A stretch of DNA of 64,000 bases from Candidatus Spongiisociaceae bacterium (GTDB lineage Bacteria > Actinomycetota > Acidimicrobiia > Spongiisociales > Spongiisociaceae): the NCBI GenBank assembly GCA_965202665.1, contig OZ241841.1, positions 448,001 to 512,000 of the forward strand, in the 5' to 3' direction. A model generated the notes under the pieces. It was not told the DNA's origin, did not search any database, and saw only the letters and a list, made by a program, of their open reading frames with translations. Shown piece by piece: positions 1-64,000 of the stretch (the stretch's first letter is position 1; the number at the start of each line of letters is the position of its first letter). The translations under genes and the position numbers were made by a program.

Positions 1-921
1 TAATAGAAGAAGGAGAGCCGGTAGCGCAGGTGGCTCGGCGGTGTGGGCATGTCCCGGTAGTGCGTGTCCAAATGGGTGCGCCGCTACCGGGAAGAAGGCC
101 AAGCCGGTTTGGAAGACCGGTCGTCGCGGCCGCGCTGCTCCCCCACGCGCACCAGCCCGGAGGTGGAAGAGCTGGTGCTGCGGACGCGGCGGAAGTTGCG
201 GGCGGGGCCCGCTCGGTTGTCGGCGTTTACGGGGGCGCCGGAGCGGACGATCAGCCGCATCCTCCGCCGCCACGAGATGTTGCGCCTGTGGGAACGCGAC
301 CAGCTGACCGGCGAACCCCTCAAAACCCCTCCCGGGCCGGTGACACGGTATGAACGCAGCAGGCCGGGTGAGTTGCTACATATGGACGTCAAGAAGCTTT
401 CATCCATACCCCCCGGCGGGGGATGGAAAATCCACGGCCGGGGCAACGCCCCCGCCGAAGGAGCGGAATGGACTTTTGCGCACTCCGTCGTGGACGACTA
501 CACCCGCCTCGCCTACACCGAGCCGTTACCGGACGAGAAAGGAACCACCGTCGCCGCCTTCGCCGCCCGCGCCCTCCACCACTTCCGCCAACCAGGCATC
601 ATCCACATCGCGGAGATCATGACCGACAACCACCGCAACTACACCCGTAGCCGCCTATTCGCTTCCCTGCTCGCCCAACACCACATCCGTCATATCACGA
701 TCAAACCCTCTCATCCCCAGCAGAACGGCAAAGTAGAACGATACAACCAAACCCTCAAACCCAACTGGGCCAACTCCCAACCCTGGCCCGACAACCAAAC
801 CCTCCGCCACTGGCTCCACTACTACCACAACCACCGGCCCCACTACAGCCTCGGAGGCAAACCACCAACCCCAGACTGTAACCAACCGACCCGCGCCCCC
901 CTTAGCCGGGCAGGAAACTGA
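1..921 (+). mobile_element. IS481-family transposase, degenerate and truncated at the window edge
   Basis: HTH segment SKWVRRYREEGQAGLEDRSSRP, integrase core LLHMDVKKL...VDDYTRLAY...MTDN...PQQNGKVERYNQTLK. An in-frame TAG at 58-60 and an apparent frameshift near 47 separate it from the upstream EPVAQVARRCG segment. Confidence 0.85.
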
Positions 922-1306
922 GGCGAACGGTGCGCAGAGGATTATCCCGGTTGGGATCCACCAGCGCCAGCGACTGCCAGATTCCCAAAGCCAGGCGGCC
1001 GTCCGTCACCGGGATGGTCAGGCTGGGCGACACGAAGGCGGGCAGAATATGGTCGGCCCCGTGCCCGGGGGAGCCGTGACGGTGGGCCCACCGGTCATCC
1101 CGGGGAAAGAGGGTTTGCAGATGGCCGGCCAGGTCCCGGTCGCTGCCCGCCCCCATTTCCAACAGGGCCACCCCGGCCGTGGCGTGCGGGACGAACACCG
1201 ACAGCAACCCGTCCCCCCGCCCGGCGGCGAAGTCGGCCGCCTGGCGGGTGATGTCGGCCACCGCCGTCTGCGAACCGGTGCGCACGGTGAAGGTCTCGGT
1301 TTCCAT
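902..1306 (-). CDS. yjbQ: YjbQ/UPF0047 family protein (secondary thiamine-phosphate synthase-like)
   Basis: FVPHATAGV, HGSPGHGADH and LGIWQSLALVD motifs. Confidence 0.85.
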   Translation of the reverse strand: METETFTVRTGSQTAVADITRQAADFAAGRGDGLLSVFVPHATAGVALLEMGAGSDRDLAGHLQTLFPRDDRWAHRHGSPGHGADHILPAFVSPSLTIPVTDGRLALGIWQSLALVDPNRDNPLRTVRLSFLPG

Positions 1307-1329
1307 CGTTGCTCCGCCGGCGGGCCGGG

Positions 1330-2301
1330 TCAGATGTTTTCGCCCATGAACAGTTCCGACACCGAACTGTCCATGAAGATGGCCTGCAGGGCTTCGGCCA
1401 GCACCGGCGCCACCGACAGCCGGGTCAGTTTTTCGAACTCCTGCACCTGGTCGCTGAGAGGCAAAGTGTTGGTCACCACCACCTCGTCGATCGGCGCCTC
1501 TTTCAGCAGGTCCAAGGCCGGGGGGGACAGCACCGGGTGGGTGGCGGCCACGGTCACGCTTTCCGCCCCCCGCTTGCGCAACAGTCGGGCCGCGTTTACC
1601 ACCGTTCCGGCGGTGTCGATCATGTCGTCCACGATGATGGCGTGGCGGCCTTTCACTTGGCCGATCACGGTCAAAGCCTTGGAGGTGTTGTGCACCGCGA
1701 CTTCACGGCGCTTGTGCACGAAAGCCACGTAGGCGTTTAGATGGCGGGCGTACCGTTCCGCCCTTTTCACCCCGCCCGCGTCGGGGGAGACCACGGTGGC
1801 GGGGCCTTCCAACTTTTCGGTCAGGTAGTCCACCATCAGCGGCAGGGCGGTCAGATGGTCGAACGGCTTGGGAAAAAACCCCTGAATCTGGCCGGTGTGC
1901 AGATCCACCGAAACGATGCGGTCCGCCCCGGCCGCCACGAACAGGTCGCCGATCAGCCGGGCGGAGATCGGTTCGCGGGGCAGCACTTTTTTGTCGGCCC
2001 GGGCGTAGCCGAAAAAGGGCACCACGGCCGTTATCCGATGGGCGGAGGCCCGTTTCAGGGCGTCCAACAGGATCAGCTGTTCCATGATGTGGAAGTTGAC
2101 TTCGGGGGCGTGGCTCTGCAAAACGAAGCAATCCACTCCCCGAACCGACTCCACCGGACGGGCGTAAACCTCGGAGTTGGAAAACCGGGACAGCTCCAGT
2201 TTGCCCAGCCGCACCCCCATCTCGTCGGCCACCTCCTGGGCCAGTTCGGGGTTGGCCGAACCGGAGAAGAGCATGAACCGGCGGCGGTTCACAAGTTCCA
2301 T
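1330..2301 (-). CDS. prs: Ribose-phosphate pyrophosphokinase
   Basis: FSGSANPELA, GYARADKK, DLHTGQIQGFF, VSPDAGGV and IVDDMIDTAGT motifs; lies directly downstream of glmU. Confidence 0.97.
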   Translation of the reverse strand: MELVNRRRFMLFSGSANPELAQEVADEMGVRLGKLELSRFSNSEVYARPVESVRGVDCFVLQSHAPEVNFHIMEQLILLDALKRASAHRITAVVPFFGYARADKKVLPREPISARLIGDLFVAAGADRIVSVDLHTGQIQGFFPKPFDHLTALPLMVDYLTEKLEGPATVVSPDAGGVKRAERYARHLNAYVAFVHKRREVAVHNTSKALTVIGQVKGRHAIIVDDMIDTAGTVVNAARLLRKRGAESVTVAATHPVLSPPALDLLKEAPIDEVVVTNTLPLSDQVQEFEKLTRLSVAPVLAEALQAIFMDSSVSELFMGENI

Positions 2302-2304
2302 CGC

Positions 2305-3684
2305 TCATTCCTCCCGCTGGTTGCGTTCCCGGCGGCGTTGCGCGTATCCGGGTATTTCCTTTTGCGGGCTGCGTTCGATGCCCAAAGAACCCGCCGAAAC
2401 GTCTTTGGTGATGACCGAACCGGCCCCGGTGTAAGCCTCGTCTTCCACCGTGACGGGGGCCACCAAAACGTTGTTGGAGCCGATGTTCGCCCCCCGCCCC
2501 ACGGTGGTGCGGTGCTTTTGGTGTCCGTCGTAGTTGGCGGTTATGGTGCCCGCCCCCACATTGGCTTCTTCGCCGATGTCGGCGTCCCCCACGTAGGCCA
2601 AATGGGGGACTTTGGCCCCCCGCCCCACCCGGGACTGCTTGATTTCCACGAAAGTCCCCGCTTTGGCCCCTTCGCCCAGTTCGGCCCCGGCCCGCAGGGA
2701 AACGTAGGGGCCCACCCGCGCCCCCGGCCCGATCACGGCCCCTTCGGCCACGGCGTGGGTGATGCGGGCGTCTGCCCCCACCTCGGTGTCCCGCAACAGG
2801 ACGTCCGGACCGATCTCCGCCCCTTCCTCCACCGACGTGCCGCCTTCCAAATGCACCCCCGGGTAGAGGCGCACCGAGGAGGCCAGTTGCACCCCCACGT
2901 CGATGTAAACCCGGGAGGGGTCCAGCATCCACACCCCTTCCCGCATCCAAGCCTGGTTGATGCGGCGGCGGGTGATCTCCGCCACCCGGGCCAGCTGATC
3001 CTGGGTGTTCACCCCCGACAGTTCTTCGGCGGAGGTTTTGTAGGCGCTGATGGCGTGGCCCTCCTCCCCCAGGATGGACACCACGTCCGGTAGGTAGTAC
3101 TCGCCTTGGACGTTGTCGGCGGACACTTTTTCCAGGGCGTCCATGATGAATTCGGCGTCGAACACGTAAGCCCCGCCGTTGATCTCTTTGATCTCCCGTT
3201 CTTTGGTGGTGGCGTCTTTGTGCTCCACGATGCGCACCACCCGATCCCAGCCGTCCCGCACCACCCGCCCGTAACCGGCGGGGTTGTCGGCTTCGGTAGT
3301 GACGCAGGTGACGGCCGCCCCGGTGCGCCGATGCGTTTGGCTCATCGCCAGCAGGGTGCGGCTGGTGATGAGCGGCATGTCCCCCGACAGCACCACCACC
3401 TGATTCTCCCCGTCGATGGGGTCGGCCCGCAACGCGGTGAGCAGGGCGTGGGCGGTGCCCAGTTGCCGTTCCTGCACCACCGGACGGGCGTATTCGGGCA
3501 GGGAAGCCGCCACGTCCTGCGCGTCGGCTTTGATGATCACCACGATCCGCTGGGGTTCCAGCGGCACCACCGAGTCCAGCACCCAATGCAACATGGGCCG
3601 GCCGGCTACTCGGTGCAACACCTTGGGGATGCGCGCTTTCATGCGGGAACCGGGCCCGGCTCCCAGCACGACCACCTTCCTCAT
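2305..3684 (-). CDS. glmU: Bifunctional UDP-GlcNAc pyrophosphorylase / glucosamine-1-phosphate acetyltransferase
   Basis: LGAGPGSRMK...PKVLH, GYGRVVR, NVQGEYYLPD, hexapeptide repeats, HLAYVGDA and GAGTITANYDG. Confidence 0.97.
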   Translation of the reverse strand: MRKVVVLGAGPGSRMKARIPKVLHRVAGRPMLHWVLDSVVPLEPQRIVVIIKADAQDVAASLPEYARPVVQERQLGTAHALLTALRADPIDGENQVVVLSGDMPLITSRTLLAMSQTHRRTGAAVTCVTTEADNPAGYGRVVRDGWDRVVRIVEHKDATTKEREIKEINGGAYVFDAEFIMDALEKVSADNVQGEYYLPDVVSILGEEGHAISAYKTSAEELSGVNTQDQLARVAEITRRRINQAWMREGVWMLDPSRVYIDVGVQLASSVRLYPGVHLEGGTSVEEGAEIGPDVLLRDTEVGADARITHAVAEGAVIGPGARVGPYVSLRAGAELGEGAKAGTFVEIKQSRVGRGAKVPHLAYVGDADIGEEANVGAGTITANYDGHQKHRTTVGRGANIGSNNVLVAPVTVEDEAYTGAGSVITKDVSAGSLGIERSPQKEIPGYAQRRRERNQREE

Positions 3685-3731
3685 TGCCTAGTCGCTCTCC
3701 TTCGGGCGTTTGTCGGTGTTTTGCCAATCGG

Positions 3732-3803
3732 CTGGGGGGACAGGAATCGAACCCATACTTGCAGGACCAAAACCTGCCGTGCTGCCTGTTACACCACCCC
3801 CCA
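3732..3803 (-). tRNA. tRNA-Gln(TTG)
   Basis: Minus strand reads TGGGGGGTGGTGTAACAGGCAGCACGGCAGGTTTTGGTCCTGCAAGTATGGGTTCGATTCCTGTCCCCCCAG. Acceptor stem TGGGGGG/CCCCCCA, anticodon arm GCAGG-TTTTGGT-CCTGC, T-loop GTTCGATTC. CCA is not encoded. This is the usual position upstream of glmU. Confidence 0.95.
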
Positions 3804-3850
3804 GGGCGGCGACGGCGCCATTCTACCCCCTGTCGGGGACGAACCGCCCT

Positions 3851-4756
3851 TTATTCTGAAACTGGGTCTTCTTCCACGGCCGCCCCCCGGGCGGCGGGGG
3901 CGGCGGAGAAGGCGGCCCGGGCCTCCTCCGGAACCAGCTCCAGCCCGGCGGCGGCCTCCTCCCGGTCGGCGAACAACCCGTACAAGGCGGGGCCGCTGCC
4001 CGACATCAGAACCGGACGATCCCAACGGTCCCGCAGTTCGGCCCGCCAGTCGTCGATTTCCGGGGCGAGCCGCGCCGCCGCCGGATACAGGTCGTTTCCC
4101 AACGGCCCGTATTCCCGCAGGGACGGCGGCAAATCTTTTTCTTGGGCGGCGCCCCCGGACGGCCGGGCCCCCCCGCCGTCGGCCAGGCCGTCCCAGGTTT
4201 CATACACCCGGGCGGTCGGCAACTCCACCGGGGGCACGGCAACCGTCGCCGTGAAATCGCCGGGGAGGGGAAGGGGAGGCCCCAGCCGTTCCCCGTAGCC
4301 GGCGACGAACCGCAGTCCCCCGTGCAGGCAGAACGGCACATCGGCCCCCACCCGGCCCGCCACTTCGTCCAGGTCGTATTCGCCGGGGCCGTCGGCGGCG
4401 GCGCCCGTCAAACGGCGGTAGGCGAGCAGGGCGGCGGCGGCGTCGGAGCTGCCTCCCCCCAAACCGGCCGCGGACGGGATTCTTTTCAGCAGTTCGGCTT
4501 CCACCGGCGCGCCCGCCCCGGCCGCCTCCCGCAAAGCGGAAATCGCTTTCCAGACCAGATTGTCCCCCCCTTCCGACAGATGGGGACCGCCGATAATGCG
4601 CAACCGGTCCCGGTCGCCGCGGCGCATGTACAGAAGGTCGCAGTGGTCCACGGTCAGGAAAAACCCGGACACCGGATGCAAGCCGGAGCCGTCCCGTTCC
4701 CCCACCCGCAGGGAAAGGTTGAGTTTGGCGGGGGCCCGGGCCCGCAACCCGGTCAT
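3851..4756 (-). CDS. ispE: 4-diphosphocytidyl-2-C-methyl-D-erythritol kinase
   Basis: APAKLNLSL, KRIPSAAGLGGGSSDAAA, GADVPF and MSGSGP. The real start is the ATG at 4756, overlapping the rsmA stop; the ORF track over-extends it. Confidence 0.95.
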   Translation of the reverse strand: MTGLRARAPAKLNLSLRVGERDGSGLHPVSGFFLTVDHCDLLYMRRGDRDRLRIIGGPHLSEGGDNLVWKAISALREAAGAGAPVEAELLKRIPSAAGLGGGSSDAAAALLAYRRLTGAAADGPGEYDLDEVAGRVGADVPFCLHGGLRFVAGYGERLGPPLPLPGDFTATVAVPPVELPTARVYETWDGLADGGGARPSGGAAQEKDLPPSLREYGPLGNDLYPAAARLAPEIDDWRAELRDRWDRPVLMSGSGPALYGLFADREEAAAGLELVPEEARAAFSAAPAARGAAVEEDPVSE

Positions 4757-5568
4757 GCCCCGACCGCCCCGGCCAATGCCAGAAACCGGTCGGCGGATAA
4801 TTCTTCGGCCCGCGCCCGGGGATCTATCCCAGCCTGTTCCAACAGGGATTCGGCGCGGTCGCCCAACTCGGTCCGCAACGAGGCGCGCAGCATCTTGCGG
4901 CGCTGGGCGAACCCGGCCGAAGCCAGCCGGGCCGCCCGGCTGCGCACCGGGTCGGGCGGGGCGGTGCGGGTGAAAGACACCACCGCCGACCACACGTTGG
5001 GCGGGGGCACGAACACCTGCGGCGGCGCCCGGAATTCCATCCGCGCTTCCCCGTAGAGGGCCATCACCGCGCTGGGAAACCCGTATCTCCCGGAGCCGGG
5101 GGCGGCGGTCAGCCGTTCCGCCACCTCCTGTTGCAGCATCACCGCCCCGCCCGCCAGGCCGGGGGCCTCCCGGAGCAATCCCAGCAGGATGGGGGTGCCC
5201 GCCCCGTAGGGCAGGTTGGCGGCCAGCCCCCAGCGGGGGGCAGTCATCGGCCCCGGCCCTTCCCAGCGGGTGGCGTCCTCGAAGCGCACCTCCGCCTCCC
5301 GCCCCGCCAGGGCTTCTTCCATAACCGGCCGCAGGCGGGTGTCTATTTCCACCGCGGTGACCGCGAATCCGGCTTCGGCCAACTCCCTGGTGAGGGTTCC
5401 GGTTCCCGCCCCGATTTCCAACACCGGGAAACCGGGCGGAAAGTCCAGCAGGGAGACAATTTTGCGGATGAGGTTGCGGTCCGCCAGGAAATGCTGACCC
5501 CACCGGCGGAGGGGGGTTACCCCGTGCCGGGCCAGCAGGCCGTTGATTTCGGTTCGGTTCTGGCTCAT
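4753..5568 (-). CDS. rsmA: 16S rRNA m6(2)A dimethyltransferase KsgA
   Basis: WGQHFL, VLEIGAGTG, ANLPY, MLQQEVAERL, FVPPPNVWS and FAQRRKML. Confidence 0.95.
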   Translation of the reverse strand: MSQNRTEINGLLARHGVTPLRRWGQHFLADRNLIRKIVSLLDFPPGFPVLEIGAGTGTLTRELAEAGFAVTAVEIDTRLRPVMEEALAGREAEVRFEDATRWEGPGPMTAPRWGLAANLPYGAGTPILLGLLREAPGLAGGAVMLQQEVAERLTAAPGSGRYGFPSAVMALYGEARMEFRAPPQVFVPPPNVWSAVVSFTRTAPPDPVRSRAARLASAGFAQRRKMLRASLRTELGDRAESLLEQAGIDPRARAEELSADRFLALAGAVGA

Positions 5569-6314
5569 CGGCTGAACACCTCCTCCGCCCGGGCCGAGGT
5601 GAGGCGGGCCACCGCGGAGGGATCCATCCCCCACACTTGCGCCAAGGCCTCCCCCACCAGGCTCACGTAGGCGGGCTGGTTGGGTTCCCCCCGGTGGGGC
5701 GGGGGGGCCAGATAGGGGGTGTCAGTTTCCACCAGGGCGCGTTCGGGGGGAATCTCCGCCACCCCCCGCCGCACCGTATCCCCAGTTGCGAAAGCCACCG
5801 GCCCGGCGAAGGAGAAAGTGACCCCCAAGTCGGCGAACCGGCGGGACCATTTCGGACCGCCCGTCCAGCAGTGCAACACCACCCACGGCCCCGCCCCTTC
5901 CCGTTCCAAAATGTCGTGCGTTTCCCGAAAAGCGTCCCGGCAATGGGTCACCAAAGGTTTACCGATCTGGATGGCGGCACGCAGGTGAGCGGTGAAACTT
6001 TCCACCTGCGCCGGGCGGGGGGACAGGTTGCGGTAGAAGTCGAGGCCCGTCTCCCCCACTGCGTCGGCTTCGTCCATCATCGCCCGCAGGCCGTCCCATT
6101 CCTCCGGGAAACGGGACGCTTCGTGCGGGTGCAGTCCGGCCGCAAACCGCACCCGCCCCGGAAAGTCCCGGGACAGGCGGCGGGCCGCCCGGCTGGAGGC
6201 CAAGTCGACTCCGGGAACCACCACCCATTTGACATGTCCGGCTTCTTCCAAAAGGCGGGCCGGGTCGCGCCCGTCCAGCTGCAAATGGCAATGCGTGTCC
6301 ACCCATTTTTCCAT
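5565..6314 (-). CDS. tatD: TatD family deoxyribonuclease
   Basis: DTHCHL, GLHPH, VGETGLD, HCRDA, LHCW and ETDTPYLAP. Confidence 0.93.
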   Translation of the reverse strand: MEKWVDTHCHLQLDGRDPARLLEEAGHVKWVVVPGVDLASSRAARRLSRDFPGRVRFAAGLHPHEASRFPEEWDGLRAMMDEADAVGETGLDFYRNLSPRPAQVESFTAHLRAAIQIGKPLVTHCRDAFRETHDILEREGAGPWVVLHCWTGGPKWSRRFADLGVTFSFAGPVAFATGDTVRRGVAEIPPERALVETDTPYLAPPPHRGEPNQPAYVSLVGEALAQVWGMDPSAVARLTSARAEEVFSR

Positions 6315-6458
6315 CCCCGACAAGGGTAGTGAATAACTTTTCAACCTGATTACCCTATCACCGGAACCCAACTTGCCGTCGGCAAAGGGCCTTGCGCGCC
6401 CCGCCCGGCGGAAAGGTTGGTAGCACGGATAAAGAAACAGGGAAGGAGCGGAGGACCA

Positions 6459-6743
6459 ATGTCAATGGGCATGTCCCGCAAGCTGGATGACTTGGGCCGC
6501 TTGGTTATACCCATCGAAACCCGGCGTATGCTCAGTATCCGCCGGGGGGACAAACTGGGCATCGAGGTGAACGGCAACACCATTGTCCTCACCAAGATGA
6601 CCCATTCGGTCACGGTAGGCCCCTTTGAGTTGGACGTGGACCGTCAGGCCCTGTCCAACTGGGTCGACCAGATGGTGGATGAGGTCGGCAGCGACGATCC
6701 GGAAGCAATCGCGGAGGAGATTCGCCGCCGACTAGGACTTTAG
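6459..6743 (+). CDS. AbrB/MazE/SpoVT family DNA-binding protein
   Basis: GMSRKLDDLGRLVIPIETRRMLSI closely matches the AbrB N-terminal signature; GGAGG RBS before ATG 6459. Confidence 0.85.
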   Translation: MSMGMSRKLDDLGRLVIPIETRRMLSIRRGDKLGIEVNGNTIVLTKMTHSVTVGPFELDVDRQALSNWVDQMVDEVGSDDPEAIAEEIRRRLGL

Positions 6744-6803
6744 GGCCATCCGAGCAGTATTGGCCGCGCCCCGCCCCGGGGCGCGGCCAATCTTTCAGTG
6801 AAA

Positions 6804-8096
6804 CTAGGGGGCGGGCCCGGCGCGGGCGGGCGGTTTTACGGTTCTGGTCGAGGGCGGAGGGGCGTTGGGCGGTTTGCTCCGGGGCCGGGTTTGCCATCTT
6901 TTTCCATTTTTTTCCAATTCCAGGTTGTGTTCCTGCAACTGCCGGTGATGGGGCCCGCACAGCAAAGCCAAGTTGTCGATGTCGGTGGGACCCCCGTCGC
7001 GCCAGTCCAGCAGGTGATGCAAATCCGTCTGGTGGGAAGAAATGTCGCATCGGACGCATCCCCGATCCCGCACCGCGGCGGCCAGCCGTTGCGCGTCGTT
7101 GCCCAAGCGACGGCTGCGTCCCAGCCACAGCACCCGCCCGTCGCCGCCGAAGATAATCCCGCACACGTTGTCGTCCGGGGAGAGGTCCGCCAACAGGGAA
7201 GGCGGAACCGGCCCGCTGCCCAAAATCTCGCATGACCCGTCGGGGCGGGTCCCGTCCAACAACCCCAGGTCGGCCACTACCACCAACTGCGTAACCGCTT
7301 TACCCGACTTATTGTCGGGAAGGGGACGCATGGTGTCGGCGTCCCGGCCGGTCAACAGTTCCACCAAAGCGTCCGCCCGCCGTTGCGGGTTGGTGCGGAT
7401 GTCATCGGGATGAGCCTCCCCGCCGGAGTCGGCCCGCCGCAGATTCTCGGCGTGCAAGTCCAAGGCCTGCCGCACCTGCCCGAACCGGATGGGATCCAAC
7501 TCGGCGTGCAAGATTCCCATCCCGGTTCCCGGTTCGGTGAACATTTTCACTTTCCGCAGGCGCCGTTGCCGTTCCAGCAGTTTCTCCCCCCGGTCGGCGG
7601 AGTGGGCGTTGGCCCACTGCTTGGCCTCCTTGCGGAAATGGTCCGGGTTGGTTCGGGCGGCGTTCTCCAACAAGTCCCGGTTCTGATCGACCTGCGCCGC
7701 CCCGCACTCCCCCGCCGCCGCGGTCAGCGCCGTGGCGTTCTCCAAAGTGATCTCCCCCGCCTGCAACTTGGCCCGCGTGTTGGGCATCTCCTCCAACTTC
7801 TGCGCTACCCGTGAGAGGTGCTTGGCCCCATGGTTGGTCATGCCCAACTGGTCCCGCAACACATGGTCCGCCCCGGCCCCTCCGTCGGCGCGGCTCAGTT
7901 GTCCGGCCAAGTCGCATTTCAAAGAGGACACCTGGGCTTCCATCCGTTTCACCGTCTCCGCCAGCTCGCCCAACGCCGCCCGGGACAGGCCCGCCCCCAC
8001 CTGCCCGCGCAACTCAGCCACGGCGTCGGCGGTGGCGGCCTCGGCCCGCTGGCAGACCCGCCGCAACTTGTCGGTAATAGGGTTGTGCTGTTTCAT
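6804..8096 (-). CDS. DUF222 domain + HNH endonuclease (13E12-like)
   Basis: QRRADALVEL, LGRSRRL, AVRDRGCVRC...HHLLDWRDGGPTDIDNLALLCGPHH. Start placed at ATG 8096 because of the promoter position. Confidence 0.88.
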   Translation of the reverse strand: MKQHNPITDKLRRVCQRAEAATADAVAELRGQVGAGLSRAALGELAETVKRMEAQVSSLKCDLAGQLSRADGGAGADHVLRDQLGMTNHGAKHLSRVAQKLEEMPNTRAKLQAGEITLENATALTAAAGECGAAQVDQNRDLLENAARTNPDHFRKEAKQWANAHSADRGEKLLERQRRLRKVKMFTEPGTGMGILHAELDPIRFGQVRQALDLHAENLRRADSGGEAHPDDIRTNPQRRADALVELLTGRDADTMRPLPDNKSGKAVTQLVVVADLGLLDGTRPDGSCEILGSGPVPPSLLADLSPDDNVCGIIFGGDGRVLWLGRSRRLGNDAQRLAAAVRDRGCVRCDISSHQTDLHHLLDWRDGGPTDIDNLALLCGPHHRQLQEHNLELEKNGKRWQTRPRSKPPNAPPPSTRTVKPPARAGPAP

Positions 8097-8106
8097 AGTG
8101 TTCACC

Positions 8107-8128
8107 ATAGTAAATAGAGGGTGTGACA
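8107..8128 (-). promoter_or_regulatory. PafBC / RecA-NDp-like DNA-damage promoter of the DUF222-HNH gene
   Basis: Minus strand TGTCAC-N10-TACTAT resembles the actinobacterial TGTCGG-N10-TANNNT motif and ends about 10 nt before ATG 8096. Confidence 0.55.
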
Positions 8129-8453
8129 TTTTTGGATTGTATAGGGTATAACCGATTAGAGAACTATATTATTCCCATATTCTACATTATTTAAAAATAT
8201 CTGTCAAATCGGAAGATGCCAGTAGTAGGAAAGGGCACAGGAAAAATCAAGGAACGGCGAGCGGGGGTGGAGGCGCCGATCCCGACCGCCAGTTTCCCGC
8301 CATGGGGCTGGCAACGGCTCGCGTTGGGCGGCGGGCTCTAAGAAAACTTTTCGCGTTCTCGAAAAATTTAAAAATTCGGGGTACCCACCCACCCCCCGCC
8401 CACCCGCCCATAACATACGGCGATTTTTTGGAAAATTCAAGGGGGGCGATAGA

Positions 8454-8551
8454 GATATTTTTCGCGTTCTGGAATACCGCCGATGGCCACCGGCTTCCAG
8501 GTCAAGTTCCGCATGGGGCCACAGTGATATTTTTCGCGTTCTGGAATACCG
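8454..8551. repeat. 26-bp perfect direct repeat, two copies (partial third copy at 8348-8359)
   Basis: GATATTTTTCGCGTTCTGGAATACCG at 8454-8479 and 8526-8551, period 72. Confidence 0.9.
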
Positions 8552-8554
8552 GGG

Positions 8555-8800
8555 CCGCGAAGGCAACCGCCTGGGGTGTGCTTTCCGCACCCACCCCAAA
8601 CATCACGCCACTAGCCGAACCGGAACCGCGAAAGCAACCGCCAGAAGCATGCTCACCGCACCCACCCTAAACGTTGCGCCGCTGGCTGAACCGGAACCGC
8701 GAAGGCAACCGCCAGAAGCATGCTTGCCGTTTAGCCACCACTTCCTTTCCTCCGTCCGATGAGGCGCAACGCGAAGGCAATCGCCTGGGGCGTACTGCTG
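8555..8800. repeat. Degenerate tandem repeat of about 71-73 bp, four copies
   Basis: Core CGCGAA(G/A)GCAA(C/T)CGCC begins near 8555, 8626, 8697 and 8770; units 1-3 share longer flanks. Confidence 0.8.
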
Positions 8801-8818
8801 TTTCAGCCGTACACCGGG

Positions 8819-8884
8819 TCAGTGGCCGAATGCCTGCTGGGCGGGGGCGGCGGCCTCGTGGGGGTGTTGCAGGATGTTGTTCCA
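8819..8884 (-). pseudogene. Relic 3' end of a further DUF1156 methyltransferase copy
   Basis: Translates as WNNILQHPHEAAAPAQQAFGH*, compared with [19 protein letters not shown] in the intact paralog. Confidence 0.75.
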
Positions 8885-8899
8885 GATCCATAGGAAGGG

Positions 8900-11663
8900 T
8901 CAGGATTGAAAGATTTGCTGGGATGGGGCGACGGCCTCGTGGGCGTGTTGCAAAAGGTTGTTCCAGGAAACAATCAGCGAATTATAAGCCACCGCATCCT
9001 CAGTGCGACCGGCTCCGTTGGCCACCTCATACAGCAAGTAGGCCAGATGACGGGCGTAGTCGCCCAAACCCGGTCCCGCCCGAGCCAGCAACACCCCGGC
9101 CTGGGCATCCGACCTGCCCTGGCGGGCCACCAAATGCTGAGTGAGCTCCCACACCGTCAACCGCCGATCCTCCGCCGGATCCCACTCCGGATCCAACTCA
9201 TCCCTGGTCAACAACCGCACTCGGCCCCCTTTGGATTCCGCCACCTCCGCCTCCACCACCCCCGACACTGACGTGTTCATCGCCTTCGCCAACGTCTCCG
9301 CATCCCCAAACGGACCCGGCTGATGACCGAACTGCCGATACCAGGTAAGGGCGAACCTGCTGTCGGCATCCAAATCGGTCTCCTCCTGGGACAGGATTTC
9401 CTCCAGCACCCCGTTAATCAGAGCCAGGGCGGTGCGTACCCGCATCGTGGAACCGTCTGCTTCCACCACCCGCTTATACCGGGAGAACACCCGCATACCC
9501 GGCCCGATAGCCGACTGCGCCATATCCACCGGCGGGATAGCCTGCTCCTGCAACAAACCCACCGCCTCCGGCAACTCCTCCCGCAACGCCGCCAAAAACC
9601 CACCCCGCGTCTCCAACCGAGCATCCACCCCCCGAGGCCGACAAGCCAACACCACCGACGACGACAACGCCGCGGCACCCTCGGCCACCGCCCGATTCGC
9701 CATCTCAGTTCGAACCGGCCAAGTCGCAGTAACCTCTAACCCAGCATCCACCAAGCCCTGCAAAAACGTCTCCCAACCGGTAGATGTTGTTGTCCCCTCT
9801 TTTATTTCCTGCTGTTTGAAACCATAAAAAAGGGTTGACGGAAAGTCGGAATGTTGATTTTGGGCTATCTGTTCCATTACTGCCAACATCCCCGACTCAA
9901 AATGTTTCCTCGCGTCATCTTGGGAACCTGCTCTCCAAGTATTAGAAACCAACTCATCTTTTTTTGGCGTCTGCAAGGTAGCACACTCATCCGGCCACAC
10001 ATCCGACAGATTATGACGAAGCCACACATAGAAAAAATCAGATATATCCGCATACTGAATATTGTCATAGTAGGGAGGATCAGTGCAAACAAGCGGTCTC
10101 TCCACTTCAACCAACCGAGCTGCCGCATCCCGTTGTAAAATCTCCCCAATATCGGAAGCTGGAAAATGAGCAACAGCCTTCGCTACCCAGTTCACCTGCC
10201 CCAGCCAGTTACCAGTTGATCCAGAAAATGGATTAACCTCAGCATAATCCCAAATCATCGCTATTGCCTGCCTTCCGAATGTACAACGGATTTTTTCGGA
10301 TCTGTTTTGCCAACTGCACACTGAGGACCAGTAATCGGCGCACCTATCAACTGCGAAAGCCAAATAGGTAACCAACGCATCAGCATACGCAACTACGCCC
10401 AACCCACCATCACGAACCCTTGTTCCATCATCAATCCACCCAACATTACGAATATCCTGCTCAACCTTCTCTCTCAATTCGGATAACAAATCGGAAAAGG
10501 TCGTCAAAGCAACCAACTGACGAGAAGTAAACAAATCACCCCACTCGGTCATACCATACGCAGGAACACTGTCAGTAGCTTTTCCTTGTAACTTACCAGA
10601 TGGCCTCCATCGTGGCTCCGGAACATCCGGTTTTTCAGGTGGCGATACGTACTCGCGACCTCTGCTCCCTTCAACTACAGCACCTATACATTCTTCCCTC
10701 ATCAATCCACGCTGACCCTGCTCCCTTACATATCCGAGCGCAATCGGCGCTCCGGTCGCCACGCAGATGCCTCCTCCCCTGGCGATGGTGCCTCCCTTTG
10801 GAGTTCCGCCTTCCCTCACCTGGTAGGTCACTGTTTGGGTGTCCCGGTTCACAATCGGTTCTACCCACACCACCGGCTTGCCCGGCTTGTTGCGCAGCAC
10901 CCCAGATTTGAGCAGGGGCACATGGCCTTTCCAGGACGGGTCGGGGGACTGGACGGTCCTGGCCCACAACCAGGCAATCACCGTTTTGCCATCCACCTTT
11001 GGGTATAGATGGCCTATTTGTTCCCACGCCCGCTCCCGCATCCACTCTCCGTAGTATCTGATGTCCTCGGCTAAACCCTGCGCACCCTTCCAAGTCTTCA
11101 ACCCCGACTCCCCACGGCTGACGGGATTGACCGGGGGCCGTCCCGCGAAGCGAGGCGGAATCTCCACCATCGCCTTTGTTATCAAGACGGGGACGGGGTT
11201 TAGATCGCCCCCGTAAGCGGACAGGCCCAACCGTTGGGCCTCTAGTGGAATCGTCCCGCCGCCGCAGAACGGGTCCAAGACTTTGATGTTTTGGAGGGCT
11301 TTTAGATGGTTAGTGTGTGTGTGTGTGTGTGTGTGTTACTACACTATTTATGATTTCTTGACGAGCCTCATCCAAAACATCCTGATCGTTGCTACTCTCC
11401 CAACGCACCAACCGTTCCAGAACGCCGAACAGACGCTTGCGCTCAATCTTCTGGTCTTCCACCGTTGGGAAAACATCCGGACGGGAAGACGGATCATCCA
11501 CCAGCGACGCCCACAACACCGCCCGCGCCGCCGCCAACGGACGACGGGCCCACCACAAATGCAAAGTCGAAGGATGGCCGTGACGAATAGACTTCTCGCG
11601 GGCCGACTCCCGGCTTATCACCTCCAACGGCAACGCCACCTCAATAAGTTTCCTTTTTTTCAA
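8900..11663 (-). CDS. DUF1156-type adenine DNA methyltransferase, copy 3; frameshifted at an (AC)12 tract (phase OFF)
   Basis: TTG start at 11663 after GGAGG. The N-terminal KLIEVALPL...HLWWARRPL segment ends THTHTHTH*. The downstream frame continues [25 protein letters not shown]...TDPPYY. One extra AC unit joins the two frames. Confidence 0.9.
11313..11336. repeat. (GT)12 / (AC)12 dinucleotide simple sequence repeat inside methyltransferase copy 3
   Basis: Counted directly from the sequence. Confidence 0.97.
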
Positions 11664-11727
11664 GCAACCTCCCAGAGCAAAGCCGTGCAAAAGCCTACCT
11701 GCACCACATCCGGGGGGTGGGGCAGGA

Positions 11728-14430
11728 TTAGAGGGTTTGCTGGAAGGGGGTGGCGGCCTCGTGGGCGTGTTGCAGGATGTTGTTCCAAGACAGGACCAGC
11801 GAATTGTAGGCTACCGCGTCCTCGGTGCGGCCGGTGCTGTTGGCCGCCTCGTATAACAGGTAGGACAAATGACGGGCTTGGTCGCCCAAACCGGGTCCCG
11901 CCTTCGCCAGCAACCACCCGGCTTGGGCGTCCGACCTGGCCTGGCGGGCCGCCATATGCTGAGTGAGCTCCCACACCGTCAACCGCCGATCCTTCGGCGG
12001 ATTCCACTCCGGGTCCAACTCGTCCCTGGTCAGCAACCGCACCTTGCTCCCCTTGGACTCCGCCACACCGGCATCCACTACCCCGGACACCGACGTGTTC
12101 ATCGCCTTCGCCAACGTCTCCGCATCCCCGAACGGACCCGGCTGATGGCCAAACTTCTTATACCAAGTCAGGGCGAACCGGCTGTCGGCATCCAAATCGG
12201 CCTCCGCCGTTGACAGGACTTCTTCCAGCACCCCGTTAATCAGAGCCAAAGCGGTGCGCACCGGCATTGTGGAGCCGTCCGCTTCCACCACCCGGCGATA
12301 CCGGGAGAACACCCGCATGCCCGGGCCGATAGCCGACTGCGCCATATCCACCGGCGGGATGGCCTGCTCCTGCAACAACCACACCGCCTCCGGTAACTCT
12401 TCCCGCAACGCCGACAAAAACCCGCCCCGCGTCTCCAACCGCGCATCCACCGACCGAGGCCGACACACCAACACCACCGACGACGACAACGCCGCGGCGC
12501 CCCTGGCCGCCGCCCGATTCGCCCTCTCGGTTCGAATCGGCCATGTGGCGGTTACTTCTAAGCCGGCATCCACCAAACCCTGCAACATCTCCCAGCCGCC
12601 TGATTTCACGTCCTGCTGTTTGAAAGCGCAAAAGATCGTCGCTGGAAAGTCAGCGTGTTGATTATGGGCTATCTGTTTCATTACCGCGGACATTCCCGAC
12701 TCAAAATATTCTCTTGCTTTATCTTGCGAACCCGCTCGTTGAACATTAGCTACCAGTTCTTCTTTCTTTGGCGTCTGCAAAGTGGCGCACTCTTCCGGCC
12801 ACACATCCGACAGGTTACGACGAAGCCATACATAGAAAAAATCGGAAATATCCGCATATTGAATGTTATCATAATGGGGCGGGTCTGTACAAATAACCGG
12901 TCTCTCCACTTCAACCAATCGGGCTACCGCATCTCCTTGCAAAACCTCCCCGGTATCAGAACCCGGCAAATTGGCAACGGCCTTTGCTATCCACTCCACC
13001 TGCCCCATCCAGTTACCGGTTGACCCAGAAAACGGATTACCCTCAACATAATCCCAAATCATCGCTATTGCTTGCCTTCCAAATGTACCGCGAATGATTT
13101 CCCTACTGCTATTCCAACTGCACATTGAAGACCAATAATCGGCGCACCTGTCAACTGCGAAAGCCAAATAGGTTACCAAAGCATCAGCATAGGCGACCAC
13201 ACCCGACCCGTCATCCCGAAGCCTGATTGCATCATCAACTCCACTCACGCTGCGGGCGTCTCGCTCAACCATCTCCCTCATCTCGGATAGCAAATCAGAA
13301 AAGGTCGTCAGGGCAACCATCTGACGAACGGTAAACAAATCCGCCCACTCATTTATCCCATACAAGGAAACATTGCTACCTGCTTTTCCTTGTAACTTAC
13401 CGGATGGCATCCATCGCGGCTCCGGAACATCCGGCATTATGGGCGGAACGACATATTCACAACCGCCACTACCTTCAACCACTGCGCATACGCACGCTTC
13501 CCCCATCAACCCCCGCTGACCTTGCTCTCTTACATAATGGAGCGTAATGGGGGCTCCGGTCGCAACGCAGACGCCCCCGCCCCTGGCGATGGTGCCTCCT
13601 TTAGGCGTTCCGCCTTCCCTCACCTGAAAGGCCACCGTTTGGGCATCCCGATTTGCTATTGGCTCCACCCACGCCGCCGGTTTGCCCGGCTTGTTGCGCA
13701 ACACCCCGGATTTGAGCAGGGACACATGGCCTTTCCAGGCCGGGTCGGGGGACTGGACGGTTCTGGCCCACAACCAGGCGATCACCGTTTTGCCATCCAC
13801 CTTCGGATACAGACGGCCGATACGCTCCCAGGCTCGCTCCCGCATCCACTCCCCGTAAAAACGGATGTCCGCGGCCAACCCCTGCGTCCCCTCCCAAACC
13901 TTCGAACCCGACTCGGCAAGGCGGGAAGGATTGACCGGCGGCCGTCCCGCAAAGCGGAACGGGATCTCCACCATCGCCTTCGTTATCAAAACCGGAACCG
14001 GATTCAAATCGCCCCCGTACGCGGACAGGCCCAAACGTTGGGCCTCCAACGGAATCGTCCCGCCCCCGCAGAAGGGGTCCAACACGTTGGGCAAATCATC
14101 CCCGCACGACGCCCCAATCTCGGCCTTGGCTTCAGCCAACACCTCCTGATTGTTGCTGTTTTCCCACACCACCAAGCGTTCCAAAATGTCAAACAGGCGC
14201 TTGCGCTCCCTCTTCTGGTCTTCAACCTTAGGGAACCTGCCGGGATGGGCGGACGGGTCGTCCACCAGCGACGCCCACAACACCGCCCGCGCCGCCGCCA
14301 ACGGACGGCGGGCCCACCACAAATGCAAAGTGGAAGGATGGCCGTGCCGGATGGATTTCTCCCGGGCCGACTCCCGACTGATCGCCTCCAACGGCAACGC
14401 CACCTCAATCAGTTTTCTTTTCAGATTCAA
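11728..14430 (-). CDS. DUF1156-type adenine DNA methyltransferase, copy 2; no SSR, catalytic motif reads DPPH
   Basis: [18 protein letters not shown] (motif I) and TDPPHY (motif IV variant); GGAGG RBS. Confidence 0.9.
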
Positions 14431-14493
14431 ACCACCTCCCAGAGCAAACCGCCAAAAGCCTACCCCGCATCACATTCCAAGGGAAGGTCGGGA

Positions 14494-17283
14494 TTAGAGG
14501 GTTTGCTGGACGGGGGCGACGGCCTCGTGGGCGTGTTGCAGAAGGTTGTTCCAGGAAACAATCAGCGAATTGTAAGCCACCGCATCCTCAGTGCGGCCAG
14601 CACTGTTGGCCACCTCATACAGCAAGTAGGCCAGATGACGGGCATAGTCGCCCAAACCCGGTCCCGCCCGAGCCAGCAACACCCCGGCCTGGACATCCGA
14701 CCGGCCCTGGCGGGCCACCAAATGCTGAGTAAGCTCCCACACCGTCAACCGCCGATCCTCCGCCGGATCCCACTCCGGGTCCAACTCATCCCTGGTCAAC
14801 AACCGCACCTTGCCGCCCTTAGATTCCGCCACCTCCGCCTCCACCACCCCCGACACCGACGTGTTCATCGCCTTCGCCAACGTCTCCGCATCCCCAAACG
14901 GACCCGGCTGATGCCCAAACTGCCGATACCAGGTAAGGGCAAACCGGCTGTCGGCATCCAAATCGGTCTCCTCCTGAGACAGGATTTCCTCCAGCACCCC
15001 GTTAATCAAGGCAAGGGCGGTGCGCACCCGCATCGTGGAACCGTCCGCTTCCACCACCCGCTTATACCGGGAGAACACTCGCATACCAGGTCCGATAGCC
15101 GACTGCGCCATATCCACCGGAGGAATGGCCTGCTCCTGCAACAACCCCACCGCCTCCGGCAATTCTTCCCGCAACGCCGCCAAAAACCCACCCCGCGTCT
15201 CCAACCGAGCATCCACCGACCGCGGCCGACAAGCCAACACCACCGACGACGCCAGTAACGCTTTAGTCTTAGAACCCAATTTTCCAGGCCTTTCAGTCCG
15301 AATAGGCCAAGTCGCAATTACCTGCAAACCAGCATCCACCAGACTTTGCAGAAACGTCTCCCAACCGGTAGATGTAGTCTCACCAGATTTGATCTCCTTC
15401 TGTTTGAAAGCATAGAAAATCGTCGACGGGAAATCGGGATGTTGATTATGGGCTATCTGCTCCATCACTTTAAACATTCCTGACTCAAAATGTTCTTTTG
15501 CTACTTCTTTGGACCCTGCTCGCCAACGATTAGCAACTAACTCCTCTTTCTTTGGCGTCTGTAGTGTTGAACATTCATCTGGCCATACATCCGACAGGTT
15601 ACGACGGAGCCATACATAGAAAAAATCTGAAATATCGGCATAAAAAATATTATCATAATAAGGCGGATCCGTACTAATAACCGGTCTTTCCACCTTACCT
15701 AACTGTGCTACTGCATCTCGTTGCCAAATATCACCAAACGGCGAACTTGGTAAATGAGCAACGGATTTAGCTACCCATTCAATCTGGCCTAACCAATTAC
15801 CAGTTGAAAAAGAGAATGGGTTGGCTTCCGCAAAGTCCCAAACCATACCTATTACCTGCCTACCAAAAAGGCTTGCGATTTTTTCGGCACCGTCCTGCCA
15901 TCTTGATAAGCTATTCCATCGGTCAGTACACCTATCTATAGCAAAAGCTAGGTATGTTATAACTGCATCTGCATAGGCAATATTACCAATCCCACCATCC
16001 CTGAAACCTCTTTTCTCATTAGTCAGTCCCCTGTGAATTGCGTCTTCCTCTACCATCGCTCTTATGTCTAATAGTAAATCGGAAAAGATATTTAAAGCAA
16101 TCAACTGGCGATTAGTAAACAAGTCTCCCCACTCAATCATCCCGTACAAAGGAACATTACCTGAGGCCTTGCCATGCAAAGTACCAACAGGCATCCAGAA
16201 AGGTGCCGGAATATCGGGTATTACAGGCGCAGAAACATACTCACGACCTCTGCTTCCTGCAACTACAACCCCTATACATACTTTTCGTATTAATCCTTTC
16301 TTGCCTTGCTCCTTAATATAATCGAGCAAAATCGGGGCACCGGTCGCAATGCAGACACCTCCTCCCCTCCCAATAGTGCCTCCACTCGGCGTTCCACTTT
16401 TCCTTACTTGGTAGATCACTGTTTGGGTATCCCGGTTCACAATTGGCTCTACCCACACCACTGGCTTGCCCGGCTTGTTGCGTAGCACCCCGGATTTGAG
16501 CAAGGGCACGTGGCCTTTCCAGGACGGGTCGGGGGACTGTACCGTCCTAGCCCACAACCAGGCGATCACCGTTTTGCCATCCACCTTTGGGTATAGATAA
16601 CCTATTTGTTCCCACGCCTTCTTTCGCATCCACTCTCCGTAGTATCTGATGTCCTCTGCTAAACCCTGCGCTCCCTTCCAAGTCTTCAACCCCGACTCCC
16701 CACGACTGACAGGGTTGACCGGCGGCTGTCCCGCGAACCGAGGTGGGATTTCCACCATCGCCTTGCTGATTAGTACTGCAACAGGGTTTAGGTCACCCCC
16801 ATACGCGGAGAGGCCCAAACGTTGGGCCTCCAGTGGAATCGTCCCTCCCCCACAGAAGGGATCTAAAACCTTGATTTTTGATAGAATCTCTGCTAGGTTA
16901 TCATTAGCTGTTGTGTTGTGTTGTGTTGTGTTGTGTTGTGTTGTGTTGTGTTGTGTTGTGTTGTGTTGGCTATTTGCGATTTCTCTTCGGGCTTGATCCA
17001 ACACGTCCTGGTTGTTGGAATTTTCCCAAACCACAAGCCTTTCCAGGATTCCGAATAGTCTTTTTCTCTCGACCTTTTGATCTTCTGCGGTGGGGAACTG
17101 GTCGGGGTGGGAGGACGGGTCATCCACCAGCGACGCCCACAGCACCGCCCGCGCCGCCGCCAGCGGGCGGCGGGCCCACCATAGATGCAGGGTGGAAGGG
17201 TGGCCGTGCCGGATGGCTTTCTCGCGGGCGGATTCCCTGCTTATGGCCTCCAGGGGCAGGGCTACTTCTATCAGTTTCTTCAT
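14494..17283 (-). CDS. DUF1156-type adenine DNA methyltransferase, copy 1; (CAACA)12 tract in frame (phase ON)
   Basis: [11 protein letters not shown] start at 17283, linker [31 protein letters not shown] and TDPPYY. Confidence 0.92.
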   Translation of the reverse strand: MKKLIEVALPLEAISRESAREKAIRHGHPSTLHLWWARRPLAAARAVLWASLVDDPSSHPDQFPTAEDQKVERKRLFGILERLVVWENSNNQDVLDQARREIANSQHNTTQHNTTQHNTTQHNTTANDNLAEILSKIKVLDPFCGGGTIPLEAQRLGLSAYGGDLNPVAVLISKAMVEIPPRFAGQPPVNPVSRGESGLKTWKGAQGLAEDIRYYGEWMRKKAWEQIGYLYPKVDGKTVIAWLWARTVQSPDPSWKGHVPLLKSGVLRNKPGKPVVWVEPIVNRDTQTVIYQVRKSGTPSGGTIGRGGGVCIATGAPILLDYIKEQGKKGLIRKVCIGVVVAGSRGREYVSAPVIPDIPAPFWMPVGTLHGKASGNVPLYGMIEWGDLFTNRQLIALNIFSDLLLDIRAMVEEDAIHRGLTNEKRGFRDGGIGNIAYADAVITYLAFAIDRCTDRWNSLSRWQDGAEKIASLFGRQVIGMVWDFAEANPFSFSTGNWLGQIEWVAKSVAHLPSSPFGDIWQRDAVAQLGKVERPVISTDPPYYDNIFYADISDFFYVWLRRNLSDVWPDECSTLQTPKKEELVANRWRAGSKEVAKEHFESGMFKVMEQIAHNQHPDFPSTIFYAFKQKEIKSGETTSTGWETFLQSLVDAGLQVIATWPIRTERPGKLGSKTKALLASSVVLACRPRSVDARLETRGGFLAALREELPEAVGLLQEQAIPPVDMAQSAIGPGMRVFSRYKRVVEADGSTMRVRTALALINGVLEEILSQEETDLDADSRFALTWYRQFGHQPGPFGDAETLAKAMNTSVSGVVEAEVAESKGGKVRLLTRDELDPEWDPAEDRRLTVWELTQHLVARQGRSDVQAGVLLARAGPGLGDYARHLAYLLYEVANSAGRTEDAVAYNSLIVSWNNLLQHAHEAVAPVQQTL
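16909..16968. repeat. (TGTTG)12 / (CAACA)12 pentanucleotide simple sequence repeat inside methyltransferase copy 1
   Basis: 60 bp of perfect pentamer repeats, counted directly. Confidence 0.97.
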
Positions 17284-17297
17284 CGGGGCAACCTTAG

Positions 17298-18122
17298 TTA
17301 CTTGGCCCGGAGCGTGGCCTGATATAGGGCCCGGCGGCTTAGGCCTGTGTTTTCGGCTACTTGGCGCACTGCGTCCGACATGGCCGCGCCCGCCTCCATT
17401 CGGGACAGCACTTCGGTTACCGCTTCGTCCAGCGGGGCTTCCCCGGCCTCCGCCCCCTCGACGACCAGGGTGAATTCGCCTTGGGGCTTTTCCGACCCCC
17501 ATTTTTCCTCCGCCTCCTCCAGCGTGCCCCACCATATTTCTTCGTGCATTTTGGTCAGCTCCCGGGCGGCGCACGTCCGCCGGTGGCCGCCCAGGGCTTC
17601 GGCCAAACTTTCCAGGTCGTCCAACAGGTGGTGGGGGGCGATGAACAGCACCATCGGGCGTTCCTCCCCGGCCAAGGATTCCAGGCGCCGGGCGCGGTCG
17701 CCTCCTTTGCGGGGCAGAAACCCTTCGAACGTGAACCGGTCGGCGGCGAACCCGGATACGGCCAGGGCGGCCGGGACGGCGCAGGGGCCGGGAATCACCG
17801 ACACTTCCGCCCCGGCCCGCAGGGCGTCCGCCACCGCCCGGCGCCCCGGATCGGCCACCCCCGGCGTCCCGGCGTCGGTGATCAGGGCCGCCGTCCCCCC
17901 CGCCTCCAACATGCGCGCCAGCCGCTCCGACTTCTGCGCTTCGTTGCCCGCGTAATAAGATTCGGGGCGGACGGACGCCCCGCAATGTTCCAGCAAAATC
18001 CGGGCCCGGCGGGTGTCTTCGGCGAACACCGCGTCCGCTTCCCGCAACGTTTCCAGCAGGCGGGCGGAAACATCCCCCAGGTTGCCGATGGGGGTGGCGC
18101 ACAGAATCAGCCGGCCGCTCAT
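17298..18122 (-). CDS. rsmI: 16S rRNA C1402 2'-O-methyltransferase
   Basis: CATPIGNLGD, AEDTR, DAGTPGVADPG, FEGFLPRK, ARELTKMHEE and GEFTLV. Confidence 0.95.
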   Translation of the reverse strand: MSGRLILCATPIGNLGDVSARLLETLREADAVFAEDTRRARILLEHCGASVRPESYYAGNEAQKSERLARMLEAGGTAALITDAGTPGVADPGRRAVADALRAGAEVSVIPGPCAVPAALAVSGFAADRFTFEGFLPRKGGDRARRLESLAGEERPMVLFIAPHHLLDDLESLAEALGGHRRTCAARELTKMHEEIWWGTLEEAEEKWGSEKPQGEFTLVVEGAEAGEAPLDEAVTEVLSRMEAGAAMSDAVRQVAENTGLSRRALYQATLRAK

Positions 18123-19669
18123 TCTTCGGCCCTCATCTGGGCGGCGGCCCGTCTTCCCGCCTCGGCGTCGTCGGCCACCACCAAAGTCAGCGTCTCCCCC
18201 TGTCGGCCCAGCAGGGCGTACACGTCCCCGCCCGGCCATTCCAAAGTGGTGCCCGACAGGGTGGAAATCCCCACCGGCAACCCGCCCACCAGGTCCACCA
18301 GGGCGGCGGCCATGCGCGAGGCGTCCGCGAAAGAGTCGCCCCGGTAGCGCACCGCCCACACCAGATGCCCCCGCTCCGGGTTCCACAGCAGTTGGAACCG
18401 GTCGCCCCCCCATCCCCGGGCGGCGTCGGCGGCCTGCGCGAACCGGCCTCCGCCGCCCAGCAGGGCCCGCCATCCCCGTTCCCCCCAAGTTCCCTCCTCC
18501 GCCGTCTCGTAGCCTTCCAACGCCACCGCGAACGGCTCCAGCGGGACGGGCGGCTCCATCCGGTTGTACAGGTCGGGGTGCAGCACCTGTTCGGTGGAGA
18601 CGGGCGGGGCGGCCAAAGCCCGGTCCAACCCGGTCGTCCCCTCCTGCCGGTAAAGATGCAGGGCCAGGGCGGAACCGGCCGCCGTCGCGAACCGGGCCTG
18701 CTCCGCCAGGAAGGGCGGCCCCTGGGCGAACCCGGGCCGGGCGTCGGCCGCGGCCTGCTCGGCCAGGGCCGCCCGCCGCTCCTCCGGCAGGGCGTCGGCG
18801 TACAAGGTCTGAACGAGGGCCGCCTCCCCGGCCAGCAACGCCCCCACGGCAGCCGCCCGGTCGGGATCGCCGTCTTCCGCCAAAGCCGAATGTTCCTCCA
18901 CCGTTTCCGGATAGTGCAGATGGGCCAGCATCCGGGTCAAAGCCCCCGCCAGGGCCCACTGCTGATACTCGTCCAACCCGTCCAAGCCCTCCCCCTCCCC
19001 CTCAGGTTGCGCCCCCTCCGGCGACGCAGCGTCTTCCCCTTCCCCCTCAGGTTGCGCCTGCGGCGGCGGGTCTTCTTCCCCGTCCGGCGGCTCCTCCCCC
19101 TCCCCCGCTTCGGCCTCCTCGGCGGGTTGCGGGGGGTCGGGGGTCAGCGGGATCACCACCCGTCCCCGTTCCGCCTGGTAGAAGGGCAGTTCCGGGGTGC
19201 GCCCCGTTTGAAAAGAACGGTAGAAGGATTCCAGGTCGGCTTCGGGGGGGAGCAGGTTGAACAAGTCCAGAAAAGCCCGCTCATAGTCTTCCGGGACGGT
19301 TGGGGGGGCCTCCGCCGCAGGTTGCGTCACCACCAACGGGAGGGAAGGAAACTTTCTCCCCCGCAACTGTTCGACGCGGGCGGTCAACTCGTTCACCTGT
19401 TCTTCCAAAGCACCGGGCAGGGGCGGACGGGGGGGGACGGTGGTGGTCGTGGTAGGCGGGAGGGTGGTGGTGGTGACGACGCGGGTGGCAGGGGGGACGG
19501 TGGTGGCGACGGAAACGGCGGAGGTGGCGGCCGGCGCGGCGGACGGGGGCGGGGCGGTGGGCCCGGCGGTTTCGGAACCGCACCCGGCGACTACCGCCAG
19601 CAGGACGGACAGTATCGTCGCCCGCAACGCGGGGCGGTTGAATATCACGGGTTTCACGGGCGATGCCAA
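18119..19669 (-). CDS. Putative lipoprotein with Thr/Pro-rich linker
   Basis: Lipobox LLAVVAG-C, Thr/Pro linker, VEQLRG, PPVSTEQVLHP and AARGWGGDR segments; stop overlaps the rsmI start. The exact start codon is uncertain. Confidence 0.7.
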   Translation of the reverse strand: MASPVKPVIFNRPALRATILSVLLAVVAGCGSETAGPTAPPPSAAPAATSAVSVATTVPPATRVVTTTTLPPTTTTTVPPRPPLPGALEEQVNELTARVEQLRGRKFPSLPLVVTQPAAEAPPTVPEDYERAFLDLFNLLPPEADLESFYRSFQTGRTPELPFYQAERGRVVIPLTPDPPQPAEEAEAGEGEEPPDGEEDPPPQAQPEGEGEDAASPEGAQPEGEGEGLDGLDEYQQWALAGALTRMLAHLHYPETVEEHSALAEDGDPDRAAAVGALLAGEAALVQTLYADALPEERRAALAEQAAADARPGFAQGPPFLAEQARFATAAGSALALHLYRQEGTTGLDRALAAPPVSTEQVLHPDLYNRMEPPVPLEPFAVALEGYETAEEGTWGERGWRALLGGGGRFAQAADAARGWGGDRFQLLWNPERGHLVWAVRYRGDSFADASRMAAALVDLVGGLPVGISTLSGTTLEWPGGDVYALLGRQGETLTLVVADDAEAGRRAAAQMRAEE

Positions 19670-19733
19670 ACCAACAAGAGGAGGGTAGCGTTCCCCAACC
19701 CGTAAACGGGGTTGCGGTTGCCCGTATCATAGA

Positions 19734-21122
19734 ATGGAAACCGTGCGGATAGCGCTTATCTCCACCTACGAACTCGGCCATCAGCCGGTTCATCTGGCTT
19801 CGCCGGCCGCCGCCCTGCGCCGCCGGGGGCACCAGGTGGCCGTCTTGGATCTGGCGGTGCAGCCCTGGGACGAAGGCTTGGCAGAATGGGCGGAGGGGGT
19901 TGCGTTCAGCGTTCCCATGCACACCGCCCTGCGCCTGGCCACCCGGGCCGCCCGCCGCCTGCGGGAGGAGCGCACCGGTTTGCCGATCGCCGCCTACGGC
20001 CTGTACGCCCCGTCCGCCGAAGACGACCCGGCGTTTGACCGCGCCATCGGGGGGGAATACGAAACGGGGCTGGCGGAATGGGCGGAGGGGATAGGCCGGG
20101 GCCGGGCGGAGGCGGGGGCCTCCGTCTACCGGGGGCGCACGGTTTTCGAAGTGCCGGACCGGACCGGCCTGCCCTCCCTGGACCGCTACGCCCGGCTGGA
20201 AACGGGGGGCGTCCGGCGGTTGGCGGGGGCGGTGGAAAGCGGCCACGGATGCCGGCACCGTTGCCGCCACTGCCCGTTGCCCGCCGTCTACGACGGGCGG
20301 TTCCGGGCCGTTCCCCGGGAGACGGTCCTGGCCGACATCGGGCAACTGGCGGAGGCGGGGGCGGAGCATATTACCTTCGCCGACGCCGACTTTTTCAACG
20401 GCCCGCAACATTCGTTGCGCATCGTTCGGGAAATGCGCCGCCGCTGGCCCCGTCTCACCTTCGACGCCACCGTCAAAGTGGAGCATCTGCTGGTTCATTC
20501 CGGGCTGTTGGGGGAGTTGCGGGACAACGGGTGCCTGTTCGTAGTGTCGGCTTTTGAAAGTCTCAACGACCGCATACTGGAGATTTTGGACAAGGGGCAC
20601 ACCGCCGCCGAAGCGGGGGCGGCGTTGCATCTGGTTCGGCGGGCCGGGCTGGAAATCCACCCCACCTGGCTGCCGTTCACGCCTTGGACGGAGATGGGGG
20701 ACGTAGCCGACATTTTCGCTTTTGTGGCGGATCACGACCTGGTGGAAATCACCGACCCGGTGCAACTGTCCATCCGGCTGTTGGTTCCCCGCCGGTCGTT
20801 GCTGGCCGACCACGCGGAGTTTGCGCCCCACCGGGGGGAATACGACCCGGAGGCGGCCACTTACCGATGGCGCTCCCCCGACCCGGGGGTGGATGAGTTG
20901 GCCGAGCGCCTGGCGGCCATCGCGGAAGAGGGGACGGGCCGGCCGCCCCGGGAAACTTTTACCCGAATGCGGAGGGCGGTGCGGGAGGCGGCCGGTGGCG
21001 ACCGGCGTTTGGCGGAGGCCATTCCCGGAGGAGCGACGGAGGGGAGGCCGCGGCTAACCGAGCCGTGGTTCTGCTGAGCGGAACCCACCGCGGACCAGTT
21101 AGGTTCGCTAACCCCAACCTAA
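19734..21122 (+). CDS. CUAEP/CCAEP-tail radical SAM selenoprotein (Sec at TGA 21075-21077)
   Basis: STYELGHQP N-terminus and GCRHRCRHC CxxxCxxC motif. The C-terminus reads PRLTEPWFC-TGA-AEPTADQLGSLTPT-TAA, matching the family's C-U-A-E-P tail. Confidence 0.88.
21078..21108 (+). promoter_or_regulatory. Candidate bacterial SECIS hairpin
   Basis: Immediately 3' of the TGA, GCGGAACC...GGTTCGC can pair to form a stem-loop. Confidence 0.5.
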
Positions 21123-21241
21123 AACCGGCCCCGCCGTTTCCCCCGCCCGCATCTCGGCCCTAAACATCCGAAAAATATTTTCCGGTTTTGGACGCGGCGG
21201 GTTTAATCCTGTGATAACGTAGAGGAATAAGGGCAAGCGAG

Positions 21242-22772
21242 ATGCACCAGCAAACCAACCCAATGTTTGAAACACCGCCAAAGATAGCACTGTGGGCAGT
21301 CGTAACATTACTGTTAGCAGGTTGCGCTAGTGCCTCCAACAGCTCCTCTGCGTCCACCATCAACGATGGGATTGTTCCATTGTATTTGGAGGAGGTGGTT
21401 CCGCCGTGTGTTCCCACTGAGTTGGAACCTGATCCTTGTCCGCCGGATTTACCTGCTCATATTGTAGAATCTAACCATCAGGGGCTTGCTGCCGTGCTTA
21501 TGCGTGGTTCCTTCCTTCAATGAAAGGCTATTGTGGGATCCCCAAATGGATGGATCTAGTAGTATCCATATTGTTGTAAGAGGAACTGTTAAAACCAACA
21601 CTACCAGATGCGATCTCTATAAAGATAAAGTAGCTGATTATGTAGTAAAGTTATATACAACAATTCGTGTGGTTGATCAATACCTAGTAGATTATTATGA
21701 TTATAATTGCTTTGCAGAAGTCGCAGTGAAAGAATATATAGTAGGCGAAGGCCCACCTTCTCTAACAGTAATAACTTATAAACAAGGTATGCATAGGAGT
21801 CATCTAGATTCTGAGGGAAATGTTAGTGATTATTTCTTAGAATATATTGATCCCAAAACGAAAGCAATCGCTCATGAAGGTAGAGAAATTATCTTTTTCC
21901 TGGGTCCTTCTCCGTCTATAGAAGTAGAGGCCTGGGCTGGATTAGGGGGTGGAAGCATGTGGTTCCTGCAACAGACCGAAGATGGCATAAGGGCCATAGC
22001 TGATTACTATCGAATAGCCGTACTAGAAGAACATCGCCAAAAATTGAATCTGCCGCTAGATGAAATGATAGAAGACATCAAACAAGCCGCCATAAATAGA
22101 GCCACCCTGACCGGAGGACGGATAGGAACCGATCCGGAACTACCCATGTATATTACCGATGCCAACAAACTACGCGACCACTATATCGAAGTAGGAGCCG
22201 TATACGATGCTACCGAACAAGCAACCAAATTACCTCCACCGGTTCCTGGGGAAGGTGATCCTCCTGCGCCTACTATTCCAACCAACGATGGAACGACGGG
22301 AACCACCGTACCGGCACCGGGGGCAGAACCGACCATTCCACCACCGACGGATGATGCGGGACTTTCCATCGAGCAGGAAACCACAACCACCACCGAAACA
22401 ACTACTACCACCACCACCACCACAACAGAGGTTGCGTCCGTAGTGTCGACCACTACCGAACCGGTGGCAACCACGACCACTACTGCGGGAACCGTAACGG
22501 AACCTGTCACTGGTACGACTACCACATCCACCACAACTACATCGGAACCACCGGGCGGGGAAAATGATGCTCCGTCTGTGAATGTCGGTCCTCCGGAAGA
22601 AGAACAGACCACCACCACTACAGAAACGCCAGAGTCAGGGGAAGGCGACATTCCGGAGGAAACCCCCTCAACAACCGTCCCAGCCGGCGACAGCATTCCC
22701 CCGCCCGCCGAAGACAACCAACCCGGCCAAGAACCGGCGCCTGCCGGCCCGGTTGATGAACCCGCAAGCTAA
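21242..22772 (+). pseudogene. Lipoprotein with low-GC core and Thr/Pro/Glu-rich tail, split by a frameshift between 21468 and 21520
   Basis: The lipobox LLLAG-C ORF (21242-21523) overlaps a second ORF in the +1 frame (to 22772) that has no signal peptide of its own. Confidence 0.65.
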
Positions 22773-22900
22773 TCCAATGTTTGACGCTCCGGCGCCCGGC
22801 GGGGCGGCGCCTATCCGTCCGCCGGTTCAACCGGCTAGCGATGTTCCGGCGCCGACGGGGGTGGTTCGGTTAGCGGCGCGGAGGGGTTATCATCGGGGAG

Positions 22901-23680
22901 ATGGAAATACCGGTTGACAGCTGGGGCGACCGCCCGGGGGACTATGTGCCGCCCGGCGGGTGGTTGCGGACGGCGTGGAACTACTGCTGGAAACACGGCC
23001 TGACGCAACCTTTCCCGCACGACTCCGAAACGTTGGACGGCCTGCGGCGGGGACTGCGCGCCCATCTGCGGGAACGAGGGGCCCCCTCCTACAAGTTGGA
23101 GGCCCTGGCCGACTGGGGGATGGACCAGTACCACGTCAAACGGCGGCGGCGGGCCGAGCCGCAACCCTCCTACGAGGAGCGAACCAGAATGCTGGGGCGG
23201 CCCCCGATACGGCCCCGGCCTTATCTGCTGATACCGGAACTGCCGCCCATGATGCGCCCGCCCAACATCCGGGGCCGTTTCCGCCCGTTGGTGCAGTACT
23301 GCAAAGACTGGGCGGCGCAACCGGCGCACCGGGGGAAGATGATGGCCGACCGGCCGCCCTCCGACACCGAACCAGCCATGGCGGCCTCCATCGCGGCGGT
23401 GGTGCACGCGCTGTGCGACCTGGACGAACTCCCCCCGGCGGAATGGGTGTACGAATACCGCTTCCCGTATCCGATGGGCCCGTGGGGGACAATGCCCCTC
23501 GACCTACAAAAAAGCTATGACAGGAGAATGATCGCCGAAGCGCCCGCCGCCTGCGCCTATCACAATGTCTTCTTCGACGACTCCTTCATTGAAGGGCCGT
23601 TGTGGATCAACCCCCCCGTGGACAACCCGATCAGCCCGGAACGAATACCGCCCCGCTACCGCAATGCCGCAACGGCCTGA
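22901..23680 (+). CDS. Hypothetical protein, probable partner (antitoxin-like) of the downstream nucleotidyltransferase
   Basis: GGGGAG RBS, plausible codon usage, stop overlaps the next gene's start; C-terminal AAVVHALC...PPAEWV...APAACAYHNVF segment. Confidence 0.6.
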   Translation: MEIPVDSWGDRPGDYVPPGGWLRTAWNYCWKHGLTQPFPHDSETLDGLRRGLRAHLRERGAPSYKLEALADWGMDQYHVKRRRRAEPQPSYEERTRMLGRPPIRPRPYLLIPELPPMMRPPNIRGRFRPLVQYCKDWAAQPAHRGKMMADRPPSDTEPAMAASIAAVVHALCDLDELPPAEWVYEYRFPYPMGPWGTMPLDLQKSYDRRMIAEAPAACAYHNVFFDDSFIEGPLWINPPVDNPISPERIPPRYRNAATA

Positions 23681-24314
23681 GCAGGAACTGGACGGCCGGC
23701 GCATCCTGGAGCTGTACGGCAAAATCGACTCCCGGCTGAAAAGGCCCACCGAGGTGCTGGTAGTGGGCGGGGCCGCCCTGGCGGTGCATTGGTTCGTAAA
23801 AGGAACCTACCCGCGCGGCACGGCCGACATAGACGCCGCCCATACGCAATCGGTTTTCACCGACCCGCGCCGCACCACCTTCATAATCGATACCATCAAC
23901 CCTTTTTTGCCTCCCCATCTGCAACAAGTGTTGGACGATGTAGCGCAACGAGAAGGGTTGGAAGAAGATTGGTTCAACAACAAGGTGATCAACACCATGC
24001 CGGACGGAGTGGAATATGAGCCGCTGATGGCTTATCGCGGGGAACGGTTGGGCGTTTACCGGCCCAGCCTGAAAATTCTGCTGGCTATGAAACTCAAATC
24101 ATCCCGGCGGCACAAGGACTTGGAAGACGCGGCGCGGCTGGCGGATGAAACCGGAATCCATCTGGTCCGGGATCTGACGGACCTGGTGGAAGAGGTCTAC
24201 GGGCCCGGGCAGATCACCCCGCGGGTGGAAGAGTTCATTGACAGGACGGTGGAACAATACCTGCAACTGCGCTGGCAAAAGGCCGGACGGGAGATTGACC
24301 TCCGGGACTGGTAG
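23664..24314 (+). CDS. DUF6036-like nucleotidyltransferase
   Basis: VLVVGGAAL...RGTADIDA (GG and DxD motifs), WFNN and LLAMKLKSSRRHKDLED. Confidence 0.7.
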   Translation: MPQRPEQELDGRRILELYGKIDSRLKRPTEVLVVGGAALAVHWFVKGTYPRGTADIDAAHTQSVFTDPRRTTFIIDTINPFLPPHLQQVLDDVAQREGLEEDWFNNKVINTMPDGVEYEPLMAYRGERLGVYRPSLKILLAMKLKSSRRHKDLEDAARLADETGIHLVRDLTDLVEEVYGPGQITPRVEEFIDRTVEQYLQLRWQKAGREIDLRDW

Positions 24315-24332
24315 AGGATGTGCACCGGCCGG

Positions 24333-26069
24333 TCAGGCCAGGCCCATATGGGCGGCTAAGGCGTCGGCTACCGAACCGGCCTGGGACGCAATCCGCCCCT
24401 CCAGGCGGAACGGGTCGGTCCCTTCCGGGACGAAGCCGGGCAGGTCAACGTAGATTTTCAGTTTCGGTTCGGTTCCGCTGGGACGGGCCAAAGTGCGGCC
24501 CCCGCCCTCCAAATCCAGGGCGATCACCGGCGCGGCGTTCCGCCAGCGGGGACGGGTTTCGTCGCCGAACCGGTAATCGGTCACCCCCCGCACCGCCCGC
24601 CCGGCCAACTCCGCCGGAGGCGAATCCCCCAGTTTTTCCATCGCCCCCTCCAACTCCTCCTTCCCGCCCGGCCCGGGCCGGGCCACGCTCCGTTGCGCGG
24701 AAGCCCACAACCCGAACCGCCGGTAGAGGGAGGACAGCCGGTCCGTGAGCGTCGTCCCCGACCGGCGGCATTCGGCGGCCAGATCGGCCAAAGCCAGGGC
24801 CGCCCCCACCCCGTCTTTGTCCCGCACCACCGAACCCACCGCATAACCCAGCGCCTCCTCGTAGCCGAAGGCGAACCGAACCGGGTGGTCCGCTCCCCCG
24901 GCCGCCTCCGCCTCCAATTCCATGGCGGCGGCGGCGATCCATTTGAAACCGGTGAAAGTGGTCTCGCAGCGGGCCCCGTGGGCGGCCGCCACCGCCCCCA
25001 GCATGGGCGAAGAGACGATGGTGTTCAACACCAGGGGGGCGGCCTCCTCCCCCGGCGGAAAATGGGACAGGACGTAGTCGGCCAGCAGAATCCCCACCTG
25101 GTTGCCGGTCAGAACCTTCCAGCCGCCGCCGCGGGGAACCGCCGCCGCCAGCCGGTCGGCGTCCGGGTCGTTGGCCAGCAACAGGTCGGCCCCCGTCTCC
25201 TCCGCCAAGTCCAAAGCCAAATCCAGGGCCCCCGGCTCCTCCGGGTTGGGAAAGGCAACGGTGGGAAACCGCCCGTCCGGCTCCGTCTGCTCCGGCACCG
25301 GACGCACCTCCCGGTACCCGGCCCGCCCCAAAACTTCCCGCACCGGCCCCCATCCCACCCCGTGCAACGGGGTGTAAACGATGCGCAGCGACCCGTCCCC
25401 CGCCCCGGCCGGGCGCAAAGCGGCCAAGTCCCGGAAGTAGTCTTCCAGGGTTTCCCGGCCGATGGGCTCCGCCCCGGCCAACCCTTCCCGCATCGGCACC
25501 CGGTTGGCCGGGCCCGCCCGTTCCATGGCGGCGGCGATGGCCGCGTCGGCGGGCGGGACGATCTGGGCCCCGGCCCCGTCGTACACTTTGAACCCGTTGT
25601 CCCGGGGCGGGTTGTGGCTGGCGGTGATCACCACCGCCGCGCACGCCCCCAGGGACAGGGCGGAATAGGCGACCAGCGGGGTGGCGACCGGTTCCTCCCA
25701 GAAACGGACCGGCAAACCGGCCGCGGTCAGAACTCCCACCGCATCGGCCATGAAACGGGCGCTGGAAAGGCGGGCGTCCCTCCCCACCGCCACCGGGCCG
25801 GGCGGAACCCCCCCATGGCGCTCCAAAAGAAAGTCGGCCAGGCCGCGGGCGGCCCGGATCACCACCGCCCGGTTCATCCGGTTGGAACCGGCCTCCACCG
25901 CCCCCCGCAAACCGGCCGTCCCGAAAGCCAGGTTTCCCGCCATCCGGTCGGCCACCTCCGCCCCGTCCCCGGATTCCATCAGCCGGGCCAACTCGGCCCT
26001 GGTTTCCGGGTCGGGGTCGCCTTCCATCCACCGCCGGGCCCGTTCCGCAACCCGGGCCGGGCCGGTCAT
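24333..26069 (-). CDS. Phosphomannomutase / phosphoglucomutase
   Basis: FGTAGLRG, ITASHNP, NDPDADR, FGYEEA and RPSGTEPKLKIY; start at ATG 26069. Confidence 0.93.
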   Translation of the reverse strand: MTGPARVAERARRWMEGDPDPETRAELARLMESGDGAEVADRMAGNLAFGTAGLRGAVEAGSNRMNRAVVIRAARGLADFLLERHGGVPPGPVAVGRDARLSSARFMADAVGVLTAAGLPVRFWEEPVATPLVAYSALSLGACAAVVITASHNPPRDNGFKVYDGAGAQIVPPADAAIAAAMERAGPANRVPMREGLAGAEPIGRETLEDYFRDLAALRPAGAGDGSLRIVYTPLHGVGWGPVREVLGRAGYREVRPVPEQTEPDGRFPTVAFPNPEEPGALDLALDLAEETGADLLLANDPDADRLAAAVPRGGGWKVLTGNQVGILLADYVLSHFPPGEEAAPLVLNTIVSSPMLGAVAAAHGARCETTFTGFKWIAAAAMELEAEAAGGADHPVRFAFGYEEALGYAVGSVVRDKDGVGAALALADLAAECRRSGTTLTDRLSSLYRRFGLWASAQRSVARPGPGGKEELEGAMEKLGDSPPAELAGRAVRGVTDYRFGDETRPRWRNAAPVIALDLEGGGRTLARPSGTEPKLKIYVDLPGFVPEGTDPFRLEGRIASQAGSVADALAAHMGLA

Positions 26070-27037
26070 AGGATGGCGTACGCCTTGGGCCTCGACTCTT
26101 TGGGTTCCATCTGCTGCGCCGTCATCAGCAACTCCCCTTCGGCGGTCAGCTCCGCCTCCCCCACCACCAGCGGGGCGATCAACCGGCTGTCCTCGTCCGC
26201 CCACTGGTAGGTGACGGTGAACAGCGAACCGGTGATGGACTCCTGCACCCACTCCTCCTCCGGTTCCAGTTCGCCGTCTTCGGCCAGGCAGGCCACTTTG
26301 GCGCTGGTTCCGGTCCCGCACGGCGAACGGTCGTAGGTTCCGCTGGGGCACAGCACGAAGTTGCGGGAGTCGGCTTCCGGAACGGTGGGCGGCCCGTACA
26401 ATTCGATATGGTCCACGTCTTTGTAACCGGAGTCGCGGGCGCCGGCCATAATCGCCTTGGTGATGGAAAGCAGATCCTCCACCGGCTGGCCCAAGTCGAT
26501 CTCCGGGCTTTTCACCAGCAGGAAAGTGTTGCCGCCGTAGGCGATGTCGGCGGTCACCTCCCCCACCCCTTCGGCCTTCAAGGTGACGTCGGAGGCCAGG
26601 CGGCGGCTGGGAACATTGCTCAACGCCACTTTGCCGTCCGGGAGGCATTCCACATGCACCGACCCCACCGGGGTGTCCAGCCGGTGGGAGCCTTCCCCGA
26701 TGCGGCCCAGGGCGCGCAGGGTGTGGGCCAGCCCGATGGCCCCGTGCCCGCACATTCCGATCACCTCCGCCTGATCGAAGAAGATGACCCCGGCGGCCGC
26801 TTGCGGCGTGTCGGGCTGGACCAGCAGGGCGGCCACCATGGCCTCGTTGCCGCGCGGCTCCGCCACCACCGCCCGCGTCAGGCCGCCGAAACGGCGGGCC
26901 AGGTCTCCCCGCCGTTTGGCAACCGACTGCCCCTGCAAGGCGGGGAAGCCGTCGGTGATAACCCGGGTGGGCATCCCACCGGTGTGGGAGTCGATCACCG
27001 AAATTCTGGAAAAGTCGTTGGACGTTATTTGAGTCAT
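26066..27037 (-). CDS. Proline racemase family protein, probable 4-hydroxyproline 2-epimerase
   Basis: IDSHTGGMPTR, MCGH and DRSPCGTGTSA, giving the Cys/Cys catalytic pair. Confidence 0.88.
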   Translation of the reverse strand: MTQITSNDFSRISVIDSHTGGMPTRVITDGFPALQGQSVAKRRGDLARRFGGLTRAVVAEPRGNEAMVAALLVQPDTPQAAAGVIFFDQAEVIGMCGHGAIGLAHTLRALGRIGEGSHRLDTPVGSVHVECLPDGKVALSNVPSRRLASDVTLKAEGVGEVTADIAYGGNTFLLVKSPEIDLGQPVEDLLSITKAIMAGARDSGYKDVDHIELYGPPTVPEADSRNFVLCPSGTYDRSPCGTGTSAKVACLAEDGELEPEEEWVQESITGSLFTVTYQWADEDSRLIAPLVVGEAELTAEGELLMTAQQMEPKESRPKAYAIL

Positions 27038-28335
27038 TGGAATCTCTCCGGCGAACAGGGTCCTATGTCAATTTCAGTTGGCTCCCCGCATATTACCCGC
27101 GTCGCCAGCCGTCCGGTGGCCGGAGCCAAAGAAAGTCCGAGCAGGGCGTGCCCGGCGGCGTAAGTCAAATTGCGCCACCCGGGGGCCCGGCCGATTACGG
27201 GGAGCCCGTCCGGGGTCACCGGACGGAACCCCGCCCACCGTTGCGCCACCCGCAGGTCGGAGTCCAGTTGGAGGCGGGAACGTGCGTTGCGCTCCACCTG
27301 CGCCAAGCGGGCGGGGGGCAGGCGGGAGTCCAGCCGCCCCAGTTCGAACCAGCCGCTCATCCGCAGGAGATCCCCCATCGGGGCCACCGCCACGTATTTT
27401 TCCCCCAGCAACATGCGGAGCCGGGGGCCGCGGCGGGGGCGGCGCACCGTGATGCTGTAACCTTTGGCGGGCTGAATGGGCAGGCGGTTGCCGAACCGGG
27501 CGGCCAACTGCGGGGTCCAAACCCCGGCGGCCAGCACCGCCTCCCCCGTCCGGATTTCCCCCCGGGTGGTGATCAGGCGCCGCACCGTTCCGCCTCCGGT
27601 TTCCGCCCCCAGGACTTCGGTGTTGGGAACCACTTTCACCCCCCGCCGGACGGCCGCCTCCGCCAACCCGGCCATGAACCGGCCCGGGTCCAGCCCGGCG
27701 TCGTCCGGGTAGAAGACCGCTCCCGTCACCGACCCGTTCAAAGCCGGTTCTTTTTCCCGCGCCCCGTCCCCGTCCAGAATTTGGATGGGGACCCCGAATT
27801 TGGCCTCCCATTCCGCCCGGCGGCGCCCTTCGGCGAACTCCCGCCCGCCGCCGAACACGTTCAACAGGCCGTTCGGCTCATAGGCGCATTCGATTCCCTC
27901 CGCAGCCAGCCATTCTTTGAACAGTCCGGCGCTCAGGTTGCCGAGGGCGGCCAGCGCCGGAGCGGCCGCTTCCACCGCCTGCGGCCGGCAGTTGCGCAGA
28001 AAAGCCGCCGCCCACCGCCACAGGCCGGGGCTGAGGGGGGAGCGGACGGTCACCGGGCCTTTTCCGCTCAGCATGGAACGCACCGCGAGGGAGAACATCC
28101 CCGGCTCCGGCACCGGTATCACATGGCTGGGAACCACGAACCCGGCGTTGCCCGACGAAGTCCCCACCCCCACCGAGCCCCGTTCGATGACCGTAGTGTC
28201 CACTCCCCGCCCGGCCAGTTGGTAGGCGATGGACATTCCGACCGCGCCCGCCCCCACCACCACCGCCTCCGCCGCGTCGGGCAGGGCGCCCGCGGCGGTC
28301 CCGTCGGCGTTGCGTTCGCTGCCAGGTTGGCTCAC
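27034..28335 (-). CDS. FAD-dependent D-amino acid dehydrogenase (probable D-hydroxyproline dehydrogenase)
   Basis: VVGAGAVG, TSSGNAG, PAKGYS, WAGFRPVTPDGLPVIG and GHALLGLSLAPATG. Confidence 0.85.
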   Translation of the reverse strand: MSQPGSERNADGTAAGALPDAAEAVVVGAGAVGMSIAYQLAGRGVDTTVIERGSVGVGTSSGNAGFVVPSHVIPVPEPGMFSLAVRSMLSGKGPVTVRSPLSPGLWRWAAAFLRNCRPQAVEAAAPALAALGNLSAGLFKEWLAAEGIECAYEPNGLLNVFGGGREFAEGRRRAEWEAKFGVPIQILDGDGAREKEPALNGSVTGAVFYPDDAGLDPGRFMAGLAEAAVRRGVKVVPNTEVLGAETGGGTVRRLITTRGEIRTGEAVLAAGVWTPQLAARFGNRLPIQPAKGYSITVRRPRRGPRLRMLLGEKYVAVAPMGDLLRMSGWFELGRLDSRLPPARLAQVERNARSRLQLDSDLRVAQRWAGFRPVTPDGLPVIGRAPGWRNLTYAAGHALLGLSLAPATGRLATRVICGEPTEIDIGPCSPERFQ

Positions 28336-28454
28336 CTCGACTCCTCCAGGCCGATTCCGGACCCGGCGCCCCGGACCGCCCGGCCAACTATGATTGCCGC
28401 GTAAGCAAACGGCGGGCGGGCGACCGGTTCGCCCGGCAACAAGGAGTGTAATCC

Positions 28455-29402
28455 GTGGGCCGTGACATTTTCCGGGGATGCATCCCCGCTCTTATGACCC
28501 CCTGCGACGCCGCCGGCGTCCCCGACTTCGACCGACTGGTGGAAAAAGCCCGCTGGCTGATCAGCCGGGGGATGTCGGGGGTGGTCTACTGCGGTTCCAT
28601 GGGCGAATGGCCGTTGCTGTCCCCCGCCCAGCGGAAAGAAGGGACGGCCCGGCTGGTGGAAGCGGGGGTGCCGGTGGTGGTGGGAACGGGGGCCCCCAAT
28701 CCGACCGAAGCCGCCGACTACGCCGCCCACGCCCGGAAGATAGGAGCGGGCGGGCTGATGGTCATCCCCCGGGTGCTGTCCCGGGGGCCCTCCTACGCCG
28801 CCCAGCGCAGTCATTTCGCCGGTATTCTGGAAGCGGCCGGGGAGGTTCCGGCCGTCATCTACAACAGCCCCTACTACGGGTTTGAAACCAAAGCCGACCT
28901 GTTCTTCGACCTGCGCGGCCAATATTCCAACCTGGTCGGATACAAGGAGTTCGGAGGCCTGGATTCCCTCACCTACGCCGCCGAGCACATCACTTCCGCC
29001 GACGACGACCTGTCGCTGGTGATCGGGGTGGACACCGGGGTGGTGCACGGCTACGTCAACTGCGGGGCGGCCGGGTGGATCACCGGCATCGGCAACGTGC
29101 TGCCCGAAGAAACTTTGGCACTGGACCGGCTGTCCGCGTTGGCGGCCGCCGGGGATCAAACCGCCCACCGCCTGGCCTGCGAGTTGGATTCTGCCCTGCT
29201 TCCCCTGTCCCGGCTGGACTCCGGCCCCGATTTGGTCCTCTACTTCAAGCATTTGACAGTGTTGCGGGGCGACTCCGCCTACGCCCATCCGTTGCTGGCC
29301 GGGGATGTGCTGTCCCCCGCCCAAGCCAACCATTCCGCCGCCCAGCTGCGCCGGTTTGAAAGCTGGTGGTCGGACTGGGAGGGGAAAAACTACCGGTCGT
29401 AA
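28455..29402 (+). CDS. DHDPS family protein, probable pyrroline-4-hydroxy-2-carboxylate deaminase
   Basis: GCIPALMTPC, YCGSMGEW, IYNSPYY and GYKEFGG; divergent from the epimerase and dehydrogenase genes. Confidence 0.8.
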   Translation: MGRDIFRGCIPALMTPCDAAGVPDFDRLVEKARWLISRGMSGVVYCGSMGEWPLLSPAQRKEGTARLVEAGVPVVVGTGAPNPTEAADYAAHARKIGAGGLMVIPRVLSRGPSYAAQRSHFAGILEAAGEVPAVIYNSPYYGFETKADLFFDLRGQYSNLVGYKEFGGLDSLTYAAEHITSADDDLSLVIGVDTGVVHGYVNCGAAGWITGIGNVLPEETLALDRLSALAAAGDQTAHRLACELDSALLPLSRLDSGPDLVLYFKHLTVLRGDSAYAHPLLAGDVLSPAQANHSAAQLRRFESWWSDWEGKNYRS

Positions 29403-29409
29403 CCGGGGG

Positions 29410-30231
29410 TCAGTCGCCGGGCGGTTCCTCCGGGGTTTCCTTGTCCGGGGAGGAAACCTGGTCGCCGGCCGGGGGCGGGGCGGAAAACATGGGCGGCGGG
29501 GGGCCGGGAGGGGCGGCCGGCGGTTGGGCGGCGGGCGGGCGCCTCCGTTGATAGTAAAACAGGTCCGAGCCGGCGAAGGCCAGCACCAGCACGGCCCCGA
29601 TGCGGAGATCCCGTTGCCAGAGCCACACTGCGGCCGCCACCCCCACAATCAAACCGATGATGCGGGCATGGAGGTCGCCGCTCGGCCCCAAAAGTTTTAT
29701 CAGCACCTCCCGGAGCATCTTGGAGCCGTCCAAACCGCCGATGGGCAGCCAGTTGACCAGCCCCCACACCACCGACACCCAAATGAAGGCGCCGACTGCG
29801 AACACCAGATACTCCCCCATTCGGTCGGCCGTTCCCAGATACACCCGCCAGGGGGTTTCTATGAGCAGGCGGGCGGGGTTTCCCAAACCTCCCAGGGCGG
29901 TCAGCAGATACAGCCCCAACCCGGCGAACAGGCCCACCCCCGACCCGGCCGCCGATACCAGAAAACTCCGCCAGCCGCGGATGGGTTTGTCCTTCTCCCG
30001 CCACAGGGTGGCCCCGCCCAGGGCGTAGATGGTGATGGCCTCCACATGTCCGCCGAACCGGCGCACCGTCGCCGCGTGCCCCAACTCGTGCAACAGCACG
30101 GATACCAAAATGGCGGCCGTCCACAACCCGACCGCCGCCGGGCTCCAATCGGCGTAGATGAAAAACACCAGCAACAGCAGAAAACTGAGGTGGATATGGA
30201 CCGGAAACCCAAGCACCCGAAACCGAAGCAT
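29410..30231 (-). CDS. Site-2 protease (peptidase M50) family membrane protein
   Basis: HELGH and NWLPIGGLDG motifs, several hydrophobic helices. Confidence 0.9.
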   Translation of the reverse strand: MLRFRVLGFPVHIHLSFLLLLVFFIYADWSPAAVGLWTAAILVSVLLHELGHAATVRRFGGHVEAITIYALGGATLWREKDKPIRGWRSFLVSAAGSGVGLFAGLGLYLLTALGGLGNPARLLIETPWRVYLGTADRMGEYLVFAVGAFIWVSVVWGLVNWLPIGGLDGSKMLREVLIKLLGPSGDLHARIIGLIVGVAAAVWLWQRDLRIGAVLVLAFAGSDLFYYQRRRPPAAQPPAAPPGPPPPMFSAPPPAGDQVSSPDKETPEEPPGD

Positions 30232-30367
30232 CCCCCCAGACTAGACCCCCGGCGCCCCAAAAACGCAAACCGCCGGGCGGACGGCGAACGCCGTCAAGAA
30301 AGATTGCGCATCCGAAGCCCGGAAAAACTGTTATCAAAGCGTCCGGCCGGCGAGCCGGGGCGACGCG

Positions 30368-30586
30368 TCAGCCGCGTTCCCACTCGTCCCGGCTGGGTGC
30401 GGCGGCGTCGGGGTTCACGCCGAAGGCGGCGGCCAGCGCGGGCCCCGGATCCGGATATTCGTCATCGCAGTACGCGTCCAATGCGCGGCTGACTATCTCG
30501 GTCATCGTCACCCCCTCCGCCTCCGCCAACCTGCCCAGCCTGCGAATTTGCTCATCCGACAGGCAAACCTGCGTGCCAGCGTCCAT
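30368..30586 (-). CDS. CopG/ribbon-helix-helix protein, antitoxin-like, with no adjacent toxin
   Basis: TQVCLSDEQIRRLGRLAEAEGVTMTEIVSRALDAY fits the RHH pattern. Confidence 0.6.
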   Translation of the reverse strand: MDAGTQVCLSDEQIRRLGRLAEAEGVTMTEIVSRALDAYCDDEYPDPGPALAAAFGVNPDAAAPSRDEWERG

Positions 30587-30670
30587 ACAGCCAGATTATA
30601 AGCGCATAGGGTAATTTGGGATGCCGGGAACCGCCAGAGTACGCCCTTCCGCCGATGGAGGTTTGGAGAA

Positions 30671-31462
30671 GTGAAAACGTTTGAAGTAATGGAGGTGATG
30701 AGTTTCGCCAAAACGGGCGTTGACCGGCTCAACGAAGACAGCTACGCCATCACCGACTATGCGGCGGCGGTTTTCGACGGGGCTACCGACAAGAAAGGGT
30801 CGGCGCCTCCCACGCCCGGTCGCCGCGCCGCGCAGGCCCTCGCCGAGGCGGTCTCTGAAATCGGCAAAGACTGCGAGCCGGAAGTGTTGGTCAAAAACCT
30901 GCATGCCGCGGTGGCTCCGCTGGCGAACGGCGACTGCGAGCCGACGGCGGCGGGCGCCCTGCTTCACGTCCCCGCCCGCAAAGTCATTCGGGTGGGCGAT
31001 GTTTCAGTAGCCGTCAACCGGGTGTTTGACATCCCGCGTAAACGGGTCGACGAAACAGCCGCCGAGGCCCGGGCCGCCCTGCTCAGGGCCCGTCTGTCCG
31101 CCGGAGCATCGGTGGAGCATCTGTTGGAAACGGACCCGGGCCGGGAAATGATCCTGCCGCTGTTGCGGGAATCGGGCCAGTGGCGGAACCGGGAAGACGA
31201 TGTTTACGGCTTCGCCGCCATCGACGGAGACGGGACGCCCACTTCCATGATCGAGGTGTTCGACATCCCGCCGGACAGCGAAGTGATTTTGGCCACCGAC
31301 GGATATCCTTCCCCGCAACCCACGTTGGCGGACAGCGAGCGGATTCTGGCCGCCTCCCTGCGGCGCGATCCGCTCCGACTGGGTCCTCCCGCCGCCACCA
31401 AAGGCGTGAAACCGGGACATGTCAGTTTCGACGACCGCACCTTCCTGCGCGTTGGGCTGTAA
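30671..31462 (+). CDS. PP2C-like phosphatase-fold protein
   Basis: NEDS, AVFDGAT, VGD, ILATDGY and DDRT acidic metal-binding motifs. Confidence 0.65.
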   Translation: MKTFEVMEVMSFAKTGVDRLNEDSYAITDYAAAVFDGATDKKGSAPPTPGRRAAQALAEAVSEIGKDCEPEVLVKNLHAAVAPLANGDCEPTAAGALLHVPARKVIRVGDVSVAVNRVFDIPRKRVDETAAEARAALLRARLSAGASVEHLLETDPGREMILPLLRESGQWRNREDDVYGFAAIDGDGTPTSMIEVFDIPPDSEVILATDGYPSPQPTLADSERILAASLRRDPLRLGPPAATKGVKPGHVSFDDRTFLRVGL

Positions 31463-31519
31463 CTCCTCTTAGGTCGCCAAGAAAGCCGCCGGTTGGCGCG
31501 CGGAGCAACCGGGGGTGGG

Positions 31520-34500
31520 TTATGAGCTGGCGCCGGCGTCGTCGTTGGTGGGGGCTTGGTTTATTACTCTTACGAAGAAAGATGCCATCTGGGCGCGGGT
31601 TACCGGGTTGTTGGGGCAGTACCTGAGGGGGGGCGTGGTGGTGCATCCTCTGGTTACTTCGCTTTCGGCTATGCCTTCGATAGCCCGCACCACGGCCGCG
31701 TCCAGGTTGGCGGTGTCGGCGAACAGGTTTTGCGATTCGGTTACGGCTTGGATGTGGGGGAAAGCGGCGACCATCATCACGGCCATGTCGGCTCGGGTTA
31801 CTATGCCCCGGGGGTTGAAGTTCCCATCGTCTAGTTGGAAGGCCCCGATGCTTACCAGCCAGTCGGCGTAGGGGCGGTAGCTGGCGTCGGCGGGGACGTC
31901 GGCGATTTCTATGCCGGTGGGAATTTGGATGGGCCAGCGGGGGTTGACGGCCCGGTAGATGAAAGTGGCCATTTGCCTGCGGGTGATTTGGGCGCTGGGG
32001 CAGTATTTGGTGGGATCGTTGGCGTCGCATCCGACGGTTATTCCCCATTCGGCCATCAACTCGATGTTTGGTTCGTGGACGCTGCCGTCGTCGTCGCAGA
32101 ACCGACCCTGGCAGGCCACCGGCGCGGGGGGCGCCACCGGAGCGACGGGTGCGGCGGGACCGGCCGGGGGCGGGGCCCCTCCTCCGGCGGGGGGCGGGGC
32201 TCCTCCGCCTCCGCCTCCTCCACCACCTCCACCGGCGGCGGGGGGCGGCGCGGCCGGAGGCGGCGCGCTTCCACCCCCACCTCCTCCTCCTCCACCTCCT
32301 CCTCCACCACCTCCTCCTCCACCACCTCCGGTGGGTGCGCTTGGTGTGCTGGTTGGCGGCGGCGGTGGGGGTGTGTATGTGTTGGCGGGAATGGTGAGGG
32401 CGGCGGGGGTGATGGTAAATCCGTCGGCGGCGCCGGTTATGTTGATTCGTTCGGTTGGTTCTCTGGGTATTTGGTCGGTTTTGATGTTGATGGTGAAGGT
32501 TCCGGAGCCGGATGATGCCGCGGGGCGGATATTTATGGTGGTGAGCTGGCTGGTGATTTGGTAGTCGTCGTTGGGGGTGGCGGTGCTGTCGGGGCCGGGG
32601 ATGGTTATAGCCACGGAAGTGGCTTCAAACCGGGTGGTGGAGCCGTCCAGCCGGGCGGTGACGGTAACCCGACGGTTGGTTTCTCCTTCAGATAGGCTGG
32701 CGGAGGGGCCGACAGTGAGGGTGATGCCGGTGGGTGGATCGTCGTTGTCTTTGATAGTAAATGCCACGGGTTCGATAGCGATCCCAGCGGAGGTTCCGGT
32801 TATTTGTATGGTTTCATCCGGTTCGTCGATGCTGTCATCGGTGATGGGCAGGCTGAGGGTTCGGGTGGCGCTGTTTTGATTAGCGGAGATGGTCAGCGGG
32901 GTGAGGGCGGGGGCGGTGTAGTCGTCTCCGGCGACGGCGGTTCCACCGAAGGCCAAGGTTACGGTGTGGGCGTTGGGAAGCGTTTCCGTGCCCGGGTAGG
33001 CGGCTTGCAGGGTTACGGACGTGCCGGTGTCCCCTTCGGTCGCTTCAGTTGTTGGGGTGAGGGTTAGCGTGACGGTCAGGTCGTCGTCGATGATGGTGAG
33101 GGTGTCTTGCGCGATAGTGAAACCGGCGAGCGTCCCACCGGCAACGGTTAGCGTTTCCGGCCCCTCGAAGGCGTCGTCGTTATATGTTCCGTCGGTTTTG
33201 AGCAGGAAAGTTGCGGTTCCGCTGGTTTCGTAGCCGGAAATTCGCACGTTGAAGGCATCCACCGTTTCATAGTCGGTTCCCTCAGTTGCTTCCCCAGTAG
33301 CCGTTTTGCCGACCACGATGGGTACGAAGGTAGCGGCGGAGCGGGTGGCGGTACCCTGGAAAGTGGCTACCACCCGCACCCGAATCTCTTGGTTTTCGTG
33401 GGCTTGGGTGAGGTGTTCCCCGCTGCTGTCGGCTCGGGTGCTGTGCAGGGAGAGGGTGACAGCGGTAGGAGGAGCGTCGTTATCGTTCAAAGCCAAAGCG
33501 ACGGCTACCGTGTGATAATCCACGTTGTTGATGGTTACTTGACTGCCGTTGATGACTATCCGTCTCGCCGGTTCATCGACGTTGTCGTCGTTCACCGTGA
33601 CTTGGATGTCGACGTAGCCGGTTTTAGTACCGGCGGGGATGGTGATGCCGGTGTCGTATCCGGAGGGAGTTGAGGCTGGTCGGGAGGGCCAAACTATCCG
33701 GTAGTCTTCCCGGTTCGTCCAAACGTTGTTGGAGTCCGCGGTGGCGGTACTGTCCTCGTCTATCTCCAAACCCACTACCACACCCCCGGTAGGGGCGTTC
33801 ACCGGCAGGGTAGCGGTAACCCGCACAGTGGTTGTTCCGCTGTTTTCCCCCAATGCGGACAGGGCGTTGTTGTTGGAGGGGTTGGTTAGGGCGAGGGTGA
33901 TGCCGCTGTCCGCAATGTTGATAGTCGTAGAATCGGAGGCGGCCGTTCCGGCGACGGTGGCCGAACCGCTGATTTTCACCGTTTCCGCAGTAGTTTCCGC
34001 GTCAGTATCAACCCGGGCGGTCAGCTGAAACGACCCCGTATGATGATGCTGCCCAGCGGGAATGCGGATAGTGAACGAGTTGCCCGTCTGGTCAGTGCAC
34101 ACATCTTCAGTCATCGACTGAGAACACGCTGTCGCCACCGTAGCCCCGTTGGTGTCCCCGGCCGCTATTGTTACCGTCACGTCAGTGTTGGTCGCCAGCG
34201 CGGAGGAGGTCGCTCCGGCGAACCCGGCGGTTACCGTTACGTTGTGGGCGCTGGCGCTTTCCGTCACCCTCCCCGGCGAGGCGGTTACCTCCAAAGCGGT
34301 GTCGCTGGCCCCGATAGTCAACGTGTCCGGGGTAATCCCCACGCCGCTGTTCACCGACGTCCCGGCGATCCTGAACGTTTCCGCCAGCTCGGTTATCGCA
34401 TCGTCTGTTATCGCTAATCCGGTTAGGTTGGTCCAGGCGCTTTGCGTTTGCCCGGCGGGGATGGACACCGTAACCGGGGTAGCGGGAGGAGTGAAATCGA

Positions 34501-37500
34501 TTCCCCCCGCCTCCGCCGACGCCGGCGACAAAGCCTCCGCAGTCACCCGCACCTGCAAAGCAGATCCTATATCGTTGCTGGTGGCGGTGGTGAACGCGGC
34601 CCGTACCCGCACCGCAACCGTTGAGCCCTCCGACAAAGTTTTCTGATTCCCGCTTTCCACACCGTCAGTATCCGCCGTCAGGGTCACTTCTAGATCATCG
34701 TCTGTGATAACCAGCGTCGTTCCACTAACCGCAAACCCCCCGGCGGTACCGTCGATGTCAATACTCTCCGCGTCCTCCGCGATGGCGTCCCCCGTAATCA
34801 GCAAACCAGACAGAGCAACCGCCGAACTACTAGTAGAACCAGCCGGGATGGTCACCGTCACCGCCGTACCCGGGGCGGTGAAATCCGTCGCTTCCGCGTT
34901 CTCTCCCGCCCCGAACGATAAGGTTACGTCGGTGGCTTGAGTGAGCGAGGAGCTGGACGCCCCGGCGAATGAGGCGGTAACGGTTACGGCTCCGGCGTTG
35001 GCGTCTCTTTCATCCACCGTGGACTGACTGAGGGCCAAAGTGATCGTTTCCAAAATCGGCAAATCAGCTACCGCGGGCAGATACCCGCCGGTAGCGGAAG
35101 CGGTGAAACGAATAGTCTCCGCCCCCTCCACCGTCCCATCATCCCGGGGAGTGAGCACAACATCCGCCGTCCCACTGGTTTGGCCGCTAGCGATGGTGAT
35201 AGTCGCAGTGCTACTCCCGCGGGTGTAATCCCCGGTCGCTCCCAAAGCGGCGGTTCCGCCCGCGGCCCCTACGTTTACCATCACCGTGGCGGACGATGAA
35301 GCGGCTGCGCCGAGGGTGGCTTTCACCCGCACCGTCTGCGCTCCCCCATCCTCGGTAATCCCCGACAAGGCCGGAGCGGCGCTTGTCGCTTGATGGAAGG
35401 ACAAAGTAACCGCCCGACCCGGATCGAAAACGCCCATCTGAGCGGACGCCACCTGACCTATAGAAGTAGAACCAGTCAGTTTCAAATACTCGATACCCTC
35501 AGTATCATCCCCATCGACGCGGGCCCGCAGCTGAAAAGAACCCGAACCGCTAACATCCCCGGCGGGGATACTGACCGTGAACTGATTGCCCGTCTGGTTA
35601 GTGCACACATCCGCTGTCATCGTCATCGTAGAACATACCGCGGTATGCACCGTCGCGCCGCTGGTGTCCCCCGACCCAACCGTTACCGTCACCGGAGTCG
35701 CCGCCGACAACACCGACGTAGCCCCCTGAAAACGGGCTGTCACCATTATCTGATGATCCGCCGTCCGCTCCACCACCTCCGCCGGAGACGCCGACAAAGA
35801 CACATCCACATCATCATCAACAATAGTCACCGTCTCCGCAACCACCGTCCCGCCTGTCGCGGTACCGGTGATGAGAAACGTCTCCGCTCCCTCCGCTATA
35901 GTATCATCCGCCACCGACAACCCGGTCAGATTCACCCAACCGCTCTGCAAGGCGGTTCCGACGGGCATAGTCACCGTCGCCGCCGCGCCCGGGGCGGTGA
36001 AATCAACACCCCCACCGGTCGCCGACACCGGAGAACCCTCCCCCGCAGTTACCTGAACCGTATACGCGGCGGTCAAGTCGTTGGTAGTAGCTGATGTGAA
36101 CCGGGCCCGCACCCGCACCGCCGCCTCCTCACCCTCCGGCAAAGTCTGCTGCACCCCAGAAGCGCTGTCCGTGTCCGCCGTTAAAGTAACCCCCAGATCA
36201 TCGTCGGTTATCGCCAGCTCCGTTCCGCTCACCACAAACCCATCCGCCGTCCCCCCAACATCGATCTTCTCCTCCCCCTCCGCAATCGAATCAGACGTAA
36301 TCAGCAAACCAGTCAAAGCAGTAGCGGAACTGGAGGTGGAAGAAGCCGGGATGCTCACCGTGATCGCCGTACCGGGAGCGGTGAAATCCGCCGCCTCCCC
36401 GTTCTCGCCCGCCCCGAACGACAACGTAACAACCGTCGCCCCCGTCAACGTCGAAGTAGACGCCCCCGCGAACGCCGCCGTCACCGACGCCGCCCCCGCG
36501 TTCGTTGCGCCCTCGCCTACCGATGACTGGCTGAGCGTCAACGTAATCTCTTCCATAATTTTCAAATCAACCGGAACAACCCTGAACCCAGTGGCGGAAC
36601 CGGTGAACTGAACCGTTTCCTCCCCCTCCGCCACCGTATCCGACAAAGGAGTGATCGTCACATCCGCCGTCCCGGAAGTCTCACCCGACGCAATCGTCAC
36701 ATCCACCGTCGCCGCCCCCCGGTCGTAGTCGCCGCTCGAACACGACCGGGACTGGCCGCTCCCCGTGCACGTCCCCAACGTCGCCGTACCCCCCGCCGCC
36801 CCCACATTCACGCTAATCGTCGTATCCGAACTCACCATCGCTCCCGCCGTAGCTTTCACCCGCACCGTCTCCGCCCCCCCACCCTCCGCTATCCCCCCCA
36901 AAGCCGCCTCCCCCGCCGTCGCCTCATGCAACGACAAATCCACCCGCGTCCCCACATCCACAATCGGCAAATCCACCGACTCCACCGCCACCGCCGCCCC
37001 GCCCACCGACGCCGACCCCGACAGCGTCAGATTCTCCCCCGACTCGCTCGTACTATCATCAGGAACCGTCACCATAAACGTGCCGCTCCCCGACGTCCCA
37101 CCCGCCGGAATAGACACCGTCATCTGATTATTAGTCAAACTCGTACAAGCATCCTGCCCGCTAGTTGTCGGACACGACGACCCCAACGAAGCCCCACCCG
37201 ACCCCGCCACCGACACCGTCACAGTTGTAGCAGTCGTCAGAATCGACGACGAACCCTTAAACCGGGCGGTCACCGTAACCTGCTGCGCCGTCGCCTGCTC
37301 ATCCACCGACAATGGAGACACCTCCAACTCAATATCAGCGTCATTATCATAAATCGTCAACGTGTCCGCCGTAGCGGATCCCAGCACCGACGACCCACCC
37401 ACCAAAAAGGTTTCCGGCCCCTCCACAATCGCATCATCGGTGATCGTCAACCCCGCCAACGTAGCCGAACCCGAAGCAGTAATACTCCGAGCCGGGAAAG

Positions 37501-38695
37501 AAATCGTATTCGCCGTGGACGGAGCATACGAAAAATCAGCCGTCGTCGCCTTCCCCGCCCCCGCCGGAGTCTCCGCCGCCGTCGACAGCGTCACTGCCGT
37601 CGCCGAAGACAACGCCGAAGACGTCGCGTTCCAAAAACTAGCCGACACCGACACCCCCGAACCGGAATCCCCCTCAGATATAATGTCTTGATTCCCCATA
37701 GCCTCACTATCGGTATCCACCGTCAAATCCACACGACTATTAGCATCCTTAACAGTTATCGGTGTCTTATACTGGGTCCAATCCGGAACGTCCACCCTAA
37801 GATAAAATATCTCGTCCGGCTCCACCTTCCCATCAGTTACCGTTGTTAAAGAAAGTCTAATAGGTGTGAAAGTTCCGGAAAGAGAGTTGGCGTTTATCGT
37901 TACAGACAAAGGATCATTCCAATGATCATGCTGATGATAGATATCGTGGGCACCACTTGTATCCGAGGTGCTTACCGTAGCTGTCCCGCTGTCAATTCTT
38001 ATTTGCTTATCCGAAATATTTTGGCTGTACGTCGAAGAAGTAGAAGCAGTGAACACACCGTTAGTCACCCCACCCACGATAGCCTTCGGCGTAGTAAAAT
38101 TGCCTTTACCATAGTTAATAAAACCCGAAGATTCACCTTCTTTTAGCTCCGACAATACTAAATAATTCGATGGTACAACTACCTTAACCGCCCGGTCCTG
38201 ATCGGTAATCGTCAAAGTAGCCGGAGCCACCCTATACCCAGAAGGGCCGGTGCCGGAGAAAATGATGGTCTCATGCTCTTCCGTAATCCTATCCGACCGC
38301 AAATCCATCGTAAAACTATTAGACGTAACACTCCTTTGATTCCTATGAATAGTTACATTCCAAGGCTCACGAGTACAGTAATCACCAGAATTGCAAACAT
38401 ATCTCGGAGGACGACCCGGATCAAACCTATTCACATTTATAGTCGCTCCTTGAGTGGCTGTACCGGATAACCTACTGATGCTAATCCGCAAATCGGAGGA
38501 CGGCGCCGAGGCCACCGACGCCTTCAACCGCAACACCTTCGAACCGCTGTCCTCCCCCACCGAAGTCACCGCGTTGCCCGAAGCATCAACCACACTGAAC
38601 GTAATAGTCGTCTGCGCCCCCACCACCGCAGGCGCGGCCGGCAACAGTGACAGGACCAAACCCGCCGCCAACGCCAACAGCCCCAGCCGTCGCAT
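31520..38695 (-). CDS. Giant surface protein A: signal peptide, variable tip, Calx-beta-like repeats, Pro/Gly linker, SLH domains
   Basis: MRRLGLLALAAGL...VGAQ signal peptide after GGAGG; repeated ITDDxxxEGxETF motifs; C-terminal ITRRQMA, VTRADMA and VTRAQMASF SLH motifs. Confidence 0.88.
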   Translation of the reverse strand: MRRLGLLALAAGLVLSLLPAAPAVVGAQTTITFSVVDASGNAVTSVGEDSGSKVLRLKASVASAPSSDLRISISRLSGTATQGATINVNRFDPGRPPRYVCNSGDYCTREPWNVTIHRNQRSVTSNSFTMDLRSDRITEEHETIIFSGTGPSGYRVAPATLTITDQDRAVKVVVPSNYLVLSELKEGESSGFINYGKGNFTTPKAIVGGVTNGVFTASTSSTYSQNISDKQIRIDSGTATVSTSDTSGAHDIYHQHDHWNDPLSVTINANSLSGTFTPIRLSLTTVTDGKVEPDEIFYLRVDVPDWTQYKTPITVKDANSRVDLTVDTDSEAMGNQDIISEGDSGSGVSVSASFWNATSSALSSATAVTLSTAAETPAGAGKATTADFSYAPSTANTISFPARSITASGSATLAGLTITDDAIVEGPETFLVGGSSVLGSATADTLTIYDNDADIELEVSPLSVDEQATAQQVTVTARFKGSSSILTTATTVTVSVAGSGGASLGSSCPTTSGQDACTSLTNNQMTVSIPAGGTSGSGTFMVTVPDDSTSESGENLTLSGSASVGGAAVAVESVDLPIVDVGTRVDLSLHEATAGEAALGGIAEGGGAETVRVKATAGAMVSSDTTISVNVGAAGGTATLGTCTGSGQSRSCSSGDYDRGAATVDVTIASGETSGTADVTITPLSDTVAEGEETVQFTGSATGFRVVPVDLKIMEEITLTLSQSSVGEGATNAGAASVTAAFAGASTSTLTGATVVTLSFGAGENGEAADFTAPGTAITVSIPASSTSSSATALTGLLITSDSIAEGEEKIDVGGTADGFVVSGTELAITDDDLGVTLTADTDSASGVQQTLPEGEEAAVRVRARFTSATTNDLTAAYTVQVTAGEGSPVSATGGGVDFTAPGAAATVTMPVGTALQSGWVNLTGLSVADDTIAEGAETFLITGTATGGTVVAETVTIVDDDVDVSLSASPAEVVERTADHQIMVTARFQGATSVLSAATPVTVTVGSGDTSGATVHTAVCSTMTMTADVCTNQTGNQFTVSIPAGDVSGSGSFQLRARVDGDDTEGIEYLKLTGSTSIGQVASAQMGVFDPGRAVTLSFHQATSAAPALSGITEDGGAQTVRVKATLGAAASSSATVMVNVGAAGGTAALGATGDYTRGSSTATITIASGQTSGTADVVLTPRDDGTVEGAETIRFTASATGGYLPAVADLPILETITLALSQSTVDERDANAGAVTVTASFAGASSSSLTQATDVTLSFGAGENAEATDFTAPGTAVTVTIPAGSTSSSAVALSGLLITGDAIAEDAESIDIDGTAGGFAVSGTTLVITDDDLEVTLTADTDGVESGNQKTLSEGSTVAVRVRAAFTTATSNDIGSALQVRVTAEALSPASAEAGGIDFTPPATPVTVSIPAGQTQSAWTNLTGLAITDDAITELAETFRIAGTSVNSGVGITPDTLTIGASDTALEVTASPGRVTESASAHNVTVTAGFAGATSSALATNTDVTVTIAAGDTNGATVATACSQSMTEDVCTDQTGNSFTIRIPAGQHHHTGSFQLTARVDTDAETTAETVKISGSATVAGTAASDSTTINIADSGITLALTNPSNNNALSALGENSGTTTVRVTATLPVNAPTGGVVVGLEIDEDSTATADSNNVWTNREDYRIVWPSRPASTPSGYDTGITIPAGTKTGYVDIQVTVNDDNVDEPARRIVINGSQVTINNVDYHTVAVALALNDNDAPPTAVTLSLHSTRADSSGEHLTQAHENQEIRVRVVATFQGTATRSAATFVPIVVGKTATGEATEGTDYETVDAFNVRISGYETSGTATFLLKTDGTYNDDAFEGPETLTVAGGTLAGFTIAQDTLTIIDDDLTVTLTLTPTTEATEGDTGTSVTLQAAYPGTETLPNAHTVTLAFGGTAVAGDDYTAPALTPLTISANQNSATRTLSLPITDDSIDEPDETIQITGTSAGIAIEPVAFTIKDNDDPPTGITLTVGPSASLSEGETNRRVTVTARLDGSTTRFEATSVAITIPGPDSTATPNDDYQITSQLTTINIRPAASSGSGTFTINIKTDQIPREPTERINITGAADGFTITPAALTIPANTYTPPPPPPTSTPSAPTGGGGGGGGGGGGGGGGGGGGSAPPPAAPPPAAGGGGGGGGGGGAPPPAGGGAPPPAGPAAPVAPVAPPAPVACQGRFCDDDGSVHEPNIELMAEWGITVGCDANDPTKYCPSAQITRRQMATFIYRAVNPRWPIQIPTGIEIADVPADASYRPYADWLVSIGAFQLDDGNFNPRGIVTRADMAVMMVAAFPHIQAVTESQNLFADTANLDAAVVRAIEGIAESEVTRGCTTTPPLRYCPNNPVTRAQMASFFVRVINQAPTNDDAGASS

Positions 38696-38746
38696 CACCC
38701 AACCTCCATCTTTCGCTTCCACCCGTATCAGGGCCGATTACGAAAA

Positions 38747-38774
38747 ACGCTACCCCCCCCCCCCAATTTGTCAA
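38747..38774 (-). promoter_or_regulatory. Promoter of gene A with G12 spacer tract (16-bp spacer)
   Basis: TTGACA-AATT-G12-TAGCGT, about 50 bp upstream of ATG 38695. Confidence 0.8.
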
Positions 38775-38816
38775 ATCAAACCTCGATGAAGGCGTCTTCT
38801 ATGTTGCTTATGTTCC

Positions 38817-41800
38817 TCAGTTCCCGCCGGTGGCGGCGGGGGCGAGGTTGACGGCGCGGACGAAGAAAGAGGCCATCTGCGCTCTGGTTACCGGTTTGTT
38901 CGGGCAGTAGTTGAGGGGGGTGGTGGCGCAACCTCTGGTTACGCCTCTGCCGTACATTCCTTCAATAGCCCGGATGATGGCGGGGTCTAGTCCTGTTGCG
39001 TCTTGGAAGAGGTTTTGGGGTTCTTCCACGGATTGGAGGTGGGGAAAGGCGGCGATCATCATGATGGCCATATCGGCCCGGGTTACCACACCGCCGGGGT
39101 TGAAGTTTCCGTCGGTGAGCGCGAAGGCGTTTACGGAGACGCCCCATTCGGCGTAGGTGCGGTACCAAGCATCGGCTGGAACATCGCTGATTTCTATGTC
39201 CTCGGGGGGTTGGATGGTCCAGCGTTGGGAGACGGCGCGGTGGAGGAAGGCGGCCATTTGCCTGCGGGTGATTTGGGCTCCGGGGCAGTATTTGGTGGAG
39301 TCTTCGGTGTCGCAGCCGAGGGTGATTCTCCATCCGGCTATCCGTTCGATGTTGGCTTCATGGACGCTGCCGTCGTCATCGCAGAACCGGCCCTGGCAGA
39401 CCGGTTCGGGGGGAGGCGCAGGGGCCGGCGGGGGCGCGGCGGGCGGCGGGGTGCCGCCTCCTCCCCCTCCGCCTCCACCTCCCCCGCCGCCGCCTCCTCC
39501 TCCGCCGCCGCCTCCGCTACCCCCTCCGCCGCTGGGGCTGGGGGGCGGGGCGTCGTTGGCGGGGATGGCGAGGGTGAGGGTGGCGGGGCTGGGGGTTAAA
39601 CCGGCTGGGGCGGTGGCGGTGAGAACGATTCGTTCAGCTCGTTCTGGGGTGTTGTCGTTGATGATGGTTATGGTCAGGTTGGGGGCCTGGGTTTGCCCGG
39701 CGGGAATGACCGCGGTCAGGTTGCTTATCCGATAGTCGGAGTTACGGATGGCGTCTCCGCCGAGGCTGAAGGTAACGGCGGTGTCGGTGGAAAGCGGGTT
39801 CGATCCGGCGGGGAAGCGGGTAGCGATAGCGGCGGTGGCGCCGGTAGTTTCAGCCACGCTGGTTCGGGAGAGGCTGATTTGGACGCTGGTGGGCGGAGCG
39901 TCGTTGTCTTTGATGGTGAGCGTAGCCGGTTCGACGGTGAACCCGGCCAGCGTTCCGATTATCTGCAAGGTTTCGTCCCCTTCGGCGATGTTGTCGTCGG
40001 CCACGGCGGACAGGGTGATGGTTTGAGGGGTAGCGCTGTTTTGGTTAGCGGAGATGGTCATATCAGCAAGCGCGGAGGCGGTGAAGTCAGACGAAGAAGC
40101 GGTACCCCCGTAGGCCAGACTGACGGTCTGGGAAGCACCTAAAGTTTCCGTACCCGGATAGGCGGCCCGCAGGCTTAGAGTGATGTTGGCGTCCCCTTCG
40201 GTCACCTCGTCTGGCGTGACGGCAAGAATAACAGTCAGGTCATCGTCGAGGATGGACAGCGTGTCCTCCCCGATAGTGAAACCGGCGAGGGTCCCCCCGG
40301 CGACGGTCAACGTTTCCGGCCCCTCAAAAGCCGCATCATTGTATGTTCCATCAGTTCTAAGAACAAAACTGCTAACCCCGCTGGATTGGTAAGCGGGAAT
40401 GGCAACAGTAAAGTCGCCTACCGTTTCGTAATCCGTTCCCTCAGTGGCCTCCCCGGAAGGCTTTCCGACCACAATCGGCACGAAAGTAGCGGCGGAACGG
40501 GTGGCGGTTCCTTGAAAAGCGGCCCGTACCCGCACGGTGGTGCTTGTTCCGCCTTCGGGTACTTGGGTCAGCTCCGCTCCTACCTCGCCGCCGTCATCTT
40601 CATAAAGAGAGACATCGATGACGGTAGGAGGAGAATCGTTGTCGTTTAGGGTCAAACTGGCATCTACCGTCTGGTAGGTGTCGGCGCTGATAGTTACATC
40701 ACTGCCTTCGAAAAGAATGGTCTTCGCCGGTTCGGCAACGCTGTCGTCATTTACAACAATGGTGACATCAGCGAAACTGTTGGTGCTTCCTTGGGCGATG
40801 GTGATGCCGGTGGAGTATCCGCCGGGAGTTCCGGTCGGTTTGGAGGGCCAAGTCACACGGTAGTCCTCCCCATCCGCCCATACGTTGTTAGAGGCCGCAA
40901 CGGCGGTACTGCCCTCGGCTATTCTCAGGCCTACTACCACTCCACCCGAGGGGACGGTGACCCCGGTGGGCAGGGTAGCGGTCACCCGTATAGTGGAGGA
41001 TCCGCTGTTCTCATCCAACGCAGACACGGAACTCCCGGACTTAGCCAGAGTGAGGGTGATGGCGCTGTCTACTACGTTGATAGTGTCAGTATCTGACTCC
41101 GATTCTCCAGCGACGGTGGCGCTTCCGGTTATTTTCACCGTTTCAGTGGTGGCTTCCTGTGTTCCATCGTCCCGGGCGGTCAGCTTGAATGTTCCCGTAT
41201 GGCTGACTTCCCCGGCGGGGATGGTAATGGTAAACGAGTTGCCCGTCTGATCGGTGCAAACATCGTTCTGACCGATCGCGGAGCACGACGCCGCCATCGT
41301 CGCCCCGTTGGAATCCCCGGCCGCTACCGCCACCGTCACATCGGTGCCCGCCGCTAAAGCGGAGGAGGACGCTCCCGCGAACCCGGCGGTTACCGTAACA
41401 TCATGGGCGGCGCCGCTTTCATACACCGTTCCCGGCGACGCGGTGACTTCCAAAGCGGTGTCGCTAGCCCCGATAGTCAACGTGTCCGAAGTTACCGTCA
41501 CGCCGCTTCTCCCAACAACAGTACCGGTGATGGCAAACGTTTCCGCCGCCTCGGTCTCCGCGTCGTCTGCAACCGACAAGCCCGACAAGTTCACCCAAGG
41601 GCTTGCCAGACTGCTTTGCCCGGCGGGGATGGACACCGTGACCGGCGTAGCGGGAGCGGTGAAATCAACACCACCGCCCGCCGCTGACTGCGGCGACGAA
41701 ACCCCGGCGGTGACGCGCACCTGCAGAGCGGATCCTAAATCGTTGGAAGTAGCAGATGTGAACCTGGCCTGTACCCGCACCGCCGCCGTTGCCCCCTCCG

Positions 41801-44378
41801 ACAGGGTCTTCTGCTCCCCGACCATCACATCCGTATCCGCTTTTACAGTCACCCCCAAATCATCATCGGCGATAACCAACGATGTTCCGCTGACCGAAAA
41901 CCCCGTCGCGCTGCCCCCAATGTCGATGCTCTCCGCTCCCTCCGCGATCGTATCCCCGTCAATTAGCAAACCGGTCAACGCCGTAGCCGAGCTGGAGATG
42001 GAACCAGCCGGGATGCTCAACGTCAACGCCGTGCCCGGAGCGGTGAAATCCGCCGCCTCCGCGTTCTCACCCTCGCTGAACGACAACGTAACAGACGTGG
42101 CCCCGGTCAGCTCCGAAGTAGACGCCCCCGCAAACGCGGCCATCACCGACGCCGCACCCGCGTTTGTCGCTCCCTCGCCCACCGACGACGAGCTGAGCGT
42201 CAACTCTATCATTTCCGTGATTTTCAAATCCGCGGGAATAACCGTAAACCCGGCAGCGGAACCGGCGAACCGAATCGTTTCCTCCCCCTCCGCCACCGTG
42301 TCCGACAGGGGAGTAATGGTCACATCCGCGGTTGCCGACGTATCACCCGACGGGATCACCAAGTCCACCGTTTCCGCTCCCCGGTCGTAGTCGCCGCTCG
42401 AACAAGACCGGGACTGGCCGCTCCCCGAACACACCCCCACCGTCGCCGTCCCACCCATAGCACCCACGTCTACGACGACGGACGTCTGCGAAGTCACCGC
42501 GGTTTCGGCGGTGGCTTTCACCCGCACCCTCCGCGCCCCCCCACCCTCCGCTACCCCCGCCAACGCCGCCTCCCCGCTCGCCGCCTCATGCAAAGACAAA
42601 TCCACCCGCGTCCCCGCATCGATAATCGGCAAATCCACCGACTCCACCACCACATCCGACCCGCCCACCGACGCCGTACCCGACACCACCATCTTCTCCC
42701 CCGACTCACCCGTACCATCATCAAGAACCGTCACCGTAAACGTTTCGCTCGCCGACGTCCCACCCGCCGGAATGGAAATCGTGGTCGCATTACCCGTCAA
42801 ACTGGTACAAGCATCATCCCCGCCAGACACCGGACACGACGACGACAAAGCCGCCCCGCCCTCCCCCGCCACCGTCACCGCCACATCAGTAGCAGCTGTC
42901 AGAATAGACGACGACCCCTTAAACCGAGCCGTCACCCTAACCTGCTGCGCCCCCGCCTGCTCCTCCACCGACGACGGAGACACCTCCAACTCAACATCAG
43001 CGTCATCATCATAAATAGTCAACACAGACGACCGAGCGTCCCCCAACGCCGACGACCCACCCACCAAAAAAGTCTCCGGCCCCTCCACCACCGCATCATC
43101 GGTGATCGTCAACCCCGCCAACGTCGCCGTACCCGACGCAGTCACACTCCTAGCCGGAAAAGAAATCGTATTCGCCGTCGACGGAGCATACGAAAAATCA
43201 GCCGCCGCCGCCTTCCCCGCCCCCGCCGGAGTCTGCGCCTCCGCCGACAACGTCACCACCGTCGCCGAAGAAATCACCGACGACGTCGCATTCCAAAAAG
43301 CAGCCGCCACCGACACCCCCGAACCAGACGCCCCCTCCTCCAACACAGCCTGATTCCCATCTTCGCCACCATCGGTATCCACCGTAAAACCCACCCGATT
43401 CGCATCCTTGACAGTAAGCGGGGTTGGGAACGCCGTCCAACCCATCGGAACACCTTGATTTAGCCTAACGTAAAATATCTCATCCGGCTCCACCACCCTA
43501 TCTCTCATAACCCTCAGACCTATATAAGAGATACCACCACCCACACCACTGTGAGTAGACTGAGAAACAGTATTGGCGGGTATGGTCATCCGCTGAATCT
43601 CGTCCCAATTATGTAATTGGTAGACATCGGTGGGACTGCCTTTCGAATCTTTCTGTATAGCGGTCCCGCTATCGAAATACAATTGCATATCCGCCAAAGC
43701 TTGGCCGTATGTCGAAGAAGTAGACTGGGTGAACACACCATTCGTCACCCCACCCAATACAGCCGTCGGTGCAGGTTCATATATATGACCATCGGGTCTA
43801 TTCATAGATTCACCCTCTTCCTTCTCCGGCAAAACCTCATACGACATGTTCACCTTAATCGCCCGATCCTGATCGGTGATAGTCAAAGTAGTCCCAGTCA
43901 CCGTATACCCAGACTTAGAAGCGGTACCGGAGAAGGTGATAGTCTCATGCTCCTCCGTAATCCTATCCGCCCGCGTAAAAAGTTGCCAAGGGATTATATT
44001 ATAACCGATCGTCTGACCCACACCAATAGTAACATTAAAATTAGTAGATGAGTCAATACACGCATCACCACCTCGACACTCCATCCTAGTTTCCAGTAGG
44101 GTAACGGTCCTGTACACATTATTTACGGTAGCGGTCCCACCCCGAGTAACCGTCACCGTCACACTAGAAGTCACCGCCGAAGGCACCGACGCCCTCAAAA
44201 AAAGGTACTTACCCGAAGTAGCACTGTCCTCCCCCACCGAAGTGATCGCGGCTCTGGCGCTCGTCGCCTCCACCACGCTGAGCGTAATCGCCGTCTGCGC
44301 CCCCACCGCCGCCGGCGCAACCGGCAACACCGACCACACCAACCCCGCCGCCAACGACAACACCGCCAACCGCCGCAT
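38817..44378 (-). CDS. Giant surface protein B (about 500 aa shorter than its paralogs)
   Basis: Same architecture as A; MRRLAVLSLAAGL start after GGAGG. Confidence 0.88.
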   Translation of the reverse strand: MRRLAVLSLAAGLVWSVLPVAPAAVGAQTAITLSVVEATSARAAITSVGEDSATSGKYLFLRASVPSAVTSSVTVTVTRGGTATVNNVYRTVTLLETRMECRGGDACIDSSTNFNVTIGVGQTIGYNIIPWQLFTRADRITEEHETITFSGTASKSGYTVTGTTLTITDQDRAIKVNMSYEVLPEKEEGESMNRPDGHIYEPAPTAVLGGVTNGVFTQSTSSTYGQALADMQLYFDSGTAIQKDSKGSPTDVYQLHNWDEIQRMTIPANTVSQSTHSGVGGGISYIGLRVMRDRVVEPDEIFYVRLNQGVPMGWTAFPTPLTVKDANRVGFTVDTDGGEDGNQAVLEEGASGSGVSVAAAFWNATSSVISSATVVTLSAEAQTPAGAGKAAAADFSYAPSTANTISFPARSVTASGTATLAGLTITDDAVVEGPETFLVGGSSALGDARSSVLTIYDDDADVELEVSPSSVEEQAGAQQVRVTARFKGSSSILTAATDVAVTVAGEGGAALSSSCPVSGGDDACTSLTGNATTISIPAGGTSASETFTVTVLDDGTGESGEKMVVSGTASVGGSDVVVESVDLPIIDAGTRVDLSLHEAASGEAALAGVAEGGGARRVRVKATAETAVTSQTSVVVDVGAMGGTATVGVCSGSGQSRSCSSGDYDRGAETVDLVIPSGDTSATADVTITPLSDTVAEGEETIRFAGSAAGFTVIPADLKITEMIELTLSSSSVGEGATNAGAASVMAAFAGASTSELTGATSVTLSFSEGENAEAADFTAPGTALTLSIPAGSISSSATALTGLLIDGDTIAEGAESIDIGGSATGFSVSGTSLVIADDDLGVTVKADTDVMVGEQKTLSEGATAAVRVQARFTSATSNDLGSALQVRVTAGVSSPQSAAGGGVDFTAPATPVTVSIPAGQSSLASPWVNLSGLSVADDAETEAAETFAITGTVVGRSGVTVTSDTLTIGASDTALEVTASPGTVYESGAAHDVTVTAGFAGASSSALAAGTDVTVAVAAGDSNGATMAASCSAIGQNDVCTDQTGNSFTITIPAGEVSHTGTFKLTARDDGTQEATTETVKITGSATVAGESESDTDTINVVDSAITLTLAKSGSSVSALDENSGSSTIRVTATLPTGVTVPSGGVVVGLRIAEGSTAVAASNNVWADGEDYRVTWPSKPTGTPGGYSTGITIAQGSTNSFADVTIVVNDDSVAEPAKTILFEGSDVTISADTYQTVDASLTLNDNDSPPTVIDVSLYEDDGGEVGAELTQVPEGGTSTTVRVRAAFQGTATRSAATFVPIVVGKPSGEATEGTDYETVGDFTVAIPAYQSSGVSSFVLRTDGTYNDAAFEGPETLTVAGGTLAGFTIGEDTLSILDDDLTVILAVTPDEVTEGDANITLSLRAAYPGTETLGASQTVSLAYGGTASSSDFTASALADMTISANQNSATPQTITLSAVADDNIAEGDETLQIIGTLAGFTVEPATLTIKDNDAPPTSVQISLSRTSVAETTGATAAIATRFPAGSNPLSTDTAVTFSLGGDAIRNSDYRISNLTAVIPAGQTQAPNLTITIINDNTPERAERIVLTATAPAGLTPSPATLTLAIPANDAPPPSPSGGGGSGGGGGGGGGGGGGGGGGGGGGTPPPAAPPPAPAPPPEPVCQGRFCDDDGSVHEANIERIAGWRITLGCDTEDSTKYCPGAQITRRQMAAFLHRAVSQRWTIQPPEDIEISDVPADAWYRTYAEWGVSVNAFALTDGNFNPGGVVTRADMAIMMIAAFPHLQSVEEPQNLFQDATGLDPAIIRAIEGMYGRGVTRGCATTPLNYCPNKPVTRAQMASFFVRAVNLAPAATGGN

Positions 44379-44429
44379 CACCCAACCTCCAATCCTCCAC
44401 ACGGCGCCGCGAACCGGCACCCTACGCAA

Positions 44430-44456
44430 ACGCTACCCCCCCCCCCAATATGTCAA
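44430..44456 (-). promoter_or_regulatory. Promoter of gene B with G11 spacer tract (15-bp spacer)
   Basis: TTGACA-TATT-G11-TAGCGT. Confidence 0.8.
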
Positions 44457-44480
44457 GTCAATCCCCCGCGCCAAGCGGTC

Positions 44481-44608
44481 GCGTAAACCGGGACATGTCA
44501 GTTGCGATGACCGCACCTTCCTGCACGTTGGGCTGTAACTCCGCTTAGGTCGCCAAGAAAGCCGCCGGTTGGTACGCGGAGCGGAGGGGGGCGGGGGTTA
44601 TGAGCCGG
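44481..44608 (+). repeat. Duplicated copy of 31404-31530 (3' end of the PP2C-like gene plus spacer)
   Basis: Encodes KPGHVSCDDRTFLHVGL* versus KPGHVSFDDRTFLRVGL*, followed by the shared TTAGGTCGCCAAGAAAGCCGCCGGTTGG. Confidence 0.92.
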
Positions 44609-47600
44609 CGGCGGCGGGGGCGAGGTTGACGGCGCGGACGAAGAAGGAGGCCATCTGCGCTCTGGTTACGGGTTTGTTGGGGCAGTAGTTGAGGGGGGTG
44701 GTGGTGCAGCCTCTGGTTACGCTTCTGCCGTACATTCCTTCGATGGCCCGTATTATCGTCGGGTCTAGTCCTGTTGCGTCTTGGAAGAGGTTTTGGGGTT
44801 CTTCTACGGGTTGGAGGTGGGGGAAGGCGGCGATCATCATGATGGCCATGTCGGCTCGGGTTACTACTCCGCCGGGGTTGAAGTTTCCGTCGGTGAGTTC
44901 GAAGGCGTTTATGGAGACGCCCCATTCGGCGTAGGTGCGGTACCAGGCGTCTTGGGATACGTCGTTGATTTCTATGTTTTGGGGGTTTTGGATGGTCCAG
45001 CGTTGGCTGACGGCGCGGTGGAGGAAGGCGGCCATTTGCCTGCGGGTGATTTGGGCTCCGGGGCAGTATTTGGTGGAGTCGGTGGCGTCGCAGCCGAGGG
45101 TGATTCTCCATCCGGCTATCCGTTCGATGTTGGCTTCATGGACGCTGCCGTCGTCGTCGCAGAATCGTCCTTGGCATGCCGGTTCGGGGGGAGGCGCGGG
45201 GGCGGGTGGGGGCGCGGTCGGCGGGGCGGCCGGGGGCGGTGGGGCTGGGGCGCCGCCGCCTCCTCCTCCGCCGCCACCTCCTCCGCCGCCACCTCCCCCG
45301 CCGCCACCTCCGCCTCCGGCGGGCGGGTTTCCTCCGCTGGGAGCGGGGGGTGGGGCGGGGGGTGGGGCGTCGTTGTCGGTGATGGTGAGGGTGAGGGTGG
45401 AGGGGTTGGGGGTTAATCCGGCTGGGGTGGCGGCGGTGAGGACGATTCGTTCGTTTGGTTCGTCGTCGGTGTCATGGAGGATGGTTATGGTGAGGTTGGG
45501 GGCTTGGGTTTGCCCGGCGGGGATGACCGCGGTCAGGCTGTTTATTCGGTAGTCGGAGTTGCGTTGGGCGTTTCCGCTGAGGGTGAAAGCGACGGCGGTG
45601 TCGGTGGGGAGCGTGTCGGACCCGGCGGGTAAGCGGGTGGCGATGGTAGCGGTAGCGCCGGTAGTTTCAGCCAGGTTGTTGGCGGAGAGGCTGATTTGGA
45701 TGCCGGCGGGCCGGTCGTCGTCGTCTTTGATAGTGAAGACGGCGGGGGTGACGGCGTATCCGGCGACCGTTCCGGTTATTTGCAAGGTTTCGTCTCCCTC
45801 GGCAATGCTGTCTTCGGTGGTTTGCAGGGCGAAGGTGGGGAGGGTGGCGCTGTTTTGGTTGGCGGGGATGGTCAGAGAGGTAAGAGAGGGGGCGGTGTAG
45901 TCAGCTCCGGCGACGGCGTCTCCTCCGAGGGCCAGGTTTACGGTTTGGGAAGTGGTGAGGGCCGCGCCCGGGTAGGCGGCTCGCAGGGTTGCGGCCGCGA
46001 CCGCGTCGCCTTCGTTCACCTCGTCTGGGGTGAGGGTGAGGGTGATGGTTTCGTCGTCGATGATGGTGAGGGTGTCTTGCCCGATAGTGAAACCGGCGAG
46101 GGTTCCGCCGGCGACGGTCAACGTTTCGTTCCCTTCAAGGTTTTCGTCGTCATATGTTCCGTCGGTTTTGAGGGTGAAAGTGCCGGTTCCGCTGGTTTGG
46201 TAGGGGTCGATCACCAAGTTGAAGGCGCTTACCGTTTGATAATCGGTTCCTGGTGTGGATTCCCCGGCGGCTTTACCGACCACAATCGGCACGGAAGTTG
46301 CGGCGGAGCGGGTGACGGTTCCCTGAAAAGAAGCCCGCACCCACACTACATCTTCGCCGCCTTCAGGTACTTGGGTAAGCGCCGCCCCGATGTCGCCTTC
46401 GTCGTCGCGGTGGAGGGCGAGGTCGATGTTGGCGGGCGGGTCGTCGTTGTCGCTGATAGTAAGCGCGGCGGCTACCGCGTGGTAGACGACGCTGCTGATG
46501 GTTACCGTGCTGCCGTTGACGGTTATGGTTTTGTCCGGTTCGTCTACGCTGTCGTCGTTTACCGTGATGGTAATATCGGCGGCGCCGCTGGTTTGCCCCT
46601 GCGCGATGGTGACGCCGGTGGCGTATCCATCAGGAGTGGAGGCTGGTTTGGGGGGCAGGCTGATCCGGTAGTCTTCTTGTTCCGTCCAGACGTTGTCGGA
46701 GTCCGCAGTAGCGCTACCGGCTATGTTCAGGCCTACAACCACCCCGCCGGAGGGGACGGTCGTACCGGTGGGGATGGTGGCGGTCACCCGTATGGTGGCA
46801 GACGCGCTGCTCTCGGACAACGTAGATATGGCGTTGTTGTTGGAGGCGTTGGTTAGGGAAAGGGTGATGCCGCTGTCTACAACGTTGATAGTGTCGGAAT
46901 CCGATTCTGATTCTCCGGCGACGGTGGCCGAGCCGGTTATTTTCACCTTTTCCACGCTTTCCGGCGTGTTGTCGTCCCGGGCGGTCAGCTGGAACGTTCC
47001 CGTATGGCTGGTTTGCCCGGCGGGGATGGTGACGGTAAACGAGTTGCCCGTCTGATCGGTGCAAACATCGTTCTGTCCGATCGCGGAGCACGACGCCGCT
47101 ACCGTCGCTGGGTCGGTGTCCCCGGCCGCTACCGCTACCGTCACCGCGGTGCCCGCCGACAAAGCCGATGAGGTCGCTCCGGCGAACCCGGCGGTCACCC
47201 TTATCGTATGAGCAGAACCGCTTTCATGCACCGTCCCCGGCGACGCGGCAACCTCCAAAGCGGTGTCGCTGGCCCCGATAGTCAACGTATCCGAAGTTAT
47301 CGTCACGTCGCTTCTCCCGGAAACGGTACCGGTGATGGCAAAGGTCTCCGCCGGTTCAGTCACAGTGTCGTCCGTAACCGCAAGTCCTGTCAGGTTCGCC
47401 CATGCGCTTTCCAGGCTGCTTGTACCGGTGGGAATGGACACCGTAACCGGCGTAGCGGGAGCGGTGAAATCTGTTCCCCCGCCCACCGCCGACTCCGGCG
47501 ACGAAACCCCGGCGGCGACGCGCACCTGCAGAGCGGAACCTAAATCATTGGAGGTAGCGGTGGTGAACTTGGCCCGTACCCGCACCGCGGGGGTGGTTCC

Positions 47601-50600
47601 TTCCGACAGGTTTTTTTGCTCCCCGTTCATTACGCTGTCCGTATCCGCCTCTACGGTCACTCCCAAATCGTCGTCTGCTATCTCCAGCTCGGTTCCGCTG
47701 ACTCGGAAGCCCCCCGCCGTGCCTCCGATGTCGATCTTCTCCGCTCCCTCGGCGATGGCATCCCCCGTGATCAGCAAACCGGTCAAGGCGGTAGCCGAGC
47801 TGGAGACGGAACCAGCGGGGATGCTCACCGTTAGCGCGGCGCCCGGGGCGGTGAAATCCGCCGCTTCCGCGTCCTCACCCGCCCCGAAAGTCAACGTGAC
47901 ATCCGTTGCTTGGGTGAGTAAGGAGCTAGACGCCCCAGCAAAGGAAGCCGTCACCGACGCCGCTCCCGCGTTTCCCGCTCCCTCACCCACCGAAGACCGG
48001 CTGACCGTCAACTGGATGGCTTCAGTGATGGACAGGTCGGCGGAGTCGGGCAGATACCCAGTAGCGGAGGCGGTGAAACGAATAGTTTCCGCCCCCTCGG
48101 CTGTTCCATCATCCCGGGGAGTGAGCACAACGTCGGCTGTTCCATCGGCTTGGTTGCTGTTGATGGTGATAGTCGCGGTGGCGCTCCCGCGGGTGTAATC
48201 CCCAGTGGATCCCAGGGTGGCGGTCCCGCCTGCGGCCCCCACGTTTACGGTCACTGTGGTAGCCGACGCGGCGTTTCCGCCGAGGGTGGCTTTCACCCGT
48301 ACCGTCTGCGCGCCCCCGTCCTCGGTAATACCCGACAGGGCAGGGTCGCCGCTGGAGGCCTGATGGAAGGACAAAGTAATCTGCCGGTCTGGGTCGTAAA
48401 CGCCCATCTGGGCGGGAGCTACCGAGCCTATGGAAGTAGCACCGGTGAGCTTCAAGTATTCGATATCCTCGGTGTTATCCTCGTCGACGCGGGCTCGCAT
48501 TTGGAAGGAACCCGAGGCGTTGACGTCCCCGGCGGGGATGCTGATCGTAAACTGATTGTTCGTTTGGTCGGTGCACACATCCGCCGATGACGAAAAAGGA
48601 CACGCCGCCGTCTGTACCCCTGCCCAGTTGGTGTCCGCTGGGGCGACTGTCACTGTTACCGGAGTCGCCGCCGACAACACCGAAGTGGCCCCCTGGAAAC
48701 GGGCGGTTACCGTAATCTGATGCGCCGCCGCTTGCTCCACCACCTCCGCCGGAGACGCCGACAAAGTCACGTCAACGTCATCATCAACGATAGTCACCGT
48801 GTCCGAAGCCACCGTCGCGCCGCCCGTTGCGGTACCGGTGACGAGAAACGTCTCCGACCCTTCCGCTACCGTATCATCCGCTACCGACAACCCGGTGAGA
48901 TCCGCCCAGCTGCTTTGCAAGCTGGTCGACCCGGTTGGTATAGACAACACCACCGCCGTACCGGGAGCTGTGAAATCAACACCCCCTCCAGTCGCCGACG
49001 CCGGCGACGAAGCCCCCGCGGTGACGCTTATTTGCAGAGCGGATCCTAAACCATTGGAAGTGGCGCTAGTGAAAGCGGCACGCACCCGCACCGCCGCCGC
49101 CTCACCCTCCGACAGGTTTCTCTGCACCCCGGACGCGCTGTCCGTGTCCACCGTCAAAGTAACCCCCATATCATCGTCGGTTATCGCCAACTCCGTTCCG
49201 CTCACCCCAAACCCCTCCGCCGTCCCCCCAACATCGATTTTCTCCTCCCCTTCCGCGATCGCATCCCCCGTAATAAGCAAACCAGACAAAGCGGTAGCGG
49301 AACTAGAAGTGGAAAAAGCCGGGATGCTCAACGTCAACGCCGGGGCGGTGAAATCCTGAGCCTCCGCGTTCTCGCCCGCCCCAAACGACAACGTAACAAC
49401 CGTCGCCCCGCTCAACTCTGAAGTAGTCGCCCCCGCGAAGGCGGCCGTCACCGTCGCCGCTCCCGCGTTCGTTGCGCCCTCGCCAACCGATGACTGGCTA
49501 AGCGTCAACGTAATCTCTTCCGTGATTTTCAAATCAACGGGAAACACCGTGAACCCGGAAGCGGAACCGGTAAATCGAACAGTTTCCTCCCCCTCCGCCA
49601 CCGTATCCGACAAAGGAGTGATCGTCACATCCGCCGTCCCGGAAGTCTCACCCGACGCAATCGTCACATCCACCGTCTCCGCCCCCCGATCATAATCACC
49701 GCTCGCGCAAGACCGGGACTGACCGCTCCCCGAGCACGTCCCCAAAGTCGCCGTCCCCCCCGCCGCCCCCACGTTCACGCTAATGGTCGTGTCCGAGGTC
49801 ACCGCCGCCCCCGCAGTAGCCTTCACCCGCACCGTCTCCGCCCCTCCATCCTCCGCTATCCCAGCCAACGCCGCCTCCCCGCTCGTCGCCTCATGCAACG
49901 ACAAATCCACCCGCGTCCCCGCGTCGATAATCGGCAAATCCGCCGACTCCACCGCCACCGCTGTCCCACCCACCGACGCCGCCCCCGACACCGTCAACTT
50001 CTCCCCCGTCTCGCTCGTACTATCATCAGAAACCGTCACCATAAACGTGTCGCTCCCCGACGTCGCACCCGCCGGAATAGACACCGTCATCTGATTATTA
50101 GTCAAACTAGTACAAGCATCGTTCGTATTCGCCGGACACCCCAAAGAAGCCCCGCCCGCCCCCGCCACCGTCACCGCCACGTCAGTAGCCGACGTCAAAA
50201 CCGACGACGAACCCTTAAACCGAGCCGTCACCGTAACCTCCTGCGACCCCGCCTGCTCAGACACCGCCAACGGAGACACCTCCAACTCAATATCAGCATC
50301 GTTGTCATAAATCGTCAACGTGTCCGCCGTAGCGGATCCCAGCGCCGACGACCCACCCACCAGAAAAGTTTCCGGCCCCTCCACTATCGCGTCGTCGGTG
50401 ATCGTCAACCCCGCCAACGTAGCCGTATCCGAAGGAGTGACGCTTCTAGCCGGGAAAGAAATCGTATTCGCCGTGGACGGAGCATACGTGAAATCAGCCG
50501 ATGTGGCCTTCCCCGCTCCCGCCGGGGTCTGCGCCGTCGCCGACAACGTCACCGTCGTCGCCGAAGAAATCACCGACGACGTCGCGTTCCAAAAACTAGC

Positions 50601-51668
50601 CGACACCGACACCCCCGACCCGGAATCCCCCTCCGTCAACACATCCTGATTCCCCATAGCCTCACTATCGGTATCCACCGTCAAATCCACCCGACTATTA
50701 GCATCCTTAACAGTTATCGGTGTCTTATACTGTGTCCAACCCGGAACGTCCACCCTAAGATAAAAAGTCTCATCCAGCTCCACCTTCCCATCAGTTACCG
50801 TTGTTAAAGAAAGTCTAATAGGTGTGAAAGTTCCGGAAAGAGAGTTGGCGTTTATCGTCACAGACAAAGGATCATTCCAATGATCATGCTGATGATAGAT
50901 ATCGTAGGCACCACTTCTATCCGAGTGGCTTACCGTAGCTGTCCCGCTGTCAATTCTTATTTGCTTATCCGAAATATTTTGGCTGTACGTCGAAGAAGTA
51001 GAAGCAGTGAACACACCATTAGTCACCCCACCCACGATAGCCTTCGGCGTAGTAAAATTGCCTTTACCATAGTTAATATAACCCGAAGATTCACCTTCTT
51101 TTAGCTCCGACAATACTAAATAATCCGATGGTACAACTACTTTAACCGCCCGGTCCTGATCGGTAATCGTCAAAGTAGCGTCAGTCACCGTATACCCGGA
51201 AGCGGTGCCGCTGATCAGGATGGTCTTATGATCCTCCGTAATCTTATCCGACTTCAGATAGAATTTAGTGGCAAAACGATCAGTATAGGTAGTAGTGCCC
51301 GCGCTGATTGTTACTGAAGAAGGTACGTTAACACAGTAATCAGCACCATTGCAAACAATCCTCGGAGGACGCCCTAATCTATAATCCTCGGTGGTTCTAG
51401 CATCACGCCATGTTGATCCAGAGGCGGTACCGCTCGGCGTACTATCAAGCGACACCCGCAAATCGGAGGATGGCGCCGAGGTCACCGACGCCTTCAAACG
51501 CAAATCCCTCGAACCGATGTCCTCCCCCAACGCGGTCACCGCGTTGCCCGAAGAATCAACCCAACTGAGCGTAACCACATTTGCCTGCGCCCCCACCCCC
51601 GCAGGCACGGCTGGCAACACCGACAGTACCATCCCCGTCGCCAACGCCAACAGCCCCAGCCGTCGCAT
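44598..51668 (-). CDS. Giant surface protein C
   Basis: Same architecture as A; MRRLGLLALATGM start after GGAGG. Confidence 0.88.
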   Translation of the reverse strand: MRRLGLLALATGMVLSVLPAVPAGVGAQANVVTLSWVDSSGNAVTALGEDIGSRDLRLKASVTSAPSSDLRVSLDSTPSGTASGSTWRDARTTEDYRLGRPPRIVCNGADYCVNVPSSVTISAGTTTYTDRFATKFYLKSDKITEDHKTILISGTASGYTVTDATLTITDQDRAVKVVVPSDYLVLSELKEGESSGYINYGKGNFTTPKAIVGGVTNGVFTASTSSTYSQNISDKQIRIDSGTATVSHSDRSGAYDIYHQHDHWNDPLSVTINANSLSGTFTPIRLSLTTVTDGKVELDETFYLRVDVPGWTQYKTPITVKDANSRVDLTVDTDSEAMGNQDVLTEGDSGSGVSVSASFWNATSSVISSATTVTLSATAQTPAGAGKATSADFTYAPSTANTISFPARSVTPSDTATLAGLTITDDAIVEGPETFLVGGSSALGSATADTLTIYDNDADIELEVSPLAVSEQAGSQEVTVTARFKGSSSVLTSATDVAVTVAGAGGASLGCPANTNDACTSLTNNQMTVSIPAGATSGSDTFMVTVSDDSTSETGEKLTVSGAASVGGTAVAVESADLPIIDAGTRVDLSLHEATSGEAALAGIAEDGGAETVRVKATAGAAVTSDTTISVNVGAAGGTATLGTCSGSGQSRSCASGDYDRGAETVDVTIASGETSGTADVTITPLSDTVAEGEETVRFTGSASGFTVFPVDLKITEEITLTLSQSSVGEGATNAGAATVTAAFAGATTSELSGATVVTLSFGAGENAEAQDFTAPALTLSIPAFSTSSSATALSGLLITGDAIAEGEEKIDVGGTAEGFGVSGTELAITDDDMGVTLTVDTDSASGVQRNLSEGEAAAVRVRAAFTSATSNGLGSALQISVTAGASSPASATGGGVDFTAPGTAVVLSIPTGSTSLQSSWADLTGLSVADDTVAEGSETFLVTGTATGGATVASDTVTIVDDDVDVTLSASPAEVVEQAAAHQITVTARFQGATSVLSAATPVTVTVAPADTNWAGVQTAACPFSSSADVCTDQTNNQFTISIPAGDVNASGSFQMRARVDEDNTEDIEYLKLTGATSIGSVAPAQMGVYDPDRQITLSFHQASSGDPALSGITEDGGAQTVRVKATLGGNAASATTVTVNVGAAGGTATLGSTGDYTRGSATATITINSNQADGTADVVLTPRDDGTAEGAETIRFTASATGYLPDSADLSITEAIQLTVSRSSVGEGAGNAGAASVTASFAGASSSLLTQATDVTLTFGAGEDAEAADFTAPGAALTVSIPAGSVSSSATALTGLLITGDAIAEGAEKIDIGGTAGGFRVSGTELEIADDDLGVTVEADTDSVMNGEQKNLSEGTTPAVRVRAKFTTATSNDLGSALQVRVAAGVSSPESAVGGGTDFTAPATPVTVSIPTGTSSLESAWANLTGLAVTDDTVTEPAETFAITGTVSGRSDVTITSDTLTIGASDTALEVAASPGTVHESGSAHTIRVTAGFAGATSSALSAGTAVTVAVAAGDTDPATVAASCSAIGQNDVCTDQTGNSFTVTIPAGQTSHTGTFQLTARDDNTPESVEKVKITGSATVAGESESDSDTINVVDSGITLSLTNASNNNAISTLSESSASATIRVTATIPTGTTVPSGGVVVGLNIAGSATADSDNVWTEQEDYRISLPPKPASTPDGYATGVTIAQGQTSGAADITITVNDDSVDEPDKTITVNGSTVTISSVVYHAVAAALTISDNDDPPANIDLALHRDDEGDIGAALTQVPEGGEDVVWVRASFQGTVTRSAATSVPIVVGKAAGESTPGTDYQTVSAFNLVIDPYQTSGTGTFTLKTDGTYDDENLEGNETLTVAGGTLAGFTIGQDTLTIIDDETITLTLTPDEVNEGDAVAAATLRAAYPGAALTTSQTVNLALGGDAVAGADYTAPSLTSLTIPANQNSATLPTFALQTTEDSIAEGDETLQITGTVAGYAVTPAVFTIKDDDDRPAGIQISLSANNLAETTGATATIATRLPAGSDTLPTDTAVAFTLSGNAQRNSDYRINSLTAVIPAGQTQAPNLTITILHDTDDEPNERIVLTAATPAGLTPNPSTLTLTITDNDAPPPAPPPAPSGGNPPAGGGGGGGGGGGGGGGGGGGGGGAPAPPPPAAPPTAPPPAPAPPPEPACQGRFCDDDGSVHEANIERIAGWRITLGCDATDSTKYCPGAQITRRQMAAFLHRAVSQRWTIQNPQNIEINDVSQDAWYRTYAEWGVSINAFELTDGNFNPGGVVTRADMAIMMIAAFPHLQPVEEPQNLFQDATGLDPTIIRAIEGMYGRSVTRGCTTTPLNYCPNKPVTRAQMASFFVRAVNLAPAAAGS

Positions 51669-51724
51669 CACCCAACCTCCATCTTCGCTTCCGGTCCAAC
51701 CCGTAAACGGGACCGATGCGAAAA

Positions 51725-51752
51725 ACGCTACCCCCCCCCCCCAATTTGTCAA
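51725..51752 (-). promoter_or_regulatory. Promoter of gene C with G12 spacer tract (16-bp spacer)
   Basis: TTGACA-AATT-G12-TAGCGT. Confidence 0.8.
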
Positions 51753-51777
51753 ATTAAGCCTCCGCGCCAGCGGAGGC
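51750..51777 (-). terminator. Putative intrinsic terminator of gene D
   Basis: Perfect 8-bp stem GCCTCCGC-TGGC-GCGGAGGC followed by TTAATTT, which runs into the next promoter's -35 box. Confidence 0.6.
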
Positions 51778-51834
51778 GTTGAACCACTTTGCGCCGTTTC
51801 CCCAATTAGGCCACCTTTTGAACAGGAGGGTGGG

Positions 51835-54800
51835 TTATGATTCTCCGGTGGTAGTGGGGGCTTGGTTGATTACTCTTACGAAGAAGGATGCCATCTGCGC
51901 CCGGGTTACCGGATTGTTGGGGCAGTACCTGAGGGGGGGCGTGGTGGTGCATCCTCTGGTCACTTCGCTTTCGGCTATGCCTTCGATAGCACGCACCACC
52001 GCTGCGTCCAGGTTGGCGGTGTCGGCGAACAGGTTTTGGGATTCGGATACGGCTTGGATGTGGGGGAAAGCGGCGACCATCATGACGGCCATGTCGGCTC
52101 GGGTGACTATGCCGCGGGGGTTGAAGTTCCCGTCGTTTAGCTGGAAGGCTCCGATGCTGACTAGCCAGTTGGCGTAGGGGCGGTAGCTGGCGTCGGCGGG
52201 GACGTCGTTGATTGTTATTCCGGTGGGGATTTGGATGGGCCAGCGGGGGTTGACTGCGCGGTAGATGAAGGTGGCCATTTGCCGGCGGGTGATTTGGGCG
52301 CTGGGGCAGTATTTGGTGGGGTCGTTGGCGTCGCATCCGATGGTTATTCCCCATTCGGCCATTAGCGCGATGTTGGGTTCGTGGACGCTGCCGTCGTCAT
52401 CGCAGAACCGTCCCTGGCAGACCACCGGCGCAGGCGGCGGCGCAACCGGCGGGGCGGGCCCAGCAGGCGGCGGGGCCCCTCCTCCGGCGGGGGGCGGGGC
52501 TCCTCCGCCTCCAGCGGCGGGTGGCGGGGCGGCCGGCGGCGGCGCACCCCCTCCTCCTCCGCCCCCTCCACCACCTCCACCTCCTCCGCCACCACCACTA
52601 CCGGTGGGTGCGCTTGGTGTGCTGGTTGGGGGCGGCGGGGGCGGCGGCGGGGGTGCGCTGTTGCGGATGGTGAGGACGGCGGGGGTGATGGTGAAGTCGG
52701 CGGCGGTTCCGGTTATTTGGAGGGTTTCGTTTGGTTCGGGGCCGTCGGTGTTGGGGATGGTTATGTTGAAGGTTGCGCTACCGGTTTGTGTCGCGGGGCG
52801 GATGGTTATGGTAGTGGGTTGGTTGGTGATTTGGTAGTCGTCGTTGGGGGTGGCGGTGCTGTCGGGGCCGGGGATGGTTATAGCCACAGAGGTGGCTTCA
52901 GAGCGGGTGGTGGTACCATCCAGCCGTGCGGTGATGGTGATCTGACGGTTGGTTTGTCCTTCGGGTAGGCTGGCGGGGTTGACGGTGAGGGTGATACCGG
53001 TGGGTGGATCGTCGTTGTCTTTGATAGTAAACGCGGCGGGTTCGATGGTGATTCCGGCGGAGGTTCCGGTTATCTGTACGGTTTCATCCGGTTCATCGAT
53101 GCTGTCGTCGGTGATAGGCAGGCTGAGGGTTCGGGTGGCACTGTTTTGATTAGCGAGGATGGTTAGGGGGGTGAGGGCGGGGGCGGTGTAGTCGGCGGCG
53201 ACGGCGGTTCCACCGAAGGCCAGGTTTATGGTGTGGGGGTTGGGGAGAGTTTCCCCGGTCGGGTAAGCGGCTTGTAGGGTTACGGACGTGTTGGTGTCTC
53301 CTTCGGTCCCTTGGTTTGGGGTGAGGGTTAGGGTAACGGTCAGGTCGTCGTCGATGAGGGTGAGGGTATCTTGCGCGATAGTGAAACCGGCGAGCGTTCC
53401 ACCGGCGACGGTCAGCGTTTCCGGCCCCTCAAAGTTGTTGTCGTTATATGTTCCGTCGGTTTTGAGCAGGAAAGTGTCGGTGCCGCTGTTTTGATAGCCG
53501 GGGATTTCCACATTGAAGGCATCCACCGTTTCATAGTCAGTTCCCTCAGTTGCTTCCCCAGCAGCCGTTTTACCGACCACGATCGGGACGAAGGTAGCGG
53601 CGGAACGGGTGGCTGTTCCCTGGAAGGTGGCTACCACCCGCACCCGGGTTTCTTCGTTTTCATGGGCTTCGGTGAGGTGTTCCCCACTACTGTCGGCACG
53701 GGTGCTGTGCAGGGAGAGAATGATAGCAGTGGGAGGGCCGTCGTTGTCGTTGATGGTGAGGGCGGCGGCTACCGTGTGATAATCCACATTGTTGATTGTT
53801 ACATGACTGCCGTCGATGATTATCCTTCTCGCCGGTTCATCGACGTTGTCATCGTTCACCGTAATATCTATATCCACATAACCGGTTTTGGTACCGGCGG
53901 CGATGGTGATACCGGCGGCGTAGCCGGAAGGGGTTCCGCTCGGTTTAGAGGGCCAGGCCACCCGGTAGTCCTCCCGGTTGGTCCAAACCCGGTTGGAGTC
54001 CGCGGTGGCGGTGCTGTCCTCGTCGATCTCCAAACCCACTACCACACCCCCGGTAGGGGCGTTCACCGGCAGGGTAGCGGTAACCCGCACAGTGGTTGTT
54101 CCGCTGTTTTCCGCCAACGCGGACACCGCGCTGCTATTGGAGGGGTTGGTCAGGGCCAGCCGGATGCCGCTGTCCGCGATGTTAATGGTGGCGGCATCGG
54201 AGGTGGATGTTCCGGCTACGGTGGCCGAACCGCTGATTTTCACCGTTTCCGCAGTAGTTTCCGCATCAGTATCAACCCGGGCGGTCAGCTGAAACGACCC
54301 CGCATGATGATGCTGCCCAGCCGGAATGCGGATAGTGAACGAGTTGCCCGTCTGGTCGGTGCACACATCTTCAGTCATCAACGGAGAACATGCCGTCGCC
54401 ACCGTAGCCCCGTTGGAGTCCCCGGCCGCTACCGTCACCGTCACGTCAGTGTTGGTTGCCAGCGCGGAGGAGGTCGCTCCCGCGAACCCGGCGGTCACCG
54501 TTACGTTGTGGGCGTCGGTGCTTTCCGTTACTCTCCCCGGCGAGGCGGTTACTTCCAAAGCGGTGTCGCTGGCCCCGATAGTCAACGTATCCGGGGTAAT
54601 CCCCACGCCGCTGTTCCCCGACGTCCCCGCGATCCTGAACGTTTCCGCCAACTCCGTCACCGCATCATCGGTAACCAACAGGCCCGTCAAGTTCGTCCAA
54701 GCGCTCTGCGTTTGCCCGGCGGGGATGGACACCGTAACCGGGGTAGCGGGAGGCGTGAAATCGATTCCCCCCGCCTCAGCCGACGCCGGCGACAAAGCCT

Positions 54801-57800
54801 CCGCAGTCACCCGCACCTGCAAAGCAGACCCTAAATCGTTGCTGGTAGCAGTAGCGAACGCCGCCCTTACCCGCACCGCGACCGTCTCGCCCTCCGACAA
54901 GGTTTTCTGATTCCCGCTTTCCACGCCGTCAGTATCCGCTGTCAGGGTTACGTCTAGATCGTCGTCGGTGATGACCAGCGTCGTTCCGCTGACCGCGAAC
55001 CCCCCGGCGGTGCCGTCGATGTTGATGGTTTCCGCGTCCTCGGCGATGGTGTCCCCTGTTATCAGCAAACCAGACAAAGCGACCGCGGAGCTGGTGGTGG
55101 CGGAGGCGGGGATGGTCACCGTTACCGCAGTGCCTGGTGCGGTGAAATCCGCCGCTTCCGCGTTTTCGCCCGCCCCGAACGACAAAGTTACGTCGGTGGC
55201 TTGGGTGAGAGAGGAACTGGACACCCCCGCGAATGAGGCGGTAACGGTCACCGCTCCGGCGTTGGCGTCTCTTTCATCCACCGTGGACTGACTGAGAGCC
55301 AAAACGATCGTTTCCAGAATGGGCAGGTCAGCGACTGCGACCGCCGGTAGATACCCGGTGGCGGAAGCGGTGAAACGGATGGTTTCCGCTCCCTCCATTG
55401 TCCCGTCATCCCGGGGAGTGAGCACGACATCCGCCGTCCCGCTGGTATCACCGCTGTTGATGGTAATAGGCGCCGTAGCGGCCCCGCGGGTGTAATCCCC
55501 GGTTGCCCCCAGAGTGGCGGTCCCGCCCGCGGCTCCTACGTTTACCGTGACTGTAGTGTTGGACGCGGCGGCTTTGCCGAGGGTGGCTTTCACCCGCACC
55601 GTCTGCGCGCCTCCGTTCTCGGTAATCCCCGACAGAGCAGGGGCGTCGCTGGACGGCTCGTGGAACGACAAAGTAAGTGCCCGGGTTGGGTCGTATACTT
55701 CCAGCTGGGCGGGGGTTACCGAGCCTATGGTGGTGGTACCGGTGAGTTTCAGGTTTTCTATGTCCTCGTTGTTGTCCATGTCATTGCGGGCTTGCAGTTG
55801 GAAGGAACCCGAGGCGTTGAGGTCCCCGGCGGGGATGCTGACCGTGAACTGATTGTTCGTCTGATTAGTACACACATCCGCCGCTGTCGGCGTTATGGAA
55901 CATACCGCTGAATCTACCGTCGCGCCGTTGGTGTCCCCCGCCCCGACCGTGACTGTCACCGGGGTGGCCGCTGACAGTACCGAGGTGGCTCCTTGGAAGC
56001 GGGCGGTTACCGTTATCTGATGAGCCGCCGCTTGTTCCACCACCCCGGTAGGCGACGCCGACAGCGTCACGTCAACATCGTCGTCGACGATGGTCACCTT
56101 CTCTGAAGCCACCGTCGCTCCGCCTGTTGCGGTGCCGGTGATGAGGAACGTTTCCGCTCCTTCCGCTATCGTGTCATCCGCTACCGACAACCCGGTTAGG
56201 TTCACCCAGCCGCTTTGCAGGGCGGTTCCGGTGGGTATCGTCACCGTCGCCGCCGCGCCGGGGGCGGTGAAATCGACACCCCCGCCGGTAGCTGACACCG
56301 GCGAACCCTCCCCGGCGGTTACTTGAATCTGGTAAGCAGCGGACAGGTCGTTGGTAGTAGCGGTGGTGAACGCGGCCCGTACCCGCACCGCCGCCGTTTC
56401 CCCCTCCGGCAAAGTTTGCTGCTCCCCGGTGGCGCTGTCGGTGTCCGCGGTTAACGTAACTCCCAGGTCGTCGTCGGTTATGGTCAGCTCCGTTCCGCTC
56501 ACCCCGAACCCGTCCGCCGTTCCCCCAACATCGATTTTCTCCTCCCCTTCCGCGATCGTATCCCCCGTAATCAACAAACCGGTCAAAGCGGCGGCGGAAC
56601 TGGAGGTGGAACCAGCCGGGATGCTCAACGTGAGCGCGGCGCCCGGGGCGGTGAAATCCAGCGTCTCCGCCTCCTCACCCGCACCGAACGACAACGTAAC
56701 AGCCGTCGCCCCGGTTAGCGTCGAAGAAGACGCCCCCGCAAACGCCGCGGTTACCGTCGCCGCCCCCGCGTTTGTTGCGCTCTCGCCTATTGATGACTGA
56801 CTGAGCGTCAACTCAATCGTTTCCGTGATCTTCAAATCAGCGGGAAAAATAGTGAACCCGGCAGCGGAACCGGTGAACCTAATCGTCTCCGCTCCCTCCA
56901 CCACCGTGTCCGACAAACCGGTGATCGTCGCATCCGCCGTACCAGACGACTCACCCGACGCAATCGTCACATCCACCGTTCCCGATCCCGGGTCGAAGTC
57001 GCCGCTCGTGCACGACCGCCCCGGACCGCTCCCCGTGCACGTCCCCAACGTCGCCGTACCCCCCGCAGACCCCACATTCACGCTGATCGTCGTGTCCGAG
57101 GTCACCGCCGCCCCCGCAGTGGCCTTCACCCGCACCGTCTGCGCCCCCCCATCCTCCGCGATCCCCGCCAAAACAGCCTCCCCCGCCGCCGCCTCATGAA
57201 AAGACAAATTAACCTTCGTCCCCGCATCGATAATCGGCAAATCCGCCGACTCCACTACTACCGCCGACCCGCCCACCGACGCCGAACCCGACACCCTAAG
57301 CTTCTCCCCCGACTCACCCGCACCATCATCAGGAACCGTCACCGAAAACGTAGCGCTCGCCGACGTACCACCCGCCGGAATAGAAATCGTCGTCGCATTG
57401 CCCGTCAAACTGGTACAAGCATCATTCCCGCCGGCCACCGGACACGCCGACGACAAAGAAGCCCCACCCGCCCCCGCCACCGACACCGCCACAGCAGTCG
57501 CAGTTGTCAGGATCGACGACGACCCTTTGAACCGGGCCGTCACCGTAACCTGACGCGCCGCCGCCTGCTCCTCCACCGACGACAAAGACCACCCCAACTC
57601 AATATCAGCATCATCATCATAAATCGTCAACTCCGACTCCGCAATCGTGTACTCAGAACCCAAACTAGACGTCCCCCCGCCAAACGTCAACGTCTCCGGC
57701 CCCTCCACCACCGCATCATCAACCACCGACAAACCCGCCAACGACCCATTACCGCTCTTCACCGCGCCAGCGGGAATAGAAAACGTGCTCGCAGACGACG

Positions 57801-58983
57801 AAACATAATTGACATCCGCGTCCCCCGCCTCCCCCGCCGCCGGCGAAGCCTTCTCATCCACCGACAAAACAGCCGTCGTCGCCGACGCATGAGTCGACGA
57901 CCCAACCCCATCCGGCCACCCCGCCCACGCCACCACCCCCGAACCCGACGCCCCCTCCGCCAACACAGACTGATTCCCCTCAGTTTCACTATCGGTGTCC
58001 ACCCTGAACACCACCTGCGAATCCACCAAATCCCTAATAATCACCGGGCCTCTCTCCACCGTAAACCCCGCGACAGAGCCATAAACCCCTAACCGTATGT
58101 GCACCCGGTCCGCATCTGCGGTATTATTCGCATGCAAACCGTAATAATAATTACTGGTGGTAGAGGTTAACCTACCACCCGAAAAGTTTAAAAACCTCTT
58201 TTCTGATGGGTGCCATTTATTTCTTGAATTTATGCCTGAAGAGATAGTGCCAAGCTGTATAAAGTGATTCCACACCTGTACTGAGTTTGCCGGATCGAGT
58301 GATTTGTTCTGAGTTTGTATTGTTCCTGTGTATGTAGAAGATGTAGAAGAAGTGAACCGGCCACCCGACAAACCTCCCAAAGTACCAGTAGCATTAACAT
58401 AAATTCTATTTTGATACGTAGCCGCCTCGTATACCACAATCGGGCTGATTTTGATAGTCCGATCCTGATCCGTAATAGTCAAATCAGTCGGAGAGACCGT
58501 ATACCCAGCAACGGTGGTAGTACCGGTCAACCGGATTGTCTCATGATCCTCTGTAATCCTATCCGACCGCAGAAAGAGTGTAGCGTCAAAAGGATAAGTA
58601 TAGCTAGTAGCACCCGCCCTAATAGTTATACTAGGAGGCGCGCCCCTAATACAGTAATCACCAGCAGAGCAAACCCACCTCGAAGGACGACCCTGTCTTC
58701 GCTCCTCGTAAGATGTCGCATCACGCGCTACTCCTTGAGTGGCGGTACCACTTATCAAAGAATTGACATTCACCCGCAAATCGGAGGACGGCGCCGAGGG
58801 CACCGACGCCTTCAACCGCAAAGCCTTCGTACCGCTGTCCTCCCCCACCGAGGTCACCGGGTTGCCCGCAGGATCAACCCAACTGAGCGTAATCGCCGTC
58901 TGCGCCCCCACCACCGCAGGCGCGGCCGGCAACACCGACAGGACCAAACCCGCCGCCAACGCCAACAGCCCCAGCCGCCGCAT
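51835..58983 (-). CDS. Giant surface protein D
   Basis: Same architecture as A; has the most divergent second tip domain. Confidence 0.88.
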   Translation of the reverse strand: MRRLGLLALAAGLVLSVLPAAPAVVGAQTAITLSWVDPAGNPVTSVGEDSGTKALRLKASVPSAPSSDLRVNVNSLISGTATQGVARDATSYEERRQGRPSRWVCSAGDYCIRGAPPSITIRAGATSYTYPFDATLFLRSDRITEDHETIRLTGTTTVAGYTVSPTDLTITDQDRTIKISPIVVYEAATYQNRIYVNATGTLGGLSGGRFTSSTSSTYTGTIQTQNKSLDPANSVQVWNHFIQLGTISSGINSRNKWHPSEKRFLNFSGGRLTSTTSNYYYGLHANNTADADRVHIRLGVYGSVAGFTVERGPVIIRDLVDSQVVFRVDTDSETEGNQSVLAEGASGSGVVAWAGWPDGVGSSTHASATTAVLSVDEKASPAAGEAGDADVNYVSSSASTFSIPAGAVKSGNGSLAGLSVVDDAVVEGPETLTFGGGTSSLGSEYTIAESELTIYDDDADIELGWSLSSVEEQAAARQVTVTARFKGSSSILTTATAVAVSVAGAGGASLSSACPVAGGNDACTSLTGNATTISIPAGGTSASATFSVTVPDDGAGESGEKLRVSGSASVGGSAVVVESADLPIIDAGTKVNLSFHEAAAGEAVLAGIAEDGGAQTVRVKATAGAAVTSDTTISVNVGSAGGTATLGTCTGSGPGRSCTSGDFDPGSGTVDVTIASGESSGTADATITGLSDTVVEGAETIRFTGSAAGFTIFPADLKITETIELTLSQSSIGESATNAGAATVTAAFAGASSSTLTGATAVTLSFGAGEEAETLDFTAPGAALTLSIPAGSTSSSAAALTGLLITGDTIAEGEEKIDVGGTADGFGVSGTELTITDDDLGVTLTADTDSATGEQQTLPEGETAAVRVRAAFTTATTNDLSAAYQIQVTAGEGSPVSATGGGVDFTAPGAAATVTIPTGTALQSGWVNLTGLSVADDTIAEGAETFLITGTATGGATVASEKVTIVDDDVDVTLSASPTGVVEQAAAHQITVTARFQGATSVLSAATPVTVTVGAGDTNGATVDSAVCSITPTAADVCTNQTNNQFTVSIPAGDLNASGSFQLQARNDMDNNEDIENLKLTGTTTIGSVTPAQLEVYDPTRALTLSFHEPSSDAPALSGITENGGAQTVRVKATLGKAAASNTTVTVNVGAAGGTATLGATGDYTRGAATAPITINSGDTSGTADVVLTPRDDGTMEGAETIRFTASATGYLPAVAVADLPILETIVLALSQSTVDERDANAGAVTVTASFAGVSSSSLTQATDVTLSFGAGENAEAADFTAPGTAVTVTIPASATTSSAVALSGLLITGDTIAEDAETINIDGTAGGFAVSGTTLVITDDDLDVTLTADTDGVESGNQKTLSEGETVAVRVRAAFATATSNDLGSALQVRVTAEALSPASAEAGGIDFTPPATPVTVSIPAGQTQSAWTNLTGLLVTDDAVTELAETFRIAGTSGNSGVGITPDTLTIGASDTALEVTASPGRVTESTDAHNVTVTAGFAGATSSALATNTDVTVTVAAGDSNGATVATACSPLMTEDVCTDQTGNSFTIRIPAGQHHHAGSFQLTARVDTDAETTAETVKISGSATVAGTSTSDAATINIADSGIRLALTNPSNSSAVSALAENSGTTTVRVTATLPVNAPTGGVVVGLEIDEDSTATADSNRVWTNREDYRVAWPSKPSGTPSGYAAGITIAAGTKTGYVDIDITVNDDNVDEPARRIIIDGSHVTINNVDYHTVAAALTINDNDGPPTAIILSLHSTRADSSGEHLTEAHENEETRVRVVATFQGTATRSAATFVPIVVGKTAAGEATEGTDYETVDAFNVEIPGYQNSGTDTFLLKTDGTYNDNNFEGPETLTVAGGTLAGFTIAQDTLTLIDDDLTVTLTLTPNQGTEGDTNTSVTLQAAYPTGETLPNPHTINLAFGGTAVAADYTAPALTPLTILANQNSATRTLSLPITDDSIDEPDETVQITGTSAGITIEPAAFTIKDNDDPPTGITLTVNPASLPEGQTNRQITITARLDGTTTRSEATSVAITIPGPDSTATPNDDYQITNQPTTITIRPATQTGSATFNITIPNTDGPEPNETLQITGTAADFTITPAVLTIRNSAPPPPPPPPPTSTPSAPTGSGGGGGGGGGGGGGGGGGAPPPAAPPPAAGGGGAPPPAGGGAPPPAGPAPPVAPPPAPVVCQGRFCDDDGSVHEPNIALMAEWGITIGCDANDPTKYCPSAQITRRQMATFIYRAVNPRWPIQIPTGITINDVPADASYRPYANWLVSIGAFQLNDGNFNPRGIVTRADMAVMMVAAFPHIQAVSESQNLFADTANLDAAVVRAIEGIAESEVTRGCTTTPPLRYCPNNPVTRAQMASFFVRVINQAPTTTGES

Positions 58984-59040
58984 TCTCCAACCTCCATACT
59001 CGCTTCCGGCCAGCCCGTAAAACAGGACCGATTACGGGAA

Positions 59041-59067
59041 ACGCTACCCCCCCCCCCAATTTGTCAA
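59041..59067 (-). promoter_or_regulatory. Promoter of gene D with G11 spacer tract (15-bp spacer)
   Basis: TTGACA-AATT-G11-TAGCGT. Confidence 0.8.
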
Positions 59068-59106
59068 ATCAACCCCCGATGAGGGCGTCGACGTTGCCTA
59101 GCTGGC

Positions 59107-62100
59107 TCAACCCGATTCTTCGGTGGTGGTGGGGGCTTGGTTGATTACTCTTACGAAGAAGGACGCCATCTGGGCGCGGGTTACCGGATTGTTGGGGCAG
59201 TATCTGAGAGGCGGCGTGGTGGTGCATCCTCTGGTCACTTCGCTTTCGGCTATGCCTTCTATGGCCCTTACCACGGCCGCGTCCAGGTTGGCGGTGTCGG
59301 CGAACAGGTTTTGGGATTCGGATACGGCTTGGATGTGGGGGAAAGCAGCTACCATCATGACCGCCATGTCGGCTCGGGTTACTATGCCCCTGGGGTTGAA
59401 GTTCCCGTCGTCTAGTTGGAAGGCCCCGATGGATACTAGCCAGTTGGCGTAGGGGCGGTAGCTGGCGTCGGCGGGGACGTCGTTGATTGTTACGCCGGTG
59501 GGGATTTGGATGGGCCAGCGGGGGTTGACGGCGCGGTAGATGAAGGTGGCCATTTGCCTGCGGGTGATTTGGGCGCTGGGGCAGTATTTGGTGGGGTCGT
59601 TGGCGTCGCATCCGATGGTTATTCCCCATTCGGCCATTAGCGCGATGTTGGGTTCGTGGACGCTGCCGTCGTCGTCGCAGAACCGACCCTGACAGGCCAC
59701 CGGCGCGGGAGGCGGCGGTGCGGGCGCGGCGGGCCCAGCCGGGGGTGGGGCCCCTCCTCCTGCGGCGGGAGGCGGGGCTCCGCCTCCTCCTCCTCCGGCG
59801 GCGGGGGGCGGCGCGGCCGGCGGCGGCGCGCCTCCACCGCCTCCTCCGCCGCCGGTGGGTGGGTTGGGGGTGGTGGTTGGTGGCGGCGGGGGCGGGGGCG
59901 GGGGTGCGCTGTTGCGGATGGTGAGAACGGCGGGGGTGATGGTGAACCCGGCGAGGGTTCCGTTTATTTGGAGGGTTTCGTTTGGTTCGGGGCCGTCGGT
60001 GTTGGGGATGGTTATGTTGAAAGTTGCGGTTCCGGTTTGCGTTGCGGGGCGGATGGTTATGGTGGTGGGCTGGTTGGTGATTTGGTAGTCGGCGGGGGTG
60101 GTGGTGCTGTCGGGGCCGGGGATGGTTATAGCCACGGAGGTGGTTTCAGATCGGGTGGTGGAGCCGTCCAGCCGGGCGGTGATGGTGATCTGACGGTTGT
60201 TTGCTCCTTCGTCTAAGCCGGATGGGCTGGTGGTGAGGGTGATGCCGGTGGGTGGGTCGTCGTTGTCTTTGATAGTGAAGGTGGCGGGGGTGATAGTGAT
60301 TCCGGCGGAGGTTCCAGTTATCTGTACGGTTTCATCCGGTTCATCGATGCTGTCATCGGTGATAGGCAAGCTGAGGGTTCGGGTAACGCTGTTTTGATTA
60401 GCGAGGATGGTTAGGGGGGTGAGGGCGGGGGCGGTGTAGTCGGCTCCGGCGGTGGCGGTTCCTCCGAGGGCCAGGGTTATGGTGTGGGGGTTGGGGAGGG
60501 TCTCCCCGGTCGGGTAGGCGGCTTGTAGGGTTACGGACGTGTTGGTGTCTCCTTCGGTCCCTTGGTTCGGGGTGAGGGTGAGTGTAACGGTCAGGTCGTC
60601 GTCGATGAGGGTGAGGGTATCTTGCGCGATCGTGAATCCGGCGAGCGTTCCACCGGCGACGGTTAGCGTTTCCGGGCCCTCAAAGTTGTTGTCGTTGTAT
60701 GTTCCGTCGGTTTTGAGCAGGAAAGTATCGGTGCCGCTGTTTTGGTAGCCGGGGATTTCCACATTGAAGTCGGCTACCGTTTGGTAGTCGGTTCCTTCGG
60801 TGGCTTCCCCGGTTTTGCCAACCACGATGGGGACGAAGGTGGCGGCGGAGCGGGTGGCTGTTCCCTGGAAGGTAGCTACCACCCGCACCCGGGTTTCTTC
60901 GTTTTCATGGGCTTCGGTGAGGTGTTCCCCACTACTGTCGGCCCGGGTGCTGTGCAAGGTGAGAGTGACAGCAGTGGGAGGGCCGTCGTTGTCGTTGATG
61001 GTGAGAGCGGCGGCTACCGTGTGATAATCCACATTGTTGATTGTTACATGACTGCCGTCGATGATTATCCTTCTTGTCGGTTCGTCGACGTTGTCATCGT
61101 TTACCGTAATATCTATATCCACGTAGCCGGTTTTGGTACCGGCGGCGATGGTGATACCGGTGTTGTAGCCGGAGGGGGTTCCGCTCGGTTTAGAGGGCCA
61201 GGCCACTCGGTAGTCTTCCCGGTTGGTCCAAACCCGGTTGGAGTCCGCGGTGGCGGTGCTGTCCTCGTCGATCTCCAAACCCACCACCACACCGCCGGTA
61301 GGGGCGTTCACCGGCAGGGTAGCGGTAACCCGCACAGTGGTTGTTCCGCTGTTTTCCGCCAACGCGGACACCGCGCTGTTGCTGGAGGGGTTGGTCAGGA
61401 CAAGCCGGATGCCGCTGTCCGCGATGTTGATAGTCGTAGAATCGGAGGCGGCTGTTCCGGCGACGGTGGCCGAACCGCTGATTTTCACCGTTTCCGCAGT
61501 AGTTTCCGCATCAGTATCAACCCGGGCGGTCAGCTGAAACGACCCCGTATGATGATGCTGACCAGCCGGAATGCGGATAGTGAACGAGTTGCCCGTCTGG
61601 TCGGTGCACACATCTTCAGTCATCGACGGAGAGCATGCCGTCGCCACCGTCGCTCCGTTGGAATCCCCGGCCGCTACCGTAACCGTCACGTCGGTGTTGG
61701 TTGCCAGCGCGGAGGAGGTCGCTCCGGCGAACCCGGCGGTGACCGTTATGTTGTGGGCGTCGGTGCTTTCCGTCACCCTCCCCGGCGACGCGGTTACCTC
61801 CAAAGCGGTGTCGCTGGCCCCGATAGTCAACGTATCCGGGGTAATCCCCACGCCGCTGTTCACCGACGTCCCCGCGATTCTGAACGTTTCCGCCAACTCC
61901 GTCACCGCATCATCCGTAACCAACAGGCCCGTCAAGTTCGTCCAGGCGCTTTGGGTTTGCCCGGCGGGGATGGACACCGTGACCGGGGTGGCGGGAGGGG
62001 TGAAATCTATTCCCCCCGCCTCAGCCGACGCCGGCGACAAAGCCTCCGCGGTCACGCGTACTTGCAGAGCGGATCCTATATCGTTGCTGGTAGCAGTCGT

Positions 62101-64000
62101 GAACGCGGCTCGTACCCGCACCGCAACCGTCTCTCCCTCCGACAAAGTTTTCTGATTCCCGCTTTCCACGCCGTCAGTATCCGCCGTCAGGGTCACTTCT
62201 AGATCATCGTCTGTGATAACCAGCGTCGTTCCGCTAACCGCAAACCCCCCAGCGGTACCGTCGATGTCAATACTCTCCGCGTCCTCCGCGATGGTGTCCC
62301 CCGTAATCAGCAAACCGCTCAACGCAACGGCGGAGCTGGTGGTGGCGGAGGCTGGGATGGTCACCGTGATCGCGGTGCCCGGGGCGGTGAAATCCGCCGC
62401 CTCCGCGTTCTCACCCGCCCCGAACGACAAGGTTACGTCGGTGGCCTGGGCGAGCGAGGAACTGGACGCCCCCGCAAAAGAGGCGGTAACAGTCACGGCT
62501 CCGGCGTTGGCGTCTCTTTCATCCACCGTGGACTGACTGAGGGCCAAAGTGATCGTCTCCAGGATCGACAAATCAGCGACCGCGGGCAGATACCCGCCGG
62601 TAGCGGAAGCGGTGAAACGAATAGTTTCCGCCCCCTCAATCGTCCCATCATCGCGGGGAGTGAGTACGACATCCGCCGTCCCACTGGTTTGGCCGCTAGC
62701 GATGGTGATAGTCGCCGTGCTACTCCCGCGGGTGTAATCCCCAGTCGCTCCCAAAGCGGCGGTTCCGCCCGCAGCCCCTACATTTACAGTCACCGTGGCT
62801 GACGACGAAGCGGCTGCGCCGAGGGTGGCTTTCACCCGCACCGTCTGCGCCCCCCCATCCTCGGTAATCCCCGACAAGGCCGGAGCGGCGCTGGTCGGCT
62901 CATGGAAAGACAAAGTAACCGCCCGACCCGGATCGAAAACACCCATCTGAGCGGACGCCACCTGACCTATAGAAGTAGAACCAGTCAGTTTCAAATACTC
63001 GATACCCTCAGTGTCATCCCCATCGGCGCGGGCCCGCAGCTGAAAAGAACCCGAACCGCTGACATCCCCGGCGGGGATGCTGACCGTGAACTGATTGTTC
63101 GTCTGGTTAGTGCACACATCCGCTGTCATCGTCATCGTAGAACATACCGCGGTATGCACCGTCGCGCCGCTGGTGTCCGCCGACCCAACCGTTACCGTCA
63201 CCGGAGTAGCCGCCGACAACACCGAAGTAGCCCCCTGAAAACGGGCCGTTACCACTATCTGATGATCCGCCGTCCGTTCCACCACCTCCGCCGGCGACGC
63301 CGACAAAGACACATCCACATCATCATCAACGATAGTTATCGTCTCCGCAACCACCGTCCCGCCTGTCGCGGTACCGGTGATGAGAAAAGTCTCCGCTCCC
63401 TCCGCTACCGTGTCATCCGCCACCGACAGGCCGGTGAGATTCACCCAGCCGCTTTGCAGGGCGGTTCCGACGGGCATAGTCACCGTCGCAGTCGTGCCGG
63501 GGGCGGTGAAATCAACACCCCCGCTGGTCGCCGACACCGGAGAACCCTCCTCCGCGGTCACCTGAACCGTATACGCGGCGGTCAAGTCGTTGGTAGTAGC
63601 TGATGTGAACCGGGCCCGTACCCGTACCGCCGCCGCCTCACCCTCCGGCAGGGTTTGCTGCTCCCCGTTCGTGCCGCTATCGGTGTCCGCCGTTAACGTA
63701 ACCCCCAGATCATCGTCGTTTATGGTCAGCTCCGTTCCGCTCACCACAAACCCATCCGCCGTCCCCTCAACATCGATTTTCTCCTCCCCCTCCGCGATCG
63801 AATCAGACGTAATCAGCAAACCGGTCAGAGCGGTAGCGGAACTGGAGGTGGAAGAAGCCGGAATACTCACCGTGATCGCGGTGCCGGGAGCGGTGAAATC
63901 CAACGTCTCCGCGTTCTCGCCCGCCCCGAACGACAACGTAACAACCGTCGCCCCCGTCAACATCGAAGTAGCAGCCCCCGCGAACGCGGCCGTCACCGTG
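59107..64000 (-). CDS. Giant surface protein E (5' end lies outside the window)
   Basis: Open frame to the window edge; repeats and SLH tail nearly identical to those of A and D. Confidence 0.88.
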   Translation of the reverse strand, partial: TVTAAFAGAATSMLTGATVVTLSFGAGENAETLDFTAPGTAITVSIPASSTSSSATALTGLLITSDSIAEGEEKIDVEGTADGFVVSGTELTINDDDLGVTLTADTDSGTNGEQQTLPEGEAAAVRVRARFTSATTNDLTAAYTVQVTAEEGSPVSATSGGVDFTAPGTTATVTMPVGTALQSGWVNLTGLSVADDTVAEGAETFLITGTATGGTVVAETITIVDDDVDVSLSASPAEVVERTADHQIVVTARFQGATSVLSAATPVTVTVGSADTSGATVHTAVCSTMTMTADVCTNQTNNQFTVSIPAGDVSGSGSFQLRARADGDDTEGIEYLKLTGSTSIGQVASAQMGVFDPGRAVTLSFHEPTSAAPALSGITEDGGAQTVRVKATLGAAASSSATVTVNVGAAGGTAALGATGDYTRGSSTATITIASGQTSGTADVVLTPRDDGTIEGAETIRFTASATGGYLPAVADLSILETITLALSQSTVDERDANAGAVTVTASFAGASSSSLAQATDVTLSFGAGENAEAADFTAPGTAITVTIPASATTSSAVALSGLLITGDTIAEDAESIDIDGTAGGFAVSGTTLVITDDDLEVTLTADTDGVESGNQKTLSEGETVAVRVRAAFTTATSNDIGSALQVRVTAEALSPASAEAGGIDFTPPATPVTVSIPAGQTQSAWTNLTGLLVTDDAVTELAETFRIAGTSVNSGVGITPDTLTIGASDTALEVTASPGRVTESTDAHNITVTAGFAGATSSALATNTDVTVTVAAGDSNGATVATACSPSMTEDVCTDQTGNSFTIRIPAGQHHHTGSFQLTARVDTDAETTAETVKISGSATVAGTAASDSTTINIADSGIRLVLTNPSSNSAVSALAENSGTTTVRVTATLPVNAPTGGVVVGLEIDEDSTATADSNRVWTNREDYRVAWPSKPSGTPSGYNTGITIAAGTKTGYVDIDITVNDDNVDEPTRRIIIDGSHVTINNVDYHTVAAALTINDNDGPPTAVTLTLHSTRADSSGEHLTEAHENEETRVRVVATFQGTATRSAATFVPIVVGKTGEATEGTDYQTVADFNVEIPGYQNSGTDTFLLKTDGTYNDNNFEGPETLTVAGGTLAGFTIAQDTLTLIDDDLTVTLTLTPNQGTEGDTNTSVTLQAAYPTGETLPNPHTITLALGGTATAGADYTAPALTPLTILANQNSVTRTLSLPITDDSIDEPDETVQITGTSAGITITPATFTIKDNDDPPTGITLTTSPSGLDEGANNRQITITARLDGSTTRSETTSVAITIPGPDSTTTPADYQITNQPTTITIRPATQTGTATFNITIPNTDGPEPNETLQINGTLAGFTITPAVLTIRNSAPPPPPPPPPTTTPNPPTGGGGGGGGAPPPAAPPPAAGGGGGGAPPPAAGGGAPPPAGPAAPAPPPPAPVACQGRFCDDDGSVHEPNIALMAEWGITIGCDANDPTKYCPSAQITRRQMATFIYRAVNPRWPIQIPTGVTINDVPADASYRPYANWLVSIGAFQLDDGNFNPRGIVTRADMAVMMVAAFPHIQAVSESQNLFADTANLDAAVVRAIEGIAESEVTRGCTTTPPLRYCPNNPVTRAQMASFFVRVINQAPTTTEESG

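Follow-up and report, generated by a model that had tools for sequence, protein, structure and literature searches.

A bank of three hmaB paralogues, arranged in tandem, occupies part of the 64,000-nucleotide stretch of DNA analysed here (the window), and slippage at simple-sequence repeats is likely, on the evidence of sequence comparisons, to switch two of the three genes ON and OFF. The reading that we favour – at a probability of roughly 0.45 for the model as a whole – is that the switched genes supply specificity subunits in trans to HmaA and HmaC. Slippage at the tracts would set which canonical hmaB copies are made, the HmaB proteins that are ON would act as exchangeable subunits, and a single machine comprising the HmaA helicase-nuclease and the HmaC ATPase would be directed by them to different sequences. 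Copy 2, always in frame, would never be gated.

The genome that carries the bank (G000) is a single contig of 2.77 Mb with 64% GC. Two homologues are named as proteins of Acidimicrobiia, which is the probable class of G000. That the bank consists of three head-to-tail paralogues, as the original prediction had it, is borne out by the coordinates of the open reading frames, all of which, like the other features described below, lie on the minus strand; the gaps between genes are 63-64 bp. Copy 1 (14494..17283) is in frame, and thus ON, and encodes 929 aa with DUF1156, motif I DPFCGGG and motif IV DPPY. Copy 2 (11728..14430) has an open frame of 900 aa and a motif IV that reads DPPH, the His519 codon (12874..12876) replacing the motif IV Tyr. 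Copy 3 (8900..11663) is split by a frame break into a 5′ part carrying DUF1156 (11310..11663), which meets a TAA stop just after its repeat tract, and a downstream frame (8900..11278) of 792 intact codons with canonical DPPY. Behind copy 3 lies a partial duplicate of the hmaB 3′ end (8830..8885; 86-92% over 50-51 bp), possibly a remnant of a copy-number change. The rsmI gene (17298..18122) ends 14 bp upstream of copy 1, and judging from this layout the bank is probably co-transcribed with it; in a related genome, G001, the rsmI-tatD slot likewise holds a repeat-bearing hmaB. A scan for promoters and terminators gave a result at chance level, and no recombinase gene was seen next to the bank. 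DUF1156 genes in tandem also occur elsewhere, more than one match being present in 9 of 100 control loci.

By their sequence the bank genes belong to the Hma (Type-1 BREX-related) system, whose methyltransferase, HmaB, they encode. All three match the PADLOC HmaB profile PDLC00660 over its full length (1019, 974 and 879 bits for copies 1, 2 and 3) and PF06634 (DUF1156) at 103-106 bits, while NF042963 (DUF1156_antiphage, Type-2 BR) scores 106-126 bits against a curated cut-off of 1000. The original prediction had counted DUF3780 among the expected partners; with a high HmaB score and an NF042963 score far below cut-off, the DUF3780-linked type of DUF1156 enzyme is not the family at hand. The DUF3780 profile itself has no match in G000, but none in the control genomes either. 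Hma is described as a Type-1 DUF499-centred BREX-related (BR) system consisting of an ATPase, an N6-methyltransferase and a helicase-nuclease (PMC12839542), and is the subject of papers by Payne et al. 2021 (PMC8565338) and Liu et al. 2024 (PMC11232893). Copies 1 and 3 carry the canonical motifs (DPFCGGG in motif I, TDPPYY in motif IV); from these, and from PMC12839542, HmaB is predicted to be an N6-adenine DNA methyltransferase.

The structural model of copy 1 (mean pLDDT 79, 21 sequences in the alignment) has a DUF1156 head, a Rossmann core with a long alpha+beta insert after the strand at residues 159-162 (strand 2), and a helical region at the C-terminus (697-922); the insert and the helical part, judged within the whole model only, may correspond to the target-recognition insert and the C-terminal HTH triad expected of the family. 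Its closest solved folds are tRNA amino-methyltransferases (Z 10.4-10.9; for Trm14, Z 10.9, rmsd 3.0, 170 aligned), and DNA is therefore only the putative substrate of HmaB. A Foldseek search with the model gave no match at E<=0.001, a sequence search of solved structures gave a single weak match, to Trm11, and structure searches found no solved relatives beyond the core. No methylation motif for HmaB was found in the literature searched, and a DNA pattern taken from the conserved 5′ end of hmaB had 0 matches in viral contigs.

The perfect (CAACA)12 tract of copy 1 (16909..16968) encodes a QHNTT loop, and the frame is open with 6, 9, 12 or 15 units; the perfect (AC)12 tract of copy 3 (11313..11336) leads into TAA, so that the gene is OFF as assembled, whereas 7, 10, 13 or 16 units leave the frame open. 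Both tracts lie between DUF1156 (residues 8-79) and motif I, a position that in the copy 1 model is a low-confidence loop (pLDDT <50 at residues 109-125), where the repeat-encoded peptide is predicted to be disordered. On these points the original prediction was exact: copy 1 is in frame at 12 units, 12 AC units break copy 3 and 10 or 13 restore it, the two tracts share one protein position, and copy 2 has no repeat. The tracts are more than chance occurrences, since G000 has only five perfect repeats of 2-6-mers of at least 24 bp and two of the five fall here; a third, (GA)28, sits in another DNA methyltransferase ORF.

Sequencing runs in which the bank region is found come mostly from sponge and marine metagenomes. 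Contigs from three studies (runs X11, X13 and X3) enter the CAACA tract by 30 letters, which places the tract, though no particular length of it, outside this assembly as well; X12 and X13 may be the source sample of G000. Contigs of X12 stop inside the 24-bp AC tract, coverage being ~122x on either side of it, which hints weakly at tracts of more than one length. In X11 copy 1 is covered and copies 2 and 3 are not, at a depth (~3) too low to judge bank composition. In X14 the flanks of copy 1 are covered and its variable middle is not; an apparent joint of 15251 to 12500 in this run was rejected as a rearrangement, being a paralogous alignment of copy 2 sequence.

Evidence that the tracts change in length comes firstly from comparison among assemblies. 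The (CAACA) tract has 11 units in P0136, 12 in P0139 and 16 in G001, and P0136 ends exactly where (CAACA)11 is predicted to end; the (AC) tract has 12 units here, 13 in P0147 and P0149, and 16 in P0008, with both 13 and 16 in frame. These alleles are read from proteins called in other assemblies, and assemblers can miscount a repeat of 55-60 bp. Three further proteins (P0014, P0150 and P0151) begin at motif I, as expected of out-of-frame alleles or of fragments at contig edges. Tracts invariant across related genomes would have told against switching; their lengths instead differ between assemblies.

The repeats are, moreover, a property of the family. They are present in 21 of 32 family hmaB genes, drawn from 13 genomes that are kin rather than independent samples, and are found at the linker, inside motif I, behind the start codon or, in a single gene, further in. 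Lone copies carry them in 14 of 16 cases as against 6 of 15 for copies linked to partners, the context of one gene being unknown. Outside the family there is no repeat at the linker or motif I in 47 matches (three short repeats lie elsewhere), nor does any occur within the first 480 nt of 88 genes from a metagenome scan that covered 4 of 64 parts; the genome and metagenome scans returned mostly distant homologues, which serve as controls. The linker units are diverse, with CAACA, AC, AAAC, AG and G in DNA and TQPNP, NPIQS and SL inferred from peptides; beyond the linker, motif I has G runs and one C run follows the start codon. The original proposal that the switch arose twice was right in that several units exist but is an understatement, there being at least eight linker units plus the G and C runs elsewhere; either turnover of the unit or independent origins may account for them.

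Downstream of the repeats the genes keep an open frame of 760-790 codons. All 12 pairs compared, including those in which both members are OFF, have a dN/dS of 0.10-0.26, although dS is near saturation in some. This pattern supports the view that out-of-frame hmaB copies are under purifying selection. A point on the other side is that only 4 of the 21 repeat-bearing genes are in frame as assembled (P=0.12 against one third). The claim of an ON/OFF switch is supported for copies 1 and 3 by the length alleles, the enrichment of repeats in the family and the purifying selection, and does not extend to copy 2, which has no repeat; that switching of the two genes would be reversible within a population we consider highly probable.

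The bank is part of a genome-wide contingency repertoire. G000 has a single G or C run of 9-10 nt and 74 of at least 11 nt, and 24 of these runs lie between TTGACA and a -10-like hexamer. Of 20 ORFs picked for scanning from those at the 54 other tracts, 14 proved to be genes for DNA methyltransferases or for restriction-modification, and the repeat-bearing methyltransferases of G000 include type III mod-like, type ISP, IIG, type I and beta-class enzymes. Restriction-modification genes are reported to be enriched in sponge-associated UBA5794 actinobacteria, phase variation going unmentioned in the available part of that account (PMC12008989). Surface-protein genes of G000 also carry such tracts. 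Loss of NucS was considered as a cause of the repeats and rejected, NucS being present.

DUF1156 enzymes usually sit with a DUF499 ATPase and an SNF2 helicase in BREX-related defence loci. Within 18 kb around the bank there is no match to HmaA or HmaC, and hmaA, hmaB and hmaC do not share one locus here. The bank genes had been called orphans, which is true locally (the window contains neither a DUF499 gene nor hmaA) and untrue of the genome: the search for partners that had been recommended finds hmaA and DUF499 (hmaC) genes, intact, in a complete hmaA-hmaB-hmaC operon at 2602656-2612227, where hmaA and hmaC have open frames and a C12 run behind the start codon throws hmaB out of frame. Two other lone hmaB genes complete the set, one with a G11 run in the linker, the other with G15 in motif I and a 1.4-kb multicopy insertion (an insertion sequence). 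The G or C runs of these three hmaB genes outside the bank lie at 331506, 390586 and 2606199 of G000. G000 thus has six hmaB genes, five with a repeat and five away from hmaA and hmaC, and in this assembly copies 1 and 2 alone have their full length.

Whether the bank copies use HmaA and HmaC in trans is, by analogy with BREX PglX, about an even question. The PglX of type 1 BREX is described as a specificity factor needed for both restriction and modification, which complements in trans and gives no methylation alone (PMC11341690, PMC12707154). HmaA or HmaC lies beside hmaB in 27 of 27 long-flank loci outside the family, which indicates that HmaB normally works with partners, and HmaC is retained in all five genomes that have lone hmaB copies. 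Two observations count against the trans model. In G000 and G001 the lone copies group together in a separate clade (100/98), apart from the operon hmaB of G000, which is 61% identical to copy 1; in this tree of 29 rows, not all of the 32 family genes and outgroup being usable, the separation suggests that lone copies have not recently evolved with the resident HmaC. In Halomonas, where defence was assayed with hmaA cloned by itself, T4 from a host overexpressing HmaB is reported to have infected no differently (PMC11232893).

The same observations bear on the strongest alternative, in which each lone copy would be a solo methylase, switchable and independent of HmaA and HmaC, that serves either to change gene expression as a phasevarion or to shield the chromosome against incoming restriction systems. 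In two genera the lone copies make up separate clades, and they are the class richest in repeats (14/16), and the genome has repeats in other methyltransferase genes, as do the phasevarion-bearing, host-adapted bacteria described in the literature available. Yet the partners found at 27 of 27 outside loci, the HmaC kept in five of five lone-copy genomes, the inability of type 1 PglX to methylate alone (PMC11341690, PMC12707154) and the unchanged T4 infection on HmaB overexpression (PMC11232893) all speak against it, and we regard it as possible but rather doubtful.

In the region after motif I, identity between copies 1 and 3 is 92-100% towards either end and falls to 48-70% in between; along all three copies, identity is a mosaic. 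Three patches are highly variable (copy 1 residues ~360-385, 452-478 and 663-678), patches 2 and 3 overlapping segments with pLDDT <50. Among 27 sequences there are 17 patch combinations, with the same patch recurring in different backgrounds, which shows reassortment of the three patches between alleles. Lying within or close to the putative target-recognition insert, the patches would read DNA bases, and the copies probably have different DNA targets.

Mosaic identity and reassorted patches could also be expected of a library of donor sequences for recombining specificity patches, in which expression of the copies would be secondary. The constant ends and variable middle resemble the invertible pglX of L. 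rhamnosus (PMC9881135), and X14 spans the flanks of copy 1 and not its variable middle. Silent donors, however, need neither full-length genes, nor purifying selection, nor frame-switching repeats; the bank copies share exact matches of at most 56 bp, and the operon hmaB falls outside the lone clade. We consider this explanation improbable.

Copy 2 departs from the other copies in a manner that is itself conserved. Motif IV has Tyr in 105 of 105 other full-length homologues and His in 15 of 15 full-length alleles of the copy 2 lineage (86-98% identical), three of which read NPPH; R324C, Y601C and F615M are likewise fixed. Further alleles of the lineage include one split in two and one starting late. 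A contig of X13 has 0 differences from copy 2 over 12500-13795, while a contig of X14 has 17; of 14 differences listed, 8 are synonymous and 6 are not. In motif IV the aromatic side chain stacks against the flipped base, and its loss in DPPH suggests that copy 2 is weak or inactive. It is thus likely, from sequence, that copy 2 is no ordinary methylase and is kept for another role. The original view of copy 2 as a third methylase holds in that it is a paralogue with an open frame, and probably fails in that DPPH is fixed in its lineage. Altered chemistry or slow decay may be other readings: copy 2 has 18 deviations in all against a background median of 6 and maximum of 22, and so lies within range. 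Our literature search turned up no study of how active a DPPH motif is.

A more elaborate form of the trans model would place copy 2 within a dispersed, diversifying repertoire, in which several specificity subunits with shuffled patches, each gated independently by its repeat, share one HmaA/HmaC, and copy 2, as a conserved and always-on pseudo-methylase, takes their place in the complex while they are OFF or sequesters DNA-mimic inhibitors made by phages. This extension is speculative and, we think, unlikely.

A gene encoding a DUF222-HNH protein lies downstream of the bank (6804..8129), and the protein could be a partner nuclease in a type II-like restriction-modification pair. Such genes follow two of three lone hmaB loci in G000 and five of five in G001, and all eight G000 copies are at most 6.9 kb from a non-promoter tract, where 0.19 are expected per random site. 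But six of eight near-full-length copies in G000 do not adjoin hmaB, none was found at six lone loci of G004, G009 and G013, the gene beside the bank has a sigma-70-like promoter of its own (8207-8179), and a nuclease that is ON while its cognate methylase is OFF would be expected to kill the cell; the pairing is accordingly a poor prospect, less credible than a donor library. Least credible of all is that the repeats are incidental or errors of assembly and the extra copies decaying pseudogenes. In its favour, repeats can be miscalled in long-read assemblies, an insertion sequence is present in one of the lone copies, some conserved residues are gone from copy 2, and the frame is broken in 17 of the 21 genes with a repeat. 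Against it, the tracts recur in contigs from other studies, in-frame alleles of them exist elsewhere, the frames behind them stay open for 760-790 codons at a dN/dS of 0.10-0.26, and G and C runs are nearly absent at 9-10 nt (1) yet number 74 at 11 nt or more.

Methyltransferases of type III (mod), type I (hsd) and type IIG that are switched by simple-sequence repeats make phasevarions in host-adapted pathogens. The bank shares with those described (the IIG enzyme Cj0031 among them) a repeat in the 5′ coding region, an ON/OFF state set by frame, an allelic variable region and a host-associated organism; it differs in belonging to another enzyme family, in being known from sequence alone, and in that its host is no pathogen, being an uncultured sponge-associated bacterium. 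To the HmaB of Hma it is tied by the full-length profile match, the DUF1156 head, the modelled Rossmann core with its insert and helical C-terminus, and an hmaABC operon in the same genome, while six paralogues, five of them distant from hmaA and hmaC, five with frame-switching repeats and one lineage with DPPH, set it apart.

The pglX genes of BREX offer two further comparisons. In the Pgl system of Streptomyces coelicolor (type 2 BREX), phase variation of pglX at a G tract is on record (PMC4365076, citing Sumby and Smith 2003). There a simple repeat inside a BREX-type methyltransferase gene serves as an ON/OFF switch, as it would here; the difference is that pglX is a single gene in its system and of another methyltransferase family, whereas the bank has several paralogues with variable patches and many repeat units, away from their partners. 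Invertible pglX alleles of type 1 BREX have been described in Lacticaseibacillus rhamnosus and Brevibacterium casei (PMC9881135); these too have a variable middle in several versions between constant ends, which points to specificity switching, although it is programmed inversion within one locus that operates there, as opposed to head-to-tail full genes gated by repeats. The original statement that phase variation by simple repeats was undescribed for this family holds for HmaB in the literature searched, and must be qualified by pglX, a BREX methyltransferase for which it is in print (PMC4365076). Full-text literature searches found neither phase variation nor lone paralogue banks of HmaB, and in the available text of PMC12839542 the term 'phase-variable' occurs once, in a reference title. 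New at this locus are the tandem bank and the reassortment of patches, along with the concentration of repeats in lone hmaB genes and a lineage in which DPPH is conserved.

Repeat-based bet-hedging is known mostly from pathogens, and the bank would extend it to an uncultured sponge-associated bacterium. If the copies switch as predicted then the bank would let a population vary the specificity of its defence. The lineage with conserved DPPH may represent a pseudo-enzyme. Natural ON and OFF alleles, together with reassorted patches, make the function of HmaB testable. Should the trans model prove true, a BREX-related system would change its specificity by gating a bank of full genes, an arrangement that the literature searched does not contain for the HmaB family.

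Lone hmaB genes – Hma (Type-1 BREX-related) methyltransferase genes that lie away from the helicase-nuclease gene hmaA and the ATPase gene hmaC – occur both in the source genome and in G001, a genome of the same family. One from the source genome (contig C1:329113-331861) and one from G001 (L036) are orthologues, each situated behind a tRNA-like 3′ end; a G11 run puts both out of frame, and dN/dS for the pair is 0.115. A further lone hmaB of the source genome (C1:386818-390960) is split by a 1.4-kb multicopy insertion at 388015-389430, of which two further full copies (94-95%) exist. G001 also carries an hmaA-hmaB-hmaB-hmaC operon (L037:4098-16356) with two hmaB copies in tandem; no repeat is present in the first, and the reading frame of the second breaks at a G13 run 862 nt into the gene. 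At a second, distant DUF1156/DUF499 locus of the source genome (C1:1925537-1934000) it is the helicase-NOV_C gene, and not the methyltransferase gene, that is split at a C11 run.

All eight near-full-length DUF222-HNH copies in the source genome – one at 6804-8129 of the window, seven elsewhere – lie 0.3-6.9 kb from a non-promoter repeat tract, where 0.19 would be expected per random site. The lone hmaB loci of G001 are followed by a DUF222-HNH gene in five of five cases.

Promoter-like elements of the form TTGACA...G11-13...TAGCGT, with spacers of 15-17 nt, stand 5′ of very large surface-type ORFs: the source genome has 24, four in the window (38753, 44436, 51731 and 59047) and 20 at other sites.

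Within ORFs of the same genome, G/C runs or (GA)28 are found in type III mod-like, type I M and S, IIG and beta-class methyltransferase genes (L100, L101, L103, L104, L110, L113, L114, L116, L118 and L119). At the thresholds applied, two other tract-linked ORFs, L102 (439 aa; 362808-364651) and L111 (1195 aa; 2167845-2171429), matched nothing in Pfam or PADLOC. The four restriction-modification genes L105-L108, all of type ISP and three of them in tandem, occupy C1:1191744-1232872, and each contains at least one G/C run of 11-13 nt. This type ISP locus is a second, putatively repeat-gated bank in the source genome.
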